From positions 118,551 through 182,550 of IMG/VR virus record IMGVR_UViG_3300023184_000028: a DNA stretch of 64,000 bases; one strand, written 5' to 3'. The notes below the pieces were generated by a model. The model was not told the DNA's origin. It was given only the letters and a program-made list of their open reading frames with translations, and made no database searches. The DNA comes from a virus (Duplodnaviria; Heunggongvirae; Uroviricota; Caudoviricetes). The translations under genes were made by a program, and so were the position numbers. Positions 1 through 64,000 of this stretch are shown one piece after another; the first letter of the stretch is position 1; each line of letters starts with the position of its first letter.

Positions 1-410
1 TTTCGGTAGAAAGCGCCGAAGTTATTGATTTGGGAATTGATTTATCAATAGTATTGGATGCTAGTCAAAATCAGGGTGTAATTGTTTCTTCAATTATAAA
101 TCAAATATCCACTTATTTTAATCCTGCAACAAGACAATTAGGACAAAATGTTAATGTGTCAGAACTTAATAGAATATTACAATCACAAAATGGTGTTATA
201 TCCGTAACTAGCTTACAAATTTTTAACAAAGTTGGCGGACAATACTCATCATCTCAAACATCTATGTCTTATATTGATTCTGAAACAAAAGAAATTGGCG
301 TAGTTGATGGTACTATATTTGCAATGCCTAATCAAATATATCAAATACGATTTGCGAATAAAGATATTAGGGTTAAAGTCAAGAATCTCCAATCAGTAAG
401 TATTAGTTAA
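1..410 (+). CDS. Virion structural protein, C-terminal fragment (5' end lies upstream of window; possibly baseplate J/gp6-like)
   Basis: Frame 3 is open from nt 3 with no stop until TAA at 408-410; the TTG at nt 30 in the ORF track is not a real start. Heads the structural block. Confidence 0.45.
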   Translation, partial: SVESAEVIDLGIDLSIVLDASQNQGVIVSSIINQISTYFNPATRQLGQNVNVSELNRILQSQNGVISVTSLQIFNKVGGQYSSSQTSMSYIDSETKEIGVVDGTIFAMPNQIYQIRFANKDIRVKVKNLQSVSIS

Positions 411-481
411 TAATTTATTTATTTAATAAACAAGTTATGTTTATAACGAGTGTATTTTTTCTTTTGGAAAAATACCCCATC

Positions 482-493
482 AACTATTTATTA
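482..493 (+). promoter_or_regulatory. AACTATTTATTA motif upstream of a structural gene (candidate late promoter element)
   Basis: Identical 12-mer at 9507-9518, at the same distance (12-15 nt) from a structural-gene ATG. Related TATTTAT cores occur upstream of the 18182, 23691 and 25939 starts. Confidence 0.3.
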
Positions 494-505
494 TAAAGGT
501 TATTA

Positions 506-3500
506 ATGGGTCAATCATATAGAATAAGAACAACGCCGGGGGATGACAAAAATATTGTTATTAAAGTAGAACAAGATTTTGAGCAATTGGAAGTTCTATC
601 TTTAAAAATAAGACAATCTGATGTTTATACTAGGATGTGTTCTGATTATGGGGTTATTGCCGGAAGAGTCTTCGCAAATAACGGATATGGTATTCCAAAT
701 GCCAAACTTTCAATTTTTATTCCAATAAAACCCGAAGATGAGGATAATCCTGTAATATCTTCAATATACCCTTATAAGAATTTAGAACAAACTAATGAAG
801 ATGGATATAGGTATAATTTATTACCATATATCCCATCTTACAGTACTCACGTACCAACAGGTACGTTTCCAACAAGATTAGATGCTTTAGTAAATCAAAC
901 AGTTGTAGAACTTTATGACAAGTATTATAAATATACTGTTACAACCAACGATAGTGGTGACTTTTTAATTTTTGGTGTTCCTGTTGGAACTCAAACAATT
1001 GTGATGAATGTTGATTTATCAGACATTGGTGAATTTTCATTAACTCCTCAAGATTTAATAAGGATGGGTGTTGCAACTGAAGAACAGTTTGATGGTGTAA
1101 AATTTAAATCATCATCTAATTTCAATCAATTACCACAAATTATTGTAATTAATAAAACAATTGAAATTGTTCCATTTTGGGGTGAAAAAGATGTTTGTCA
1201 AATTGGTATAACAAGAAGTGATTTTGATTTAACCAACGAGGCGAATATTAATATACAACCGACATCAATTTTCATGGGTTCTTTAATGAGTTCAAATGAA
1301 AAATCGGCGGTTAAATCAAACGGTATTGCGCAAAAAGCGACGGGTGATTTGTGTAAGTTAATTACAGGTCCTGGTGAAATTATTGGATTAACACAATCAA
1401 TTTATAGAGATTCTAATGGGTTACCTATTATAGAAAGGGCTGATTTACCAAATGGTGGTAAGTTAATAGATTCCGCGGGTGCTTGGTTATTTGATTTACC
1501 AATGAATCAGGATTATGTGTATACAAATGAATTTGGACAACAAGTTTTATCTAATGACCCGTCAGTAGGTGTCCCAACAAAGGCTAAGTATAGATTCAAG
1601 ATTAAATGGCAACAAAGTACAAGTGTTTCAGAAGATTATAAAAGAGGTTATTACTTAGTCCCTAATGTTAAAGAACGTGGGTGGAACGGAGGATTTGACC
1701 CAACTGTTATTCAATTTGTTAATCCAAATTATCAAACTGACCCCGATTGGTTGGATTTCCAAAAATCGTATGCGTTTAGTTTAGATTGGTCGGCATATAC
1801 TAACGGTAGTTTAAGTATCAGTAATCCTGATATTCAAGACATAATAAATTGTGAAGATTATTTTTATGAATTTGATTATAATAAAGTTTATACGGTATCT
1901 TCATTTATTGATAATTACAAAATTGCTGATAATAAAGAAAAATTTATTGGTATTAAAAGGATTGATGATGATACTTGTGAAGATGTTGCTAATAGATACC
2001 CTGTAAATGACGGAGTTTTTCATACAAGTTTAATTTGGAGAGTTTTTAATTTTTTATTAGTTATTTTTGGTATTATTGGACTACCTCTACTTATTATATA
2101 TAGTTTTTTTGCATATCTTTGGAAGTGGTTAAAAGTACCATTTTTTATTTTTTTAGAATTTTGGGCCGGATATAATATAATTCAATCAACTGCGGGAATA
2201 ATTGCTGCCGCAACACCATCAGTAGGGTTTGGTGCTACAGTATGGATTGCGGGTGTTATATATTATTCGGTAATGTTGGGACTATGGTTAGCGGTTGCGA
2301 TTGCACTTATTATTGTTTTTAGAAAATTAAAGGATTATGATTTTCCACCATTGAGATTACCAATGATAACATATCCGGACTGTGATGTCTGTGATTGTAA
2401 AGGTGATGATAGTGAAGGTACTTCGTTATCATCATCTGATTCATCAGCGGCAAGTGCTGGAAATTCTGGAGGGCTATTAGTCAATTTGACAAATTTAGGG
2501 GCATATGGAGATGTTTTGGACGTTAAATTTGATACTGATTTTCCGGCGTTTCATAAAGAAAACCCGCCCAATGGTAACGGATGTTTCTACAAAGATTATG
2601 ATTATCTTCAAGTACTTCAATTATTAACAGGTAATTCTTATAAGGCTAAAGATAATAATGGTTCAAATTATGGGGTACAATTGTATTCAACATTTGATAT
2701 TGGTGCGGATGATTATTACTCGGCTATGTATACTAGAAGTATGCCTTTTGGAGAGAGATTAAATCAATTTAATACAAAGGCTAATTACTATAATGGAAGT
2801 AATCAAATATCTGTACAGATAGAACCAAATATACCAACAAATAGTGGTAAACAACATTTAGATAATGTCATTGTGTTTATTGGTCAACCCGGAACTTACG
2901 GTGATTTAGGAGCTGGCTCTATGTTTAGCTTTGTAGGTCCAAAAAATTCTAAAGACCCAAATATAACAGGAGGAACAAGAAATAGTTTTGGTACTAAGTC
3001 TATTACAGGTACAACAGATACGGGTAAAACTTCAGTAAGTATAATTTATGGTAATCCGAGTAGTAGATTTGGTAATTTAGTACCTGTAACATATGCTCTA
3101 ACTGCAAGTGCGAGTACAGATGAAAAAACTTATCAATATCCTAGTGATATTGAATACTTCCAAGTTGTTACGGGAATGACAATCACACAATTTAGAGCTT
3201 TACATGCGTCTAATCCATTTGCAAATTCATTGGCTGATATTATAGAAAGTAAAACAGTTATAACAAAAAGAACTTGGTATCATAATAGTGATTGTTGGCC
3301 AGGATGGGAAAAATTATTTACCTGTCCATATCCTGCGAAAAACATAGATTATATGGATAATAATTCAATAATTTATATTGCTCAAAGAGGGGTTGACCCA
3401 TATTCACCACAATATCCAACAAGAGTAGGTTTAGGAAAACTTTTAGGGTCTAATAATATAAATAATGTCCAAGTGGATGTTCCACTTAGATTAAACATAC

Positions 3501-5791
3501 CGATTAGAAATATTGACCCAGCTAATGGTGGTACAATTGGTAATGAATTATGTTATATACATAATATAGCTCCAGATAATTCAATACCAAATAATGGACA
3601 AAAACTTTGGAACCCATCGTATTTTTTCACACCAGGTAATCAGTATACAGGATATACCACAAATTTAACAAGGTATTATTCTGCTTTAGATAGTACTACT
3701 TTGAGTTATGTGATTGACTCAACACATGCGGCGAATACAAGTATTAGTAATAGGGCAATACCTCAATCAAATATTAATGGGTCTAGAGATGTATTTTCTA
3801 ACGCGAATAATTTTTTATTTTATGCGAGTCCTAATATACCTCAAATGTATTCAGCGCAAGAGTCTTTAGTCGGAGGTACTTTTATGTATATGACTCCACC
3901 AGGGATTTATAATGTGTCTAACGGATGTTATTATGGTAATTATAGTTATGGTATTAATCAAGCACCACCCGAAGAATATTATTTTAGTTTCATATATCCA
4001 ACGGGATATACTACAAGTATGTCAGATAAAACTAATATTGTTATGAGGTCTGATAGATTACCATCATCGGATGGGTTATTAAGATTTTCTACCGCAAATA
4101 CAGGAAATACGGTTTATACAAATGTTGCAATGATGAACCAAAATCCAGCACAAAATATGTATGTATTTTCAGATGGAGGTGTTTTGACTATTGGTGGCGG
4201 GATTAGTTCTCCACAGTATAATGCTGGTGATTTTCTATCAGGAAACAACGTATTTTATGGGACAGTTTTAAATACTTTTGATTGTGCGGGAATGGTTCAG
4301 TTTAATTGTTATTCAGGGGATGGGGTACATTTTGGTGTTAGTAGTAACTGTACAAATACAGATGCGGTTGAAAATGGTTGTTATGTATTTGTTAGAGACC
4401 CGTTAAATGGTTTATTTAAACCAAGGTCGGACAATGATATTACAAGATGGTCTGAATATGTTTTAAGATTTAGATTTTTTTATGCTTTGTGTCAAGGTGT
4501 TTTATCTAACGTATTTGTTAATAATTGGGTTAATGGTAATTTATATGCGTTTCCTTTTAAGGTTGATACGTATTATAATAAATTAAATCAGGTTTATAAA
4601 CGTAAGTTTCCTTTTGAAACAGTTATGTTACAATACGAAACAAATAATTTTTATTATCGTTCATCTCCTGCAATAAAATTTTTAAATACATATAAATTTG
4701 TTGGTGCTCAATCTAATGGGGACCCTACAAAAGGTGCTAATAATTCTGACATAAAAACTCCTACAACAATAATGAATTTAGGACCAAGAGACGAATTCTT
4801 AAAAGAAATTATTTTAAGTCCTAACTATTACGGATATAATATGAAAAAAATATCTCAAACATCATATACTGACTTATCGGACATGATAAACTTTTTTTCA
4901 ATTATTAGAATAATAGATATTAATTTTTGGCGTTCATTATTGAGTAGTGATATGATTAAAAAACTTTTTAGTCGTGGCGGTACAGGGTATAGAGTTGATG
5001 CAGATTTTGCGCAATCTGCGGCAATTAATAGTCAAATAGGTGTGATACCATTTGATTCTGATTATTATGATAGTAGTGGTCCTAATCCGGCATTAATTGC
5101 TGCAGGAGTCGGGGCTAGCAATATAATGATGGGAATTTATTTTGAATCTACAGCCGAAGACATGCAAGTGAGAGATTTTATTTCCCCGATGAGAATAATC
5201 AGATATAATACAAATACAAATTCTTTTGTTTATGATTATATTTCAAACAAATCTCAAATTGTTCCAAATTATAAATGGAGAATACAAAGTGGTGGATACT
5301 CCATGTTTGGTAAACAAAATAATGATTGGGCGACAACGCCTCCTGTTAATGGGTTTTACGCTGAAAGGTATCAATCGTTGGATAGATTAACGAGTGATTA
5401 TCCTAGAGCTGGTTCATTATCACCTAATGAATATAACGCTAGAGGTTATATATTTGCTCAATCAGCCGCAATTACTTTGACAGTAGGAACTCCGTTAATA
5501 GTTGGTAATGTTTATACAATTGTTAATTATGTTAGTCCTGATAGTTTTTTAAATGTTGGAGCAACCGCAAACACAAATGACGTTACTTTTATTGCAACAG
5601 GGACAACACCATCAAGTTGGTTTAATTCAACAATAGAGGGGGCACCTATTTATTTAACGGGAGTGACAATAAATCCAAATCCTGCATTAGCGGGAGCTCC
5701 TTGGTATTTTTATTTTGGATTAAAGAAAGGAGAGACGGCAATAAATAAATTTTACACCAAATACATAGGTGAAACTATATTAAATGAGTGA
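506..5791 (+). CDS. Giant virion/tail-associated protein (1761 aa): N-terminal carboxypeptidase-regulatory-like beta-sandwich, internal cluster of ~4 transmembrane helices (aa ~505-610), CDVCDC Cys cluster
   Basis: Uninterrupted 5.3-kb ORF in an AT-rich genome. Motif GVIAGRVFANNGYGIPNAKLSIFIP. Hydrophobic stretch LIWRVFNFLLVIFGIIGLPLLIIYSFFAYLW...AGVIYYSVMLGLWLAVAIALIIVF. N/S/T/Y-rich composition typical of Flavobacteria-phage fibre proteins. Confidence 0.75.
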   Translation: MGQSYRIRTTPGDDKNIVIKVEQDFEQLEVLSLKIRQSDVYTRMCSDYGVIAGRVFANNGYGIPNAKLSIFIPIKPEDEDNPVISSIYPYKNLEQTNEDGYRYNLLPYIPSYSTHVPTGTFPTRLDALVNQTVVELYDKYYKYTVTTNDSGDFLIFGVPVGTQTIVMNVDLSDIGEFSLTPQDLIRMGVATEEQFDGVKFKSSSNFNQLPQIIVINKTIEIVPFWGEKDVCQIGITRSDFDLTNEANINIQPTSIFMGSLMSSNEKSAVKSNGIAQKATGDLCKLITGPGEIIGLTQSIYRDSNGLPIIERADLPNGGKLIDSAGAWLFDLPMNQDYVYTNEFGQQVLSNDPSVGVPTKAKYRFKIKWQQSTSVSEDYKRGYYLVPNVKERGWNGGFDPTVIQFVNPNYQTDPDWLDFQKSYAFSLDWSAYTNGSLSISNPDIQDIINCEDYFYEFDYNKVYTVSSFIDNYKIADNKEKFIGIKRIDDDTCEDVANRYPVNDGVFHTSLIWRVFNFLLVIFGIIGLPLLIIYSFFAYLWKWLKVPFFIFLEFWAGYNIIQSTAGIIAAATPSVGFGATVWIAGVIYYSVMLGLWLAVAIALIIVFRKLKDYDFPPLRLPMITYPDCDVCDCKGDDSEGTSLSSSDSSAASAGNSGGLLVNLTNLGAYGDVLDVKFDTDFPAFHKENPPNGNGCFYKDYDYLQVLQLLTGNSYKAKDNNGSNYGVQLYSTFDIGADDYYSAMYTRSMPFGERLNQFNTKANYYNGSNQISVQIEPNIPTNSGKQHLDNVIVFIGQPGTYGDLGAGSMFSFVGPKNSKDPNITGGTRNSFGTKSITGTTDTGKTSVSIIYGNPSSRFGNLVPVTYALTASASTDEKTYQYPSDIEYFQVVTGMTITQFRALHASNPFANSLADIIESKTVITKRTWYHNSDCWPGWEKLFTCPYPAKNIDYMDNNSIIYIAQRGVDPYSPQYPTRVGLGKLLGSNNINNVQVDVPLRLNIPIRNIDPANGGTIGNELCYIHNIAPDNSIPNNGQKLWNPSYFFTPGNQYTGYTTNLTRYYSALDSTTLSYVIDSTHAANTSISNRAIPQSNINGSRDVFSNANNFLFYASPNIPQMYSAQESLVGGTFMYMTPPGIYNVSNGCYYGNYSYGINQAPPEEYYFSFIYPTGYTTSMSDKTNIVMRSDRLPSSDGLLRFSTANTGNTVYTNVAMMNQNPAQNMYVFSDGGVLTIGGGISSPQYNAGDFLSGNNVFYGTVLNTFDCAGMVQFNCYSGDGVHFGVSSNCTNTDAVENGCYVFVRDPLNGLFKPRSDNDITRWSEYVLRFRFFYALCQGVLSNVFVNNWVNGNLYAFPFKVDTYYNKLNQVYKRKFPFETVMLQYETNNFYYRSSPAIKFLNTYKFVGAQSNGDPTKGANNSDIKTPTTIMNLGPRDEFLKEIILSPNYYGYNMKKISQTSYTDLSDMINFFSIIRIIDINFWRSLLSSDMIKKLFSRGGTGYRVDADFAQSAAINSQIGVIPFDSDYYDSSGPNPALIAAGVGASNIMMGIYFESTAEDMQVRDFISPMRIIRYNTNTNSFVYDYISNKSQIVPNYKWRIQSGGYSMFGKQNNDWATTPPVNGFYAERYQSLDRLTSDYPRAGSLSPNEYNARGYIFAQSAAITLTVGTPLIVGNVYTIVNYVSPDSFLNVGATANTNDVTFIATGTTPSSWFNSTIEGAPIYLTGVTINPNPALAGAPWYFYFGLKKGETAINKFYTKYIGETILNE

Positions 5792-7532
5792 TATTAATAC
5801 AACCATAGTACTGGGTTCTAAAAGATATAAGTCGGCGATAAATACTGATTTAAGTATTGAGGTACCTTTAGTTAATACTCAAAAAGAAATTGATGAGTTT
5901 GACAGAAGTGATACTGTTGATTTAAGTCAAATATTTGATGATGAAAGACAGGAATCTAAGATTTTTAGATTGACTGCTAGTATTGATTTATTATTTTACA
6001 ACGCCTATAGTGGAACAACGGGGGCTTTTGGGTATGTTCCATTTAGAAATAATCTGTATTATGTTAATAGTGAATCTTCATTCAATACTAATAATTGGTT
6101 TGGATATCCCCAATATTATGAATTTGACTTTATAAGAAATGATAATAATGTTTCTGGTTATACTATAAATTCAGGTACAACTTCACCACATATTAGTTTT
6201 ATTAATAAAAGTGCATCAACATATAATTGGACTCAATATGTGAGTTATGCGTATGAGAATGAGTCTAATAAAGTATTACAATATAATTTAAACTCAGCAA
6301 CAACTCTAACGTGGGTATGTGGTACTGGAATTCCTTTTTATGTTGTTAATCCATTTAATTACGAAGGTAGAAATTTGATATCTTTTGTTTGTCCTGTTGA
6401 ACATAATTTGAGTGTTGGTGAGTTTGTGATAATAGAGTTTAACTTTGGTTGGACTGGATATAATGGGAGTAAAGTTTTTCAAGTATATTCGTTAGGTAAT
6501 TATGGGTATAATTCAGATAAATATATTTTTAACTTATATAATAATGGATTTACAGGGAATACGTTTTTTAATTCGGCTCAAGGGACCTTTAAAAGAATTA
6601 TTGATATTAATAATTCTGCAGAAACAATGTCTAAATATTACGTTAGAAAACATAAAATAATAACTAATGTTAGTGATTCAATTCTAACGAAATGTGGATT
6701 TGAACAAAATATTTTTAATGTTAAAAGGCAATATGAATTTGGTACATTAACACCCGATAAAGTTTCTAGAATAACACAAAAAGAAGGGTCTCAATCGTAT
6801 CTATTGTCATTCTCAAGTGATATTGATATATCAGAATATAGAGATAATTTGAATAGACCATTATCGGAATTGTTTATTACTATTATAAATAATGGTTATT
6901 TTGGATGGATGAATAAACCAATTGCAAATAATATCTCAATTAGAGAAGGTTATCAATACAATTTGGGTCCATCAGTATCATCATACTGGGATTACACTAA
7001 TTCTAGTGTTAATTTAACTACAATACCAACAGCGTCATATACTAAACCAGGTGGATTTACCTTTTATTATAATCAAAATTTAAAAAGTGGTGATACAATA
7101 AATGGTGATTATTGTGAGTTTAATCAATTTGAACAAAAAGAAAGAATTATTTCTCAGTTGTATCATAAGATATCATTTAATGACAATTTATTTATAATTC
7201 AATCGGCAACAACAAATCCAAACGGATATTATTATAAACCGCATAATTTAATACAATTAAGGGTTTATTCTGATTATTTAGAGGAGGGTTCATTAAAAGA
7301 GGTTGATAACATACCATATTATTCATATTACTCAAATTACAAAAATAGTTTTATTTGGAGAGACATGTATACTTACGGATTTATTGATGAGTCAGGAAAA
7401 GGGGTTAATTATCCTTTTTTAAATGGGACTCATTATCCATCAACCAAGATTATATTTAGACTAATTCCTGAAGGAAATGTTGGTCAAAATATATCTACAA
7501 TAGCAGACCCGATTACTGATGATTGTGAATAA
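5784..7532 (+). CDS. Virion structural protein (582 aa)
   Basis: Long ORF overlapping upstream stop by 8 nt; N/Y/S/T-rich beta-type composition. Confidence 0.7.
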   Translation: MSDINTTIVLGSKRYKSAINTDLSIEVPLVNTQKEIDEFDRSDTVDLSQIFDDERQESKIFRLTASIDLLFYNAYSGTTGAFGYVPFRNNLYYVNSESSFNTNNWFGYPQYYEFDFIRNDNNVSGYTINSGTTSPHISFINKSASTYNWTQYVSYAYENESNKVLQYNLNSATTLTWVCGTGIPFYVVNPFNYEGRNLISFVCPVEHNLSVGEFVIIEFNFGWTGYNGSKVFQVYSLGNYGYNSDKYIFNLYNNGFTGNTFFNSAQGTFKRIIDINNSAETMSKYYVRKHKIITNVSDSILTKCGFEQNIFNVKRQYEFGTLTPDKVSRITQKEGSQSYLLSFSSDIDISEYRDNLNRPLSELFITIINNGYFGWMNKPIANNISIREGYQYNLGPSVSSYWDYTNSSVNLTTIPTASYTKPGGFTFYYNQNLKSGDTINGDYCEFNQFEQKERIISQLYHKISFNDNLFIIQSATTNPNGYYYKPHNLIQLRVYSDYLEEGSLKEVDNIPYYSYYSNYKNSFIWRDMYTYGFIDESGKGVNYPFLNGTHYPSTKIIFRLIPEGNVGQNISTIADPITDDCE

Positions 7533-8325
7533 ATATAAAATATTATTATCTACAACAAATACAGATAAAGAAATCAATATACCAATTGAAATGAATTGGG
7601 ATTTGCTTGATAGAAGTGACTCTTTGGTTGAATATGAAGAACAAACAATTAAAAGTGTTATCAATCAAGATAAAGATTTTGAAGTTGCAAGATTTGAACA
7701 TTCTCAGAATGTAAATTCATTGACTACAGATATTAATTATGAATTTTATTTTGCTCCATCAGGTGCTACCAGCGCAAATACACTTTGGTTAACATCATAT
7801 CCTGTACAAGGATTTACTCCTACGGAAATTTATTACTATAGTAATTCTTTTAAAAAGTCATTTTTTAAATTAGATTTATATGATACTACTGATTTAACTA
7901 AACAAACCAACTATGTTACCTTAATATTACCAACACAACAAGGAGTTACATCCGCAACGACAGTCGGATATACAGTGAATGATATTAAAACTCCTGTAAT
8001 GAAATTGGATTTTGTTGGTGATAAAGAAGGGTTTTTTATTTACTGGTTAAAAAATACATCATTTTTAAATATTAATACTTTTTATATGACCGCAAAGTTT
8101 TTTGATGCGAAGACAGGGATTTTTATTAAAATGATGAATAGACCACAATCAACATTAACAGGTATTAATAAATTTAATTTTCCCCAAGAAAAATATTTTT
8201 ATTATAAAGTAATTTTAGATTATACTAATTATACATATAAGGTTTATGATATAAACACGGGGTACGATGTCTTAATTGGAGATAGTTCTAACCCAATAAA
8301 ATGGTATGAATATATTAATCCGTAA
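7519..8325 (+). CDS. Virion structural protein (268 aa)
   Basis: ORF in operon-like tight spacing with neighbours. Confidence 0.65.
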   Translation: MIVNKYKILLSTTNTDKEINIPIEMNWDLLDRSDSLVEYEEQTIKSVINQDKDFEVARFEHSQNVNSLTTDINYEFYFAPSGATSANTLWLTSYPVQGFTPTEIYYYSNSFKKSFFKLDLYDTTDLTKQTNYVTLILPTQQGVTSATTVGYTVNDIKTPVMKLDFVGDKEGFFIYWLKNTSFLNINTFYMTAKFFDAKTGIFIKMMNRPQSTLTGINKFNFPQEKYFYYKVILDYTNYTYKVYDINTGYDVLIGDSSNPIKWYEYINP

Positions 8326-9494
8326 TGAACGAAGATTATTACTATATAAAAATATCCCATGAAAATGTATTAAATGACATTTTTCCTGAACCGTATACCG
8401 CATATACGTATGTAATAACGGGTATAACAGGAACTTGTTGTTATATATCATCAATATCAAGTGACACGGTTTATGTTACGGGACTAACCTACGTTTATTC
8501 GTCTATGACTGATATATTAAGTGGAGGTACTAATGGTGATTCTTTATTGACAGGATTAACAATCCCAATACTGTTTAGAGAGACAGCTGTGGATATGGGA
8601 TACTATTCTGTTTTTGATGGGGCGATTATGCAGGCAGATGTAGTTAAAAACTTTGTCTTTTCAGCAACAACATCATTACCTAAAAGATATTATTTTTATA
8701 ATACGTCAGAAACACAGTTGAGAACCTTTTTACAACTATCCACATATTCAGTTGATTGGGGTGACTCCTCACCGATACAAACAATTACAACCACATCACC
8801 AAATTTTATTTATCATGATTACATAAATAATGGTAGTTATTTAATTACATTAATACAGAATACACCTTGGGGAAGAAATACTGTAAAGAAAACAGTAGTG
8901 GTTCCGTTTACAGGAACAACAATTCAAAACCCTAATGGTTCTGCATACTTTACTCCGAATATAGGGTCTTGGTCTGCAACATCAATATCGTATGATTTTA
9001 TATTCTCAGGTGACTCGGATAATCATATTTCGGCACAAACATCAAATAATTATGTTTCCGTTCCATTTTCAATCAGTGGATATACAACATCAAGAATAAA
9101 TGAATTATCTCAATATGGGGTAACAAAATATCCTTTATATGTCCCAACAATAAAAAATGGACAACAATTTGGAGTCATAACAACAATGAGTTCAAGTTAT
9201 ACAGGATATACTATAGAGGGTGTTCAGTATTTAGATTTTCCTGATAAAACGACGATATATGTTTTTGATAGTTCTGGATTAACATCTGATTGGATGGTTC
9301 AATCTGCAATAACAAAAAATGAATCTCTTATGAATATAGTTAATGACCCTGAAGTACAATCAGATGTTTTTGTAGAAAGAGGTAAGAATAGCGCATTGGA
9401 AAGAGTTGAAAGATTAGGTGAGATTGATAATATTGGGGATTTAGAAAACTATGGATACGGATTTTTTAATTTTGTTAATCAAAGTAATTTTTAA
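8325..9494 (+). CDS. Virion structural protein (389 aa)
   Basis: ORF; start overlaps previous stop (ATGA-type junction). Confidence 0.65.
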   Translation: MNEDYYYIKISHENVLNDIFPEPYTAYTYVITGITGTCCYISSISSDTVYVTGLTYVYSSMTDILSGGTNGDSLLTGLTIPILFRETAVDMGYYSVFDGAIMQADVVKNFVFSATTSLPKRYYFYNTSETQLRTFLQLSTYSVDWGDSSPIQTITTTSPNFIYHDYINNGSYLITLIQNTPWGRNTVKKTVVVPFTGTTIQNPNGSAYFTPNIGSWSATSISYDFIFSGDSDNHISAQTSNNYVSVPFSISGYTTSRINELSQYGVTKYPLYVPTIKNGQQFGVITTMSSSYTGYTIEGVQYLDFPDKTTIYVFDSSGLTSDWMVQSAITKNESLMNIVNDPEVQSDVFVERGKNSALERVERLGEIDNIGDLENYGYGFFNFVNQSNF

Positions 9495-9506
9495 AAAAGA
9501 GTAATA

Positions 9507-9518
9507 AACTATTTATTA
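9507..9518 (+). promoter_or_regulatory. AACTATTTATTA motif, second copy
   Basis: See 482-493. Confidence 0.3.
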
Positions 9519-9532
9519 AATAAAAGAATAAA

Positions 9533-10441
9533 ATGGCAATAGGAACCTACGGAACAATAAGACCTTCTGACGTATCACCTGAAGATGTTGAAATAATATT
9601 AAATTATACTCCTTCTAGGGATGTTACAGATAATTTTATATTAAAAAAGTTAGATACGTTAAATATATTGAGGCCATATTATAATAATAGTAATACTGGC
9701 GGTAATGCCAATATTGAAATATTAGGTGGTCTTTATAATTTAAGATTACCGGCAAATGAGTTTAATAAAATTGGTATTTACACTTTATATGTTAAGCCCG
9801 CTCAAATAAGAACGGAAATTACTGATTGTGGTGTATTATCGGCGCTACCTAACGTTAAAGGTATTGTAATTGATTTAAATAATGTACCGACACAATATAG
9901 AAATAAATTTGTATCACAAGGACTTGTTGGATTTAGGGTTGAATACTTAAATAGTGACGGTACTAAAATACCTAACTTTTTTAGAATAGTAACTTCTAAC
10001 TTTTTTTGTGAACCTGTTTTACAAAATTTAACAAATACATCTCAAAAGGCAATTAGATATAGATATGTTGATGCGGTCACAAATTTAATATTTTGTACAT
10101 TAACACCATCATCATCGCCGACAAACAAACCAAATGCAACTCCATTTATAGGACAACCCGCACAAAAGATAATAATAACTAATACTTTTTTTAATCCAAT
10201 TACGATAGATATTGAAATTGTTGAACACGATATATCAACATTAGCGTTGGCTTTGTATGGTAATCAAACTAAATCAATGCAAGATGGTATATATACTATT
10301 TATGACTCAAATAATAATATCTACAAACAATATAACTTGTATGAAATTAGAGACCAATCTAATTCTTTGTTATATGAGGTTAGACAAGACAGAGGAAATA
10401 ATATAGATTATAGTAAAAACTTTACAAACATAACTCAATAA
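9533..10441 (+). CDS. Virion structural protein (302 aa)
   Basis: ORF preceded by AACTATTTATTA motif (9507-9518). Confidence 0.65.
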   Translation: MAIGTYGTIRPSDVSPEDVEIILNYTPSRDVTDNFILKKLDTLNILRPYYNNSNTGGNANIEILGGLYNLRLPANEFNKIGIYTLYVKPAQIRTEITDCGVLSALPNVKGIVIDLNNVPTQYRNKFVSQGLVGFRVEYLNSDGTKIPNFFRIVTSNFFCEPVLQNLTNTSQKAIRYRYVDAVTNLIFCTLTPSSSPTNKPNATPFIGQPAQKIIITNTFFNPITIDIEIVEHDISTLALALYGNQTKSMQDGIYTIYDSNNNIYKQYNLYEIRDQSNSLLYEVRQDRGNNIDYSKNFTNITQ

Positions 10442-13392
10442 TGGGTAAAACGATTATTAAATATCCTGACGGTGCTAATGGTAGACCTTTTTCAGATGAT
10501 TTAGTTGGATTTCAATTAGTCCAAGGAGGTGGTTTAACGCAAGGTAATTTTCAATTCACAACAACTATAACAGAAAAAGTTAATAGAGAGTTTAATATTG
10601 GTTCTTTTTCTGAACCAATTACTTTAGACACATTAAATGTTTCTAATATTTTAGAATCTAAAGCTATTATTGCTAAAGAATTTAGAGTTTATCCTAATTT
10701 TGATTTAAGTGAGATAACTAAATTTAATATTTATGGTCCGTTATCTAAAAGAATGTCAACATCAGTTCAAAAAATTATAAATTATTTTCCTTCGGCATTA
10801 GAAGTATATAATCTTAATTCTGATTTTACTACTGACAATACCGCGATTGATATTGATTATGATAATATTGAAGATGTTACTTCATTTAAAATTGATGTAA
10901 CTAAATTGACAAATCCTTTTGGAATTGATTATTCGGTTAATGCGACTAGAAATATTTCATTAAAAGAATTTGAGGTATCTCCATTAAGAAATTTAACTGT
11001 TGAGTATAATAAGTTTTCTTTATTTTTAGGAGATAAAGAATTCCCTATTTATCATTTTACTCCATCAGATAGTTTATATTCAGGTTTTATAGAAATTATT
11101 GTTTTTGGTCAACCATTTTCAGGAAAAATAGAAACAACCGAAACTTTAGTTATTAGACCAAATACTTTTTATGCAGATAAATCGTTAATAGAACCGTTTG
11201 ATGAGGTTGAAAAGTTTTTATTAAATAGAATGATTGTCCCTAAATACACGGCAACATTCCAGGTACCAAAACAATCGGATGATGGTGTTTTATTTACTAG
11301 TTTTGTTAATGTAACTTGGCCAATAGATGGGATTTGGAATTTAGATATTAGGACAAGATTATTTGATAATTATTTAAATTCTTTAAATGAGATTGCGGTT
11401 GCATTTGATGAATCAAAAACAAATTTAATAACAAGATTTTTAACTACTGAATCGTTTAAAGAATTTGATACTGAAGACCAAAGGGTTCAAAAAATATTAA
11501 GTATCTATGGTAGAAGTTTTGATGAGGTTAAAAAGTTTATAGATGGATTGGCTTATATGAATTCTGTAAATTATACGGTTAAAAATGATATACCATCACA
11601 ATTACTTAAAAATTTGGCAGAAACAATTGGGTGGAAAATAAATGTTTCCCCAATTACTAATGAAAATTTCTTAGGCTCAGTTTTTGGTAATAATAGTAAA
11701 ATTGAATTTGAGGGATATTCTAGAGCGTCAACGCCAACAGAGTTAAATTATCAATTTTATAGAAATTTAATTTTAAATTCGGCTTATTTGTTTAAGTCAA
11801 AAGGTACGAGAAAGTCTATAGAATTTTTACTAAGACTTATTGGTGCTCCTGAGGCTTTAATAGAATTTAATGAAAATATATATATTGCAGGTCAGAAAAT
11901 TAACATGGCGGATTTTAATATGAGATATGCTCAAATATCTGGTGGTACATATGTTGAAGAGATACCCGTATTTGATACTACAACATTTACTATTTATGGT
12001 AATGTATATTCTGCTTTTACAACACAAACTACGATAACTGATGTTGATGTGACATTGGCGGATTTTCCTGTAGATTCTTATGGTTATCCGAAGTCGCCTG
12101 AAGATACTCAAGATTATTTCTTTCAGAAAGGGGCGGGATGGTTTGAACTAGTTAAAGACCACCAAAGTCCTCAAAAAATTAATTATACTAATAGTGTATT
12201 TACTGGGCAAAATTTTAATGTTCAAACTGAGTTTGAGCAATTTACTTATGGACAAAAATATTTGGATAGATATAGATATTTTCCATATTTGAATACAGGT
12301 TATAGACTTTTAAGAATACCCGATAATAAAAAAAGCTGGCCTGTGACAGACACAGGACTTAGAGTCGGTAATGGAGGCTCTAAATATGATGCTTATTATT
12401 TTGTTGATAATGAAAAATTTGTATTAAATGTTAAGAATATTGATTTATTTTTAAATCCTGCTCAAGGATTGGTGTATGATGTTTGGTATATGTCAAGAAA
12501 GTATGATTATCCAATACCTAGTACTGGTTTAACTTCCCCTTATCCACAACCAGGAGGAATTGATTCAACATTTATTAATCCACAACCAAATAAAAAATCG
12601 TTCTTTGAATTTGCCCAAACATTTTGGAATAACATGATAAATGTTAGAGATAGACAATTTAGTTCTGATGGTAAAACAAGTGGGTATTTAACATTACAGT
12701 CTATATTTTGGAATTATTTACAATCACAAGAAACTGTTGGAATACCAAACAATAATTTTAATTATCGTTCAATGATGGGTTATGTTAATGGATTGGGTGA
12801 TTATTGGATTAGATTGGTTGAACAAATGATACCAGCGACCACAATATGGTTAGCCGGAGTTAAGTATGAAAATTCTATATTTCATAGACAAAAATTCGTT
12901 TATAGAATTCAAAGGGGATGTGCAATATTGCCAGTACCTTGTGTACCTTGTACATTAAATGGGAATTTATTTTTATATAATTGTATTGATGAGACGATTG
13001 AATGTCCTATTTATCCTTGGGATGGAGGGTCATCAACAGTACAATCATTCCAAGATATATTAAATCAAACTGTAACAAATTATGTTACGTCTAATTCATT
13101 GACATGTGATTTAAATTCTTTAGTTACTGACTGGTATATTGATTTAAGATTGGATAGTACTGTTTTATTACAACAAAAATTCTTTACAGGATATGGAACA
13201 TTACAAACACCAACTAATTCTCAATGGAGCGGTGCAGTACAAACTTATGTGACAAATTTAACTGATGCTGACTTAACGTATTTCCTTAGTGGAAATACTT
13301 TGTATGTTTCTAATTCAGGATGCGAACCTAAATTTACAAATAAACAAATCCAATTAAACGTTGGATTGAATTTTACAATTAGTTGTAGTTAA
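10441..13392 (+). CDS. Large structural protein (983 aa) with Cys-rich C-terminal segment
   Basis: 3-kb ORF; CAILPVPCVPC...CIDETIECP cluster; ATGA overlaps with both neighbours. Confidence 0.7.
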   Translation: MGKTIIKYPDGANGRPFSDDLVGFQLVQGGGLTQGNFQFTTTITEKVNREFNIGSFSEPITLDTLNVSNILESKAIIAKEFRVYPNFDLSEITKFNIYGPLSKRMSTSVQKIINYFPSALEVYNLNSDFTTDNTAIDIDYDNIEDVTSFKIDVTKLTNPFGIDYSVNATRNISLKEFEVSPLRNLTVEYNKFSLFLGDKEFPIYHFTPSDSLYSGFIEIIVFGQPFSGKIETTETLVIRPNTFYADKSLIEPFDEVEKFLLNRMIVPKYTATFQVPKQSDDGVLFTSFVNVTWPIDGIWNLDIRTRLFDNYLNSLNEIAVAFDESKTNLITRFLTTESFKEFDTEDQRVQKILSIYGRSFDEVKKFIDGLAYMNSVNYTVKNDIPSQLLKNLAETIGWKINVSPITNENFLGSVFGNNSKIEFEGYSRASTPTELNYQFYRNLILNSAYLFKSKGTRKSIEFLLRLIGAPEALIEFNENIYIAGQKINMADFNMRYAQISGGTYVEEIPVFDTTTFTIYGNVYSAFTTQTTITDVDVTLADFPVDSYGYPKSPEDTQDYFFQKGAGWFELVKDHQSPQKINYTNSVFTGQNFNVQTEFEQFTYGQKYLDRYRYFPYLNTGYRLLRIPDNKKSWPVTDTGLRVGNGGSKYDAYYFVDNEKFVLNVKNIDLFLNPAQGLVYDVWYMSRKYDYPIPSTGLTSPYPQPGGIDSTFINPQPNKKSFFEFAQTFWNNMINVRDRQFSSDGKTSGYLTLQSIFWNYLQSQETVGIPNNNFNYRSMMGYVNGLGDYWIRLVEQMIPATTIWLAGVKYENSIFHRQKFVYRIQRGCAILPVPCVPCTLNGNLFLYNCIDETIECPIYPWDGGSSTVQSFQDILNQTVTNYVTSNSLTCDLNSLVTDWYIDLRLDSTVLLQQKFFTGYGTLQTPTNSQWSGAVQTYVTNLTDADLTYFLSGNTLYVSNSGCEPKFTNKQIQLNVGLNFTISCS

Positions 13393-16300
13393 TGCCTATT
13401 AATTATATTATAACAACAGTTACTGGTGATTGCCTAAACATAGGTACAGGTGCTTTATATATAGAACCAATTGATGGACAATCGCCATATATTATTGATT
13501 GGCAAATACCTAATTTAGGGACAGACGTTTCTTTTACATCATCAACTAGAACTGGTTTATCGGTAGGTACTTATCAAATATTAGTTACAGACTCTTCAGT
13601 TTCACCACAAGAACAACCGGTTTTATTAACCATATCTTCAGGAATTTGTTTAGAAACAAGTGTAGTAAATTCAACTTGTGGATTACCAAACGGGGTTTTA
13701 ACCGCAACCGCAACAACATCAGTTAATATAGTTGATTATTATTTATATAGTAATACTAATGGATATGTAACTTCAGGTACTTCCTCTGTCGGATTTTATC
13801 CTTTTGTTCAACTGTCTGCAGATACATATTATGTGGAGGCGATTGATGCTGGTGGATGTAGCGGACGTTCATCTACTAATGTTGTTTTGGATTCAGGACA
13901 GTTAGATTATGGGTTTTTTGTTGTTAATAATTCAAGATGTTCAGGTCCTGCTGGAAAAATATATATTACAGGTCAAACAGGAGTTTCACCATATACTTAT
14001 TTATGGAGTAATAATGAAACAACTTCATCTATTAGCGGTTTAACTGCGGGTGTTTATACTGTAACAGTACTTGATTCTGGAGGATGTTCTGTCACTAAAC
14101 AAGCAACAGTTATAGATGTTGAACCCCCAGGTATAACTAATTTATTACCTGTTTCTCCAAGTTGCTTTCAGGCAGACGGACAAATCACGGTTTATTTGAG
14201 TGGAGGAACTGCACCATTTTATTATGTTTTATCAAATGGGGATACAAAAATTGACTTTTCAAATAATACAACATTTACCGGACTATCATCAGGAATATAT
14301 AATGTAACGGTTACTGACGCAGGGTTATGTACCACATCAGGAACAATAACACTATCAAGCCCAAATGCATTTACATTTGTTGCTGCATCATCGGTTCCTT
14401 CTGTATGTGGAAGTAGTAATGGAATTATTAATGTGTCTGTTCAAGGGGGTTCAACTCCTTATACATATACATTAACAGATACTTCAGGTAATACTAGAGT
14501 TATTTCTATAAATTCTAATGCTCAATTTAATAACTTACCAACAGGTACATATCATATTAAAATAACAAACCCAAGTACTTGTAGTTATGAGACCGACATT
14601 ACCGTTATTAACGAAGATGCTTTTACAATTAGTACAACGTATATTGATACAACATGTGGGTTATCAAACGGTTCTATTAGAGTTGAGACAAGTGCTAACG
14701 GTACATACACCTATGAAATACCGGGACAATCAATTACCTTAAATTCTACTGCATATACGTTTAATAATTTATCAAGTGGATTATACGCAGTTTCAGTTAC
14801 TGATGTTAATGGTTGCAAACAAACAAAATCAGTTAGTATAAAAAGTAGTGACTTGGTACAGTTTAGTTTAATAGATACAAGTTGTGGTGGTACAGGTAAT
14901 GAGGGTACAATAACTGCGGTTATTACTAATGGAACCCCTCCATTTGCGATATCTTGGTCATCTAATGTTGGTTCTCAACATGGTATATATGTTACAGGAC
15001 TTACAGCTGGAACATATTCTGTAACAGTTACTGATAGTAATGACTGTAGTTTAACTAAAACAACTCAAATAATTTGTGGAACTTCAAATACGTCATATCA
15101 GATTTTCAATATTTGTGATGATATTTTTACAGAAAGACCTGGTACAAAAACAGGGTTTCCACAAATGTTAAATCAGGGTTATCAAGATTTAACCTCAGGT
15201 GAGACAAATTGTAAATTAACGTTGGCTCAATTTAATTTGTTATTAAATGTTGGTAGTTCGGCGTTCACTAGTAACTTTTTTGCTACAACATCTTTATCTG
15301 TATATCCTACAGACCAACAATATGTGGATGAATTAAATACTTTATTAAGTGGAGTTCCTGGTATTGGTTCAATAGTTCTAAATGCAAATACGAATTCAAT
15401 TAGTTTAAATACGGATTGTGCTAGAACACTATCTGCGGATACTGTTAGTGTTGCAATTAGAATTGATTATGACATTTGTTGTTATGGGGTACCATCACCG
15501 TCAGCTACGCCAACAGTTACACCAACTCCTACGATAACTCCAGAAAATACTCCAACACCAACAGTAACTATTACACCAACTATAACAGTAACACCTACTA
15601 TTACTCCGACACCAACAATTCCGTTAGAACCATTTATAATGTCCGCATATAGTTTAAGTTCTATAACAATAACAGCTTTAAATTCAAATGTTTATCCATA
15701 TGTTGTAGATTGGGGTGACGGTAATTCCGATATCTACGCACCAGGAAATCACTCTCCTAACCATACTTATAGTTCTTCATTCACTGGAATTATAACAATT
15801 AGTTCACAACATTTATCAGATATAGATTCTTTTAGTATAACTAGTACCTTAACAGGTAGTACAACCCCTCTAATTTCTATTAGCACATCAGAATACACAA
15901 AATTAAGTGGAGTATTAAATAGTTATTTCGGATATAAAGTTTTACTTGATGGATTAATTTCTCAAATACCAAGATTTATTACATATTTGGTAATATCATC
16001 ATCAAGCATAACTGGAAATACAACAGATTTACCATCAACATTAACAAATATTCAAATGTTTAATAATAATGATAATACAGTATTAAGTGGTAATACTTAT
16101 GGATTACCTGCAGGGTTAGAATATGTTTCAATTTATGATAATACTATTGGAGGTAACATAAGTGGAATACCTTCAGGTTTAACTTATTTAAATTTACTTG
16201 GTGATAACACGGTTAGTGGTGATATAGGTGGATTACCTTCAGGATTAGGTACTATGACAATATTTGGTAAAAACACATTAAGTGGAAATGTGTCATCATT

Positions 16301-16943
16301 ACCATCAGGTTTAACAACTTGTCAAATATCATCATTGGATGGTTATATAGGGGCTAAAAATACAATAAGTGGAAATGTTTCTGGATTACCGAGAGGACTA
16401 ACTAATATTTTATTTGGTGGTGATAATACTATTAGTGGTGACACTACAGGATTACCATCAGGATTAACTTATTGTAATATAACAGGTCAGAATACAATTG
16501 GTGGAGATACAAGTGGATTCCCAACGGGATTAAAAGATTTGTATTTAGTAGGTTCAGGTACAACCGCAGGAACATATATATCCGGAAATGTAACAGGATT
16601 ACCAATAGTATTGTCATCATGTACAATCACAGGATATAACACAATTGATGGTAGTTTCTCAGATTTTTCACCAAACTTAGTTTTTATTGCGATTGAAGGT
16701 AATAATACAATTACGGGATATACTTTTAGTCATGTTTGGCCAACAACAATGAGACAATTAACTGTTCTTGGGAATGCCACAGTGAGCACACCAAATATTA
16801 ACAATATTTTATCTGATTTAGCGACTTATTCAACAACTTGGATTGGTGCTGCCAAATTAATTAAATTAAAAGGAACTCAAACCAATCCTGGTGCGGTGGC
16901 AATATTAACGGGAAGAACTGTTACGGTTACAATAACACCGTAA
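13392..16943 (+). CDS. Tail-fibre/adhesin-like protein: multiple SprB-type repeats, Pro/Thr linker, C-terminal leucine-rich-like ~24-aa tandem repeats
   Basis: Repeated modules C..G..G.I.V..SGGT.PY.Y.W (e.g. SCFQADGQITVYLSGGTAPFYYVLSNG; VCGSSNGIINVSVQGGSTPYTYTLTD). PTVTPTPTITPENTPTPT linker. Repeats GLPSGLTYLNLLGDNTVSGDIGG. Confidence 0.8.
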   Translation: MPINYIITTVTGDCLNIGTGALYIEPIDGQSPYIIDWQIPNLGTDVSFTSSTRTGLSVGTYQILVTDSSVSPQEQPVLLTISSGICLETSVVNSTCGLPNGVLTATATTSVNIVDYYLYSNTNGYVTSGTSSVGFYPFVQLSADTYYVEAIDAGGCSGRSSTNVVLDSGQLDYGFFVVNNSRCSGPAGKIYITGQTGVSPYTYLWSNNETTSSISGLTAGVYTVTVLDSGGCSVTKQATVIDVEPPGITNLLPVSPSCFQADGQITVYLSGGTAPFYYVLSNGDTKIDFSNNTTFTGLSSGIYNVTVTDAGLCTTSGTITLSSPNAFTFVAASSVPSVCGSSNGIINVSVQGGSTPYTYTLTDTSGNTRVISINSNAQFNNLPTGTYHIKITNPSTCSYETDITVINEDAFTISTTYIDTTCGLSNGSIRVETSANGTYTYEIPGQSITLNSTAYTFNNLSSGLYAVSVTDVNGCKQTKSVSIKSSDLVQFSLIDTSCGGTGNEGTITAVITNGTPPFAISWSSNVGSQHGIYVTGLTAGTYSVTVTDSNDCSLTKTTQIICGTSNTSYQIFNICDDIFTERPGTKTGFPQMLNQGYQDLTSGETNCKLTLAQFNLLLNVGSSAFTSNFFATTSLSVYPTDQQYVDELNTLLSGVPGIGSIVLNANTNSISLNTDCARTLSADTVSVAIRIDYDICCYGVPSPSATPTVTPTPTITPENTPTPTVTITPTITVTPTITPTPTIPLEPFIMSAYSLSSITITALNSNVYPYVVDWGDGNSDIYAPGNHSPNHTYSSSFTGIITISSQHLSDIDSFSITSTLTGSTTPLISISTSEYTKLSGVLNSYFGYKVLLDGLISQIPRFITYLVISSSSITGNTTDLPSTLTNIQMFNNNDNTVLSGNTYGLPAGLEYVSIYDNTIGGNISGIPSGLTYLNLLGDNTVSGDIGGLPSGLGTMTIFGKNTLSGNVSSLPSGLTTCQISSLDGYIGAKNTISGNVSGLPRGLTNILFGGDNTISGDTTGLPSGLTYCNITGQNTIGGDTSGFPTGLKDLYLVGSGTTAGTYISGNVTGLPIVLSSCTITGYNTIDGSFSDFSPNLVFIAIEGNNTITGYTFSHVWPTTMRQLTVLGNATVSTPNINNILSDLATYSTTWIGAAKLIKLKGTQTNPGAVAILTGRTVTVTITP
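16020..16680 (+). repeat. Array of ~72-nt coding repeats (leucine-rich-like ~24-aa units) at the 3' end of the SprB-repeat fibre gene
   Basis: GLPSGLT....N(T)(IV)SG(ND) recurs about 8 times in the protein. Confidence 0.5.
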
Positions 16944-16944
16944 T

Positions 16945-17115
16945 TTATTTTTTATCTTTACTGATTTTGTTGACCTTCTCCATCAACTTTAGAGTATCTG
17001 TGTAGTTTTTTTCCAATCTTTTGATAGTTCTTTCGTCTGCGCATCTATCACATGCTGAATAGTAATCTTTTTCAGATTCTTCTACTAGTCTTTGTATTGT
17101 TTTAATTAGTTTCAT
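16945..17115 (-). CDS. Small hypothetical protein (56 aa, MKLIKTIQRLVEESEKDYYSACDRCADERTIKRLEKNYTDTLKLMEKVNKISKDKK)
   Basis: Minus-strand ORF found by eye between convergent/divergent plus genes; below the ORF-track size cutoff. Confidence 0.3.
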   Translation of the reverse strand: MKLIKTIQRLVEESEKDYYSACDRCADERTIKRLEKNYTDTLKLMEKVNKISKDKK

Positions 17116-17187
17116 ATGTATATAAATATATCCAAATTTGTTCTATTTAAAAAAAGATATAAATCCTTATAATTATTTAAAAAAGAA

Positions 17188-18165
17188 ATGTCAGAATTGT
17201 TATTTGTTACTGCACAACCAGATGTCCCTTATTTTCATTGGCAATGTGAAGTATATTGTCATAATTTTGTTGAGAAAGGTATAAAACCATCTCAAATACA
17301 TATTATATTAGGTATGTTTAATGGCGGTACAGTACCATCAGAAAACGGGTTAAAGTTAAGAGAAAAAGGTTATAATGTCCATTTTTATAGTGATGAAAGA
17401 GATAAGAGACATTACATACCTAGTATTAAGCCATACTTAATTTCTAAATGGTTAGAAGAATTTCCTGAAAATGGTGAATTGTTTTTTCTGCATGATGCAG
17501 ATATTATACTGAGAGAGTTACCTGATTTAGAAAAGTATTTAACAGACGATGTCTGTTATATGGCGGATACCAAGGGATATATAGGTCATGATTATATTAT
17601 GAGTTGTTGTCAAAGATATGAATCGGAACACCCAACATCTGAGAAAAATCAATTAATGCAGGAGATGTGTGACATTGTTGGAATAAATATTGAATGTTTA
17701 AAGAACAATCAAGAAAGTTCTGGAGGGGGACAATATATTATTAAAAAAACCACATCAAAAAATTGGTATGACATATACAATGATTCCAACAATTTGTACG
17801 ACCAGATGCATAATTATCAAAAAAGATTTCCAATAAATCATGGGCAAATACAATTTTGGACGGCTGAGATGTGGTCGTTACTTTGGAACTTGTGGTGTTT
17901 AGAAAAAGATACAAAAATTATAAATGAATTAAATTTTTGTTGGGCGACAGATAGTGTTGATAATTATGAAAAAAAATATATACTCCATATGGCTGGGGTA
18001 TTAGACGGAATGAAAACAACTAAATTTTATAAAGGTGATTATATTAACTCAAGCCCATTAGAAAAATTAAAAGAAAATGAAAACTATTTTGATTTTGTTG
18101 ATGAGAATAGTGCAACAATAAAATATGTTGAAGTTATGAAATCATTAGTTAAAAAAAACAAATAA
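17188..18165 (+). CDS. Hypothetical protein (325 aa), possible glycosyltransferase-like (FLHDADII DxD-type motif)
   Basis: ORF; the DxD motif is the only weak functional hint. Confidence 0.55.
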   Translation: MSELLFVTAQPDVPYFHWQCEVYCHNFVEKGIKPSQIHIILGMFNGGTVPSENGLKLREKGYNVHFYSDERDKRHYIPSIKPYLISKWLEEFPENGELFFLHDADIILRELPDLEKYLTDDVCYMADTKGYIGHDYIMSCCQRYESEHPTSEKNQLMQEMCDIVGINIECLKNNQESSGGGQYIIKKTTSKNWYDIYNDSNNLYDQMHNYQKRFPINHGQIQFWTAEMWSLLWNLWCLEKDTKIINELNFCWATDSVDNYEKKYILHMAGVLDGMKTTKFYKGDYINSSPLEKLKENENYFDFVDENSATIKYVEVMKSLVKKNK

Positions 18166-18181
18166 TTGATTATTTATAGAT

Positions 18182-19537
18182 ATGGCTTGTAATGCAATAG
18201 TTTTATCATCAGGGGCAACATTTAATGAATCGGTAACATCTTCTACGTTCACTACGTATTATATGGATACTAGCACTTTTGATGTAGGAACTACTTTATT
18301 TTATGGTACACCTTGTGTACTTTCAGTACCGGGAACACCGGGAAATGAAGTTGCGGATGGGTATTATTATTATACAGGAGGAACATCACCTACTGTTGGA
18401 TATGTTTATAGAGATATTTATGGCGACGGGTATGTTTATTATACCCAAGCAATAACAAGTTTTGAAGATTGTTGTGACTCAAGAAATGTGTTTAATGTTG
18501 CTCATGATACGGGCACATTTAATTTAGGTGAAATATATTATTTACAAACAACCTCATTCACTGGATGTGCGACTGTAGTAACTTATGATATTTTACAACC
18601 AATTTATGTTTCAACATTAAGTACTGGAAGTTATGATGGATGTACAAATTGTTTAACCGGCAACTCATTAAGTTGTAGCGGAACAACACCCACACCTACA
18701 CCAACAAAAACACCTACAAATACTCCAACACCAACAAAAACACCTACAAATACTCCAACACCAACAAAAACACCTGCAATAACTCCAACACCTAGCTCAA
18801 CACCGGCCTATCCTGGGTTATGTCCAATTGCCGAATATTGTTTAGATACGGGTGGAATTTATGCTTATGATGGAACGTTTTATCATGTTGGGACTTATCT
18901 TTCACATGACTACTACGTTGGAAATGGAATATCAACAGGTTATTTATTTTTTGATGGTATAAAGTGGTGTTTGTCAGATACATTAGGTGGAGATTGTATT
19001 CTTTTTGGTAGAATACCTTGTGCAACTGAGTGTCCTGATATAAATGGATTAACTCCTGGTTCTTGTGCAACAACAACTACAACAACAAATCCTTGTGATA
19101 TTGTTGATTTTGATGCGATATTTAATTGTGATGTTGAGTTTTCACCATCACAAACGCCAACACCTACACAAACTCCGTCACCAACTCCGTCACCAACACC
19201 TGGATTATCACCTACACCAACGCCTACCGTTACGCCTACAACAGGATTATCACCAACGCCTACACCTACACCAACAATTACACCAACTAAAACTGTAACA
19301 CCAACACCAGGATTATCACCGACTACAACGCCAACAACAACTCCAACAATTACACCAACAACAACACAACTTTGTTATGGTACTAGTATGACATTAAGTT
19401 CAACTACGTTACCAGGTGAAAGTCCCACACCTACACCAACACCAAGTGCAACACCATTAAATAGAGATAAATGTTTTACTGGTGACGCAACATTTGATAT
19501 AATGAATGAAGATTTTACTTGTTTACCAATAATATAA
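18182..19537 (+). CDS. Fibre-like protein with conserved MACN N-terminal domain and several Pro/Thr linkers (451 aa)
   Basis: N-terminus alignable with the 19769 gene product (MACN..I.L....YY.D....LG..L...TPC....A..GYY). TPTPTKTPTN x3 linker. Confidence 0.7.
   Translation: MACNAIVLSSGATFNESVTSSTFTTYYMDTSTFDVGTTLFYGTPCVLSVPGTPGNEVADGYYYYTGGTSPTVGYVYRDIYGDGYVYYTQAITSFEDCCDSRNVFNVAHDTGTFNLGEIYYLQTTSFTGCATVVTYDILQPIYVSTLSTGSYDGCTNCLTGNSLSCSGTTPTPTPTKTPTNTPTPTKTPTNTPTPTKTPAITPTPSSTPAYPGLCPIAEYCLDTGGIYAYDGTFYHVGTYLSHDYYVGNGISTGYLFFDGIKWCLSDTLGGDCILFGRIPCATECPDINGLTPGSCATTTTTTNPCDIVDFDAIFNCDVEFSPSQTPTPTQTPSPTPSPTPGLSPTPTPTVTPTTGLSPTPTPTPTITPTKTVTPTPGLSPTTTPTTTPTITPTTTQLCYGTSMTLSSTTLPGESPTPTPTPSATPLNRDKCFTGDATFDIMNEDFTCLPII
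18701..18790 (+). repeat. 30-nt tandem repeat x3 (CCAACAAAAACACCTACAAATACTCCAACA) encoding a TPTPTKTPTN linker
   Basis: Units 18701-18730 and 18731-18760 are identical; the third has 3 substitutions. Confidence 0.85.
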
Positions 19538-19541
19538 AATT

Positions 19542-19763
19542 ATGATAACGAAACAAATAACGATAGATACATTAGTGGGCGTGGAGCCGTATTATGTGTA
19601 TTTATGTGATAATACTAATTTTTGTATGTATATTAATACGATATATAATTCAGATATTCCTTATCCGTTTTTGGTACCTAATAATTTTTTATCACAATCT
19701 CAAGTTACGGTGAAGGTAATTGATAGTAATGGATGTAATATAATAAACACGGTTAATATATAA
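19542..19763 (+). CDS. Small hypothetical protein (73 aa)
   Basis: ORF between two paralogous fibre genes. Confidence 0.4.
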   Translation: MITKQITIDTLVGVEPYYVYLCDNTNFCMYINTIYNSDIPYPFLVPNNFLSQSQVTVKVIDSNGCNIINTVNI

Positions 19764-19768
19764 AATAA

Positions 19769-22324
19769 ATGGCATGTAATCCTATATTATTATATTATTT
19801 TGGAATAAGTAGTGCTAATATTTGTACTCAAGTTTTTCAGGATAATACTCTGTATTATATTGACGGAGACCCTACAACATTAGGTAGTTATTTACATACA
19901 TCAACACCTTGTACAGGTGCAAATTTAGCAACTAGTGGTTATTATGCTTATATTGATAATGGAATTATTCATTATTTCAGTATAGATAGAAATGGTGCAT
20001 TAAACAAATTAGACCAGTGTAATAATTGTGCGGTCGGAAGCGTTAAAAATTTAACGCTAGTAACTTACACCGATTGTTGTGGAAATTATACGGAATTAAC
20101 ACCAACAGTTAATGACCAATTATTTGTCTATGACCCTAATTATCCTGTGACTGGTTTATATAGTTTTTATTCGGTGACTCCTAGAACTATATGTCCTTCA
20201 AATTCTCCAACACCAACACATACACCAACACCAACTTTAACGCCAACACCTACACCAACACCAAAATCAATATATGTTTCAGGGTGTTGCGACGGTAAAA
20301 TATATAGGTTATTATCTGGTATCAAACAACCAATAGGGAATGTTATAAGAGTGGCACCTTTTAATTTTTGTTATACGGTTATTACTCAACCAATTATATT
20401 ACCAACAAATACGTTAAATGATAATTTGGGTGTTTCAATAGTTGAAGAAGATTGTTATGACATAAGTTGTCAGCCATGTCCAAGTTCAACACCAACACCA
20501 ACACCTACTCAAACGCCGGGAAATACACCAACACCAACACCTGCACCTAATCTACCACCGATACCTGCTGCAGGTTCGGTTGGCAGTGAATGTAAAATTA
20601 TTACAATAGAAAACTTTGAGATAAGTTGTAGCGGTACTAATCCAACAACATATGCTTCTTTAGATGGTAGTTTAACTGCAATTGTATCAGGAGGAACCGC
20701 ACCTTATTATTATATTTGGAGTGGGCCAAATAGTAGTTATTATACTAGTAAAACAATAACGAATATACCTTCGGGTGATTATATTTTAACAGTATATGAT
20801 TATTTTAGAGATTTTACTGCAACAACTACTTGTACGATTACGGGACCTAAAGATTGTGAGTTTGGTGCATCGTATTTTGAGTTTTTACCTCCTAGTCCTT
20901 CACCAACGCCTACATTAACTCCTACGCCTGCAACATCAATACCTCTATGTGCGGTGTTATTTGTTAATAATATAGATGGTAAGGTTTATACTTACAATGT
21001 AGCGACAAATGCGTCAGTACTACTTACAATACCTTCACTTACTTTCTTCGCTGATGATATTGCGCATACCGCAAACAAACTTTGGATACCTTCAGGTTCT
21101 ACGCAATTCCTTGAGTGGGATATAACATTATCTCCATTTACTGCGGTATTTAATCGTGCAATACCATATCCTGTTGGATATCTGCCATCTTTTGGATTAG
21201 GTGCTATTGACGATACTACAATTTTGGCCGTAAATACATCAACAACACCACATAGTGTTGTTGAGATAGATGTTTCAGGTCCTAGTGCGGTTATGAATAC
21301 TCAGTTTTCATTACTTAGTAACAGAAGAGTAACGGGTGATTTCTTTAAGACAACTAATAACAAATTTATTGTATCGGTAAGAACAATAACACCGCCAGTT
21401 CAAAACTACGTAAATCAGTACGATTATATAACGCATTTACTTGATGTTGAAATACTTTTATCCTCGGTATTAACCAATGCCTTTGGTATATTTGAAGATA
21501 GTGGAAATATCTATTTAGGTAGAGGTACATCACAAAATGGTGATATATATAGAATAGACACTAATTATCCGTATTTAACAACATTTGTTAATAACAGTGG
21601 AATATATGTTGCTGGCGCTTCTCAGGTACCTAGTTGTTTAACGGCTGATTTTAGCCCTGCACCAACGCCAACCCCAACGGTTACGGTTACCTCAAGTAGT
21701 GGAATTATACCACCATCACCAAGTGTGACAAAAACACCTACAGTTACTCCTACTATTACAAAAACACCAACTGCTACACCAACAATGACACCAACTGTAA
21801 CAAGAAGCGGAATACCGGCGCCAGTATATAGTCAATCATATGAGGCTAATGTGTTTCGTTGTAGACCTACACCTCAATGTGGAATGGGATATACGATAAC
21901 GACAATTACGGTTCAAAATCCATATACTTTATCTTTAGGTAAATTCTATAGAAGTAGTGACCCATACGATACCAATGTATATGAGCCATATACTACAGTA
22001 TCAACGCCAGCGGCAGTTATTGTTAGTTACGGTTCTGAGACCACTAGTTGTAATTTAGCTTGTGCTGCTTTACCAACGTATAGATATTATTTAGCGGATA
22101 AATATAGTTGTTCTAATTGTACATTAGTAGAAAGTGGAGTGGAAGTGGCGGTTGCAAATTGGACATTAAATGTGGGTAAGTGGTATAGTAATACTCAGGG
22201 TGTTTTTTCATATTATATAACTTCCGGACCAATAACATCATCACCAGCAGGACAGATAATATTATTTGATTATACCATATCAAATAATTGCGCAGATGCT
22301 TGTGTTGCGGAACCACCACCATAA
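19769..22324 (+). CDS. Fibre-like protein (851 aa): MACN N-domain paralog, PT linkers, SprB-type repeat
   Basis: SCSGTNPTTYASLDGSLTAIVSGGTAPYYYIWSGPNSSYYTS matches the SprB repeat pattern. Multiple TPTPTPT linkers. Confidence 0.75.
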   Translation: MACNPILLYYFGISSANICTQVFQDNTLYYIDGDPTTLGSYLHTSTPCTGANLATSGYYAYIDNGIIHYFSIDRNGALNKLDQCNNCAVGSVKNLTLVTYTDCCGNYTELTPTVNDQLFVYDPNYPVTGLYSFYSVTPRTICPSNSPTPTHTPTPTLTPTPTPTPKSIYVSGCCDGKIYRLLSGIKQPIGNVIRVAPFNFCYTVITQPIILPTNTLNDNLGVSIVEEDCYDISCQPCPSSTPTPTPTQTPGNTPTPTPAPNLPPIPAAGSVGSECKIITIENFEISCSGTNPTTYASLDGSLTAIVSGGTAPYYYIWSGPNSSYYTSKTITNIPSGDYILTVYDYFRDFTATTTCTITGPKDCEFGASYFEFLPPSPSPTPTLTPTPATSIPLCAVLFVNNIDGKVYTYNVATNASVLLTIPSLTFFADDIAHTANKLWIPSGSTQFLEWDITLSPFTAVFNRAIPYPVGYLPSFGLGAIDDTTILAVNTSTTPHSVVEIDVSGPSAVMNTQFSLLSNRRVTGDFFKTTNNKFIVSVRTITPPVQNYVNQYDYITHLLDVEILLSSVLTNAFGIFEDSGNIYLGRGTSQNGDIYRIDTNYPYLTTFVNNSGIYVAGASQVPSCLTADFSPAPTPTPTVTVTSSSGIIPPSPSVTKTPTVTPTITKTPTATPTMTPTVTRSGIPAPVYSQSYEANVFRCRPTPQCGMGYTITTITVQNPYTLSLGKFYRSSDPYDTNVYEPYTTVSTPAAVIVSYGSETTSCNLACAALPTYRYYLADKYSCSNCTLVESGVEVAVANWTLNVGKWYSNTQGVFSYYITSGPITSSPAGQIILFDYTISNNCADACVAEPPP

Positions 22325-22365
22325 AATGTGTGTTAAAAAATGAGTATTAAAAAAAATAATAAAAA

Positions 22366-23682
22366 ATGAGTAGCTATTTTACTATATATATTAATTCAGG
22401 GACATCTCCAGGCCCATATAATGTTTATTATAACACTATTGGCTCAGGTAATATTGCAACGGTATATCCGACAGGGTTACCTGCAACTAATTTAACTTTA
22501 AATCAGCTACTGGTGGGAGTTACAGTTTATGCTCCTGTGGATATTCTTGATTTATATTTATATAATCAACTATGTGAAACTAATCAAAAGCTCCAAATAG
22601 CACCTAAACCAATAGTTTATCCTGAAATATGTATTACTGTTCAAAATAAAGAAGAATTAATAAATGAGCAATATCAGTTTTTATATAATTATAATACGGT
22701 TAATGGTAAACCAGAATATGAAACATTTGATGGTTATTTGTTAAATTGGAATACAAATGGATATTGGGAATTCATAACATACCCTGGTTCTGTTAGATTA
22801 CAATCAAATGATGCTGATAATATACCTGATAGTAATTGGAATGCTTTAGGACCCGGAGGAAGTTTATATATAATAACCGCTCAACAAGGATTTTGTTTTA
22901 CACTTAAAAATCCAAATAATTTAAATATTACATATAGTGACCCAACTTGTTATGGAAATACAAACGGTTCAATAAATGCGGTTGCGATTGGAGGTGCTGG
23001 TGGTTGGGTATATTCGTTGGATAATATTATGTATAACAATTCAGTAGGTATATTTACATCGTTAGGTTCAGGACAATATACAGTATACGCTAAAGATTTA
23101 AGCGGAGATGTGATTAGTCAAACAGTTACATTAACCGCACAACCAGTTAATAATTTTACAATAACTGGTGTTAGAAGTGTTACAAACTTACCTACTGTTG
23201 GGAACATGAATTATTATTTAGTAACAATAAATTATGATACATCACAAATACCTACGGGAGGGGTTGTATTTGATTATGAGATGGTTTATAATTTATCATA
23301 CACTGGACCTGGGTCGGCAATTTTTGATACCACACAACATTATTTAACTATAAATGGAAATCCATTGGTAATTAATTCTGCATTTACAAACACATTGACC
23401 GCTACAACAGTATCATCTTGTAATCCTATATATAGTCAATATGACGGTTCTAATGGTTATGTTTCAACAGGAATTAGTTTATTAAATGGTGACGTATTTA
23501 CTGCTAATATTATTTATGGTATTGATACAAAAACAAATGGTGTTTTTGATGGGGTATGTTATACTAAAAGTTCTGTTATACTTAATCTAATCTTGGGTAA
23601 TGTTAAACTTTATTGTGATTGTTGTAATATAAACAATACGATAATTAATATTTCAGAACCAATACAAATTTACCAACCTTAA
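22366..23682 (+). CDS. Structural protein with SprB-type repeat (438 aa)
   Basis: DPTCYGNTNGSINAVAIGGAGGWVYSLDN...GSGQYTVYAKDLSGD. Confidence 0.7.
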   Translation: MSSYFTIYINSGTSPGPYNVYYNTIGSGNIATVYPTGLPATNLTLNQLLVGVTVYAPVDILDLYLYNQLCETNQKLQIAPKPIVYPEICITVQNKEELINEQYQFLYNYNTVNGKPEYETFDGYLLNWNTNGYWEFITYPGSVRLQSNDADNIPDSNWNALGPGGSLYIITAQQGFCFTLKNPNNLNITYSDPTCYGNTNGSINAVAIGGAGGWVYSLDNIMYNNSVGIFTSLGSGQYTVYAKDLSGDVISQTVTLTAQPVNNFTITGVRSVTNLPTVGNMNYYLVTINYDTSQIPTGGVVFDYEMVYNLSYTGPGSAIFDTTQHYLTINGNPLVINSAFTNTLTATTVSSCNPIYSQYDGSNGYVSTGISLLNGDVFTANIIYGIDTKTNGVFDGVCYTKSSVILNLILGNVKLYCDCCNINNTIINISEPIQIYQP

Positions 23683-23690
23683 AATATTTA

Positions 23691-25910
23691 TTGATTATGG
23701 GTTATATTATTAAAAATACTTCGGCATTAGTTAACACTAGATTTACAGATGCGGGAAGAAGAAAATTATCACAAGGAAATCTAAATATAAGGTATTTCCA
23801 AGTCGGAGATAGCGAAGTTTTTTATAATAAAATATCGGGTTATAATCAATCTGATTGTTATGTTCTTCAACCACCTTATAACGCTCAAAATATAAGTCAA
23901 CAACCTCAAACCAATAAAGGTAATGTTAAATACCCTTATTATGTAAAAGGAAGTAGTGGTAATACTTATGGGATTGCAATTGAACAATCAGTGATATCTC
24001 CAATATATAACTCAGCGGGACTAAAAGGATTTTTTAGTGGTAGTCAATATCCTTGGTCAGTTCAGATAACTAGCGGATATACACTAAGTCCAAATTATAT
24101 AATGAATACTTGTAATTTCTGTAGTGATTCTAGTGTATATTTTGATAATAATCCTTGTACGTCTGAAACTTATACCCCCCGAATTGGTGATATTGCTATG
24201 ATTTATTTTAAGGGAGACGATAGTTGTGGTACGTTTAGTACCGATTTTCCTGTTTTTACATATAGAATACAAGATATTATTGGTAATATTTTATTTTTTG
24301 ATAGAAAAGTTCCTGATTTTCAGGGAATGAATAGTGGATTAATTGATTGTTGTGCTGACCATAGAATTTATATTTACCCGTCAGGAATGACGGTATTATA
24401 TGATACTAAAACACCGCTTGGGTATGTCCCACCAACAGTGTTAAATTTTGAGACAATTTGTTATTTGGGATATGGTGATGTTAATGTTTGGAATATGAAT
24501 ATTCCTTGGTCTGTAAGTCCTGCAGGGTTAATATCAACACTAAATGAGGATTATACTAAATTTGGTTCGGTTAATTATCTTGGGACAAAAGAATATTTGG
24601 GATATCAAGAAAGTACAGGGCAAACATTTTTTATTAGTAATACTTTAAGTGCTGAAACTACTGACACTTATTATTATAATTCTTATAGTGAAATAATTAA
24701 AGTTCAACCTGAAGACCAAAAGGCGATTGCTATTGTTCACTACACTAATAATTTAATTGATACAATATACGGCGAAAAATTCGCATTAGAACCATTTGAT
24801 ATAAAGGCTACTGACCAAACAGGTTTTGCAAGAAATTTTGAGGTTACAATACCAACACTTATGTGGCATAAGTCAAATACGGGATTAATGGGTGAAACAT
24901 TTTATGTTGACCCCAATGTAGGAACTGCTGATTTCTTTGATGTTAGATATATGCAATCCTCAAAAAATATGGATATGAATGACCCTGGTTTAAGATATTA
25001 CCATTTATGGGACACGTATCTTAATACTGATGGAATGCCGAGTAGAGTTGGTAAAGTTTTTCCTGACTTGAAAATGGTTGTGTTTGATGATGATGAGATT
25101 ATAGCGGCAATGTCTTATAAGGCAAATAGAAACTGGACATTACCAGCACCTAAACTATCTTTGATAGTACCAAACGCTTTAGATAATGTAAATGATGATT
25201 TTGGATTGTTGGGTAATGAAAATGAATATTTGTATTTGACATATAGATTTAATTCAAGTGCTTTTACAAATTCTTTACATTGTAATTATTATACAAAGAT
25301 ACAAGGGCCTCAAACTTGTTTTACAACACAAAGACAAGACGTTGCGGTTAAATTTGGAGGAGGATTTAATTTTATGAAGGAGTGTTGTTTCCAAGGGTAT
25401 AGTGCTAATGAATTTTATATATTAGCACAAGTTGTAACTGGTTCAACAACTCAACCAAATCCTGCGTCATGGAAAATTATTAATTTTACAGACCAAATGA
25501 GTGCGACAACAAGTAATGGATATATAACTTCAGACGGAATGACGGGTTCTACATTTATTGTTAGATATAATCAATATACTACAGCACCTACTTATAATTT
25601 GGATGATTATATTGATTTACCTTTACCGACAGGTGAAGAAAGTAAGTTAACTTTTGGTGATGAGTATTTCTTTTATGGTAATATTGAAACGGATATTGAG
25701 GCGACAATATATGAAATGAAATATTTGTGTAATCTGAGTTCCCAACAATTTACTAATAGTAGTAATCCAACTTGGATATCAGGTGCTACGTCATATATGA
25801 CTGAAGTAGGGTTGTTTGACGAAGACAAAGATTTACTTATTATAAGTAAATTCCAGTCACCTGTTTTAAGACAAGGAACACAACAAGTATCAATTAATAT
25901 TGACTTCTAA
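23691..25910 (+). CDS. Large virion structural protein (739 aa)
   Basis: Last long ORF of the structural block. Confidence 0.7.
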   Translation: MIMGYIIKNTSALVNTRFTDAGRRKLSQGNLNIRYFQVGDSEVFYNKISGYNQSDCYVLQPPYNAQNISQQPQTNKGNVKYPYYVKGSSGNTYGIAIEQSVISPIYNSAGLKGFFSGSQYPWSVQITSGYTLSPNYIMNTCNFCSDSSVYFDNNPCTSETYTPRIGDIAMIYFKGDDSCGTFSTDFPVFTYRIQDIIGNILFFDRKVPDFQGMNSGLIDCCADHRIYIYPSGMTVLYDTKTPLGYVPPTVLNFETICYLGYGDVNVWNMNIPWSVSPAGLISTLNEDYTKFGSVNYLGTKEYLGYQESTGQTFFISNTLSAETTDTYYYNSYSEIIKVQPEDQKAIAIVHYTNNLIDTIYGEKFALEPFDIKATDQTGFARNFEVTIPTLMWHKSNTGLMGETFYVDPNVGTADFFDVRYMQSSKNMDMNDPGLRYYHLWDTYLNTDGMPSRVGKVFPDLKMVVFDDDEIIAAMSYKANRNWTLPAPKLSLIVPNALDNVNDDFGLLGNENEYLYLTYRFNSSAFTNSLHCNYYTKIQGPQTCFTTQRQDVAVKFGGGFNFMKECCFQGYSANEFYILAQVVTGSTTQPNPASWKIINFTDQMSATTSNGYITSDGMTGSTFIVRYNQYTTAPTYNLDDYIDLPLPTGEESKLTFGDEYFFYGNIETDIEATIYEMKYLCNLSSQQFTNSSNPTWISGATSYMTEVGLFDEDKDLLIISKFQSPVLRQGTQQVSINIDF

Positions 25911-25938
25911 TCTTATTGATTTATTTTCATTATAATTT

Positions 25939-26538
25939 ATGGCTAAAGAAATAGAAAATAACCCAAAAGTTTTGGCATTGGATATATCCACCAAAACCAT
26001 CGGAATCGCTTTGTTTGATATAACAACCAGAGAATTATTGGAATTAACTCACGTATCTCCTGTCCCCAAGCCAAAGAGGGATAATAAGATGGAGGAGTTA
26101 TTGATTAAAGCGGAGATGGTTCGTTCCAAGATTGATAATTACAAAAACTTAAATGTTACGGAAGTAGTTATTGAGGAGCCATTGTTGGGTTCTAATAATA
26201 TTTATACAATCCAAACGTTATTAAGATTTAATACTTTAGTATTTAAGGACATTTACGAACAATTGGGAATTGTTCCTGAATTTATTTCTACATACAATGC
26301 ACGTAAGTTTGCATTTCCCCATCTTGTCCAACCAAATGACAAGGGTAAATTTGTTTTGTTTGGAGGTTTTCCAAGAGACATAGACAAAAAAACTATAATA
26401 TGGGAGTTGGTTGCCAAGAGGGAACCACAAATCACTTGGAACTACACCAAGAATAATACGCTTAAGAAAGAGAATTTTGACTCGTCTGATGCTTATACTG
26501 CTGGTCTTGGGTATATGAGGATGAAACAGATTTGGTAA
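25939..26538 (+). CDS. RuvC-like Holliday junction resolvase (RNase H fold)
   Basis: VLALDISTKTIGIALFD (cf RuvC ILGIDPG..TG). VVIEEPLL (catalytic Glu). DSSDAYTAGLGY (C-terminal Asp pair). Confidence 0.6.
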   Translation: MAKEIENNPKVLALDISTKTIGIALFDITTRELLELTHVSPVPKPKRDNKMEELLIKAEMVRSKIDNYKNLNVTEVVIEEPLLGSNNIYTIQTLLRFNTLVFKDIYEQLGIVPEFISTYNARKFAFPHLVQPNDKGKFVLFGGFPRDIDKKTIIWELVAKREPQITWNYTKNNTLKKENFDSSDAYTAGLGYMRMKQIW

Positions 26539-26561
26539 TCCATTAATTTTTATTATATTTG
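26531..26561 (+). promoter_or_regulatory. Bacteroidetes sigma-A type promoter (-33 TTTG, 19 nt spacer, -7 TATATTTG) for primase; only 4 nt before the ATG
   Basis: TTTGGtaatccattaatttttatTATATTTGtcctATG. Confidence 0.5.
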
Positions 26562-26565
26562 TCCT

Positions 26566-27465
26566 ATGGACGAAGAAATTGAGGTAATCACGGAATTGCT
26601 GGTTGATGTATTGGGGGAACCCAAGAAATCATATAAGGGAAGTACGCAGGTATCTTTCAACTGTCCCGTATGTGATGAAGGGAAGGGTAAGGGTAATTTT
26701 GAGGTTAATATTGAGAAATCTGTTTATCATTGTTGGAGTTGTGGAGATAGTGAGGGAACACATGGGCCTTTAGGTAAATTCTTTGATAAGTTTGGAACCA
26801 AGAAACAGAAGAAGTTATATCTATTGGTTCGTCCCGAAGAGAGACAGGAGAAGAGGTCGTTTATACCCAAGGTTAAATTACCTGATGGGTTCACCAAGAT
26901 ATTAGATTGTAATAAGATTTATCCCCCATATAGGGAAGGTATTAACTATCTCAAGAGTAGGGGCATAACTGATGAGATGTGTGAGAAGTATGGTATTGGG
27001 TTGACTAGTATTGGTAGTTTTGCTGGTAGGGTTGTTATTCCGTCATATGATAAGGGTGGGGACTTAAATTATTTTGTTGCTCGTTCTTGGAATCCGAGGG
27101 CTAAACAAAAGTATATGAATCCTAAGGCTGAGAAGGATAAGATTATCTTTAATGAGAACTTGATTGATTGGGAGAAGGACATTTATGTTTGTGAGGGAAT
27201 GTTTGATGCGATATTTTTGCCTAATGCCGTTCCAATGCTTGGTAAACATTTATCTGAGTTATTATTCACGACGATATATGAAAAGGCTAAGGGTGATGTG
27301 ATTATATGTTTGGATGGGGATGCGTATGAGAGTAGTATTAAATTATATCACACATTAAATGGGGGTGTTCTTTATAATAGAATAAAGATGGTTAGATTGC
27401 CGGTGGATAAGGATGTGTGTGATTTGAGGGGTGAAATAAACGATTATTATATAACAATTAAATAA
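26566..27465 (+). CDS. DNA primase (zinc ribbon + Toprim; DnaG/T4 gp61-like)
   Basis: CPVCDEG...HCWSCG zinc ribbon; EGMFDAIF and LDGDAYE Toprim acidic motifs. Confidence 0.7.
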   Translation: MDEEIEVITELLVDVLGEPKKSYKGSTQVSFNCPVCDEGKGKGNFEVNIEKSVYHCWSCGDSEGTHGPLGKFFDKFGTKKQKKLYLLVRPEERQEKRSFIPKVKLPDGFTKILDCNKIYPPYREGINYLKSRGITDEMCEKYGIGLTSIGSFAGRVVIPSYDKGGDLNYFVARSWNPRAKQKYMNPKAEKDKIIFNENLIDWEKDIYVCEGMFDAIFLPNAVPMLGKHLSELLFTTIYEKAKGDVIICLDGDAYESSIKLYHTLNGGVLYNRIKMVRLPVDKDVCDLRGEINDYYITIK

Positions 27466-27468
27466 AAT

Positions 27469-27681
27469 ATGAAAGAAACAAAATTAGGTTCAGACATTAC
27501 ACCTGATGAAAAGGTGTGTTATAACTGCAAACATCTCGCTTGGATGATTGGAATAGGACAGGGGTTAAGATGTATTCATCCAAAGAAGGGGAACTCGGAG
27601 ATGATACCGAGTAGCAAACACACATGCGAATTATTTGAGAAAAATCCAAAATTGGAAAAACCCGATAAAAATGAATTATGA
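27469..27681 (+). CDS. Small Cys-containing protein (70 aa)
   Basis: ORF; CYNC...C..C. Confidence 0.45.
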   Translation: MKETKLGSDITPDEKVCYNCKHLAWMIGIGQGLRCIHPKKGNSEMIPSSKHTCELFEKNPKLEKPDKNEL

Positions 27682-27965
27682 AAAAGTTATTTACAATAAT
27701 TTTATTATTGTTCTGCATCAATACGAATGCTCAAATTTTAGAAGTTAAAACACAAAGTGTAACTCAAGAATACATTAACTTTTATAATAAAAAGTTGGAT
27801 TCTTTATCTAAACTATATAATAAAAAAGTTTTTGGATATCAAAGGACTATTACCGTTGGGGAAAAAGTTAGGGAAACATGTGTTATTTTTTACACGTCAA
27901 ATAAAGAAACGAGAGACAGTATAGTTTGGGTTAAAGAACTCATTGTTGAAAAAAAACCAAAATAA
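27678..27965 (+). CDS. Small secreted protein (95 aa; signal peptide MKKLFTIILLLFCINTNAQ)
   Basis: ORF with N-terminal hydrophobic signal-like segment. Confidence 0.5.
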   Translation: MKKLFTIILLLFCINTNAQILEVKTQSVTQEYINFYNKKLDSLSKLYNKKVFGYQRTITVGEKVRETCVIFYTSNKETRDSIVWVKELIVEKKPK

Positions 27966-27966
27966 T

Positions 27967-27997
27967 TTTGGCGGTATTGAAATTAGTTTTATATTTG
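27967..27997 (+). promoter_or_regulatory. Bacteroidetes-type promoter (-33 TTTG / -7 TATATTTG)
   Basis: TTTTGGCGG...19 nt...TATATTTG; ATG 20 nt downstream. Confidence 0.5.
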
Positions 27998-28016
27998 TGT
28001 TCTAAAACAAAAATAT

Positions 28017-28181
28017 ATGGCAGGAGTTATCAATTTTGACATACCAACTTATCAAAGATTAAAAAAAGAATATCAACGCTCTGTTGATAATAAAGTTGAG
28101 GTATTTGTGTTTGAGGGACATGAGTTATTGACTGAATATGCCAAGTATTTGATTGAGTATTTAACCACGAAATTTAATTAA
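28017..28181 (+). CDS. Small hypothetical protein (54 aa)
   Basis: ORF found by eye, 20 nt downstream of a consensus promoter; below ORF-track cutoff. Confidence 0.35.
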   Translation: MAGVINFDIPTYQRLKKEYQRSVDNKVEVFVFEGHELLTEYAKYLIEYLTTKFN

Positions 28182-28287
28182 TAAGATATGAACAGACAGA
28201 CAAACGAAAGAACGACATATCCACTTTTTATTGGTGCGATTGTTATTTTTATTTTATTGGTTGTATTAATGAAATTAACTTAAAATT

Positions 28288-28713
28288 ATGAAAGGGACAT
28301 TAAATAAAACAGAACAAGGGTGGGTGGTAAGATATGGAGATATGCAGTTTCTTCCATTACATCCCGAATATCAAACTATTTTACCATTAGATTTAGATTT
28401 GGAAGGTAAAGAAATTGAATTTGATTGGTGCGTTATAGTAGAGCATTATACTGGTAAAGGTATAGAATATGCTAAACTAATAGATAAAAAAGTAATATGT
28501 GAGTATAGTGGTTTACCATCAGTGACATCATATACTACATCCGAATATCCTGAACTTGAAGGAACATTAGAGTTATGTAATGATAAGGTGTGGGATGATA
28601 TATATGAAGAATATTCTATGGAACAATATCCGGCATTTGGTGGGCCATTTACGGACTCAATATCATTTATAGATTGGTTAAAATTATACTATAAATCACC
28701 CGAAAAAAAATAA
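28288..28713 (+). CDS. Hypothetical protein (141 aa)
   Basis: ORF. Confidence 0.55.
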   Translation: MKGTLNKTEQGWVVRYGDMQFLPLHPEYQTILPLDLDLEGKEIEFDWCVIVEHYTGKGIEYAKLIDKKVICEYSGLPSVTSYTTSEYPELEGTLELCNDKVWDDIYEEYSMEQYPAFGGPFTDSISFIDWLKLYYKSPEKK

Positions 28714-28724
28714 TTAAAAAAAGT

Positions 28725-28756
28725 TTTGGCTGGTAAATAATTACCCTTTATCTTTG
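28725..28756 (+). promoter_or_regulatory. Bacteroidetes-type promoter (-33 TTTG / -7 TATCTTTG), copy A of a duplicated 65-bp cassette
   Basis: TTTTGGCTGG...20 nt...TATCTTTGTATTCACAAAACAATCAAAGATATG. Confidence 0.55.
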
Positions 28757-28778
28757 TATTCACAAAACAATCAAAGAT

Positions 28779-28955
28779 ATGTCCAAAACAATTTCATTCA
28801 AAAAAGGAACAACAGTAAGAGTTTTAGATGGTGAACATTCAGGACAATTGGCAGTGGTTATTAGAAGTACTAAATTTCATGTGGTTTGTCAATCACCCAA
28901 TCAACTTTATCAATGGTGTTACCTTAAAACTCAACTTGAGAAAGTGGAAAGTTAA
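28779..28955 (+). CDS. Small hypothetical protein (58 aa, MSKTISFKKGTTVRVLDGEHSGQLAVV...)
   Basis: ORF found by eye, 23 nt downstream of a consensus promoter. Overlaps ORF-track ORF 28828 in another frame. Confidence 0.5.
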   Translation: MSKTISFKKGTTVRVLDGEHSGQLAVVIRSTKFHVVCQSPNQLYQWCYLKTQLEKVES

Positions 28956-28962
28956 AAAAACT

Positions 28963-28994
28963 TTTGGCAGAACCAAAATAACCCCTTATCTTTG
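28963..28994 (+). promoter_or_regulatory. Bacteroidetes-type promoter, copy B of the duplicated cassette
   Basis: TTTTGGCAG...20 nt...TATCTTTGTATTCACAAAACAATCAAATATATG. Confidence 0.55.
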
Positions 28995-29016
28995 TATTCA
29001 CAAAACAATCAAATAT

Positions 29017-29493
29017 ATGACAACAACTACCACCACCCCAACAACAACAGTAATTAACCTTACAACTGGCACAATGGCTGGCGACGTATTCTACGGAACG
29101 TACAATACAATCGTTAAAGGTAAATCTCAAAAAGTAATGGTTTCCAACCACCTTAAAGAAAACAAGGAGTATGAGTTCCGTATTGCTAACAAATGTCAGG
29201 CAGGATTCATCAATATCTCTGATTGGACTACAACACCGAAAGAAATGATTTCAGGTTTTGGTAAAAACACTTTGGTTAATATCCAAGTGAAACATACCTA
29301 CGATAACGGAAAAATTACTTGGATGAATGTATTCACAACCAAAGGTGGCAAATGGTATTCTATTGATAAAGGATTTTTGGATGTGTTGACTGTGGGTGAT
29401 ATGAGACAATCATTTCCTGATATGTGTGATATGGAATTGTGGGGTAGAATGGGTGCTAATACTTGGGCGGACAAGGCGTTCGTTCAGAACTAA
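29017..29493 (+). CDS. Hypothetical protein (158 aa; poly-Thr N-terminus MTTTTTPTTT)
   Basis: ATG 23 nt downstream of the second copy of the consensus promoter. The upstream part of the ORF-track ORF (28828-29016) contains the promoter, so it is taken as non-coding. Confidence 0.6.
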   Translation: MTTTTTTPTTTVINLTTGTMAGDVFYGTYNTIVKGKSQKVMVSNHLKENKEYEFRIANKCQAGFINISDWTTTPKEMISGFGKNTLVNIQVKHTYDNGKITWMNVFTTKGGKWYSIDKGFLDVLTVGDMRQSFPDMCDMELWGRMGANTWADKAFVQN

Positions 29494-29499
29494 AAATAT

Positions 29500-29605
29500 A
29501 GTCAGGTGGCGGAATAGAGCAGACGCTAAAATAACGAGTGGACAGCGTGCCATTGGGGAAGAGCCATAAAAGTTACGCATACAGGTTCAAATCCTGTCCT
29601 GACTA
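29500..29605 (+). ncRNA. tRNA-like structured RNA: perfect 7-bp acceptor stem plus canonical T-arm (ACAGG-TTCAAAT-CCTGT), no anticodon arm, 106 nt
   Basis: AGTCAGG (29500-06) pairs with CCTGACT (29598-604). GGTTCAAATCC T-loop consensus. Local GC-rich island. No 5-bp/7-nt anticodon stem-loop can be formed in the 74-nt interior. Confidence 0.4.
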
Positions 29606-29620
29606 CAAAAAATAAAAGAT

Positions 29621-29710
29621 ATGAAGATAGTATTAATAATAATCGGAGTGATGTTAATTGTTAAATTAGCCTTTTTTATGGCTGATGTTCACGGAAAAAG
29701 TCCTAAATAA
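29621..29710 (+). CDS. Small hydrophobic peptide (29 aa, MKIVLIIIGVMLIVKLAFFMADVHGKSPK), type I toxin-like / small membrane peptide
   Basis: ATG 15 nt after the tRNA-like element; paralog of the 29968 peptide. Confidence 0.4.
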   Translation: MKIVLIIIGVMLIVKLAFFMADVHGKSPK

Positions 29711-29717
29711 AAAAATT

Positions 29718-29819
29718 ATGAGAAATTTTGATAAAGAATTGAAAGATTGGAAATCTGATATGATAGGGTTTTTATTGGCAGGTTTCATCTTGGGAGTTTG
29801 TTTTGGAATATTAATATAG
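29718..29819 (+). CDS. Small membrane peptide (33 aa, MRNFDKELKDWKSDMIGFLLAGFILGVCFGILI)
   Basis: Its stop codon TAG overlaps the first 2 nt of the second tRNA-like element. Confidence 0.35.
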   Translation: MRNFDKELKDWKSDMIGFLLAGFILGVCFGILI

Positions 29820-29951
29820 TCAGGTGGGCGTAATGAGGGAGTGGTTCCCGAATCCCCAAGATTGGCGGTTACCGACACTAGGGTGGCCGTTGCGTCGTAA
29901 GGTTGTCTAATCCGTCTTGAACGGTATCCGGTTCGAGTCCGACCCTGGCTA
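29818..29951 (+). ncRNA. Second tRNA-like structured RNA (same 5' AGTCAGGTGG, GGTTCGAGTCC T-loop, acceptor 3' strand CCTGGCT), 134 nt, no anticodon arm
   Basis: Shares ends with the element at 29500. 7-bp acceptor pairing with one G-U. T-stem only 3 bp. Interior differs and contains a second GGTTCCCGAATCC segment. Confidence 0.3.
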
Positions 29952-29967
29952 CAAAAAATAAAAAATT

Positions 29968-30063
29968 ATGAATATAGTATTAATCATTTTAGTTGTTATG
30001 ATTTTTTTAACTTTTTTTGGGGTTAAAATAACAATACACGACAAAGACAAAAAAAACATATAA
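29968..30063 (+). CDS. Small hydrophobic peptide (31 aa, MNIVLIILVVMIFLTFFGVKITIHDKDKKNI)
   Basis: Paralog of the 29621 peptide, in the same position relative to the tRNA-like element (spacer CAAAAAATAAAA). Confidence 0.4.
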   Translation: MNIVLIILVVMIFLTFFGVKITIHDKDKKNI

Positions 30064-30064
30064 T

Positions 30065-30406
30065 ATGAAAGAAAAACAAGTAATACTGGCAAAGACAGAG
30101 TACGATGCAATGGAAGCCGAATTGACTGACTTGAGAACCATAGTCAACAGCAGAACCATACTCCAAATAGTAGAAGAGGCATCTTATTGGTTCAGGGTTC
30201 GCTATGCGGCAAGTGGCACACGAATCAAATACATATTAGGAACTGAAAGTGATGAGGATAAAATGAAAGTATTATCAGAACATATTGGGGACTTATACAA
30301 TAAGTTAGCGAAGATGGAAGAAGATTTGGGTATAAGGCAGGATGAAATCAACAGATTAAAGAAACTGACGTGGTATCAAAAAATATTCAGTAGAAAAAAC
30401 ATATAA
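30065..30406 (+). CDS. Hypothetical coiled-coil protein (113 aa)
   Basis: ORF; start context AAAAAACATATAATATG. Confidence 0.55.
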   Translation: MKEKQVILAKTEYDAMEAELTDLRTIVNSRTILQIVEEASYWFRVRYAASGTRIKYILGTESDEDKMKVLSEHIGDLYNKLAKMEEDLGIRQDEINRLKKLTWYQKIFSRKNI

Positions 30407-30407
30407 T

Positions 30408-30608
30408 ATGGAAATAGGAGATTGGATTGAATATCCCGAACACGATAAGGCTTGGATTGGGTGGGAAACGACAAGCTCATATCTAATCTACAGGATTAAA
30501 AATGTCCTCAATGAGGAAGGTAAAACCTCGCGTGGTTGGTTATTTAGTCAATTAGAATTAGAGTGGATATTAAAAACTGATTTTAATTATAAAACAAAAA
30601 ACATATAA
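30408..30608 (+). CDS. Hypothetical protein (66 aa)
   Basis: ORF; identical start context AAAAAACATATAATATG. Confidence 0.5.
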   Translation: MEIGDWIEYPEHDKAWIGWETTSSYLIYRIKNVLNEEGKTSRGWLFSQLELEWILKTDFNYKTKNI

Positions 30609-30609
30609 T

Positions 30610-30894
30610 ATGGAACAAAAATTAACACCAACAGAAAGAGTAATTGCAATTGTGTTATTCACAATCGTATTCCTTGCATTGTTGTCGGGACTTGTGAGTT
30701 GTAGCCAACCGGTACTTAATAAGAATGAATATGTTATAGTAGATACGTTAAATGTGTCGCGTAATGGATTTGGAAAGGTTCTTGAATATGAAGTAATTGT
30801 TGAGATTGATAGTTCTTATCATTATGGGACTATTAACGGAGATGGAGAACTAACGCATATTAATATAAAAAAGATTAAAAAAGAAATAAAATAA
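30610..30894 (+). CDS. Small membrane protein (94 aa, one TM)
   Basis: ORF; identical start context; TM segment VIAIVLFTIVFLALLSGLV. Confidence 0.55.
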   Translation: MEQKLTPTERVIAIVLFTIVFLALLSGLVSCSQPVLNKNEYVIVDTLNVSRNGFGKVLEYEVIVEIDSSYHYGTINGDGELTHINIKKIKKEIK

Positions 30895-30896
30895 AT

Positions 30897-30927
30897 TTTG
30901 GCAGAACCAAAATTATCTTTATCTTTG
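30897..30927 (+). promoter_or_regulatory. Bacteroidetes-type promoter (-33 TTTG / -7 TATCTTTG)
   Basis: TTTTGGCAGAACCAAAAT...TATCTTTG; ATG 18 nt downstream. Confidence 0.55.
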
Positions 30928-30944
30928 TAATCTAAATTAAAAAA

Positions 30945-31319
30945 ATGGAAAAAGAATTTATACCATATCAACAAGCATTAGATTTAAAAGAATTAGGATT
31001 TGATGGTACAAATTGTATGAGATTTTATAATGCTGAACTTTCATTAGAAAACACTTTTTTATATTCTGGAAATGTGGGCGCACCCCTATACCAACAGGCT
31101 TTCCGTTGGTTTAGAGAGAAGTATAATTTAGAATATCAAATAATAAAATCAACAAATGGTAATTATTCTGCGGTTATTCATTTGAATACTCAAGAATACT
31201 TAAATAAAATATCAACATTACCTAATGCTTGTGTTGATGAGGTTGTGGATTGTTATTCATACGAAGAAGCAGAACTTGCTTGTTTAAATAAATTAATAGA
31301 AATAGTAAAAAACAAATAA
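30945..31319 (+). CDS. Hypothetical protein (124 aa)
   Basis: ORF 18 nt downstream of a consensus promoter. Confidence 0.6.
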   Translation: MEKEFIPYQQALDLKELGFDGTNCMRFYNAELSLENTFLYSGNVGAPLYQQAFRWFREKYNLEYQIIKSTNGNYSAVIHLNTQEYLNKISTLPNACVDEVVDCYSYEEAELACLNKLIEIVKNK

Positions 31320-31322
31320 CAT

Positions 31323-31523
31323 ATGAAACTCGCATTAAAATTTATCTTATTACTTTTGCACCTTATAATATCAGGAGTTATAATGTATTATATTGCCGAT
31401 TATATTTCTCAACCTGTCAGCCTTGGATTTGTAATTGCCGGTGGTTTGATTTACTTGGGGATTATGATTACAATTAGCTTACACACCTATCAATTTTTGT
31501 CATCAATTAAAAACCAAATATAG
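31323..31523 (+). CDS. Small 2-TM membrane protein (66 aa), possible partner of the downstream SPFH protein
   Basis: Two hydrophobic helices; immediately upstream of the SPFH gene. Confidence 0.5.
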   Translation: MKLALKFILLLLHLIISGVIMYYIADYISQPVSLGFVIAGGLIYLGIMITISLHTYQFLSSIKNQI

Positions 31524-31526
31524 ATT

Positions 31527-32480
31527 ATGATTTTTTTATTAACATTTATTTTAGCGATGCTTATTCTAGGAACAAGCTTCGGAGTATTTAACTTCAAAAA
31601 CTACACCTCAAAGGTGGAAACAAAGTATGGTTCGGAAACCAAAACCAACACAGGATTAATTATTAAAGCAGTTGTTGTTGTATTAGCATCAATCATTTTA
31701 GGAACGGTAAATCCAATTACAGTAGAACGTATTGACGTTGGTAATGTTGGACTTAAAGTAAACAACACTGGTGATGAACGAGGAGTCAGCAAAACGGCTT
31801 ACGTTACGGGTTGGGTGTTTTACAATAATTGGTTGTCTCGTATTAAGGAGTTCCCTGTAACACAACAACACATTGATTATGAGGAAGCTGCGATTATCAC
31901 AAGAGGTGGATTCCAAGCGGTAATCAAACCAAGTTTTAACTGGTCTGTTAATCCGGGAAACGCCGCTGATATGTACCAGAACTTAAAACAGGACGTAGAC
32001 CAAATCAAGGACACTTGGCTTAAAAACGCAATCATCGGGGCAGTTAATGATATTGCCAACTTATATACCGTAGATAGTATTTTTAACCACAGGGCTGAGT
32101 TTGAAGCGGACATTGTTAAAGAGTGTAACAAACGTGTAAGTAAGTGGTTTAATGTGTCTCAATTGAGAACAAACATCGTTCCACCGAAGGAGATTACACA
32201 AGCGATTAACGCCAAGACAGCCGCAGTTCAGGAGGCACAAGCGGCAATACAACAAAAGATAGTTGCTGAAGCACAGGCACAAACACAGATTGCAAAGGCA
32301 AAAGGTGATTCCGCTCAGGCAGTTATATCCGCATCAGGTAGGGCTGAAGCCGTTAAGAAAGAACAACAATACTTAACACCTATGTATATTGAATATATCC
32401 GAGCTCAAAGATGGGATGGTAAATATCCTACAACAATGTTAGGTGGTAACACATCTACTTTATTGAACCTCAACAAGTAA
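31527..32480 (+). CDS. SPFH/band-7 (stomatin/prohibitin/HflC-like) membrane protein
   Basis: N-terminal TM; SPFH-like core; C-terminal Ala/Gln-rich coiled coil QEAQAAIQQKIVAEAQAQTQIAKAKGDSAQAV typical of band-7 proteins. Confidence 0.6.
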   Translation: MIFLLTFILAMLILGTSFGVFNFKNYTSKVETKYGSETKTNTGLIIKAVVVVLASIILGTVNPITVERIDVGNVGLKVNNTGDERGVSKTAYVTGWVFYNNWLSRIKEFPVTQQHIDYEEAAIITRGGFQAVIKPSFNWSVNPGNAADMYQNLKQDVDQIKDTWLKNAIIGAVNDIANLYTVDSIFNHRAEFEADIVKECNKRVSKWFNVSQLRTNIVPPKEITQAINAKTAAVQEAQAAIQQKIVAEAQAQTQIAKAKGDSAQAVISASGRAEAVKKEQQYLTPMYIEYIRAQRWDGKYPTTMLGGNTSTLLNLNK

Positions 32481-32511
32481 TAATCCCGTAAGGGTGGAGC
32501 CACGGCAAAGA

Positions 32512-32536
32512 CCTCATCTTAGGATGGGGTTTTTTA
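32512..32536 (+). terminator. Rho-independent terminator after the SPFH gene
   Basis: CCTCATC-ttag-GATGGGG stem (one G-U) followed by TTTTTT. Confidence 0.55.
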
Positions 32537-32558
32537 TTTATAACGATATTTATATCAT

Positions 32559-32888
32559 ATGAAGATTTTAATAACGGAGAATCAGTTAAGGAAAGTTCAG
32601 TTTAAGTATTTGGATTACTTATTTGATGGGATGTATGAGATTAAATCCGCAAAATATCCTGATTCCAAAATTTGGAAAAAAGATGATGAAGTGGTGTTAG
32701 AATGGTCAACAACAGGTCAGTTGAGAGTTATACATTCAATTTGGAGTAATATTTCCAATATGTTTTCTTTGGAATATGATGAAACTGAACAACTTATAAA
32801 AGATTGGGCGGAACAACATTTAGAAGTAGAAAGAATTACTTCTTTGTATAGAACACAATTTTATCATTCCAGGTGGAACAACGTTTAA
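32559..32888 (+). CDS. Hypothetical protein (109 aa); N-terminus MKILITENQLRKV paralogous to the next gene
   Basis: ORF. Confidence 0.5.
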   Translation: MKILITENQLRKVQFKYLDYLFDGMYEIKSAKYPDSKIWKKDDEVVLEWSTTGQLRVIHSIWSNISNMFSLEYDETEQLIKDWAEQHLEVERITSLYRTQFYHSRWNNV

Positions 32889-32899
32889 TATAAAAAAAT

Positions 32900-33127
32900 A
32901 TGAAGATTTTAATAACAGAAGAACAATTAAAAAAGATTAAAGGTGAGATGGAAGAGGCGTTGGGAGTTCCCGAAGGAATACTTGAAGCCGGTGAAGAGAT
33001 ATATGATTTGATACTCCAAGAGTTGGATAATTTTAATGGTGATATTGACGACCTTAATAAAGACGGGTTTGAGATAGATAAAGAATTTACAGTAGGAGGG
33101 CACACCTTTAATAAGATAACCGTTTAG
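32900..33127 (+). CDS. Hypothetical acidic protein (75 aa); N-terminus MKILITEEQLKKI
   Basis: ORF. Confidence 0.45.
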   Translation: MKILITEEQLKKIKGEMEEALGVPEGILEAGEEIYDLILQELDNFNGDIDDLNKDGFEIDKEFTVGGHTFNKITV

Positions 33128-33148
33128 TTTGATGTTGAAGAACACCCG

Positions 33149-34018
33149 ATGGCAAAAAATGCTGATATGGTTGGGATGAGTTCGGAGAATGATTCAGAAC
33201 TTGACGATAGATTGGTGTTCAGGAGCATTAGAGACCCACAAGAAATTGTTATAGGGTTCAAGTTCTTTATTGGTTCAGGAAAGGGAATTGAGGTTATTAA
33301 AAACTATCTTAATAAACATAGAAACGAAGACATACCATCACTATCTCACGAAATAAAACATGCGTTTAGAGATGTTAAACAAAAGACGGAACCGATGCAC
33401 CAAAGGGTTGGATATGGTGCAATACAACAACAAAAAGAGTTTTTTGGTTTTATTCCTGAACTTAATGAATTTTTATTTAACTCATATTATATCCATGCAC
33501 TTGAGAATGTTGTAAGACCAACAGAACTTGCCGCAGAAATGAGAATTAATAATGTGTCAAGAAAAGAGTTCTTAAAGTTTTTCTTAAACTCCGAAATGAT
33601 TAAAAGATTAAAAGAAATACAAAATTTTAGTTATGAGGACTTTATAGAAAAAATGCATTCAACCGAAAACGTCAGTAAGATAAAAAAAATGTTGGATGCT
33701 GTTGGAGTTGATTATGAAGGTGAAGATGATTATGAGGTTGTTGATAAATTTTTGAAGATGTTTATTGTTAGTTTAACAAATAAAAAAAATGAGTTAATGA
33801 ATAGGTTTTTAACATCTAACGCAATGGAAGCTATATTAGGGTTAAGAGGTGTTAAAGATAAATTTTTCAAGAAGTATGTTGCTCAAACAACAAAATATGG
33901 TTATGACTACGACTCCTTCTTTGAGAATGAAGAGAACAATTTCCACCGAGTCGCCACGATGATGTTTAAGAAACTCGCAAAACTATACGCAATGGCTAAA
34001 AACACCCCTCCTGAATAG
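33149..34018 (+). CDS. Hypothetical protein (289 aa)
   Basis: ORF followed by a strong terminator. Confidence 0.6.
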   Translation: MAKNADMVGMSSENDSELDDRLVFRSIRDPQEIVIGFKFFIGSGKGIEVIKNYLNKHRNEDIPSLSHEIKHAFRDVKQKTEPMHQRVGYGAIQQQKEFFGFIPELNEFLFNSYYIHALENVVRPTELAAEMRINNVSRKEFLKFFLNSEMIKRLKEIQNFSYEDFIEKMHSTENVSKIKKMLDAVGVDYEGEDDYEVVDKFLKMFIVSLTNKKNELMNRFLTSNAMEAILGLRGVKDKFFKKYVAQTTKYGYDYDSFFENEENNFHRVATMMFKKLAKLYAMAKNTPPE

Positions 34019-34030
34019 AGGGGTTTTTTA
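34005..34030 (+). terminator. Rho-independent terminator
   Basis: CCCCTC-ctgaata-GAGGGG followed by TTTTTTATTTT; the stop codon lies in the loop. Confidence 0.7.
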
Positions 34031-34042
34031 TTTTATAAAATA

Positions 34043-34074
34043 TTTGGCTGATAATTTATTATTTCTTATTTTTG
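34043..34074 (+). promoter_or_regulatory. Bacteroidetes-type promoter (-33 TTTG / -7 TATTTTTG)
   Basis: TATTTGGctg...20 nt...TATTTTTG; located just after the terminator 34005-34030. Confidence 0.45.
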
Positions 34075-34094
34075 TATTTCTAATAACAATTATT

Positions 34095-34340
34095 ATGACA
34101 CCAAAAGAAAAAGCGAGAGAATTAGTACATATATTTTACATTTCCTTACCAAACAATGGTGGATTTACAGGGTTAAATAACGTTAATAGTAGATGGAATG
34201 AGGGAAAAAATTGTGCGTTGATTGCGGTAAATGTCATGTTAAAAAACATGATGTTCTATGAGGAACAATTTGATACGGGAAAACCTGAACATCATAGAAC
34301 ATATTGGGTAGAAGTTAAAACAGAAATTGAAAAAATATGA
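34095..34340 (+). CDS. Hypothetical protein (81 aa; start revised to ATG 34095)
   Basis: The consensus promoter at 34043-34074 lies inside the ORF-track N-terminus (TTG 34044). First ATG is 20 nt after the -7 box. Confidence 0.5.
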   Translation: MTPKEKARELVHIFYISLPNNGGFTGLNNVNSRWNEGKNCALIAVNVMLKNMMFYEEQFDTGKPEHHRTYWVEVKTEIEKI

Positions 34341-35200
34341 ATCTAAAAGATATAGCCCAAGAAATAAGGGATGTTATTTCACAGAAACAATTAGAGTTAG
34401 GATTGGAGTTCTTTGAGGAGGAGCACAAATACCTTATGAAAGATGTTGATGGTAAAGTTAGAAATGACTTCCCATCTGTATCAAAGGTGTTAAAGTGTTT
34501 TTACGATGAGTTCCCAACGGAGGAAGCCGCCTATAAGAAATCAGGTGGAGACCCACAAGAACAAGAAAGATTGATTAAAGAGTGGGCGGATGCTGGTGAT
34601 TACGCAACCAATATGGGTAGTAGAACTCACTTTATATTGGAGAAGAAATCTCTTGATATGTTTGGAATAAACAAGGAGGTAAGACAACCTGTGTTTGATT
34701 GTGATATACTCCAAATACAGAAGAGTGATAGTATGGTTCAGGCGGGTGAGAAATACCTTAAATTGATGGAACAGAGAGGTGCGGTATTAATTGATACCGA
34801 GATGGTATTGGGACATCCTGAATTGTCTTACGTAGGTCAGCCGGATAAATTTTGGTTGATGGAGAATAAAGAGAAAACAGGTTATGGGTTGGTTATAAGC
34901 GATTGGAAAACTAATAAAATTAAGAATTTCCAAACAACAAGGTATACCAAGAAAATGAAAACACCATATCACTTTGTGGATGATTTCGCCTTGGGACATT
35001 ATTATATACAATTACCTTTGTATTGTAAGTTATTCCTGAAGATGTTGGAGGGTAGTAAGTACGAAGGGTTAAACCTGTATGGTGGTGTTGTAGTCCTATT
35101 AAAGGATGACTCCGATTACGTGGAGTATAGAATACCAAAGGAGGTTATTGCAACCACTATGGAAATGAATGTAAAAAATTATTTAACCAAGAAAAAATAA
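34337..35200 (+). CDS. Hypothetical protein (287 aa), weak PD-(D/E)XK nuclease-like motifs (LIDTE ... ISDWKTNK)
   Basis: ORF; motif resemblance only. Confidence 0.55.
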   Translation: MNLKDIAQEIRDVISQKQLELGLEFFEEEHKYLMKDVDGKVRNDFPSVSKVLKCFYDEFPTEEAAYKKSGGDPQEQERLIKEWADAGDYATNMGSRTHFILEKKSLDMFGINKEVRQPVFDCDILQIQKSDSMVQAGEKYLKLMEQRGAVLIDTEMVLGHPELSYVGQPDKFWLMENKEKTGYGLVISDWKTNKIKNFQTTRYTKKMKTPYHFVDDFALGHYYIQLPLYCKLFLKMLEGSKYEGLNLYGGVVVLLKDDSDYVEYRIPKEVIATTMEMNVKNYLTKKK

Positions 35201-35203
35201 ACT

Positions 35204-36064
35204 ATGTCTAAAGTAGATGAATTAAGGGCAAAGTATCCAAAAATGACTGCCGCAACATTTAACAAATTTGCCACTGAGGATAAAACAAAAACAAAAAAGT
35301 ATTTGGAATATTTCTGTAAGGTGTGGTCAGCAAAATACGAATATAATTTCCCTGGTACATCATCGGAGTTGATTTATATTGTTAAGGAGTTTGACGCTCA
35401 CCTCCCTTATATTGAGAATAAAGACATTTATAGTGATTATTACACTAATGTTAAAAATCTATATAGTGCAGTTGAAACCGCCACAGAATTAAAAGAAGAA
35501 AAAACTTTTGTTAAGGAAGGTAATGTTGAGATATTGGAGGAGAATGACAGTTATATCTTATTAAGACCTTTGACTCATAGAGCCTCCGTTAAGTATGGTG
35601 CCAATACCAAATGGTGCACCTCAGGAAAAAACGCTGAATCATTATTTAACAATTACATAAGAAAAGGATATTTGGTTTATCTTATTTCTAAAAACGTAAT
35701 GCAGAATAAAGATTATCAGAAGGTTGCTTTTTATATGGAAGGTGCAAATGCCTTGTTTGGTAGTATTGATACCTATGATGCTATGGATAGGAATTTTAGG
35801 GATGAACAAATGATTAAAAATGGTTGGAAACCAGATGAGGTATATAGAATAACAACAAGAATTAGAGGTGAGTATTATAATTGGAAAACACTTAAACAGG
35901 CAAAAGATAAGATATATAGAGCAATGACAAATCTTACCTCAATTGACTTTGACGAATTAAAAGAACATATAGAAGTAGTTGAGAAATCAAAAGATTTTGA
36001 TTATATTTCAAGTGTTAAAGAAACTATAAACGAATTTGTAAAAAAATTAGAATTACAACTATGA
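35204..36064 (+). CDS. Hypothetical protein (286 aa)
   Basis: ORF. Confidence 0.6.
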   Translation: MSKVDELRAKYPKMTAATFNKFATEDKTKTKKYLEYFCKVWSAKYEYNFPGTSSELIYIVKEFDAHLPYIENKDIYSDYYTNVKNLYSAVETATELKEEKTFVKEGNVEILEENDSYILLRPLTHRASVKYGANTKWCTSGKNAESLFNNYIRKGYLVYLISKNVMQNKDYQKVAFYMEGANALFGSIDTYDAMDRNFRDEQMIKNGWKPDEVYRITTRIRGEYYNWKTLKQAKDKIYRAMTNLTSIDFDELKEHIEVVEKSKDFDYISSVKETINEFVKKLELQL

Positions 36065-36300
36065 GTGATTTATTAAAACCAAAAATTGATTTAAGAGAAC
36101 AACCAACCATTATCTGTGAAAATTGCCAAGGGGAATATTTCAAGGAGGTTGTGGTACTTAAAAAAGTATCAAGATTATTAACAGGGTCATCCGATGATAC
36201 CATCGTTCCATTCCCAACTTACATGTGTAATAGTTGCGGACACGTTAACGAAGAGTTTAGATTGTTTGATGTTCCAAAACCTGACATTGAATTGTCGTAA
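36061..36300 (+). CDS. Small zinc-ribbon protein (79 aa; CENCQG...CNSCGH)
   Basis: Two CxxC pairs. Confidence 0.5.
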   Translation: MSDLLKPKIDLREQPTIICENCQGEYFKEVVVLKKVSRLLTGSSDDTIVPFPTYMCNSCGHVNEEFRLFDVPKPDIELS

Positions 36301-36306
36301 CAATTT

Positions 36307-36525
36307 ATGAAAATAGAAGTTGGAAAAATATATGAATGTTTTGGTTCCTTTGTATTATGTACTGGAACCAAACAATCAACCTTTTGGATTAACAATATTT
36401 TTCAAGGTGTTATCGTAAAAACTGATGGCACCGAAGGAAATTATTTAGGACAATACTCTGACACTTGGAGTTCAGACCAATTTAAGGAAACAAACAAAAA
36501 AATTAAATTAAAGGATAATGATTAA
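36307..36525 (+). CDS. Small hypothetical protein (72 aa)
   Basis: ORF. Confidence 0.4.
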   Translation: MKIEVGKIYECFGSFVLCTGTKQSTFWINNIFQGVIVKTDGTEGNYLGQYSDTWSSDQFKETNKKIKLKDND

Positions 36526-37297
36526 TAAACTAATACACTTTTCGGATTTACACATCAGATTGTTCAAAGACCACGATTTGTATAAGAAGATACTTAACCA
36601 AGCATTCTCTGAGTGGAGAGACCTTGCCCCTGATAGAATCGTGTTCACAGGAGACCTTGTTCATTCCAAAAACCAAATGACACCGGAACTTATTGAGTTT
36701 GTTGCTTGGGTATTAAACGAATGTTCCAAGATTGCAAAAACCGTTGTTATCATTGGTAATCATGACTTCCTTGAAAACAATATGTCAAGATTGGATGCGT
36801 TAACACCGATTGTGGAGTCATTACAGAACGAAAACGTGGTTTATTATAAGGACAGAGGAGTTTACCAAGACCAGAACATTGATTGGTGTGTATACTCTCT
36901 AATGGAACATAACATACCACCTGATATGACTAAAAATGGTAATACCAAGATTGGTTTATTCCATGGTCCTGTTCAGGGATTAACCACCGATATCGGTTAT
37001 AAATTTGAAGAAGGATTTGATGTTGATAAGTTCAGAGGATGTGATTTGGTGTTATGTGGCGATATTCATAAGAGACAAGTGTTTGATATTCCGAATGGTA
37101 AGAAGGCATATATGATTGGCTCCACCGTTCAACAGAACTTTGGTGAAACGGTTAAGAATCATGGTTATGGTATTTATGATGTTGAAAAAAATGATTATCA
37201 GTTTGTAGATATTGATAACCCAAAACCGTTCTTGGCGTTCAAGATAAACTCAATAGAAGATTTAGTAAATGGAAAAGAATTACTCATTAATTATTAA
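36518..37297 (+). CDS. sbcD: SbcD/Mre11-like nuclease (T4 gp47-like calcineurin-type phosphoesterase)
   Basis: HFSDLHI (motif I), FTGDLVH (motif II), IGNHDF (motif III); sits 1.1 kb upstream of the SbcC-like ATPase. Confidence 0.8.
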   Translation: MINKLIHFSDLHIRLFKDHDLYKKILNQAFSEWRDLAPDRIVFTGDLVHSKNQMTPELIEFVAWVLNECSKIAKTVVIIGNHDFLENNMSRLDALTPIVESLQNENVVYYKDRGVYQDQNIDWCVYSLMEHNIPPDMTKNGNTKIGLFHGPVQGLTTDIGYKFEEGFDVDKFRGCDLVLCGDIHKRQVFDIPNGKKAYMIGSTVQQNFGETVKNHGYGIYDVEKNDYQFVDIDNPKPFLAFKINSIEDLVNGKELLINY

Positions 37298-37835
37298 TAA
37301 GGAACTACATGATGATGTGGTGGCATATTGTAAACTCAATAACGTTGATGACGTTGAGAAGTTTAAGTCCGTATGTTTTGTTAAAGGATATAATGTTGAA
37401 AAATACGGATTATTCGGAGACGAAAGGGAGATAAATGTTATTGAACATGAAAAATCTGTTGAGGTAGTAAAAGAAGTAATAAAGGAAGTTCCGGTTGAAG
37501 TTATCCGAGAGGTGATTAAAGAAGTTCCGGTTGAAGTAATCAAAGAAGTTGAGAAAATTGTATATGATAACTCCAAGATTGAGGAGATTGAGAATAAATT
37601 TAAGGAAGAAAAAGAAGAGTTATTAACAAGAATTGAAAAAATGAGGATTGAAGGTACAGGACCTACAGACAAAGAAAAAATGTTATCCGATACACTGCAA
37701 ACTTTAAGAACACAAATAAACGAAAAAGATATAAAAATAAAAGGGTTGGAAGATAAGATAGCATATCTCAGTAATCTTATCCAAAATAAACTTGCGACCT
37801 ATCACCCTGGGTCAAACTTAAAAGATAAAATATGA
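37269..37835 (+). CDS. Coiled-coil protein with tandem 12-aa repeats (KEVPVEVIREVI/KEVPVEVIKEVE)
   Basis: 36-nt periodic repeat at ~37459-37554; C-terminal heptad-rich region. Confidence 0.55.
   Translation: MEKNYSLIINKELHDDVVAYCKLNNVDDVEKFKSVCFVKGYNVEKYGLFGDEREINVIEHEKSVEVVKEVIKEVPVEVIREVIKEVPVEVIKEVEKIVYDNSKIEEIENKFKEEKEELLTRIEKMRIEGTGPTDKEKMLSDTLQTLRTQINEKDIKIKGLEDKIAYLSNLIQNKLATYHPGSNLKDKI
37459..37554 (+). repeat. 36-nt periodic coding repeat (AA(A/G)GAAGTTCCGGTTGAAGT(T/A)ATC...)
   Basis: Encodes KEVPVEVI(R/K)EV(I/E) units. Confidence 0.6.
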
Positions 37836-38239
37836 CACAATTAGTAGTATGGATTTTAATGATTTATGGAGCATGTAACATTGGTGTATATGGTTCCATA
37901 TTAAACGGATTTAGAAACACAATTGAATCTTGGGGAAACAATCCAAAATTTCCACTTAATAAATTTTTCCATTTTGTTAGAGAAATGATGAGGTGTATGA
38001 TGTGTCTACCAACGTGGATTGGGTTCTTAATTGGAATTTTCTTATATTCTCCAATACATGAGTTATTAAATGTTAATTCGGGTATTTCTTGGTTCTTTGA
38101 TGGATGTCTTGCTTCAGGAACAACTTGGATTATCAATTCAATAGTAGAATGGTTTGAAGAAAATAGACCAAGAAATAATCATCAAACAGAAATTAAATTT
38201 CTTGAAGATGAATCAGTTAATGAAACTATATTAGATTAA
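37832..38239 (+). CDS. Membrane protein (135 aa, 3 TM)
   Basis: Hydrophobic helices; CMMC motif. Confidence 0.55.
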   Translation: MTQLVVWILMIYGACNIGVYGSILNGFRNTIESWGNNPKFPLNKFFHFVREMMRCMMCLPTWIGFLIGIFLYSPIHELLNVNSGISWFFDGCLASGTTWIINSIVEWFEENRPRNNHQTEIKFLEDESVNETILD

Positions 38240-38252
38240 AAAAAAACAAAAT

Positions 38253-38474
38253 ATGCCAAAATCAAAAAAAAGGGGTGGAGAAAAAGCCCACAGAAAAAGA
38301 GTTAAACTGAACACAGTTAACGCAAAAAAACAAGTTGCAAAGGCACAGAAGATGTTCCAAGATGCAATGATGGAACAAATTGAAGCTATGAAACAAGCAT
38401 CATCAGGAGAAACAGAAAACAAAGAAACCACAAATGAGCCAACTGGATTTGTTCAATCCGCCGAAAACCTTTAA
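38253..38474 (+). CDS. Small basic protein (73 aa, K/R-rich N-terminus)
   Basis: ORF. Confidence 0.4.
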   Translation: MPKSKKRGGEKAHRKRVKLNTVNAKKQVAKAQKMFQDAMMEQIEAMKQASSGETENKETTNEPTGFVQSAENL

Positions 38475-38484
38475 TTACCAAATT

Positions 38485-40818
38485 ATGACAAAAAAATTAG
38501 ACGTTCAGAAACTGGATAACCCCTACGTGCAAGTTATTTGGGAAGACACCCAAGAGAACTTCACACAGGAAAAAATCAAAAGTGTTAAACAATATTTCCA
38601 AAAGAAATATATGTCAACCAATGTTAATGTCATCACCAAGGCAAAGATGTCAGAGGAAGATGGTATGCAGACGGTAGATGTTTCACTTAACATCATGGAT
38701 AAGAATTATCAGGTGGAAATGGTTAAGAATTATCTTAACGCCAAGAAATATGATAATGTCGTTGACAGAATCATGGAGTTAGATAGAGCGGTTGAGAACA
38801 AAATAATTTCAGAGTCAGAGGAGGTAGCCACATTCCAAAAGTGGTATATCAAAAGGATTGAGTTTAGTAATTTCTTATCCTATGGTGAGAATCAAGTAAT
38901 TGATTTTGACAAGTGTAATGGTGTAGTTGTGGTTGAGTCAGACCCCCCTAATTTTGGTGGTAAGACAGTATTAACCGTGGACTTATTGATGTTCTTATTT
39001 TTTAACACGACAACAAAGACACAGAAAGCGGAAGAAATCTTTAATAGATTTACGGATAAAGATAAGGTGTCAGTTCGTGGGGAAATAACCATTGATGGGG
39101 AAGATTACATCATTGCCAGAACCATTGAGAGAAAGAAAGCCAAGTCAGGGGAATGGAATGTTAAAACCGATTTGGACTTCTTTAAGAAATTGGCGGATGG
39201 TCAATTACAGAATTTCACAGGGGAACAAAGAAGGGAAACCGAGAAGTTCATTAAGAACTCAATTGGGGAACAAGAGGATTTCTTAACCACCATTTTAACC
39301 ACCGCAACGAACCTTGAAGATTTGTTGGAATCAAAACCAACGGCAAGGGGTCAGGTGTTAACCAAGTTCTTGGGGTTGGAGTTCCTTAAAAAGAAAGAGG
39401 AAACAGGTAAAGAATTGTATTCTGAGTTCTCAAAGGGGATGTTATCAAATGTCTATAACACCGAAGCTCTAAAGCAACAAATTACGGATTCCGAATTGGA
39501 AATCCAAAGATTAGAGGGAGAGGTAGAAACGGCAAACAATAACATCACTGATGTATCAAATAGATTAACTACAGGACAAGAATACAAGGAGAACCTGTTG
39601 AAATCCAAACACACCGATATCCCACAAGAGTTAATCATCATGAATCCTAGCACCATTGAGTTGGAAATACAAGGGTTGGTTAATGATAATAGTAAGGTAA
39701 AGAAACAAATTGATGATGTTGATGTATCAGAACCAAAGGAGTATTATCACGAAGATAATCACGATGAGGTTAAAGATAAACTCATGAACACCAAGATTGA
39801 GAAAAACAGGGCTTGGGATAAGGTTGAGGATATATCTGATATGGTTAACAAGTATGGTGATGGTATGCAGTGTCAACATTGCGGTATTAAACTCATGGAG
39901 GCGGAACTAACCAAAAAGAAAGTTGCGGAACTAGATGAATGGAAAGAAAAACTCAACACATTAACGGATGATGTAGTTAAACTTGAGACCACAGAAAAGA
40001 AATTTATTGAGTTAAAAAATGATTTTGACAGGTATGAAAAAAACAAACTTGTTATGGGTAAGTTGGAGCTCACATTGGAATCAAATGATTTGAAGAGGTC
40101 AAAACTTGATGACAAACTACAAAGGTATTTTGAGGCTCAGGAGAAGATTAAAAAGAACAATGAGATTGATGAAAAAATTATCAAGGCGACACTTAGAATT
40201 GAACAACTTGAGATTGAAAAAAGAGCATATGAGAAAACCATAACCTCAAATAGCGTTACCATCGGTAATCTCAAAGATAAAATTGAAAAGAATAACGATT
40301 ATATCAAAAAGATTGCCGAAGAATTTGAAAGAGAAAAGGTTTATAAAATCTATGCTGAAATATTCGGTAAGAACGGAATATCAAAAATCATTATGAAAAC
40401 AATGATGCCGTTTATCAACTCCGAACTACAAAGATTGTTGATGGATAGTTGCTACTTCAGAATGGAAATTAGAATCTCAGATAAAAATGAGGTTGAGTTC
40501 TGGATGATTGATAACTCCACCGGTATTGAGAAACTGATGGTATCAGGTTCAGGGTATGAAAGAACGATAGCGTCACTTGCGCTCAGAGCGGTTCTTAGTA
40601 AGGTATGTTCATTACCAAAACCAAACATCATCGTAATGGATGAAGTGTTCGGAAAGATATCTAATGAGAACTTGGATATGGTTGGGGAATTTTTTATGAA
40701 GATTAAAGATTACTTTGAGAAAATATTTGTAATTTCGCATAATCCATTAATAAGTAACTGGGCGAACAGTGTGGTTAAAATTAACAAAATAGATAACATT
40801 AGTAGAGTAACACAATAA
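38485..40818 (+). CDS. sbcC: SbcC/Rad50-like ATPase (T4 gp46-like); start may be ATG 38434
   Basis: N-terminal P-loop-like PNFGGKTVL. Long central coiled coil. C-terminal MVSGSGYERTIASLAL (signature-like), IIVMDEVFG (Walker B), VISHN (H-loop). 38485 chosen to avoid a 41-nt overlap with the upstream small gene. Confidence 0.72.
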   Translation: MTKKLDVQKLDNPYVQVIWEDTQENFTQEKIKSVKQYFQKKYMSTNVNVITKAKMSEEDGMQTVDVSLNIMDKNYQVEMVKNYLNAKKYDNVVDRIMELDRAVENKIISESEEVATFQKWYIKRIEFSNFLSYGENQVIDFDKCNGVVVVESDPPNFGGKTVLTVDLLMFLFFNTTTKTQKAEEIFNRFTDKDKVSVRGEITIDGEDYIIARTIERKKAKSGEWNVKTDLDFFKKLADGQLQNFTGEQRRETEKFIKNSIGEQEDFLTTILTTATNLEDLLESKPTARGQVLTKFLGLEFLKKKEETGKELYSEFSKGMLSNVYNTEALKQQITDSELEIQRLEGEVETANNNITDVSNRLTTGQEYKENLLKSKHTDIPQELIIMNPSTIELEIQGLVNDNSKVKKQIDDVDVSEPKEYYHEDNHDEVKDKLMNTKIEKNRAWDKVEDISDMVNKYGDGMQCQHCGIKLMEAELTKKKVAELDEWKEKLNTLTDDVVKLETTEKKFIELKNDFDRYEKNKLVMGKLELTLESNDLKRSKLDDKLQRYFEAQEKIKKNNEIDEKIIKATLRIEQLEIEKRAYEKTITSNSVTIGNLKDKIEKNNDYIKKIAEEFEREKVYKIYAEIFGKNGISKIIMKTMMPFINSELQRLLMDSCYFRMEIRISDKNEVEFWMIDNSTGIEKLMVSGSGYERTIASLALRAVLSKVCSLPKPNIIVMDEVFGKISNENLDMVGEFFMKIKDYFEKIFVISHNPLISNWANSVVKINKIDNISRVTQ

Positions 40819-40828
40819 AAAATAAAAA

Positions 40829-41299
40829 ATGGGAACACTAAACAAAAATCAACTCATTAAGATTGAGGAAACTATGAATGATTTTAAATGTCTTTTAAAT
40901 AGGTATTTAGAATTAAAAAATGATGATGAAAAATTAAAATTATTTTTTACTAGAAATAGAAATCCTATTTGGGATATTACAAATACTAAGTTTTTTAAAA
41001 CTGGATTAAAATCGGAAAGAAGTCAAAATCTCCTAAATAAAGATTTAGTTGATGACCACTTTATACAAAGAAGCAAATCATTGAAATTTATTTTTTCGGA
41101 AATGGAAAAAAATATAGATATGGATTTAGACACATTCATTATTTTAGTTAAAAAATTGTGTTCAACTGTTAAATTAACAAAAGATGAACATAGTATTGTT
41201 ACTCAATTTGCTAAAAAAAATCCAACATATCTTAATTATGAAACTTATTTAGCTTGTAATATTAAAATTGATGGATTATCAGATTTTATTTTAAAATAA
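40829..41299 (+). CDS. Hypothetical protein (156 aa)
   Basis: ORF. Confidence 0.55.
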   Translation: MGTLNKNQLIKIEETMNDFKCLLNRYLELKNDDEKLKLFFTRNRNPIWDITNTKFFKTGLKSERSQNLLNKDLVDDHFIQRSKSLKFIFSEMEKNIDMDLDTFIILVKKLCSTVKLTKDEHSIVTQFAKKNPTYLNYETYLACNIKIDGLSDFILK

Positions 41300-41358
41300 T
41301 TTTAAAGTCTAAAATAATTTAATTATCTTCGTTCTTTAATTAACAAAAATAAAAAAAA

Positions 41359-41907
41359 ATGAAAAAATATTTCTTATTTGCATTTGGAGATTTTACAGAC
41401 ATTGCAAAATCTCAGTATATGGTTGATATTATTGCAGAAGTAACGTATTCAAAATTTTGTAAAAATAAAATTTCAAAACAAAGTATTATTATTAATTTCG
41501 CATATTCAGAAGATTTTGATAATCTATCAAAATATATTAAAAATAAAATATCCAATTTTGTTGATTACTACATTTTGACAGAACATACTGACAATATGTC
41601 ATTAATGTTACCTAACAATGAGTTGGAATATTTTTTGTCATTAGATGAAAATGATGATGAAAAAAACATAGATTTGATGATTGAAGAATATATTTTAGAT
41701 GAATTAACAATTAAAGGTGTTGATTTACTGAAAGAGTATATGTTATCGGAACAAATTGAAGAAGATGATGAGGATGAGGATATTTTAATTAAACAATCTG
41801 TAAAAAAAGAATATAATCTTGACGATATTTTGGACAAGATTAATGAAAAAGGAGTATCTTCGCTCACCAAAGAAGAAAATGAATACTTAAAAAACCTGTC
41901 AAAATAA
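41359..41907 (+). CDS. Acidic hypothetical protein (182 aa; EEDDEDED tract)
   Basis: ORF immediately upstream of the sigma factor gene. Confidence 0.55.
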   Translation: MKKYFLFAFGDFTDIAKSQYMVDIIAEVTYSKFCKNKISKQSIIINFAYSEDFDNLSKYIKNKISNFVDYYILTEHTDNMSLMLPNNELEYFLSLDENDDEKNIDLMIEEYILDELTIKGVDLLKEYMLSEQIEEDDEDEDILIKQSVKKEYNLDDILDKINEKGVSSLTKEENEYLKNLSK

Positions 41908-41908
41908 T

Positions 41909-42709
41909 ATGAAAGAAAAATCAGAAGGAATTCCTATAAATCAGGAAGAGATTTACTCGTATCTTAAAGATATCCGTAAAATTAAAGTGATGACCCCCGA
42001 AAGAGAGAGGGACTTGTCAAAGATGATGTCATCAGGAAGATTGGATGGAAACCAAAAAGTATCAATAGAGCAAGAACTCATTGAGGGTAATCTAAGGTTT
42101 GTAATCACAGTAGCAAAACAATATCAAAATCAAGGATTAGATTTAGCTGATTTAATCGCTGAAGGTAATTTTGGTTTAATTAAAGCAATCAAAAGTTTTG
42201 ATTGGAGTAAAAACTTAAGATTTATTTCTTATGCTGTGTGGTGGGTTAGACAATCTATCTTACAATCATTAAATGAACATGCGAGAACAATCCGACTTCC
42301 CGTAAATATTGTTCAGGAGTTACATAAAGAGAAGAAAGCGGTTGAAAAGGGGATTTCTGAATTATCTGATAAATTTGCCACATTACCGTCAATAATACAA
42401 ATTGATAACACAATTAATGAAGATGGAGATACTCTTATGGACGTGGTTGTTAATCCAAATGCGTTAATGCCTGATGAATCCTTTAATGGGAAAGATTTGT
42501 TAAAGGAAAAACTAATTGATGTGTTAGGTGTGTTGGATGATAGAGAACGAGTTATCATTGAGGATTATTTCGGATTAACGGGTAATACAAGAACATTGGA
42601 AGACATCGGAACCGACTTTGACTTAACTAAGGAGAGGGTAAGACAAATTAAAGAGAAGGCGTTACGAAAGTTACGGAACGAAGGGTCAGTACTATTTGAC
42701 TATATCTAA
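41909..42709 (+). CDS. Sigma-70 family RNA polymerase sigma factor (regions 2 and 4 present)
   Basis: DLIAEGNFGLIKAIKSFDWSKNLRFISYAVWWVRQSI (region 2.1-2.4). TLEDIGTDFDLTKERVRQIKEKALRKLR (region 4.2 HTH). Confidence 0.9.
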   Translation: MKEKSEGIPINQEEIYSYLKDIRKIKVMTPERERDLSKMMSSGRLDGNQKVSIEQELIEGNLRFVITVAKQYQNQGLDLADLIAEGNFGLIKAIKSFDWSKNLRFISYAVWWVRQSILQSLNEHARTIRLPVNIVQELHKEKKAVEKGISELSDKFATLPSIIQIDNTINEDGDTLMDVVVNPNALMPDESFNGKDLLKEKLIDVLGVLDDRERVIIEDYFGLTGNTRTLEDIGTDFDLTKERVRQIKEKALRKLRNEGSVLFDYI

Positions 42710-42716
42710 ATTACAT

Positions 42717-42750
42717 AAATGGACTATTTATAATAGTCCATTTATTTTTT
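42717..42750 (+). terminator. Rho-independent terminator after the sigma factor gene
   Basis: AAATGGACTA-tttataa-TAGTCCATTT (10-bp perfect stem) followed by ATTTTTT. Confidence 0.7.
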
Positions 42751-42785
42751 ACATGGATTTTTTAAGTTTATTAAAATAAATTATT

Positions 42786-43070
42786 ATGAAAAATTTTATT
42801 AAAAACAATTTTACAACAATTGTATTGGTAATCTCTTTATTGGCATTTTTAAAAAGTTGTAATGACACAAGAAAAATATCTGAAATCCAAAAAGAAATTA
42901 AAGCAATTAACGACTCAACGTACACTAAAACTGAATTAGGTATTCAGTTAAAAATCTCAGGGCTGGAAGCGGAAAAAAGAATGATTCAAGCTACAGATAG
43001 AAAAATGTTGGATGTACAAAGACAAACTCAGATTGAGGAAGAAATAAAACAATTAAAATCAGGTAAATAA
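42786..43070 (+). CDS. Small membrane/coiled-coil protein (94 aa, N-terminal TM)
   Basis: ORF after a strong terminator; may belong to a lysis cassette. Confidence 0.5.
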   Translation: MKNFIKNNFTTIVLVISLLAFLKSCNDTRKISEIQKEIKAINDSTYTKTELGIQLKISGLEAEKRMIQATDRKMLDVQRQTQIEEEIKQLKSGK

Positions 43071-43927
43071 TGAATTGGTTTCAAAGAAATTTTAAGACGA
43101 TTATTTATGTTTCGTTTTTAGTACCAATATTAACGGTTGCATTTGTATCAATATCTCACGTAACTAAATGGTATGGATTATCTAATCCTGTTAGTTGGGC
43201 GATATATCTTTCAGTTGGTATTGAGATTGCGGCGTTGTCGGCATTGGCGGCGATATCGGCAAAGATGGGAAAGAAAGTTTATTTCCCATTTGGCATCGTG
43301 ACGTTAATTCAATTTATAGGTAATATCTTTTTTGCTTATCAGTATATTGATATTAATAGTCAAACATTTAAAGATTGGGTGGATTTGGTAAATCCCCTCG
43401 TTAGTTTTTTAGGTGTTGACGCTGGTGATATGGTGGGACATAAAAGGTTCTTAGCGTTATTTGCAGGAGGTATGTTACCACTTATTTCTTTATCATTTTT
43501 ACATATGTTGGTAAAGTTTGAGGAAGAAGAAAAGAAAAAAGATATTGAAGTATTACCAGTTCCTGTTATTGATATTGATAAGTTAAGTATTCAGGCTGGA
43601 AAACAGGAAGCAGAAAATCAAGAGGACGTTAAATTACCTACACAAGAGGATTTAGATAAAATTCAAGAAGTTCTTGATAGAATCCATAAGGAAAAATATG
43701 GTGAAAATATAGAACCCTCAAGTACACCACAAAACGCATCTGAGATGATGATTACGACTGATGAAGATATTATCAATTCAATACCTCCTGACGATGAAAT
43801 ATCTGATTGGGATTCAACATTGATGGATGGTTTAGAAGAAGAAATTTCTGAACCAATTATAACTTTTGGTGATGCGGCAGAGAAACCAAGAATAAATAGA
43901 TTAACATATACAAAGGTAAATGGTTAA
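43070..43927 (+). CDS. Multi-TM membrane protein with acidic C-terminal tail (285 aa), holin-like candidate
   Basis: ~4 hydrophobic helices in the N-terminal half; directly upstream of the amidase gene. Confidence 0.55.
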   Translation: MNWFQRNFKTIIYVSFLVPILTVAFVSISHVTKWYGLSNPVSWAIYLSVGIEIAALSALAAISAKMGKKVYFPFGIVTLIQFIGNIFFAYQYIDINSQTFKDWVDLVNPLVSFLGVDAGDMVGHKRFLALFAGGMLPLISLSFLHMLVKFEEEEKKKDIEVLPVPVIDIDKLSIQAGKQEAENQEDVKLPTQEDLDKIQEVLDRIHKEKYGENIEPSSTPQNASEMMITTDEDIINSIPPDDEISDWDSTLMDGLEEEISEPIITFGDAAEKPRINRLTYTKVNG

Positions 43928-44525
43928 TATTATAGAAAATATTAATTTGAAGTGTGTCGGAAAACAAAAGAAGAAAAAACAAATAATTTTAACAAATACC
44001 GGAAGAAATATAAATGACTACATTGCTTCTTTAAAATACAGATACAACGGAAAATATGACAAAGTCCCTAACTTTATTATAAGTAGGGACGGTTTTGTTT
44101 ATAAAGGACTACCTGAGATAGGGTTCTCCAATTATTTTAAGAATCCAAATGTTAATAGGAATTCAATAATTATTTCTTTGGAAAATTTAGGTTGGCTGGA
44201 AAAAAGACCTTTGACAGACTATTACGTTAACTGGATTGATGATATTTATAAAGGAGAGATTTATGAAAAAAAGTGGAGGGATTATTTTTTTTGGCAACCA
44301 TATAGTGAAAAACAAATAGAAGTTTGTGCGGAACTATGTAAGTCACTAATGATTGATTACTCCATAGATAAAAAATGTGTTGGACATAATACTAAGATTG
44401 ATGGAATTGAAAGATATGAAGGAATTGTATCTAGAAGTAATTTTAATTCCAAATATACTGATTTAAGTCCGGCTTTTAACTTTGAAAAATTTTTAAAATA
44501 TATAGAAAATGAGCAACTCGTATGA
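43920..44525 (+). CDS. N-acetylmuramoyl-L-alanine amidase-type endolysin (amidase_2/PGRP, T7-lysozyme-like)
   Basis: NFIISRDGFVY (cf YHFIIKRDGTV). NVNRNSIIISLENLGW (cf YNHNSIGVCLVG). CVGHN later in the sequence. Confidence 0.55.
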   Translation: MVNIIENINLKCVGKQKKKKQIILTNTGRNINDYIASLKYRYNGKYDKVPNFIISRDGFVYKGLPEIGFSNYFKNPNVNRNSIIISLENLGWLEKRPLTDYYVNWIDDIYKGEIYEKKWRDYFFWQPYSEKQIEVCAELCKSLMIDYSIDKKCVGHNTKIDGIERYEGIVSRSNFNSKYTDLSPAFNFEKFLKYIENEQLV

Positions 44526-45093
44526 TGAAATAAAAAAACTTTTAAATGCATCTAATAAAATGTTAAATCGTAATATCAACGAAGATATTAAGAAAAAATA
44601 TGGTATTTTAAAAGAACAAGATGATATTAACAATAAGATTAACCCAATAAAGGATACTGAAGAGGCGATTGAAGATGAAAAAAATCCTACTAAAGATAAA
44701 CAACAAGGATATAGAATATCGGGTGGAGTCATGACTTTACATGGTAAGGATAATAGTGAATTGGAATTAACCACAGATGAAAAGGTTGCCTTCCAAGAAA
44801 CTATGGATGAATTTATTGAGCAGGTTTCTGATTTGGTTGATTTCCAATCATTAAATGTATATCAGAATGATGTTGAATGGGGAGGGAAAATAATTGATTT
44901 TGATATTGAATTTTATTTTGCAATAGGTGAAAATAATGGTATTTATATCAATGGGGATATGGTTAAAGTTGATGAAAACTTTTTAGACATGATTACAAAA
45001 TTACGTACATATTATGAAAAATTTAAATCAAAGTGGGCTAAAGTATTAGCTAGTCGTAAAAAAACAACACCAAATATTAAAAATGAAGGGTAA
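44509..45093 (+). CDS. Hypothetical protein (194 aa)
   Basis: ORF. Confidence 0.55.
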   Translation: MSNSYDEIKKLLNASNKMLNRNINEDIKKKYGILKEQDDINNKINPIKDTEEAIEDEKNPTKDKQQGYRISGGVMTLHGKDNSELELTTDEKVAFQETMDEFIEQVSDLVDFQSLNVYQNDVEWGGKIIDFDIEFYFAIGENNGIYINGDMVKVDENFLDMITKLRTYYEKFKSKWAKVLASRKKTTPNIKNEG

Positions 45094-45706
45094 TTTTCAA
45101 AATATATTAATCATTCTTTTAGTAGTTGTAATATTACTAATGAAGATGTGTTCACCTGCAGGTAAATCTAAACCGGGAGAAATTATAAAGGTTGATGGAA
45201 AAAAATATGAGGTTATCAAAAGAATAACGGATACTCAATATATTCCGCATATAGAAAAAATTTATAGGCCTGGTGAAACAATAATAAAAGATACTACAAT
45301 TTATGTTTCAGTACCTCAAAATGTTGATACTAATGTTATATTACAAGATTATTATAATAAATTGGTTTATTTTGATACGTTACATTTAAAAGATAGTTTA
45401 GGTTTTATTTCTATAATTGATACAATACAAAGAAATACTATATTAGGAAGAAATTGGTATGCCAAAGTTAATCAAAAAATTATTAAAGATAGTGTTATTG
45501 TTAAAGAATTACCAAGAGGTCAAGTATATGTTGGAGGTAATATAGGATATGATAAGAGTTATGGATTTAATTATGTTGGAGGAACTGTATTATATAAAGA
45601 TAAAAATGATAAGATGTATAGTTTAGGTGTTGGAACAAATAGTATTACTAAATCAGCAATGGCTCAAGTAGGTGTATACATAAAAATAAGAGTTAAAAAA
45701 GATTAA
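45083..45706 (+). CDS. Hypothetical protein with N-terminal TM/signal (207 aa)
   Basis: ORF. Confidence 0.55.
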   Translation: MKGNFQNILIILLVVVILLMKMCSPAGKSKPGEIIKVDGKKYEVIKRITDTQYIPHIEKIYRPGETIIKDTTIYVSVPQNVDTNVILQDYYNKLVYFDTLHLKDSLGFISIIDTIQRNTILGRNWYAKVNQKIIKDSVIVKELPRGQVYVGGNIGYDKSYGFNYVGGTVLYKDKNDKMYSLGVGTNSITKSAMAQVGVYIKIRVKKD

Positions 45707-45710
45707 AATT

Positions 45711-46373
45711 ATGGGTGAATTTACAGATTCGTTAAAGAGTGAATTAGGGAAACAATTTTCCGCTAAAAATGCATTCCAAGGAGAAGGATTAGATGTATAT
45801 ACTAAACTTAAAAGTTCATTACCTGAGTCTAATGAATTAGACGAAAAATGGAGTGAAGAGTATAAAAAAAGTATTGATTGTAAAAACCCTAAAGGATTTA
45901 GTCAGAGAGCTCATTGTCAAGGGAAGAAGAAAAAATCGGAAACCAAAGAAGCGACAGGAACTGGTGGTGCTAGTGGGGCATTTGAAGCACCCCTTGCATT
46001 TAAAAACAGTAAGTTCGTTGAAAGAAGTTTTGCCGAAACCCCAAAAAAAGTTGAAACCAAAGAAGCTACAGGCTCAGGTTCTTCAGGTTCTTATGAGACT
46101 CCAGCGGCATGGGCTAAATCAACAAAAAAGAAAGATTGGAGAGGAAAGTCAAAAACTCAAATACCCGGAGGTAAATTCGTGACAATAAAAAAGAAGTGTA
46201 AAAGTTTTCCATATTGTAATCAGGGAGACATTAATGCTCTTAAGATATATGAGAATGATGTGGTCAAGAGAGTTATTAAAAAAATAAGTTTAGAGCATAA
46301 TATCAATGAAAATGTTATTAAGGCAATAATTCAACATGAAATTGAAAATTATAAGAACAAAACGATTAATTAA
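45711..46373 (+). CDS. Hypothetical protein with internal duplicated ETKEATG..S..E.P.A segment (220 aa)
   Basis: ORF; duplicated 20-nt GAAACCAAAGAAGCxACAGG at ~45940 and ~46054. Confidence 0.55.
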   Translation: MGEFTDSLKSELGKQFSAKNAFQGEGLDVYTKLKSSLPESNELDEKWSEEYKKSIDCKNPKGFSQRAHCQGKKKKSETKEATGTGGASGAFEAPLAFKNSKFVERSFAETPKKVETKEATGSGSSGSYETPAAWAKSTKKKDWRGKSKTQIPGGKFVTIKKKCKSFPYCNQGDINALKIYENDVVKRVIKKISLEHNINENVIKAIIQHEIENYKNKTIN

Positions 46374-46399
46374 AATATTTATAAATTAAATAAGTTAAC

Positions 46400-47992
46400 A
46401 TGAGAAAAAATATAGATAAATTGGTAAAAAAAATAATTAGGGAATCCTTGGAAGGTAAAGCCGGAGAGTTGGAGAACAAAATTAGTATGGATGAATGGAC
46501 GCCTCAAGAACCTCTTACTTTGAGTGGGGTTGGTGTAACGGAAGAAGATGAAACAGACGATTATGTTATGGATAAGATTAAAAGAGAGTGTGTTGATAAT
46601 CCAAGTTCTGAATCATGTTTGAAGCACAAAAAGTATGCTGGTATGAGTGGTAGTGATGAGTTAGATGAGATTAGTGCTAAAGATTTGGTTAAAGGTAAAA
46701 AATATAAGATGAAAACACCTTCATTTGAAGATGAAATTGAGTATGATAGTGAAATGGAATACCCTGAAGGAAAACCAATGTATGGTTTTAAGGGTAAAAA
46801 GGCTCACCATGCTATGGGAGATACTCATATAGAGGATTATTTATCAGATATTGATGAAGAATTAATTGGAGGACAAAAAAAATTAGATAAAAATAAAAAT
46901 AATAAATTAGATAGTGAGGATTTCAAAATGTTAAGAGGTGATGTTGAGGAAGGGTTTGGTGATTTTTTTGATGATGACTATGAAGATATACATGGTTACT
47001 TAGGTGGTGATGAGGAAGAACGTTTCCATCCGTTAAAAAATATTAAAGGAGAAAAAGATACTGCAATGAGTAGAATGAGAAGAGGTAAAGGAGATGTTGA
47101 AGATATTGATTTTGAAGAAATGGATGAAGAAATGGAAGAAGGTAATGCTTTTACAGGTGCTTTAGCAAAAACTAAAAAAGGTGATAAATTTAATTTAGGC
47201 GGTAAATCATATACTGATAGGTCTAATTTAGAGGAGGTTGAGAAGCTTATTCAGAAGGTTTATGAGGGTGTTAAACATAAGAAAAAAAGTGTTAAAGAAT
47301 CGTTACAATTGACAGAATCTGAGATGATTGATTTAATTGAAAAAATAGTTATGGAACAAAAGAAAGCTAAAGGTATGGCGGAAACTGAAAAAGTTTTATC
47401 TGCAAATAAAAAAGAAAATGAGGATGCAATCAAAGCAGTTACTAAAAAAATGAAAGAATATCTTAAAGATGGTTCTAAAGGTGAATATAGTATGGAACCT
47501 AAAATATTCCCAAAAGGTAATGGAGAATTAGCTAAAATGGATAAAATGGCTTACAAAGCAAACAAACCTACAGATGAATATATTGAGAATTTTACTGCAG
47601 CTGGTTTGGAAAATTTAGTTTATGATGAAATTCATCCTGATGAGAAATGGGTTGATGATAATATTGAAGGTTCTTCAAGAACAGGTAATAATCCTGAATG
47701 GGCAAATGCGGTTGATAATGGGGTGAATAAAAAACGTAATAAGATTAGAAAAGATAATTTATTAGGTGCGGTTAAAGCTATTGCATATAATAAAGCACCA
47801 CAACCTGTTACAGATGATACTAAATCAGGACCGGCAGGAAAATTCCAAAAAAACTTTGGAAAAGATTCAGGAAAAAAGGCTACAAAAATATTGAATCAGT
47901 TAGAATCTAAAGAAGATAAATCTGAAAAATTAATTAGTGAGGAATTTGATAAGATAAAACATCTTATGGGTTATAACAAAAATACTCAATAA
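46400..47992 (+). CDS. Large acidic hypothetical protein (530 aa)
   Basis: ORF; E/D/K-rich. Confidence 0.65.
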   Translation: MRKNIDKLVKKIIRESLEGKAGELENKISMDEWTPQEPLTLSGVGVTEEDETDDYVMDKIKRECVDNPSSESCLKHKKYAGMSGSDELDEISAKDLVKGKKYKMKTPSFEDEIEYDSEMEYPEGKPMYGFKGKKAHHAMGDTHIEDYLSDIDEELIGGQKKLDKNKNNKLDSEDFKMLRGDVEEGFGDFFDDDYEDIHGYLGGDEEERFHPLKNIKGEKDTAMSRMRRGKGDVEDIDFEEMDEEMEEGNAFTGALAKTKKGDKFNLGGKSYTDRSNLEEVEKLIQKVYEGVKHKKKSVKESLQLTESEMIDLIEKIVMEQKKAKGMAETEKVLSANKKENEDAIKAVTKKMKEYLKDGSKGEYSMEPKIFPKGNGELAKMDKMAYKANKPTDEYIENFTAAGLENLVYDEIHPDEKWVDDNIEGSSRTGNNPEWANAVDNGVNKKRNKIRKDNLLGAVKAIAYNKAPQPVTDDTKSGPAGKFQKNFGKDSGKKATKILNQLESKEDKSEKLISEEFDKIKHLMGYNKNTQ

Positions 47993-48020
47993 TATTCAAT
48001 TTACTTAAACTTATATTATA

Positions 48021-48057
48021 TTCTCCATAGAAAGAAACGTCTATGGAGAATTTTTTT
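48021..48057 (+). terminator. Rho-independent terminator
   Basis: TTCTCCATAG-aaagaaacgt-CTATGGAGAA (10-bp perfect stem) followed by TTTTTTT. Confidence 0.75.
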
Positions 48058-48063
48058 AATTGG

Positions 48064-48507
48064 ATGACCAAACCTATGATGAATGACGAGGTTGAGGTTT
48101 GGTTTAATATGAATAATATAATACCTGAGAAAGGTGAATTATATTATGATTTCTGTTTATCTTTATTTGCATTAATTAAGGACACTTATTTAGGTGAGGA
48201 AACAAAACATAATGAAACCAAAATATCGTTAACTGAGGAAGATAAATTAAAACATTTTGAGTGGTGTTGGAATGCTACGGTAGAAAATTTTAGAAAGGAA
48301 AATATAAAATTTAATTTTAAGGGAGAACATTATAACTACTTCAGCTCCTTCTTTATGGAGATATTTTATAATCAGAAAAATATTAGTGTTCGTAATTCAA
48401 TAGATACTTTCTTAAAAGATTTATTTGATAGAGACACACCATTTACAAAATCCGACTTAGATTTATATACTGAGCTATACAAGTTATTAGATAGAAACAT
48501 TACATAA
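48064..48507 (+). CDS. Hypothetical protein (start revised from 48043 to 48064)
   Basis: The first ATG lies inside the stem of the terminator 48021-48057; the next in-frame ATG is 48064. Confidence 0.5.
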   Translation: MTKPMMNDEVEVWFNMNNIIPEKGELYYDFCLSLFALIKDTYLGEETKHNETKISLTEEDKLKHFEWCWNATVENFRKENIKFNFKGEHYNYFSSFFMEIFYNQKNISVRNSIDTFLKDLFDRDTPFTKSDLDLYTELYKLLDRNIT

Positions 48508-48583
48508 TTAACTAGTAATTTATTTACTTGTCAAATGTAAATTTTATTATTATGTTTAATAAATAAAATAAAAAATTAAAAAA

Positions 48584-48775
48584 ATGGAAGAGTTAACAAC
48601 AATTGAAGAAATTAAGGCTAAAGTTGAAGAACTTTCAACAGACACTTTGAAATTTAATAAAGGTAATAAAAGTGCTGGTACTAGAGCTAGAAAAACAGCT
48701 CAAGAATTGAAAAGTTTATTGCAAAAATTAAGAGCCGAAATTTTAGAAAATAGAAAAACAGAAACTAATGCTTAA
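48584..48775 (+). CDS. Small basic/helical protein (63 aa)
   Basis: ORF. Confidence 0.45.
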   Translation: MEELTTIEEIKAKVEELSTDTLKFNKGNKSAGTRARKTAQELKSLLQKLRAEILENRKTETNA

Positions 48776-48959
48776 TTATAATACAATTTTTTTGTTTGTA
48801 TTTGTTTTTTCTATATTAACCAATTTAAGATTGGTTATAAAATTTGTAAGTGCCCTATTACAAACACCACCTAAAAAAATGGTTTTAAGTAATAGGGAAC
48901 TTATTTTTAACGGATTAATGTTATCTTATTTGATAACTTATATTATAAATTTAATTTAA
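48768..48959 (+). CDS. Small hydrophobic protein (63 aa)
   Basis: ORF. Confidence 0.35.
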   Translation: MLNYNTIFLFVFVFSILTNLRLVIKFVSALLQTPPKKMVLSNRELIFNGLMLSYLITYIINLI

Positions 48960-49394
48960 ATGAATCTATATAAAGAATTAATAAACATATTCCCTTATCT
49001 GGTTTCAATCAGAAAGTTAGAGAATTATGTGTCAATAGATATTGAATTCCCAAAGACTTGGAAGTATCCTAAAAAATATGTGGATGAAAAAACTATTATA
49101 GAACAGAAGGCTCAAAAAGAGGACGTTAGATTTTTTTCATTCGCAACGGCATTTGATGAGACTTCATTGAATGTTCTTTTCACAAATATAAATGGTATTG
49201 TTAAATACAATAAGGAAAGAGAAGAAAAAGAGTTTTTACTTGATGAGAAAATGAAACAGTTACGAAGTTTTTTTGAACAAAATAAATTAGACGATTTAAA
49301 ATCGTTAGAATTTAATATTAAATCAGGGTTTAATCTAAAATTAGAAGATGATGGACAATCAGAAGATATTGGATTGGTATCAGAAGGAGCTTGA
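48960..49394 (+). CDS. Hypothetical protein (144 aa)
   Basis: ORF. Confidence 0.55.
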   Translation: MNLYKELINIFPYLVSIRKLENYVSIDIEFPKTWKYPKKYVDEKTIIEQKAQKEDVRFFSFATAFDETSLNVLFTNINGIVKYNKEREEKEFLLDEKMKQLRSFFEQNKLDDLKSLEFNIKSGFNLKLEDDGQSEDIGLVSEGA

Positions 49395-49539
49395 AAAGGA
49401 TAGTCTCCAAATACAAAATGAAAAAAATAAATTTGCCAACTCAATTAAAAAATTAAAAAAACAGGATATTTTTGTACCTGAAAAAGTTGAAAAACTAACC
49501 ATATGGAAGAGAATCAAGAAGGTTTTAATGGGTATTTAG
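49348..49539 (+). CDS. Small hypothetical protein (63 aa; start uncertain)
   Basis: ORF overlapping the previous gene by 47 nt. Confidence 0.3.
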   Translation: MMDNQKILDWYQKELEKDSLQIQNEKNKFANSIKKLKKQDIFVPEKVEKLTIWKRIKKVLMGI

Positions 49540-49724
49540 AAAGATTGGCATTAATTTGTGAAGGAATTGATATATTACATGCCGGTAAAAAGGCGGTTGT
49601 TTTTCAGTTAAATAGGGAAGAGTTTCTCCAAGTTAGGGATTCCTTAAAAAGTGTTGGAGACGATAAAACTGAGTTTAAGATTGATATATCAGGTATTGAA
49701 TTTATTTATCTTTTAAGTGAGTAG
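49503..49724 (+). CDS. Small hypothetical protein (73 aa)
   Basis: ORF. Confidence 0.4.
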   Translation: MEENQEGFNGYLERLALICEGIDILHAGKKAVVFQLNREEFLQVRDSLKSVGDDKTEFKIDISGIEFIYLLSE

Positions 49725-50349
49725 TTGATGTTCTGTATAACATACTTTTATTATATCCCAAATTAGTTAATATCTCATAGAGATATTTTTTTTGCTCTCT
49801 ACTACTGTCTTTTACAATCAAACAATTACTTTTATTATTTAACATCATATATTTTTCCAAATTAATTAAAAATCTATCGGCATCGTATATTGATTTTAAT
49901 GAAAATAAATTATAGATATCTTCATCTTGAATTATAATTTTATTATTTAGTTTGGAAACAAGTTTTAATGAGTTGCCCCTCAAGTAGGTATTAATTAATT
50001 TTTCTGAAGATATTTTTTGTTTTTTGGATATATGGAATACTTTTTCAGGTATATTGTATTTTTCTATTTTAATTATTGCATAGTTTGGGTCATTTAATTG
50101 TACCGGTATATTCCTGCCCATTTCATCTGTTCTATAAATTGGAAATAATTTTTCGGAGGTTTTTTCAATTAGTGCTATTTCATAATTAACATCTCTGCCG
50201 TTTTCTGTCTGAACATCAAAAACTACTTCATTACTTTCTTTTACTTTTGAGTTAAAGAAGGGCAATGCATTTTTATAAGTTTTATAATTCTTTATTATTT
50301 TGTATCTTTCTTTATTCTTAAATAAAATTATTGTATAATTGTTATTCAT
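49702..50349 (-). CDS. Hypothetical protein (215 aa), divergent from and abutting dnaJ
   Basis: Long minus-strand ORF, rare by chance at this AT content. Its start-codon complement (50347-50349) directly abuts the dnaJ ATG (50350). Confidence 0.6.
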   Translation of the reverse strand: MNNNYTIILFKNKERYKIIKNYKTYKNALPFFNSKVKESNEVVFDVQTENGRDVNYEIALIEKTSEKLFPIYRTDEMGRNIPVQLNDPNYAIIKIEKYNIPEKVFHISKKQKISSEKLINTYLRGNSLKLVSKLNNKIIIQDEDIYNLFSLKSIYDADRFLINLEKYMMLNNKSNCLIVKDSSREQKKYLYEILTNLGYNKSMLYRTSTTHLKDK

Positions 50350-51309
50350 ATGAAGAATTATTACGAAATTTTAGGGGTAAGTAAAGACGCAAGTCAAGAA
50401 GATATTAAAAAGGCCTATAGAAAGTTGGCCTTACAACACCATCCTGATAAAGGGGGTGATGAATCTTTGTTTAAAGAAATTAGTGTTGCATACGAGAATG
50501 TGGGTGATGAGAATAAAAGGAGGGAGTATAACCATAAGTTAGATAATCCCATGGCTGGTATGTTTGGCGGAGGTAGAAATCCTTTTGGTGATGGAAATAT
50601 TGATGATATATTAAATCAAATGTTTAGTGGAGGATTTGGTGGAAGACAACAGCAACAACAAAGACGAACTCCCGAGAAACTGGTTGATGTTGAACTTAGT
50701 GTGGTTGATTCGTTCAAGGGTGTTGATAAGGAAATTACTTATTCTAGAAAGACAGATTGTAATGGATGTGGTGGAAGTGGTGGACAAAGGTCGGGTTGCG
50801 TGACTTGTGGAGGACAAGGATTTGTGATGCAGAGAGCAGGAACCGGAATGTTTACACAAGTAATTAGAACAGTGTGTAACCAATGTAATGGTAATGGTTA
50901 TGTATTGATTAACAAATGTAACACATGTTTTGGCTCAGGAGGTAAGGATATAGTTGAGAAAATACGAGTTACGATACCAAGAGGAGTTGAAAGTGGACAA
51001 ATGCTAAGACTCTCTCAAAAGGGTGATTTTATTCAAGGGATGATGGGTGATTTAATATTAAGAATTAATTTGGTTAATAAAGATGGGTTTGAGAAGAATG
51101 GTAATGATTTAATATATAATGCGTTCTTCACTTTGGATGACCTAAAGAATAATGATTTTGAGATACCACATCCTGATGGTAATGTTTCGGTTAAATTTCC
51201 TAAAGACTTTAATACTCAAATACCTTTAAGATTGAGAGCAGAAGGTTTTACGACACATATGACTGGTGATTTGTACGTTAAGATGAATGTTAAATATACA
51301 AGAAGTTAG
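50350..51309 (+). CDS. dnaJ: DnaJ-like co-chaperone (J domain + four CxxCxGxG zinc-finger repeats + C-terminal domain)
   Basis: DYYEILGVSKDASQEDIKKAYRKLALQHHPDK (HPD motif). CNGCGGSG, CVTCGGQG, CNQCNGNG, CNTCFGSG. Confidence 0.9.
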   Translation: MKNYYEILGVSKDASQEDIKKAYRKLALQHHPDKGGDESLFKEISVAYENVGDENKRREYNHKLDNPMAGMFGGGRNPFGDGNIDDILNQMFSGGFGGRQQQQQRRTPEKLVDVELSVVDSFKGVDKEITYSRKTDCNGCGGSGGQRSGCVTCGGQGFVMQRAGTGMFTQVIRTVCNQCNGNGYVLINKCNTCFGSGGKDIVEKIRVTIPRGVESGQMLRLSQKGDFIQGMMGDLILRINLVNKDGFEKNGNDLIYNAFFTLDDLKNNDFEIPHPDGNVSVKFPKDFNTQIPLRLRAEGFTTHMTGDLYVKMNVKYTRS

Positions 51310-51518
51310 AACAAACTTATAATGTATTTGACAATTTGTACTTGACCTATGATTGCAAGTAATAATACGTATAGGGATAAATAAATCCACCAAGAGAATT
51401 TTTTCTTTGCTCGTTTGCAAAAATTACAACCTTTTTTTTGTTCCATAATCTTAAATATAATCATCAATAATATTTTATAAATAATTTGCCTTTCTGATTT
51501 TTTTTATTATAATTAGGT

Positions 51519-52358
51519 ATGTTAAGTTATATTGGAGGTAAATCAAAAATTGGTAAATGGATTGTGGATTTGTATCCACAAGATATGGAAGTGTATTTAG
51601 AGACATTTGGAGGTATGTTCTGGTGTTTTTATAATATGGACTTATCCAAGTACCCAAATCTAAAGAAAGTCGTTTATAATGACTTTAACCCACTAAATTA
51701 TAATCTCTTTAAGTGTGTTCAGAATCCATCTGAATTACAAAGAGCGTTAGATGGTATAGAAGTTCAACAATTGGGGGTGTCCCAAGCTTCTGATTTATTA
51801 AAGGAGCAGTTTACCACATTCCAAACAGAAGTATTTGGTTCAGGATTTACTACAAACGTACCCGATTATTATACTGCAGCAAAGTATGTTTATGTATTAA
51901 CACAGGTGTTTAGTGGTAGTAAGCCCGAGACATCATCATTTATTGATTTGAAGGGCAAGTATCGTTCCAAGTATCTATCGTTTAGAGATAAGTTAAGTAA
52001 ACCTGATTGGATAGAACACTTCCTTAAAATAACTGATGTTGAGAATATGGATTTTGGGGATGTTATTGCCAAATATGATTCTGAAAAAACGTATATCTAT
52101 TTAGACCCCCCATATTGGAAGACCGAGAATTACTATTCCAACCATGATTTTGATAGGGAAGACCACCAAAGGTTAGCTAATGAGTTAAAACATGTTAAGG
52201 GTAAATTTAGTTTATCGTATTATGATTTTCCTTTATTACATGATTGGTTCCCTGATAATATCTATAGGTGGGAACGTAAATCTTTTGCTAAAGCGGCTGC
52301 GGCTAAAAAAGGTGTAAAACAAAATTTGGCGGAAGAGTTGTTAATTATGAATTATTAA
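51519..52358 (+). CDS. dam: Dam-family N6-adenine DNA methyltransferase
   Basis: SYIGGKSKIGKWI (cf Dam KWAGGKYPLL), ETFGGMF (AdoMet-binding FxGxG-like), YLDPPYW (DPPY catalytic motif). Confidence 0.88.
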   Translation: MLSYIGGKSKIGKWIVDLYPQDMEVYLETFGGMFWCFYNMDLSKYPNLKKVVYNDFNPLNYNLFKCVQNPSELQRALDGIEVQQLGVSQASDLLKEQFTTFQTEVFGSGFTTNVPDYYTAAKYVYVLTQVFSGSKPETSSFIDLKGKYRSKYLSFRDKLSKPDWIEHFLKITDVENMDFGDVIAKYDSEKTYIYLDPPYWKTENYYSNHDFDREDHQRLANELKHVKGKFSLSYYDFPLLHDWFPDNIYRWERKSFAKAAAAKKGVKQNLAEELLIMNY

Positions 52359-52405
52359 TGTATTTTTGCTTCGTTAAGATATTTATAAGAGTAAAAAATA
52401 TATAA

Positions 52406-53797
52406 ATGAAAGTATTAAACATAATTAAAAAAGTTATTTTAGAACAATCAAGATTTGAGGTCTTGATGGATAAGTATACAACGATTAAGAAAAATAAAGA
52501 AGGTAAGAAGGTTAACCCTTTATTAGATATCACCAAATTTGCTCAAATTATATTTGCTGACCCAACGACAAAAAAACCTGCAGATTTTGATACAACAAAT
52601 TTAAGTCCTGAGAATTTATCTAAAGTTCAGCCAGGGGCATATACTAATTGGTTGTTAAAGTGTTATGAGAATCCCCAATTAGACCCTGATACTGCTGAAA
52701 TGACAGAACCGGGTACCGCATCTTATAAGAAAGCAATTGCTGATGCTAGAGGGTTGTTTATGGAAGATTTGTTCAAGGCGACAGATGATTTAAAAAAGTT
52801 TACAAAATACAAACAATATTTCCCTCTTGATAAAAGGGATATCAATAAGTTCAGTAGTCCTGATGAGTTATTTAGATTCTTAAATGCGTTCCAACTTCCT
52901 GAAAAGAAAAAGAAGGAGTTGGAAAAAAAGGATTTAAAGAAAGAGATTAGGAAGGAAAGAAAAGGATATAGTCATCCTGGTGCTACTGTAGAGATAGAAA
53001 CGCCTACTTGGACTGTGGTTAAGATTTCTGACTTGGGTCCTAAAGGTCAAGAGGCTGCAAGTTGGTATGGTGGTTATTATGATTATAATAACGGAGAATC
53101 AAGATGGTGTACTTCACCTCCGGATTCTTCATACTATAAGGGATATGCTAAAGATGGTCCACTATACGTGATACTTGCAAATGATGATAAAGGATTAGTT
53201 GGTGGTAGAACAGGATTACCTCAAGAGAGATTCCAATTCCATTTCCCTTCTAATCAGTTTATGGATAGATTAGACCATAGAATAGAATTGATTGAGTTTT
53301 TAAATGGTCAAGGTTCTGAATTAAAAGAATACTTCAAACCGGAGTTTGCTAAAGGATTAACAACTTCAGGTGGTAAAAAAGTAGAGATAGAGTATCCTAA
53401 TAGTTCTGCTGCTAAGTTCATTGCTTTATATGGTTTTGATGAGTTCTTCGGTAGTTTACCTGATGATATTACAAACCTATTGTTTAATAACAAATCAAAC
53501 GAGAATATTGCATTGGATGTACCGCCAACATTGGGTAGATTTACAAACTTGGAAGCGTTGTTGTTGATGAACTGTGTAAAATCATTACCAGATGAGATTG
53601 GCAATCTTAAAAGATTATCGTTCTTAGCGTTACCAAACAATCCATCATTAAAACACATACCTGATTCAGTATTAGGATTACCTAATTTGTCATTTATGAA
53701 TCTTAATGGTACAAAACCAAAATTAACACCTAAATTTATTGAGGTGTTTGGTGAGGAAGGTCAGGGAGGAACCGGATTTTTTAGTAAGAAAAAATAA
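52406..53797 (+). CDS. Hypothetical protein with C-terminal leucine-rich repeats (463 aa)
   Basis: FTNLEALLLMNCVKSLPDEIGNLKRLSFLALPNNPSLKHIPDSVLGLPNLSFMNLNG. Confidence 0.65.
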   Translation: MKVLNIIKKVILEQSRFEVLMDKYTTIKKNKEGKKVNPLLDITKFAQIIFADPTTKKPADFDTTNLSPENLSKVQPGAYTNWLLKCYENPQLDPDTAEMTEPGTASYKKAIADARGLFMEDLFKATDDLKKFTKYKQYFPLDKRDINKFSSPDELFRFLNAFQLPEKKKKELEKKDLKKEIRKERKGYSHPGATVEIETPTWTVVKISDLGPKGQEAASWYGGYYDYNNGESRWCTSPPDSSYYKGYAKDGPLYVILANDDKGLVGGRTGLPQERFQFHFPSNQFMDRLDHRIELIEFLNGQGSELKEYFKPEFAKGLTTSGGKKVEIEYPNSSAAKFIALYGFDEFFGSLPDDITNLLFNNKSNENIALDVPPTLGRFTNLEALLLMNCVKSLPDEIGNLKRLSFLALPNNPSLKHIPDSVLGLPNLSFMNLNGTKPKLTPKFIEVFGEEGQGGTGFFSKKK

Positions 53798-53803
53798 TAA
53801 AAT

Positions 53804-54094
53804 ATGAAAAGTATGAGCAACGTAGATATTGATATCTATATTAGTCAGATAATTAGTTTTTTTGAGAAAAACCCCAATGAGTTATTTATCTTGATTGGGG
53901 ATTTGGATAAGGACTATTTCTTTAAGATGATTAAAGAGGTTGCTCAGGAAAACCACGATAAGGGTGAGGATGTAAACTTAACCAGAAGTCAGATGATAGA
54001 TATTGTGGTTAAAATGAATAAAGAGATTAAGGAACAGAGGGTGGTTAATGTTCCCTTCATGGAAACCCCCTATGGAGATATTTGTTTAAATTAA
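53804..54094 (+). CDS. Hypothetical protein (96 aa)
   Basis: ORF. Confidence 0.5.
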   Translation: MKSMSNVDIDIYISQIISFFEKNPNELFILIGDLDKDYFFKMIKEVAQENHDKGEDVNLTRSQMIDIVVKMNKEIKEQRVVNVPFMETPYGDICLN

Positions 54095-54105
54095 TTAAAA
54101 ATATT

Positions 54106-54136
54106 TTTGGTAGTTCGGAATTATTGTTTATCTTTG
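54106..54136 (+). promoter_or_regulatory. Bacteroidetes-type promoter (-33 TTTG / -7 TATCTTTG) for the DUF932-like gene
   Basis: TTTTTGGTAG...19 nt...TATCTTTG; ATG 27 nt downstream. Confidence 0.55.
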
Positions 54137-54162
54137 TGTTCTAATCACAAAAACAATAACAT

Positions 54163-54921
54163 ATGTCAACAATCATTTCACTTGAGAACTTGAAACAAAC
54201 AGTTCCATCAGTATTCGCAACCGAAGCTTCTAACAGCAGAACCAGTAAGTATGTATTTGTCCCTACCACGGAAATCTTGGAGAACTTCCAAAAGGAAGGT
54301 TGGGAAGTGTCTTCGGCAAGACAAATGGGAAAAAGTATGTATTCAACCCATGAAGTTCGTTTACGTAATGGTCAGATGCCAAAAGTCGGAGATTGTTTCT
54401 TGGAGGCAATTATCCGTAATTCCCACAACGGATTAAGTTCGTTAAGGATTACCGCTGGTCTCCACCGCTTAATTTGTAGCAATGGTCTTACGGTTCCTGA
54501 ATCAGTTAGTCAGTCGTTCGCAGTTCGTCATTCTTATCTTGACTATGATATGGTTAAGAGTTTTACAGACGAATTTGCCAACAATCTGACTACAATTGAG
54601 AATTCTATTGGTAAGATGAGTTCAAGGGTTCTTACTGAAGGGGAACAAGTTGGTTATGTTAAATCTGCGGCACACGTTAGATGGAAAGAAGGTAAAATGC
54701 CCGAGTCAATTAAAATTGAGGACATCCTTAATCCACTTCGTGATGGTGACAGAGGGAATGACATGTGGACTACTTTTAACGTGGTTCAAGAGAAGTTCAC
54801 AAGGGGTGGTATCGGTTATAAGGCCGGAAAAAGACACACCTCTATGAGAGAACTGAAGAACATTGTCAGTACTAATAAAATTAATACTGAACTTTGGGAG
54901 TTGGCTGAGAGTTATTGTTAA
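54163..54921 (+). CDS. DUF932-like (phage/plasmid-like protein family) protein
   Basis: Core HEVRLRNG...[27 protein letters not shown] resembles the DUF932 signature from memory. Own promoter (54106-54136) and terminator (54931-54957). Confidence 0.5.
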
Positions 54922-54930
54922 TCTTAAATT

Positions 54931-54957
54931 TGGGGGGACTTTTCCCCCCATTTTTTC
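54931..54957 (+). terminator. Rho-independent terminator after the DUF932-like gene
   Basis: TGGGGGGA-cttt-TCCCCCCA followed by TTTTTT; the only G/C homopolymer stem in the window. Confidence 0.8.
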
Positions 54958-54968
54958 TAAAATTTTAT

Positions 54969-54976
54969 TATCTTTG
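54969..54976 (+). promoter_or_regulatory. -7 TATCTTTG box (no clear -33) 5 nt upstream of ATG 54981
   Basis: ttatTATCTTTGtcatATG immediately after the terminator hairpin. Confidence 0.35.
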
Positions 54977-54980
54977 TCAT

Positions 54981-56672
54981 ATGGAAGAATTATTTAAAAA
55001 AAAATACGAGACATTTAGTACAATATATCATAAGGATTTTTGTGACCTACCGGAAAAAATTAGAAGAATTAAAGGTCATAAACCTGAGTTAGATGTTATT
55101 ACTGACGACTCTTTTGGATATTGTGAAAAACCTTTAGGTAGCGAAAAACACCCACAATTTAATTATAGTCATTCAACGGATACAGAAGAAGATTTTGAGA
55201 AGAATTATGGTAATCCTTTGTGTACTGTTAGTGTCACTAGAATGACTCTTGTGGTTGAGAAAAATGAGGAAAAGGTATCTTTAAAGTTATATTGGTTTGG
55301 TAAAGTAAGACAAGCGGGAAAAGTGTATTTCGCAAAAAGTACAATGTTGTATTTTGTTACTTACAGTTATAAGACTAATGATTTATATTCTGGTACCATT
55401 AGAAACTCATTTAAGAAACGTAAATTTATTAGCAGATTAAGAAAAAACTATTTTGCATCAAAACCTGTTAGTATATTACATGCTAATTTTCATAATAATT
55501 TTAGTCATTTTAAGAAAAATCTGAAACTGAATGAAACCTCTTTGGATGTTTGGTTACCGGCAATTAATGCTTTCACTAATAATATACCAAACTATAAGTT
55601 TGATTTTATGTTAAATACGGATGAGAATTTGTATCAACATTATATGATAACGAGGGGAATTAAATACCCTGATAATTTTACCACCTTTATTGGAATGGTT
55701 CCGTTGGCTAGTAAGAGGGTATTAAAAAAGTGTGGATATAAGTTGGTGGAATCGTTTATGATGAACAATAAACTAACAGGTGATAAAATCAGAAGAGTAT
55801 TACAAAAGGCGGAATTTATTAATGAAAAATTTTACAAACAGGTTGAGGGGTTTTTTGGTGAAAAGTTTTTGAGACATCAGAGTGATGAGGTATTAAAATC
55901 TATATTTGAATTTAAGCATGGGTATCAGATACCAAGTGATAACAACCTGATGAGTGAGACGGAAAAGAAAAATGCTTTTGAGGTTTTTAAGTCGGTAATA
56001 AATCGTGTGGGTACTTTACAAACATTTATAGACCATATTAATTTTTATGTGTTATTAAGACAATTTGAAGTTATAAGATGGAGGTCAAATAATGTTAGTT
56101 CCTTTAATAAGGAACATAGCCAATGGAGTGATAAGTGGTCTCATTACACCACCGGAACTTACACAAGGTACTATTCGGATACCTTCGTTAATGGTATTCA
56201 AGAAAAGATTACAAATAATAATGGTGTTGAGTATTACCCTGTGGTACTAACCAAATCATCCGAGTATAACATGGAATCTGGTATGCAAAGTAATTGTGTT
56301 AAAACCTACATAAATCGGGCAGAGTCACTTATAATTTCATTAAGGGAAGGTTCGGAATACTCAACAGAAAGAGCGACATTGGAATATAAAATTAAGAAGG
56401 GGAATAAGAATAATGTGGTAATACAAAGAGGTCAAAGTTTGGGTAGATTTAATCAATCCTTAACAGATAAATGGAATACGGTATTAATTGAATTGGATAA
56501 GAAAGTTGATAAGATGATTAAAGAGTTTAAGCTACCAAAGGTTAAAGTTGAGGTGGGTAATAACACAATTGAATCTGAAAGTGATTTTATTAAAGACAAT
56601 TATTTAGATTGGGTTAGTCAATATATTAATAATTTTAAATCAAATTATGGTATACTGAATTTGGATTTATAA
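54981..56672 (+). CDS. Hypothetical protein (563 aa; start revised to ATG 54981)
   Basis: The ORF-track N-terminus (54915-54980) contains the upstream terminator hairpin and a -7 TATCTTTG box; MEELFKKK is the likely start. Confidence 0.6.
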
Positions 56673-56690
56673 AACCAGATACTTATAATT

Positions 56691-57026
56691 ATGGCGGAGA
56701 GGTTTATGAAGTTAAATAGTTTTTTGGAGACGCTAAAGGGGGATATTTATTCCGTAATGGACATTGATTTTTCAGTGGACTTAATGACACCTGTCAATTT
56801 ACTGAATAATGAGAAGTTTGAGGCGAGGTATAAACCTATTTATCTTAACTCAAAATATGGAAAGGAAATATATCATATTGAAGGTATATTTTTACATACA
56901 TCAGGATTCTATGTTTATTTGAGTAGGTTTGATGGTGAAGTGTCATTTAACATAAAAGTTATTTATAAAGTAGAACAATACGAAGAAATAAAAATTTATA
57001 TAAACAGTTTAAAAAAATTAAAATAA
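56691..57026 (+). CDS. Hypothetical protein (111 aa)
   Basis: ORF. Confidence 0.5.
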   Translation: MAERFMKLNSFLETLKGDIYSVMDIDFSVDLMTPVNLLNNEKFEARYKPIYLNSKYGKEIYHIEGIFLHTSGFYVYLSRFDGEVSFNIKVIYKVEQYEEIKIYINSLKKLK

Positions 57027-57027
57027 G

Positions 57028-57345
57028 ATGGAGATTACAGCAACTGAATTAAGACAAAAAATTAAAAATGGTGAAAAAATGGTCATTGACTTTTGGGCTA
57101 GCTGGTGCGGGCCTTGTAAAGCAATGAAACCAATGTTTGAGCAAGCGAGTAAAACACTTAAAGAACAAAACTCTGATGTTAATTTGTATACATTAAACAT
57201 TGAGAATGATAGAGAATTGATTTCTGAATTAGGAATTCGTAGCGTACCAACAATTAAAGGATTTTCTGCGGGTAAAGAAGTATTAAGTGAAGTTGGTTTA
57301 AGACAAACAAACGCAATAATGGATTTAAGTAAAAAAGTTATTTAA
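57028..57345 (+). CDS. trxA: Thioredoxin
   Basis: WASWCGPCK active-site motif; thioredoxin-fold length. Confidence 0.9.
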   Translation: MEITATELRQKIKNGEKMVIDFWASWCGPCKAMKPMFEQASKTLKEQNSDVNLYTLNIENDRELISELGIRSVPTIKGFSAGKEVLSEVGLRQTNAIMDLSKKVI

Positions 57346-57346
57346 C

Positions 57347-57646
57347 ATGGTGGAACAATTAATCATTTTATATACGATGAAAGGATGTCCCTTTTGTGTG
57401 ATGATGAAAGAACAACTTGAATCACAAAATATCCCTTTTATAGTAAGGGATATTGATAAAGAAAAAGAGGAATATGATTTATTTGTTGAAGCAGTTGATG
57501 GTAATGAATTTGTTCCGGCTTTCATGATTGTTGAAACCGACGGAGAAAAACACAAAACAAAATTCTTTGCTCCCGAAAGAGATTATAATGAAATTGAAGA
57601 TGGTGTTAATATCATCAAAGAACATTATGAAAGATTTACACTCTAA
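57347..57646 (+). CDS. Glutaredoxin-like protein (NrdH/T4 NrdC-like)
   Basis: LYTMKGCPFCVMMK CPFC active site. Confidence 0.8.
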   Translation: MVEQLIILYTMKGCPFCVMMKEQLESQNIPFIVRDIDKEKEEYDLFVEAVDGNEFVPAFMIVETDGEKHKTKFFAPERDYNEIEDGVNIIKEHYERFTL

Positions 57647-58473
57647 AATATAGTTAAATCTACAGGATTTACATCTTTAACCAACCAAGGCTTACTTTCG
57701 GTTGGTTTTTTTATGTCATCACATATGTCATAATCTTCCATATTTTTATTAAACAATTCAAAATTAAAATCAAAAATATCTAATACCATTGATTTTATCT
57801 GTTGATTAGATAAAAATGATTTATGACAATCAATTATAATGTCTTGTTCGTCATTGCTATCAATATTTGTTGTTAAAAGGATTGATAATTTATTACATAT
57901 AACCGATGATAGGATATTGTGTGCAATGTATTCAGAATAGTATAAAAGTGTTCTACCCATAGAATAACTATAACCATGTGGGAATTCAGATGTTATTTGT
58001 AATGGTGATTGATAAAATCCTCTAACTAATGATTTATAACCTCTTTTTGTTTCATAGGTGAAATCATATTCGTAGTTAACGGAATATAAGTAATTTTCTG
58101 AGAATTTATATTCCGTTAAAATTGGATGATATAAATTTCTTTCTGAATCGTAAAAATCACACTCAACTGAGGTTTCTTTTTCAATTTTGTCATCGTACTT
58201 AATTAAGTCCATAATACTTAAATTCTCACCATATCCAACGTTCTTGAGTAAGTCCTGATATTCAGAAATAAACTCATCCTTGACCACAGAAAGGTCTAAT
58301 ATGGTGGTTGTATTTGTTATACCATTGACAATAAAGAAATGGTTAAAATCCGTCACCTGTATAATGGTTTCAGATTGTTTATCAAATCTTTTGAGTATGT
58401 AATCGGCAAATAAGTTTACAACGCCTTTTTTAGAATTTAAATTAATTAATTTCATTATCTGTATTTTTCTCAA
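57643..58473 (-). CDS. Hypothetical protein (276 aa), minus-strand island
   Basis: Long minus ORF; converges on and overlaps the glutaredoxin gene by 4 nt. Confidence 0.6.
   Translation of the reverse strand: MRKIQIMKLINLNSKKGVVNLFADYILKRFDKQSETIIQVTDFNHFFIVNGITNTTTILDLSVVKDEFISEYQDLLKNVGYGENLSIMDLIKYDDKIEKETSVECDFYDSERNLYHPILTEYKFSENYLYSVNYEYDFTYETKRGYKSLVRGFYQSPLQITSEFPHGYSYSMGRTLLYYSEYIAHNILSSVICNKLSILLTTNIDSNDEQDIIIDCHKSFLSNQQIKSMVLDIFDFNFELFNKNMEDYDICDDIKKPTESKPWLVKDVNPVDLTIF
57679..57712 (+). terminator. Terminator-like hairpin after glutaredoxin, located inside the convergent minus-strand ORF
   Basis: AACCAACC-13 nt loop-GGTTGGTT followed by TTTTTT. Confidence 0.45.
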
Positions 58474-58496
58474 GAATAGAAAAACGATATGAAATG

Positions 58497-59330
58497 TTAA
58501 ATAGATTTTTCTAAGTTTTCTTTAATATTTTGAACTTCAGCATGAAGAGTTGATAAAAATCTCTTCCAAATAGTGGGGTCGTATTTTTTAATAAGTTCAA
58601 TATATCCAATGTAATAGGGTGGTTTATTATGTTTTGGAGTAAATTCTGATGTTTGTGGATATTCTATAATCATATCCTGAAGTAGTTTTGCAATTTTAGT
58701 ATCCTGAGGAACTAATCCTGACATTCCTTCTAAAATATCATAAGATAATTTAGATAACGGGATTCCTTTGGCAAAGTATTCTAAAATATTATCAGCGGAT
58801 TTAATTAAATATTTTAAGTTATCTACATTCTTAAGTCTTTTCTTTCTTAGCTGAAATTCGTTTCTTAAACCCTCAATGAATTCGTTTGTACTGGCCCTGA
58901 ACTCAATAGGATGTGCCCAGTATTTTTCATCAATCTCAGGGTCATAATCTTTCCAATACTTTTCAGTGTACTTGGTTGTATAACCTGGGTCAGTCGCATG
59001 CATTATTTCGTGATATAGAGTAAGGTATAAATTCTTTTTACTTGTGATTTTACTTGGGTTGAGAGTTAAAATAAAATCATTAGGGTCTTTACTATCTTCC
59101 ACTTTTTGGTCTAACAATCCAAAATACTCCAATTCTGGGTCAACAGCAATCTCAACAGTACCAGGAGTACCATCCTGAACAACTATTGGTATGGAGGTTA
59201 TGGGTGTATATGACTTAAATCCTGTGTTTCTTTTTTTATAAATGATATCGGCAACTCTATGTATTAGAGCGTTCACTTCAGGTTCTAACTTAATTCTTTT
59301 ACCTTCGCTAACGATATTCAGTAGTTTCAT
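58497..59330 (-). CDS. Putative zinc metallopeptidase (HExxH: LYHEIMHATDP)
   Basis: Single HEIMH motif in a 277-aa minus-strand ORF. Confidence 0.55.
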   Translation of the reverse strand: MKLLNIVSEGKRIKLEPEVNALIHRVADIIYKKRNTGFKSYTPITSIPIVVQDGTPGTVEIAVDPELEYFGLLDQKVEDSKDPNDFILTLNPSKITSKKNLYLTLYHEIMHATDPGYTTKYTEKYWKDYDPEIDEKYWAHPIEFRASTNEFIEGLRNEFQLRKKRLKNVDNLKYLIKSADNILEYFAKGIPLSKLSYDILEGMSGLVPQDTKIAKLLQDMIIEYPQTSEFTPKHNKPPYYIGYIELIKKYDPTIWKRFLSTLHAEVQNIKENLEKSI

Positions 59331-59400
59331 TATCTATAAATATTAAAAAAAGGGAAAAGCATACTTCTCCCTTTTACTAACTTAAATTGATTTAGTTGTA

Positions 59401-59556
59401 TTAGTTTTTCTTAACAGTATAATACTTTTCAATTACTTTTTTAATAGTTTCTTGAACGTTATTATTTGTTTGTTGAGTTTGTTGGTTTGGTTGAGGAGCC
59501 TGCTGAGGTTTAGGGGCTTGACTCTCATTTGCTTTATTTTTACATCCGCATCCCAT
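59401..59556 (-). CDS. Small Q/P-rich peptide (51 aa, MGCGCKNK...)
   Basis: Minus ORF found by eye upstream of the HExxH gene. Confidence 0.3.
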   Translation of the reverse strand: MGCGCKNKANESQAPKPQQAPQPNQQTQQTNNNVQETIKKVIEKYYTVKKN

Positions 59557-59668
59557 TGTTAAATTATTTAAAGGTTCGTTTATTAGATTATTTATATAAA
59601 TATCTCCAAAAAAACAATATTGTAAATAATTTGGTTTAATTTTGTTTAAAACTTTATATTTATAGGTA

Positions 59669-61060
59669 ATGAAAAAAGTGATTAAATTAAAAGAAAGTGA
59701 TATACATAATATAGTTAGTATTCTATTGGAACAGGATGATGATGAGTGGGTTAAAGTTAGTCCCGAAAGATATCTTGAGTTAATGCAGTATGCAGGTTAT
59801 TATGCTCCTGGTATTGCCAATCTACCGGAGTTCAGAGGTAAGAATATATGGATTACAGGTAATCTTAATATAAGCTCAACACCAACCAAATCTTTAGATG
59901 GTGTTAAACGTGTTGATGGTAGATTAGATATTGGAGGTACGGAAATATCAAGTATTGAAGGTATAAATGTCACAGGGTATGTGAATGATTGGAATACACC
60001 ATTAAGTAGGGCTAAAGCAAAAAAAATTAAGGATAAGAAGATTGCAGACGCTAATGTTAGGAGAGAAGATGATGAGTGGAGATTGGATACGGGATATGGT
60101 AAGGCGGATGACGTTGCTTACGGGGCACATGCGGTTTTAGAGTATATTACAGATAATCATCGTAATAGTATTGAGATGATGACAGATAATGATTCCAAAA
60201 GATTAGTTGAGTTAAACGAATTATTGGAGAATCTGAGACAGAAAGAAACTGAATATGAAGAACAGGGTAGGGATTTAACTGATGTTCATGCGGATATAGA
60301 TGTGGCTGAAGATGAGATTGAGGAGATTGGAAATAAAATGGATATATACCATTTGATACCTGATGGAAGACATTTTGGAATGCCAAGATTTGAGGTTATT
60401 GGTATTGATGAAGTGGATGGTGAAGTATATTGTGCGGGAACGCCAGGTGAAATGGAAGATGCGGCATATGACTATGTTAAAGACCAAATTAGTAGTGATG
60501 GTTATGGTAATTTTAACTCTAGTTTTGTTCAGGACCATATAGATGAGGATGAGGTTGTTGACTATTTTAGGGATGTATATGAGAATGATGTAAGAGATAG
60601 TCCAGATAGTTATTTTAGTGAAGGTGACTATAAGTTATCTGACGAACAAGAAGCAAGGATTGATGAGATTAATACTGAGATTGAGGAATTAGAGGAAAGA
60701 CAAAGTAATATAGAAAATGAGGTTGAGGAACCCGATGAATTAAGCCGACTATATGATGAAATCCAAGACCAAATTGATGCACTTGAAAGTGAAAGAGATA
60801 AAATTGAGAGTGATGCTCAAGAAGTTACGGAAGAAATGATTGAGGAAAAGGTTGATGATTTACTTGATGATGTTAGAAGAGACCCGATAAATGCATTACA
60901 AAACTTTGGAATTGATGATTATGATAATTTTATTAATGAAAGAGATTTCATTGAGGCGGTTGTTGAGGCGGATGGTATCGGTATTATTAATAGTTATGAT
61001 GGTTCATATGACACTTACTATGTAAATGGCGAGGAATATTATGTAATGAGAATAGAATAA
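59669..61060 (+). CDS. Acidic protein with N-terminal LRR-like segment (463 aa)
   Basis: LPEFRGKNIWITGNLNISSTPTKSLDGVKRVDGRLDIGGTEISSIEGINVTGY. Very D/E-rich C-terminal half. Confidence 0.65.
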   Translation: MKKVIKLKESDIHNIVSILLEQDDDEWVKVSPERYLELMQYAGYYAPGIANLPEFRGKNIWITGNLNISSTPTKSLDGVKRVDGRLDIGGTEISSIEGINVTGYVNDWNTPLSRAKAKKIKDKKIADANVRREDDEWRLDTGYGKADDVAYGAHAVLEYITDNHRNSIEMMTDNDSKRLVELNELLENLRQKETEYEEQGRDLTDVHADIDVAEDEIEEIGNKMDIYHLIPDGRHFGMPRFEVIGIDEVDGEVYCAGTPGEMEDAAYDYVKDQISSDGYGNFNSSFVQDHIDEDEVVDYFRDVYENDVRDSPDSYFSEGDYKLSDEQEARIDEINTEIEELEERQSNIENEVEEPDELSRLYDEIQDQIDALESERDKIESDAQEVTEEMIEEKVDDLLDDVRRDPINALQNFGIDDYDNFINERDFIEAVVEADGIGIINSYDGSYDTYYVNGEEYYVMRIE

Positions 61061-61105
61061 CTACAACTTTATATATAATCTATTATATTTTAGAAAACGG
61101 TATGA

Positions 61106-61885
61106 ATGGAGATTACAGAAAACATAGAAAGCAAAGTAAAATTTATGATGGAAACCGATTGGGTGTTCCAAGAACCAATTGATTTTGAGCATAAGAAGTA
61201 TGTCCTATTGGCTTATTTTAAGAAGGTAGATGATTTATTATTACAGAATAAAATATATCCAACATTTATTGAGTTATCATTGCATCTAGCAAGTTTACAA
61301 ACCTTAGTGAAAGAGAAAGTTATATTATCTACAAATAAGACATTCTTATCTTGTGATGACGAGGTATTATTGAAAGAATTAACTGCTAAATCAATACCTG
61401 AATTAAATACCGATGAAAAAATAGAACTTCAGAAAATAGTTCATCATAGTGCAACACAGTTTTTAGATTATTTTAGTGTGGTTAAATCATATTGGGCAAC
61501 AATATACGAGTCCATAGATATGACAATTAAAAGGAATAGAAAGTATTTAACCAAACCAAAAGGTTATATTGTTTATACTCATACAAATCATAATCATATT
61601 CATGTTTGGGAATATCAAATAAATGAACTAGCACCAAATATTGATGAATATAATATTAAAATTAATTTGATATACGAAGGTAATAAGAAAGAATTATCAC
61701 TAAATAAGGTTATTGAAGAATATTCATCATTCACAGAGAGAGAAAGTAAAATCGCACCTGTATTTGATTTTAAGTCCACAAAGGAATATCCAATTGATGA
61801 AACATTACTACCACTATTTAAGAGGAGGTTATTAGCACATATCTACCAAAGCAAAAAGGTTGTGCCCGTAAAAAAATTAAACTAA
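61106..61885 (+). CDS. Hypothetical protein (259 aa)
   Basis: ORF. Confidence 0.6.
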   Translation: MEITENIESKVKFMMETDWVFQEPIDFEHKKYVLLAYFKKVDDLLLQNKIYPTFIELSLHLASLQTLVKEKVILSTNKTFLSCDDEVLLKELTAKSIPELNTDEKIELQKIVHHSATQFLDYFSVVKSYWATIYESIDMTIKRNRKYLTKPKGYIVYTHTNHNHIHVWEYQINELAPNIDEYNIKINLIYEGNKKELSLNKVIEEYSSFTERESKIAPVFDFKSTKEYPIDETLLPLFKRRLLAHIYQSKKVVPVKKLN

Positions 61886-61923
61886 CTACTTTGATTTACC
61901 AAAAATAGTTTTTATATTTTGGT

Positions 61924-62115
61924 ATGGGATTTCACAAAAGAATAATTGATAAAGAAATTATACTCAAATATCTTGAGTTAAAGAAACCATTGAAGGATTT
62001 ATTCAGGGCAGACGCAATAGTTTTTGACGGTAATATAGCGTCAAAAGTATATGAACTACACGAACAAGGATTAACAGATAATCAAATTAAAATAATAATT
62101 AATGAAGACAATTAG
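61924..62115 (+). CDS. Small hypothetical protein (63 aa)
   Basis: ORF. Confidence 0.4.
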   Translation: MGFHKRIIDKEIILKYLELKKPLKDLFRADAIVFDGNIASKVYELHEQGLTDNQIKIIINEDN

Positions 62116-62332
62116 AAACAAAAAGAGTGGAGAAATCCAAAGAGTTGAAGACAAAATTGCTAACAACATGGTAGGAAATAGTTGGGAGTATTGTCCAAAG
62201 TCAGAATACAAAAAGAACAGAGAAGTACCAACTCATAAACAAAAGGTTGATGATTCCAAAAAGGAAAAAACAGTTTCCAAGAAACAAGAATCAAGAATGA
62301 AAATAAAAGAAAAACAAAGACAATATGAGTAA
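62102..62332 (+). CDS. Small basic protein (76 aa)
   Basis: ORF. Confidence 0.4.
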   Translation: MKTIRNKKSGEIQRVEDKIANNMVGNSWEYCPKSEYKKNREVPTHKQKVDDSKKEKTVSKKQESRMKIKEKQRQYE

Positions 62333-62558
62333 AGAAATGGTATCTCATCCCAATCATTATGGGGGTGCTGAAAATCAATATGAAGTCATAAAAGTTTGTG
62401 AAGCTTGGGGTATGGATAAAGACGCTTATCTATTTAATGTCATCAAGTATGTTGCGAGGGCGGGAAAAAAAGATGAGGCAAAAGAATTGGAAGACTTAAA
62501 GAAAGCTGCGTTCTATTTATATCGTAAAATTAAAAACTTAGAAGGAAATGGAAATTGA
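62325..62558 (+). CDS. Small hypothetical protein (77 aa)
   Basis: ORF. Confidence 0.45.
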   Translation: MSKEMVSHPNHYGGAENQYEVIKVCEAWGMDKDAYLFNVIKYVARAGKKDEAKELEDLKKAAFYLYRKIKNLEGNGN

Positions 62559-62841
62559 TTTAGATGAAATGGCCGAAGGTGCCGTATTATTAGATGGATT
62601 AGAAACTGCCATCATAGGAATTGTAGAAGAATTTGGTAATGGGCATAGAGTATTATACTCTAAAGATATTATTATTGATATTCTTTGTCGTAGAGATGAA
62701 ATGACCGAAGAAGAAGCTGAAGAGTTCTATAGTTTTAATATACTTGGATTACATGCTGGCGAGCAGAACGCAGTGTTTTTAACAACTAAACTATTACCAT
62801 TCAGGAATCCTGAAGATAAAATGGAGTACCACATATTATGA
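62548..62841 (+). CDS. Small hypothetical protein (97 aa)
   Basis: ORF. Confidence 0.45.
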   Translation: MEIDLDEMAEGAVLLDGLETAIIGIVEEFGNGHRVLYSKDIIIDILCRRDEMTEEEAEEFYSFNILGLHAGEQNAVFLTTKLLPFRNPEDKMEYHIL

Positions 62842-63689
62842 TAGAGACAAACAAAATAATAAATGGTGATTGTATTGATGTGATGTCAACAATGCCTGAG
62901 GGGTGTATTGATTTAATTGTCACGTCACCACCCTACGGAGTAGGAATCAATTATGATACTCACGATGATGACATGGAGTTCAGTGATTATAAAGAATTTA
63001 GTAAAGATTGGTTAACCCAAGCTTATAAGGTTCTTAAAGATGATGGTAGAATTGCGGTAAACATCCCATATGAAATCAACAGACAATCAAAAGGAGGTAG
63101 AATCTTTATGGTTGCTGAGATGTGGAAGATAATGCAAGATATAGGGTTTGGATTTTTCGGGGTAGTTGATTTAGAAGAAGATAGTCCCCACAGAAGTAAG
63201 ACCACGGCTTGGGGTTCTTGGATGAGTCCATCATCACCATATATCTATAATCCAAAGGAATGTGTTATTCTTGCTTACAAGAAACAACATATTAAGAAAG
63301 TTAAGGGTGTCCCACAATGGGTCGGTGTTCCTACGGATATTGAAATGGAAGATGGTACAACCAAGAAGAAAGTTGTTTATCAGGATGATGATAAGAAAGA
63401 CTTTATGGAGTTAGTATTCGGTCAGTGGAAGTATCTTAATGATACCAAACAAATGACTAAAGCAACGTTCTCAATGGATATTCCTACCAAAGCAATAAAG
63501 ATACTCACTTATAAAAATGATATAGTCCTTGACCCATTTGCAGGTAGTGGAACAAGTTTGGTTGCTGCGGAAGTATTGGACAGACGATGGATAGGTATTG
63601 AATTATCACCGAACTATACGGAGGTTGCAAGAAAACGGGTTAATTTGTTTGTAGAACAGAAAAAACAAACGGAATTAGAATTAAATTAA
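62838..63689 (+). CDS. Beta-class amino-DNA methyltransferase with SPPY motif (N4-cytosine or N6-adenine)
   Basis: NGDCIDVM...IDLIVTSPPYGVGINYD (motif IV first). C-terminal LDPFAGSGTSLVAA (motif I FxGxG). Permuted beta-class order. Confidence 0.85.
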   Translation: MIETNKIINGDCIDVMSTMPEGCIDLIVTSPPYGVGINYDTHDDDMEFSDYKEFSKDWLTQAYKVLKDDGRIAVNIPYEINRQSKGGRIFMVAEMWKIMQDIGFGFFGVVDLEEDSPHRSKTTAWGSWMSPSSPYIYNPKECVILAYKKQHIKKVKGVPQWVGVPTDIEMEDGTTKKKVVYQDDDKKDFMELVFGQWKYLNDTKQMTKATFSMDIPTKAIKILTYKNDIVLDPFAGSGTSLVAAEVLDRRWIGIELSPNYTEVARKRVNLFVEQKKQTELELN

Positions 63690-63712
63690 GAGGTTTTTAC
63701 CTCTTTTTTTGT
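63688..63712 (+). terminator. Rho-independent terminator after the methyltransferase
   Basis: AAGAGGT-tttt-ACCTCTT followed by TTTTTTTG. Confidence 0.65.
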
Positions 63713-63740
63713 TTTATAGATATTTATAAATAAAATAATT

Positions 63741-64000
63741 ATGAATAAAAGAATATTAGTATCACAAGAAGAAAAAAACTCAATATTGAGTATGCACGAA
63801 TCTTTTAAGAATAGAGGAGTTATTAAAGAAGATGAAATGGCTGATATGTCGGCTAAAAAATGTACTGTTAAAGTAACTAAAAAATTCACAGTAAGAACTT
63901 TGGATACTGGGGCAACAGTAAATGGTAAAAACATTACTAAAGGAATGACTTTAAATCCAGGTGATACCGTATCATTGATATCAGGTAAAAGTATTTATAG
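63741..64000 (+). CDS. Hypothetical protein, 3'-truncated at window end
   Basis: ORF open to nt 64000. Confidence 0.5.
   Translation, partial: MNKRILVSQEEKNSILSMHESFKNRGVIKEDEMADMSAKKCTVKVTKKFTVRTLDTGATVNGKNITKGMTLNPGDTVSLISGKSIY

What the first reader, a model, noticed from the sequence alone, without database searches (positions are those of the whole stretch)
29495..30064. GC-rich island of two tRNA-like RNAs interleaved with three small hydrophobic peptide genes
Seen directly: two elements (29500-29605, 106 nt; 29818-29951, 134 nt) start with AGTCAGGTGG and end with a canonical T-arm (GGTTCAAATCC / GGTTCGAGTCC) and a 3' strand that pairs 7/7 with the 5' end. They are too long for tRNAs, and I could form no anticodon stem-loop. 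So they are tRNA-like scaffolds with a replaced interior, in the way a tmRNA tRNA-like domain or the T4 stable species RNAs are built. Each is followed after the spacer CAAAAAATAAAA by a paralogous ~30-aa single-TM peptide (MKIVLIIIGVMLIV.. / MNIVLIILVVMIFL..). A third peptide gene (MRNFDK...GILI) ends with a TAG that overlaps the first 2 nt of the second element. Small hydrophobic peptides coupled to structured RNAs resemble type I toxin/RNA pairs. Phage tRNA clusters with small ORFs are known, but this tRNA-like-without-anticodon pairing with a duplicated peptide is not a described arrangement to my knowledge. The region is the only GC-rich patch in ~64 kb.
Basis: partly seen in the sequence, partly recalled or inferred. 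Interest (0 to 1): 0.8.

Follow-up and report, generated by a model that had tools for sequence, protein, structure and literature searches.

The report
Phage tRNA-shaped RNAs carrying swapped inserts
The two elements are real, conserved, non-decoding tRNA-shaped RNAs from a very large and apparently undescribed family in freshwater phages, in which one constant tRNA body carries hundreds of different structured inserts; the small peptide genes beside them are unrelated neighbours.

Summary
Both elements exist exactly as described (29500-29605 and 29818-29951). ARAGORN calls neither a tRNA. The Rfam tRNA model matches only E1, and only by skipping a 45-nt insert where the anticodon arm should be.

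They are not decayed tRNAs. The same chassis (AGUCAGG acceptor, tRNA-Leu-type D arm, T arm, A73, C74) recurs in uncultured phage contigs. One capped scan gave 142 distinct elements with 117 unrelated interiors of about 20-130 nt.

E1's interior occurs in 77 distinct elements and always inside the chassis. E2's class occurs in at least 12 full-length copies. Both show compensatory base changes, including a long-range pair inside E1's insert.

The peptide link fails. Homologues of the three peptides sit elsewhere relative to such RNAs in related phages, and no antisense pairing exists.

Best reading: these are co-transcribed RNAs excised by the tRNA-processing machinery. The chassis provides maturation and stability, and possibly leucylation. 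The insert is the class-specific effector. Its target is unknown.

I found no description of the family in Rfam 15, GenBank phages or the searchable literature.

The parts
29500..29605 (+). E1: a non-decoding tRNA-like RNA. Acceptor 29500-29506 pairs with 29598-29604. tRNA-Leu-type D arm 29509-29526. Insert ('cargo') 29527-29580. T arm 29581-29597. Discriminator A at 29605, followed by C at 29606.
   Evidence: Sequence. Rfam tRNA model 31.5 bits with a 45-nt insert replacing the anticodon arm. 68-sequence alignment: 99.4% of cells paired, 12 pairs with compensatory changes.
29545..29578 (+). Core of the E1 cargo. Stem GCGUG (29545-29549) pairs with UACGC (29574-29578) and encloses the hairpin UUGG-GGAAGAG-CCAU. 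There is also a long-range covarying pair between 29535 (alignment column 38) and 29563 (column 66).
   Evidence: Pair 49:80 is CG in 52 and UA in 14 sequences. Pair 38:66 is UA in 32, CG in 27 and UG in 3 sequences. These two are the top-ranked mutual-information pairs after one pair of gapped D-loop columns.
29621..29710 (+). pep1, a 29-aa hydrophobic peptide gene (MKIVLIIIGVMLIV...). It is a neighbouring gene and not part of the RNA system.
   Evidence: ORF. A 27/29-identical homologue in L001:5055-5141 follows a protein-coding ORF rather than a scaffold RNA.
29718..29819 (+). pep2, a 33-aa peptide gene (MRNFDKELKDW...GILI). Its TAG overlaps E2 by 2 nt.
   Evidence: ORF. A 31/33-identical homologue in L373:10832-10930 lies 12 nt upstream of an E1 copy, so the overlap with E2 is not conserved.
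29818..29951 (+). E2: a second, more elaborate tRNA-like RNA. Acceptor 29818-29824 pairs with 29944-29950. Remodelled D domain 29826-29855. Long variable hairpin arm 29860-29896. Invariant segment AAGGUUGUCUAAUCCGUCUUGAACGGUA including the variable-arm hairpin 29912-29924. T arm 29927-29943. Discriminator A at 29951.
   Evidence: 12-sequence alignment: 89.8% of cells paired, 16 pairs with compensatory changes, and the long arm exists as three unrelated sequences that all form hairpins.
29968..30063 (+). pep3, a 31-aa hydrophobic peptide gene (MNIVLIILVVMIFL...). Its leader and N-terminus look like a local duplicate of pep1's.
   Evidence: A pep3-like ORF in L109:2587-2667 precedes a different scaffold RNA rather than following one.
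29044..29493 (+). Conserved upstream ORF of unknown function. Its 3' end marks a tRNA/ncRNA insertion hot spot in related phages.
   Evidence: 81 IMG/VR relatives encode it, of which the best 80 were fetched. Downstream of it, relatives carry ordinary tRNA arrays, other scaffold RNAs or nothing. It has no Pfam or PHROG match.

Best explanation
E1 and E2 are two different members of a large phage-borne family of non-decoding tRNA-shaped RNAs built on a common chassis.

Shown:
- The chassis consists of the acceptor AGUCAGG/CCUGACU, U8, a tRNA-Leu-type D arm GGCGGAAU(U)GGUAGACGC, U48, the T arm ACAGG-UUCGAAU-CCUGU, A73 and C74.
- The anticodon and variable arms are replaced by a class-specific structured insert, which is conserved within a class and unrelated between classes.
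- In the window the RNAs sit 6 nt after the preceding stop codon and 15-16 nt before the next start codon. The strand carries no terminator, and promoter-like matches are near chance.

Inferred:
- The RNAs are co-transcribed with their neighbours and cut out by the tRNA-maturation enzymes: RNase P at the 5' end, then 3' trimming and CCA completion after the encoded C74.
- The chassis acts as a biogenesis and stability module. For E1-type elements it keeps the whole bacterial LeuRS identity set, so it may even be leucylated.
- The insert is the effector. It is a compact folded domain that binds a protein, RNA or small molecule during infection, plausibly in host takeover or counter-defence, given the extreme diversity and the location in an accessory-gene island.
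- Excision also cuts the polycistronic mRNA into units with short A-rich leaders.

The three small peptide genes are ordinary neighbouring accessory genes.
For: Family:
- An exact 16-mer scan of IMG/VR hit its 120-stretch limit. It yielded 142 distinct complete elements of 70-270 nt that fall into 117 interior-similarity clusters.
- In loci not chosen by acceptor sequence, 79 of 429 distinct tRNA-shaped hits start with AGTCAGG, and 57 of those 79 are at least 95 nt long. Ordinary acceptor sequences never exceed 91 nt.

Not decoders:
- ARAGORN of 142, with scattered anticodons that include 2- and 4-base 'anticodons'. Intron mode gives arbitrary calls.

Selection on the inserts:
- The E1 insert motif occurs in 44 viral and 99 metagenome stretches, always inside a scaffold although the flanks differ.
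- E1 alignment: 99.4% of cells paired, 12 compensatory pairs, and a long-range Watson-Crick covariation at 38:66.
- E2 alignment: 16 compensatory pairs.
- A third class shows the covarying stem CAUACAAC/GUUGUAUG.
- Inserts fold better than dinucleotide shuffles: mean z = -0.6, n = 130, p about 1e-9.

Chassis core:
- In 68 E1 elements chosen by insert only, U8, A14, A15, U48, U54, U55 and A58 are invariant, and the D loop carries a GG dinucleotide in all but a handful of rows, the window's copy among them.
- Position 73 is A in 126 of 143 elements and position 74 is C in 139 of 143, the same trailer as genuine tRNAs of these phages.
- LeuRS needs A73 and the D/T tertiary core but not the anticodon arm (PMC2377443).

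Co-transcription:
- Spacers of 6, 15, 7, -2, 16 and 1 nt, and no + strand terminator.

Modularity:
- At the same site after the conserved ORF, the window has E1 while L001-L003 have another insert in the same chassis.
Against: - There is no expression, end-mapping or aminoacylation data, so processing and stability are inferred from tRNA likeness only.
- No partner was found. No protein family is shared by E1 or E2 neighbourhoods. No antisense target in the window exceeds chance. No Rfam family matches any insert examined.
- The acceptor and T-stem sequences are conserved far more than tRNA processing alone would require. This hints at a sequence-specific reader or at concerted evolution that the model does not explain.
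- The window's own copies are slightly off consensus. E1's D loop (UAGAGCAGA) lacks the GG dinucleotide. E2's T stem has a C.A mismatch where 10 of 12 relatives have U-A.
- E2's D domain is remodelled, so the LeuRS argument does not apply to it.
- Acceptor pairing was a selection criterion in my extractions, so acceptor covariation counts are inflated.
Confidence: 0.55

Rival explanations
1. mRNA punctuation only. The tRNA-shaped elements are cis-acting processing signals. RNase P and 3' nuclease cuts separate a polycistronic early transcript and set the 5' ends of downstream small ORFs. The interior only has to avoid being a functional anticodon arm.
For: The window has very tight spacing and no terminators. 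Of 141 elements, 72 are followed within 40 nt by an ORF of at least 20 aa, with a sharp mode at 13-16 nt and an A-rich leader.
Against: Insert sequences are conserved nearly base for base across dozens of unrelated flanks, and they have internal compensatory and long-range covariation. Many E1 and E2 copies are followed by other RNAs or by no ORF. About half of all elements have no closely following ORF.
Confidence: 0.15
2. Decoys for tRNA-binding host factors. The chassis mimics a tRNA so as to occupy tRNA-targeting defence nucleases or tRNA enzymes. The insert replaces the cleavable anticodon loop with a non-substrate or high-affinity bait, and it diversifies in an arms race.
For: The inserts are hypervariable on a constant tRNA body. 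The elements lie in accessory-gene and tRNA islands. Some members keep an anticodon-like hairpin with an abnormal 8-nt loop and a covarying variable arm (L073:5685, L179:4669). Phage tRNAs are known to counter tRNA-cleaving defences (titles of PMC11464382 and PMC11555353).
Against: Inserts of 50-130 nt with their own multi-helix folds are more elaborate than a decoy loop needs. No defence system or nuclease was identified. Nothing here tests binding.
Confidence: 0.15
3. DNA-level recombination cassettes. The constant 5' and 3' halves (about 26 nt each) serve mainly as homology arms that shuffle inserts and adjacent small genes between phages. In this view the RNA shape is a relic of the tRNA genes from which they arose.
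For: Different inserts occupy the same chassis at the same genomic site in close relatives. The near absence of sequence change in the acceptor and T stems across unrelated inserts is consistent with concerted evolution. Peptide genes and RNAs reassort.
Against: Where chassis stems do change, they change compensatorily, for example AGAUAGG/CCUAUCU with AUUGG/CCAAU and AGUGGUA/UGCCGCU. The tertiary-core nucleotides are invariant. Both argue for selection on the RNA fold. Recombination is better seen as the mode of spread than as the function.
Confidence: 0.1
4. Type I toxin-antitoxin-like modules. Each structured RNA controls the adjacent small hydrophobic peptide.
For: Two hydrophobic ~30-aa ORFs start 15-16 nt after the RNAs with near-identical leaders.
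Against: The RNAs and ORFs are on the same strand, with no complementarity beyond shuffles. Peptide homologues are unlinked from these RNAs in relatives. Only 13 of the 72 ORFs that closely follow such an element (out of 141 elements examined) look membrane-like.
Confidence: 0.03
5. Decayed pseudo-tRNAs, or true tRNAs interrupted by introns that are spliced out.
For: E1 scores just above the Rfam tRNA gathering threshold. ARAGORN in intron mode 'finds' tRNAs in 112 of 142 elements.
Against: There is strong conservation with covariation. The intron calls place arbitrary anticodons at arbitrary positions. No residual anticodon stem can be assembled from the E1 or E2 flanks of any contiguous deletion (sequence). 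The inserts are far too small for group I introns, and bacteria have no known enzyme that splices other tRNA introns (established knowledge).
Confidence: 0.03

Closest known systems
Phage T4 stable RNAs species 1 and 2 (rnaC, rnaD)
   Same: Both are phage-encoded small stable RNAs that sit in the tRNA gene region. Both end in a tRNA-like T arm plus acceptor strand, are not decoders, and have no known function (annotation and sequence).
   Different: There is no sequence similarity. T4 rnaC has only the T arm and acceptor minihelix at its 3' end, with an internal 5' strand. The family here has a complete acceptor, D arm and T arm with the insert in the anticodon position, and it comes in more than 100 insert classes on one chassis.
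tmRNA tRNA-like domain
   Same: The topology is the same. The 5' and 3' ends form the acceptor stem next to a T arm, and the anticodon arm is replaced by other RNA.
   Different: ARAGORN detects no tmRNA and Rfam gives no tmRNA hit. There is no G3.U70 alanine identity pair, no tag reading frame and no pseudoknot series. The D arm is a full tRNA-Leu-type arm.
Bacterial Y RNA-like YrlA (RF02553)
   Same: It is a modular ncRNA with a tRNA-mimicking domain plus a second functional module, and it is also found in phages. Sub-threshold YrlA-like RNAs lie beside a scaffold element in L119.
   Different: YrlA is circularly permuted relative to a tRNA: the T arm comes before the D arm, and the ends form the Ro-binding stem. 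E1 and E2 have the normal tRNA order and give no YrlA hit.
Murine gammaherpesvirus 68 TMERs (tRNA-miRNA-encoding RNAs)
   Same: A viral tRNA-like module is used as a processing handle for an attached functional RNA (own knowledge; title of PMC4337559).
   Different: TMER cargo hairpins are appended 3' of the tRNA-like part and released by RNase Z in a eukaryotic host. Here the cargo is embedded inside the tRNA body of bacterial viruses.
Engineered 'tRNA scaffold' for recombinant RNA expression (Ponchon and Dardel approach)
   Same: The design is the same. The anticodon arm of a tRNA is replaced by an RNA of interest so that the chimera is processed and stabilised like a tRNA in bacteria (own knowledge; the method is used in PMC3753655 and PMC3401473).
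   Different: That scaffold is man-made. The family here would be a natural counterpart, and its processing and stability are not yet shown.

Membership tests
Canonical tRNA (RF00005) | 7-bp acceptor stem, T arm with a UUCRANU loop, and a discriminator base | tested here: met
   E1 pairs 7/7 and E2 7/7 with one U.G. T loops are UUCAAAU and UUCGAGU. Both helices covary in homologues.
Canonical tRNA (RF00005) | Anticodon arm: 5-bp stem with a 7-nt loop carrying U33 and an anticodon | tested here: not met
   ARAGORN makes no call in the window. The Rfam alignment replaces the 17-nt arm of E1 with 45 nt, and E2 gives no hit. Across the family the 'anticodons' are arbitrary.
Canonical tRNA (RF00005) | D arm with G18G19 that pairs with the T loop | tested here: inconclusive
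   The E1 class has the tRNA-Leu D arm, with a GG dinucleotide in the D loop of nearly all 68 aligned copies. The window copy reads UAGAGCAGA, without GG. E2 has a remodelled D domain with a GG-containing inner hairpin.
tRNA-Leu identity set for bacterial LeuRS | A73, U8-A14, A15-U48, G18-U55 and G19-C56; the anticodon arm is dispensable | tested here: inconclusive
   These nucleotides are present and invariant or nearly so in the E1 class, and position 73 is A in 126 of 143 elements. The requirement is taken from PMC2377443. Charging itself cannot be tested here. The window E1 lacks GG, and E2 lacks the Leu-type D arm.
tmRNA | tRNA-like domain plus an internal tag-peptide reading frame, pseudoknots and a G3.U70 pair | tested here: not met
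   ARAGORN tmRNA search is negative, and Rfam gives no tmRNA hit at E up to 10. Position 3:70 is U-A in E1 and U.G in E2.
Type I toxin-antitoxin | An antisense or otherwise base-pairing RNA that targets the toxin mRNA, with conserved linkage of the RNA to a toxic peptide | tested here: not met
   The genes are on the same strand, and duplex energies are within the shuffle range. The linkage is not conserved. Peptide toxicity was not tested.
YrlA / Y RNA-like (RF02553) | Permuted tRNA-like domain and a Ro60-binding stem formed by the RNA ends, with an rsr gene nearby | tested here: not met
   There is no YrlA hit in the window at E up to 0.5, and E1/E2 have the normal tRNA order. No search for a Ro60 gene was made in the window.
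T4 species 1/2 stable RNAs | Sequence or structure homology to rnaC/rnaD | tested here: not met
   The rnaC/rnaD sequences were fetched. They share only a generic T arm and no alignable chassis. No Rfam family exists for them.
AGUCAGG-chassis scaffold RNA family (defined here) | Acceptor AGUCAGG or a compensated variant, U8, T arm ACAGG/CCUGU-type, A73-C74, and a non-anticodon insert between the D and T arms | tested here: met
   E1 has all of these features. E2 shares the acceptor, T arm, A73 and C74 but has its own D domain.

The most novel reading that the evidence does not exclude
Freshwater Bacteroidota phages use a natural 'tRNA display' system. A single tRNA-Leu-derived chassis is recognised by the host tRNA maturation machinery, and perhaps by LeuRS and EF-Tu. 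It presents hundreds of interchangeable aptamer-like RNA domains, which act as RNA-based host-takeover or anti-defence effectors and are exchanged between phages by recombination within the constant chassis.
Probability: 0.3. Interest if true: 0.9.

Novelty: new variant of a known kind. Interest (0 to 1): 0.78.

Why it matters
Phage tRNA-like stable RNAs have been known since T4 species 1 and 2, and their function is still unknown. This family offers a far richer data set for that question. It has one chassis, more than 100 insert classes, abundant environmental copies and clear covariation.

If the chassis-plus-cargo model holds, nature anticipated the engineered tRNA scaffold. Phages would then carry a large, unexplored repertoire of small structured effector RNAs. 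tRNA finders either miss these or miscall them as odd tRNAs, and Rfam does not cover them.

There is also a practical point for annotation. Elements that ARAGORN reports as 'tRNA-Glu(ctc)' or 'tRNA-???' in related contigs belong to this non-decoding family.

Tried and rejected
- ARAGORN and Rfam at gathering thresholds on the window gave nothing.
- GenBank phage BLAST with the 1-kb region, with E2 and with the 3' chassis found no member, only generic T-arm hits in ordinary tRNAs.
- The single genome-contig scan with the 16-mer was largely wasted. Most of the 120 hits are chance matches inside coding DNA of unrelated bacteria, as expected for a 16-mer in about 600 Gb. Only a few MAG contigs carry real elements: a Flavobacterium contig, a Sediminibacterium contig and some probably mis-binned phage contigs.
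- The search for antisense targets of E1/E2 in the window found a longest match of 11 nt, which equals the shuffle level.
- The search for a conserved neighbouring protein found none. The only 'family' enriched near E1 is a spurious reverse-strand ORF across the RNA itself.
- One idea was that some inserts mimic CRISPR repeats. It rested on a faint likeness, recalled from memory, between a shared motif GAACTGCTTGTAAAAGT (L133, L185, L147) and Cas13b repeats. It was noted but not pursued and is probably chance.
- Eight literature searches found no description of the family. One of them (freshwater-1/-2) returned only irrelevant papers.
- A 2023 catalogue of about 10,000 candidate viral structured RNAs mentions generic 'tRNA-like' candidates but not this architecture.
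- My first helix guess for the inner E1 hairpin was mis-registered by 2 columns and was corrected.
- The RNAalifold consensus for E2 mis-paired the T arm and was replaced by a manual structure.
Full report
**1. Observation**

The window is an AT-rich genome segment (31.6% G+C) with nearly all long ORFs on the + strand. It encodes a primase-like protein, a RuvC-like resolvase, an SbcC-like ATPase, a sigma factor, a DnaJ and a weak, sub-threshold SprB-repeat match. It is therefore a large phage, probably of Bacteroidota.

ARAGORN finds no tRNA or tmRNA in the whole window. Rfam at gathering thresholds finds nothing. With permissive filters the tRNA model matches E1 end to end at 31.5 bits (gathering score 29), but only by replacing the 17-nt anticodon arm with 45 nt. 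E2 matches nothing.

E2 is the most G+C-rich 120-nt stretch of the 64 kb (0.57). E1 (0.48) is not unique in that respect.

The packing is extremely tight:
- stop codon of the upstream ORF, then 6 nt, then E1;
- 15 nt, then pep1;
- 7 nt, then pep2, which overlaps E2 by 2 nt;
- after E2, 16 nt, then pep3;
- 1 nt, then the next ORF.

There is no + strand terminator-like site, and promoter-like matches are near chance.

**2. The two elements belong to a very large family**

The ORF upstream of E1 has 81 relatives in IMG/VR, of which the best 80 were fetched. Downstream of it, relatives carry ordinary tRNA arrays, nothing, or elements that start with the same AGTCAGGTGG.

An exact scan of IMG/VR for AGTCAGGTGGCGGAAT stopped at its 120-stretch limit. 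Extracting from that 5' end to a T loop followed by a 7-nt complementary strand gave 142 distinct complete elements of 70-270 nt (median 106). All share the acceptor, a tRNA-Leu-type D arm and the T arm ACAGG-UUCGAAU-CCUGU. Their interiors are mostly unalignable. Clustering the interiors gives 117 clusters.

In loci that were not selected by acceptor sequence, 79 of 429 distinct tRNA-shaped hits start with AGTCAGG, and 57 of those 79 are at least 95 nt long. Close variants such as AGTCAAG and GGTCAGG also occur. The ordinary tRNA acceptor sequences never exceed 91 nt.

ARAGORN calls only 30 of the 142, with scattered anticodons that include 2- and 4-base ones. Its intron mode 'rescues' 112 by placing arbitrary introns. 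These are not decoding tRNAs.

No member occurs in the GenBank phage collection. In the genome collection the 16-mer hits are mostly chance matches in coding DNA. The real elements lie on a few MAG contigs, including a Flavobacterium contig and a Sediminibacterium contig. The family is thus carried by uncultured phages. Most sources look like freshwater samples, and the hosts are probably Bacteroidota.

**3. E1 class**

The insert motif GTGGAYAGYGTGCCATTGGGG occurs in 44 viral and 99 metagenome stretches. Every hit with enough flanking sequence lies inside a tRNA-like scaffold, although the flanks are unrelated. Some copies have D-loop insertions or other acceptor and T-stem sequences. This gives 77 distinct full elements.

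In a 68-sequence alignment, 99.4% of cells are paired and 12 pairs show compensatory changes. Slid-register controls give 26-50% pairing. Acceptor pairing was a selection criterion, so only the following count as independent evidence:
- the T stem, with 4 of 5 pairs doubly changed;
- the insert stem at alignment columns 48-52/77-81, where pair 49:80 is CG in 52 and UA in 14 sequences;
- a long-range pair 38:66, which is UA in 32, CG in 27 and UG in 3 sequences.

After one pair of gapped D-loop columns, 49:80 and 38:66 are the top mutual-information pairs. The rest of the insert is almost invariant in sequence. The insert therefore behaves like a compact folded domain under purifying selection.

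Chassis nucleotides U8, A14, A15, U48, U54, U55 and A58 are invariant in this insert-selected set, and the D loop carries a GG dinucleotide in all but a handful of rows. The window copy, like L373 and L498, has the variant D loop UAGAGCAGA without GG.

**4. E2 class**

E2's 3' segment AATCCGTCTTGAACGGTA occurs in 37 viral stretches. Twelve full-length E2-type RNAs (133-134 nt), one 105-nt variant (L067) and three short variants (96-97 nt) were recovered.

On a manually derived structure, 89.8% of cells pair and 16 pairs have compensatory changes, against 24-55% pairing in slid registers. The features are:
- Acceptor variants AGUCAAG/CUUGACU, AGCUAGG/CCUAGCU and AAUCAAG/CUUGAUU.
- A 3-bp D-like stem (pair 11:36 is GU, AU or GC) that encloses an inner hairpin.
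- A 13-bp arm that exists as three unrelated sequences, all of which form hairpins.
- A 28-nt segment, AAGGUUGUCUAAUCCGUCUUGAACGGUA, that is invariant.

The window copy has a C.A mismatch in the T stem where 10 of 12 relatives have U-A.

The same 18-nt hairpin serves as a long variable arm in otherwise ordinary 90-nt phage tRNAs with Asn (GUU) or Gln (UUG) anticodon loops. The short E2 variants retain CAGUUAAAU where those tRNAs have CUGUUAA. E2 therefore probably descends from such a tRNA (inference).

**5. The peptides**

All three ORFs are plausible small genes, because homologues with conservative substitutions exist:
- pep1: 27/29 identical in L001.
- pep2: 31/33 identical in L373.
- pep3-like: 14/27 identical in L109.

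Their positions relative to scaffold RNAs differ in each case. Other E1 and E2 copies are mostly not followed by such peptides.

Family-wide, 72 of 141 elements are followed within 40 nt by an ORF of at least 20 aa, with a mode of 15 nt, but only 13 of those ORFs are membrane-like. RNA-mRNA duplex energies are within the shuffle range.

The pep1 and pep3 leaders and N-termini are near-identical at the DNA level, which is consistent with a local duplication that includes the 3' end of the chassis. The toxin/RNA reading is therefore rejected.

**6. How it most likely works**

Shown: the architecture, the conservation, the covariation, the modular exchange of inserts at one genomic site (window compared with L001-L003), and the tRNA-gene-like trailer. 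Position 73 is A in 126 of 143 elements and position 74 is C in 139 of 143, as in genuine tRNAs of these phages.

Inferred: the RNAs are excised from a polycistronic transcript by RNase P and 3' processing, and completed by the CCA-adding enzyme. The chassis then gives a stable L-shaped body.

The E1-type chassis keeps the full bacterial LeuRS identity set: A73, U8-A14, A15-U48, G18-U55 and G19-C56. Deleting the whole anticodon stem-loop of a tRNA-Leu costs only 2.5-fold in affinity (PMC2377443). Leucylation is therefore possible but untested.

The insert is the specific effector, and its target is unknown. I found no antisense target, no adjacent partner gene and no Rfam match. Inserts are modestly but significantly more stable than shuffles.

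A by-product of excision is that the mRNA is cut into units with ~15-nt A-rich leaders. For pep2, RNase P cleavage at E2 position +1 would remove its stop codon. That overlap is not conserved in L373.

**7. Comparison with known systems**

The closest known systems are the T4 species 1 and 2 RNAs, the tmRNA tRNA-like domain, YrlA, the MHV68 TMERs and the engineered tRNA scaffold. None of these shares the defining combination: a full tRNA body in normal order, the insert in the anticodon position, and one chassis carrying very many insert classes.

Eight searches of the literature library and Rfam 15 gave no description of this family. Subscription-only papers could not be searched, so prior description cannot be excluded.

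**8. Verdict**

E1 and E2 are genuine, selected, non-decoding tRNA-like RNAs. Their main interest is that they expose a large modular family.

My rough confidence in each step:
- about 0.9 that they are members of this family and are not decoders or decayed tRNAs;
- about 0.7 that they are matured by the tRNA pathway;
- about 0.5 that the insert is a trans-acting effector.

I cannot say what the insert acts on.

Noticed in passing
L119:1477-1884 (-): A GOLLD RNA (RF02032, 298.8 bits, gathering score 150) lies in a related phage contig next to tRNAs and a scaffold element (L119:3291-3363).
   Followed up: no
L119:2951-3052 (-) and L119:2752-2864 (-): Two sub-threshold YrlA-like (Y RNA-like) matches, 34.6 and 25.3 bits against a gathering score of 69, with the permuted order of T arm before D arm. 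They lie beside ordinary tRNAs.
   Followed up: partly
L101:4124-4186 (+): A freshwater-1 RNA motif (RF02979) scores 70.1 bits, just under its gathering score of 72, inside a phage tRNA island that also holds three scaffold elements.
   Followed up: no
L325:186-275, L345:2002-2091(-), L357:795-884, L337:4035-4124(-), L347:1882-1971: Otherwise ordinary 90-nt phage tRNAs with Asn (GUU) or Gln (UUG) anticodon loops carry an invariant 18-nt long variable arm, AAUCCGUCUUGAACGGUA. Class I tRNAs normally have no such arm. The same hairpin is in E2.
   Followed up: partly
L355, L356, L330, L336, L348 (around the AATCCGTCTTGAACGGTA match): A third conserved RNA context for the same hairpin: GCCUGGGAAG..ACAAGAGAACUGGG.GUUGCAAUCCGUCUUGAACGGUAAACGCAGGGGAGU. 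It lies directly after another tRNA-like scaffold that has the acceptor AUCUCGG/CCGAGAU.
   Followed up: no
L338, L327, L354, L333, L340, L328, L326, L067 (the ~55 nt immediately 5' of the E2-type RNA): A conserved element, CCCCCACUCCCAUAUGGCAGCCAGUCCAUUAACCUGGUGAAGUGGGGUAAAU, abuts E2-type RNAs in eight contigs. It is absent from the window, where pep2 occupies that place.
   Followed up: no
L184, L334, L351 (between the E1 copy and the short E2 copy); also 3' of E2-type in L324: A conserved ~70-nt spacer RNA, CUGACAAUAAUAACUCUGGGGUCAGGGUUUUGUUGCACCGAAAGGUGGUGUUUUCAACGGUUCGAGUCCG, ends in a T-arm-like hairpin that runs straight into the next element's AGUCAGG.
   Followed up: no
L112:484, L172:4212, L201:3737, and L402, L409, L436, L446: Some chassis copies carry an extra hairpin inserted in the D loop (GGCGGAAU[insert]GGUAGACGC). 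The chassis therefore tolerates cargo at a second site.
   Followed up: no
L365:4130, L367:2090, L390:1364 (153 nt); L378:4962(-) (109 nt); L325:1375 and L358:2953 (247 nt): There are other long tRNA-shaped elements with different acceptor sequences (GGCUCUA.., ACACAAG.., GAGAGUG..). The insert-bearing design may not be limited to the AGUCAGG chassis.
   Followed up: no
window 29044-29493 and its 80 fetched relatives (L001-L080): The 3' end of this conserved ORF of unknown function is a hot spot. Downstream of it, relatives carry arrays of up to about 20 tRNAs, a few tRNAs, scaffold RNAs or nothing.
   Followed up: partly
L005:4652-4746, L012:4652-4746, L082:7399-7493, L073:5685-5782: ARAGORN labels some family members as 'tRNA-Glu (ctc)' (95 nt) or 'tRNA-??? 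(gtac)'. Such calls in phage annotations are probably mis-assigned members of this non-decoding family.
   Followed up: partly
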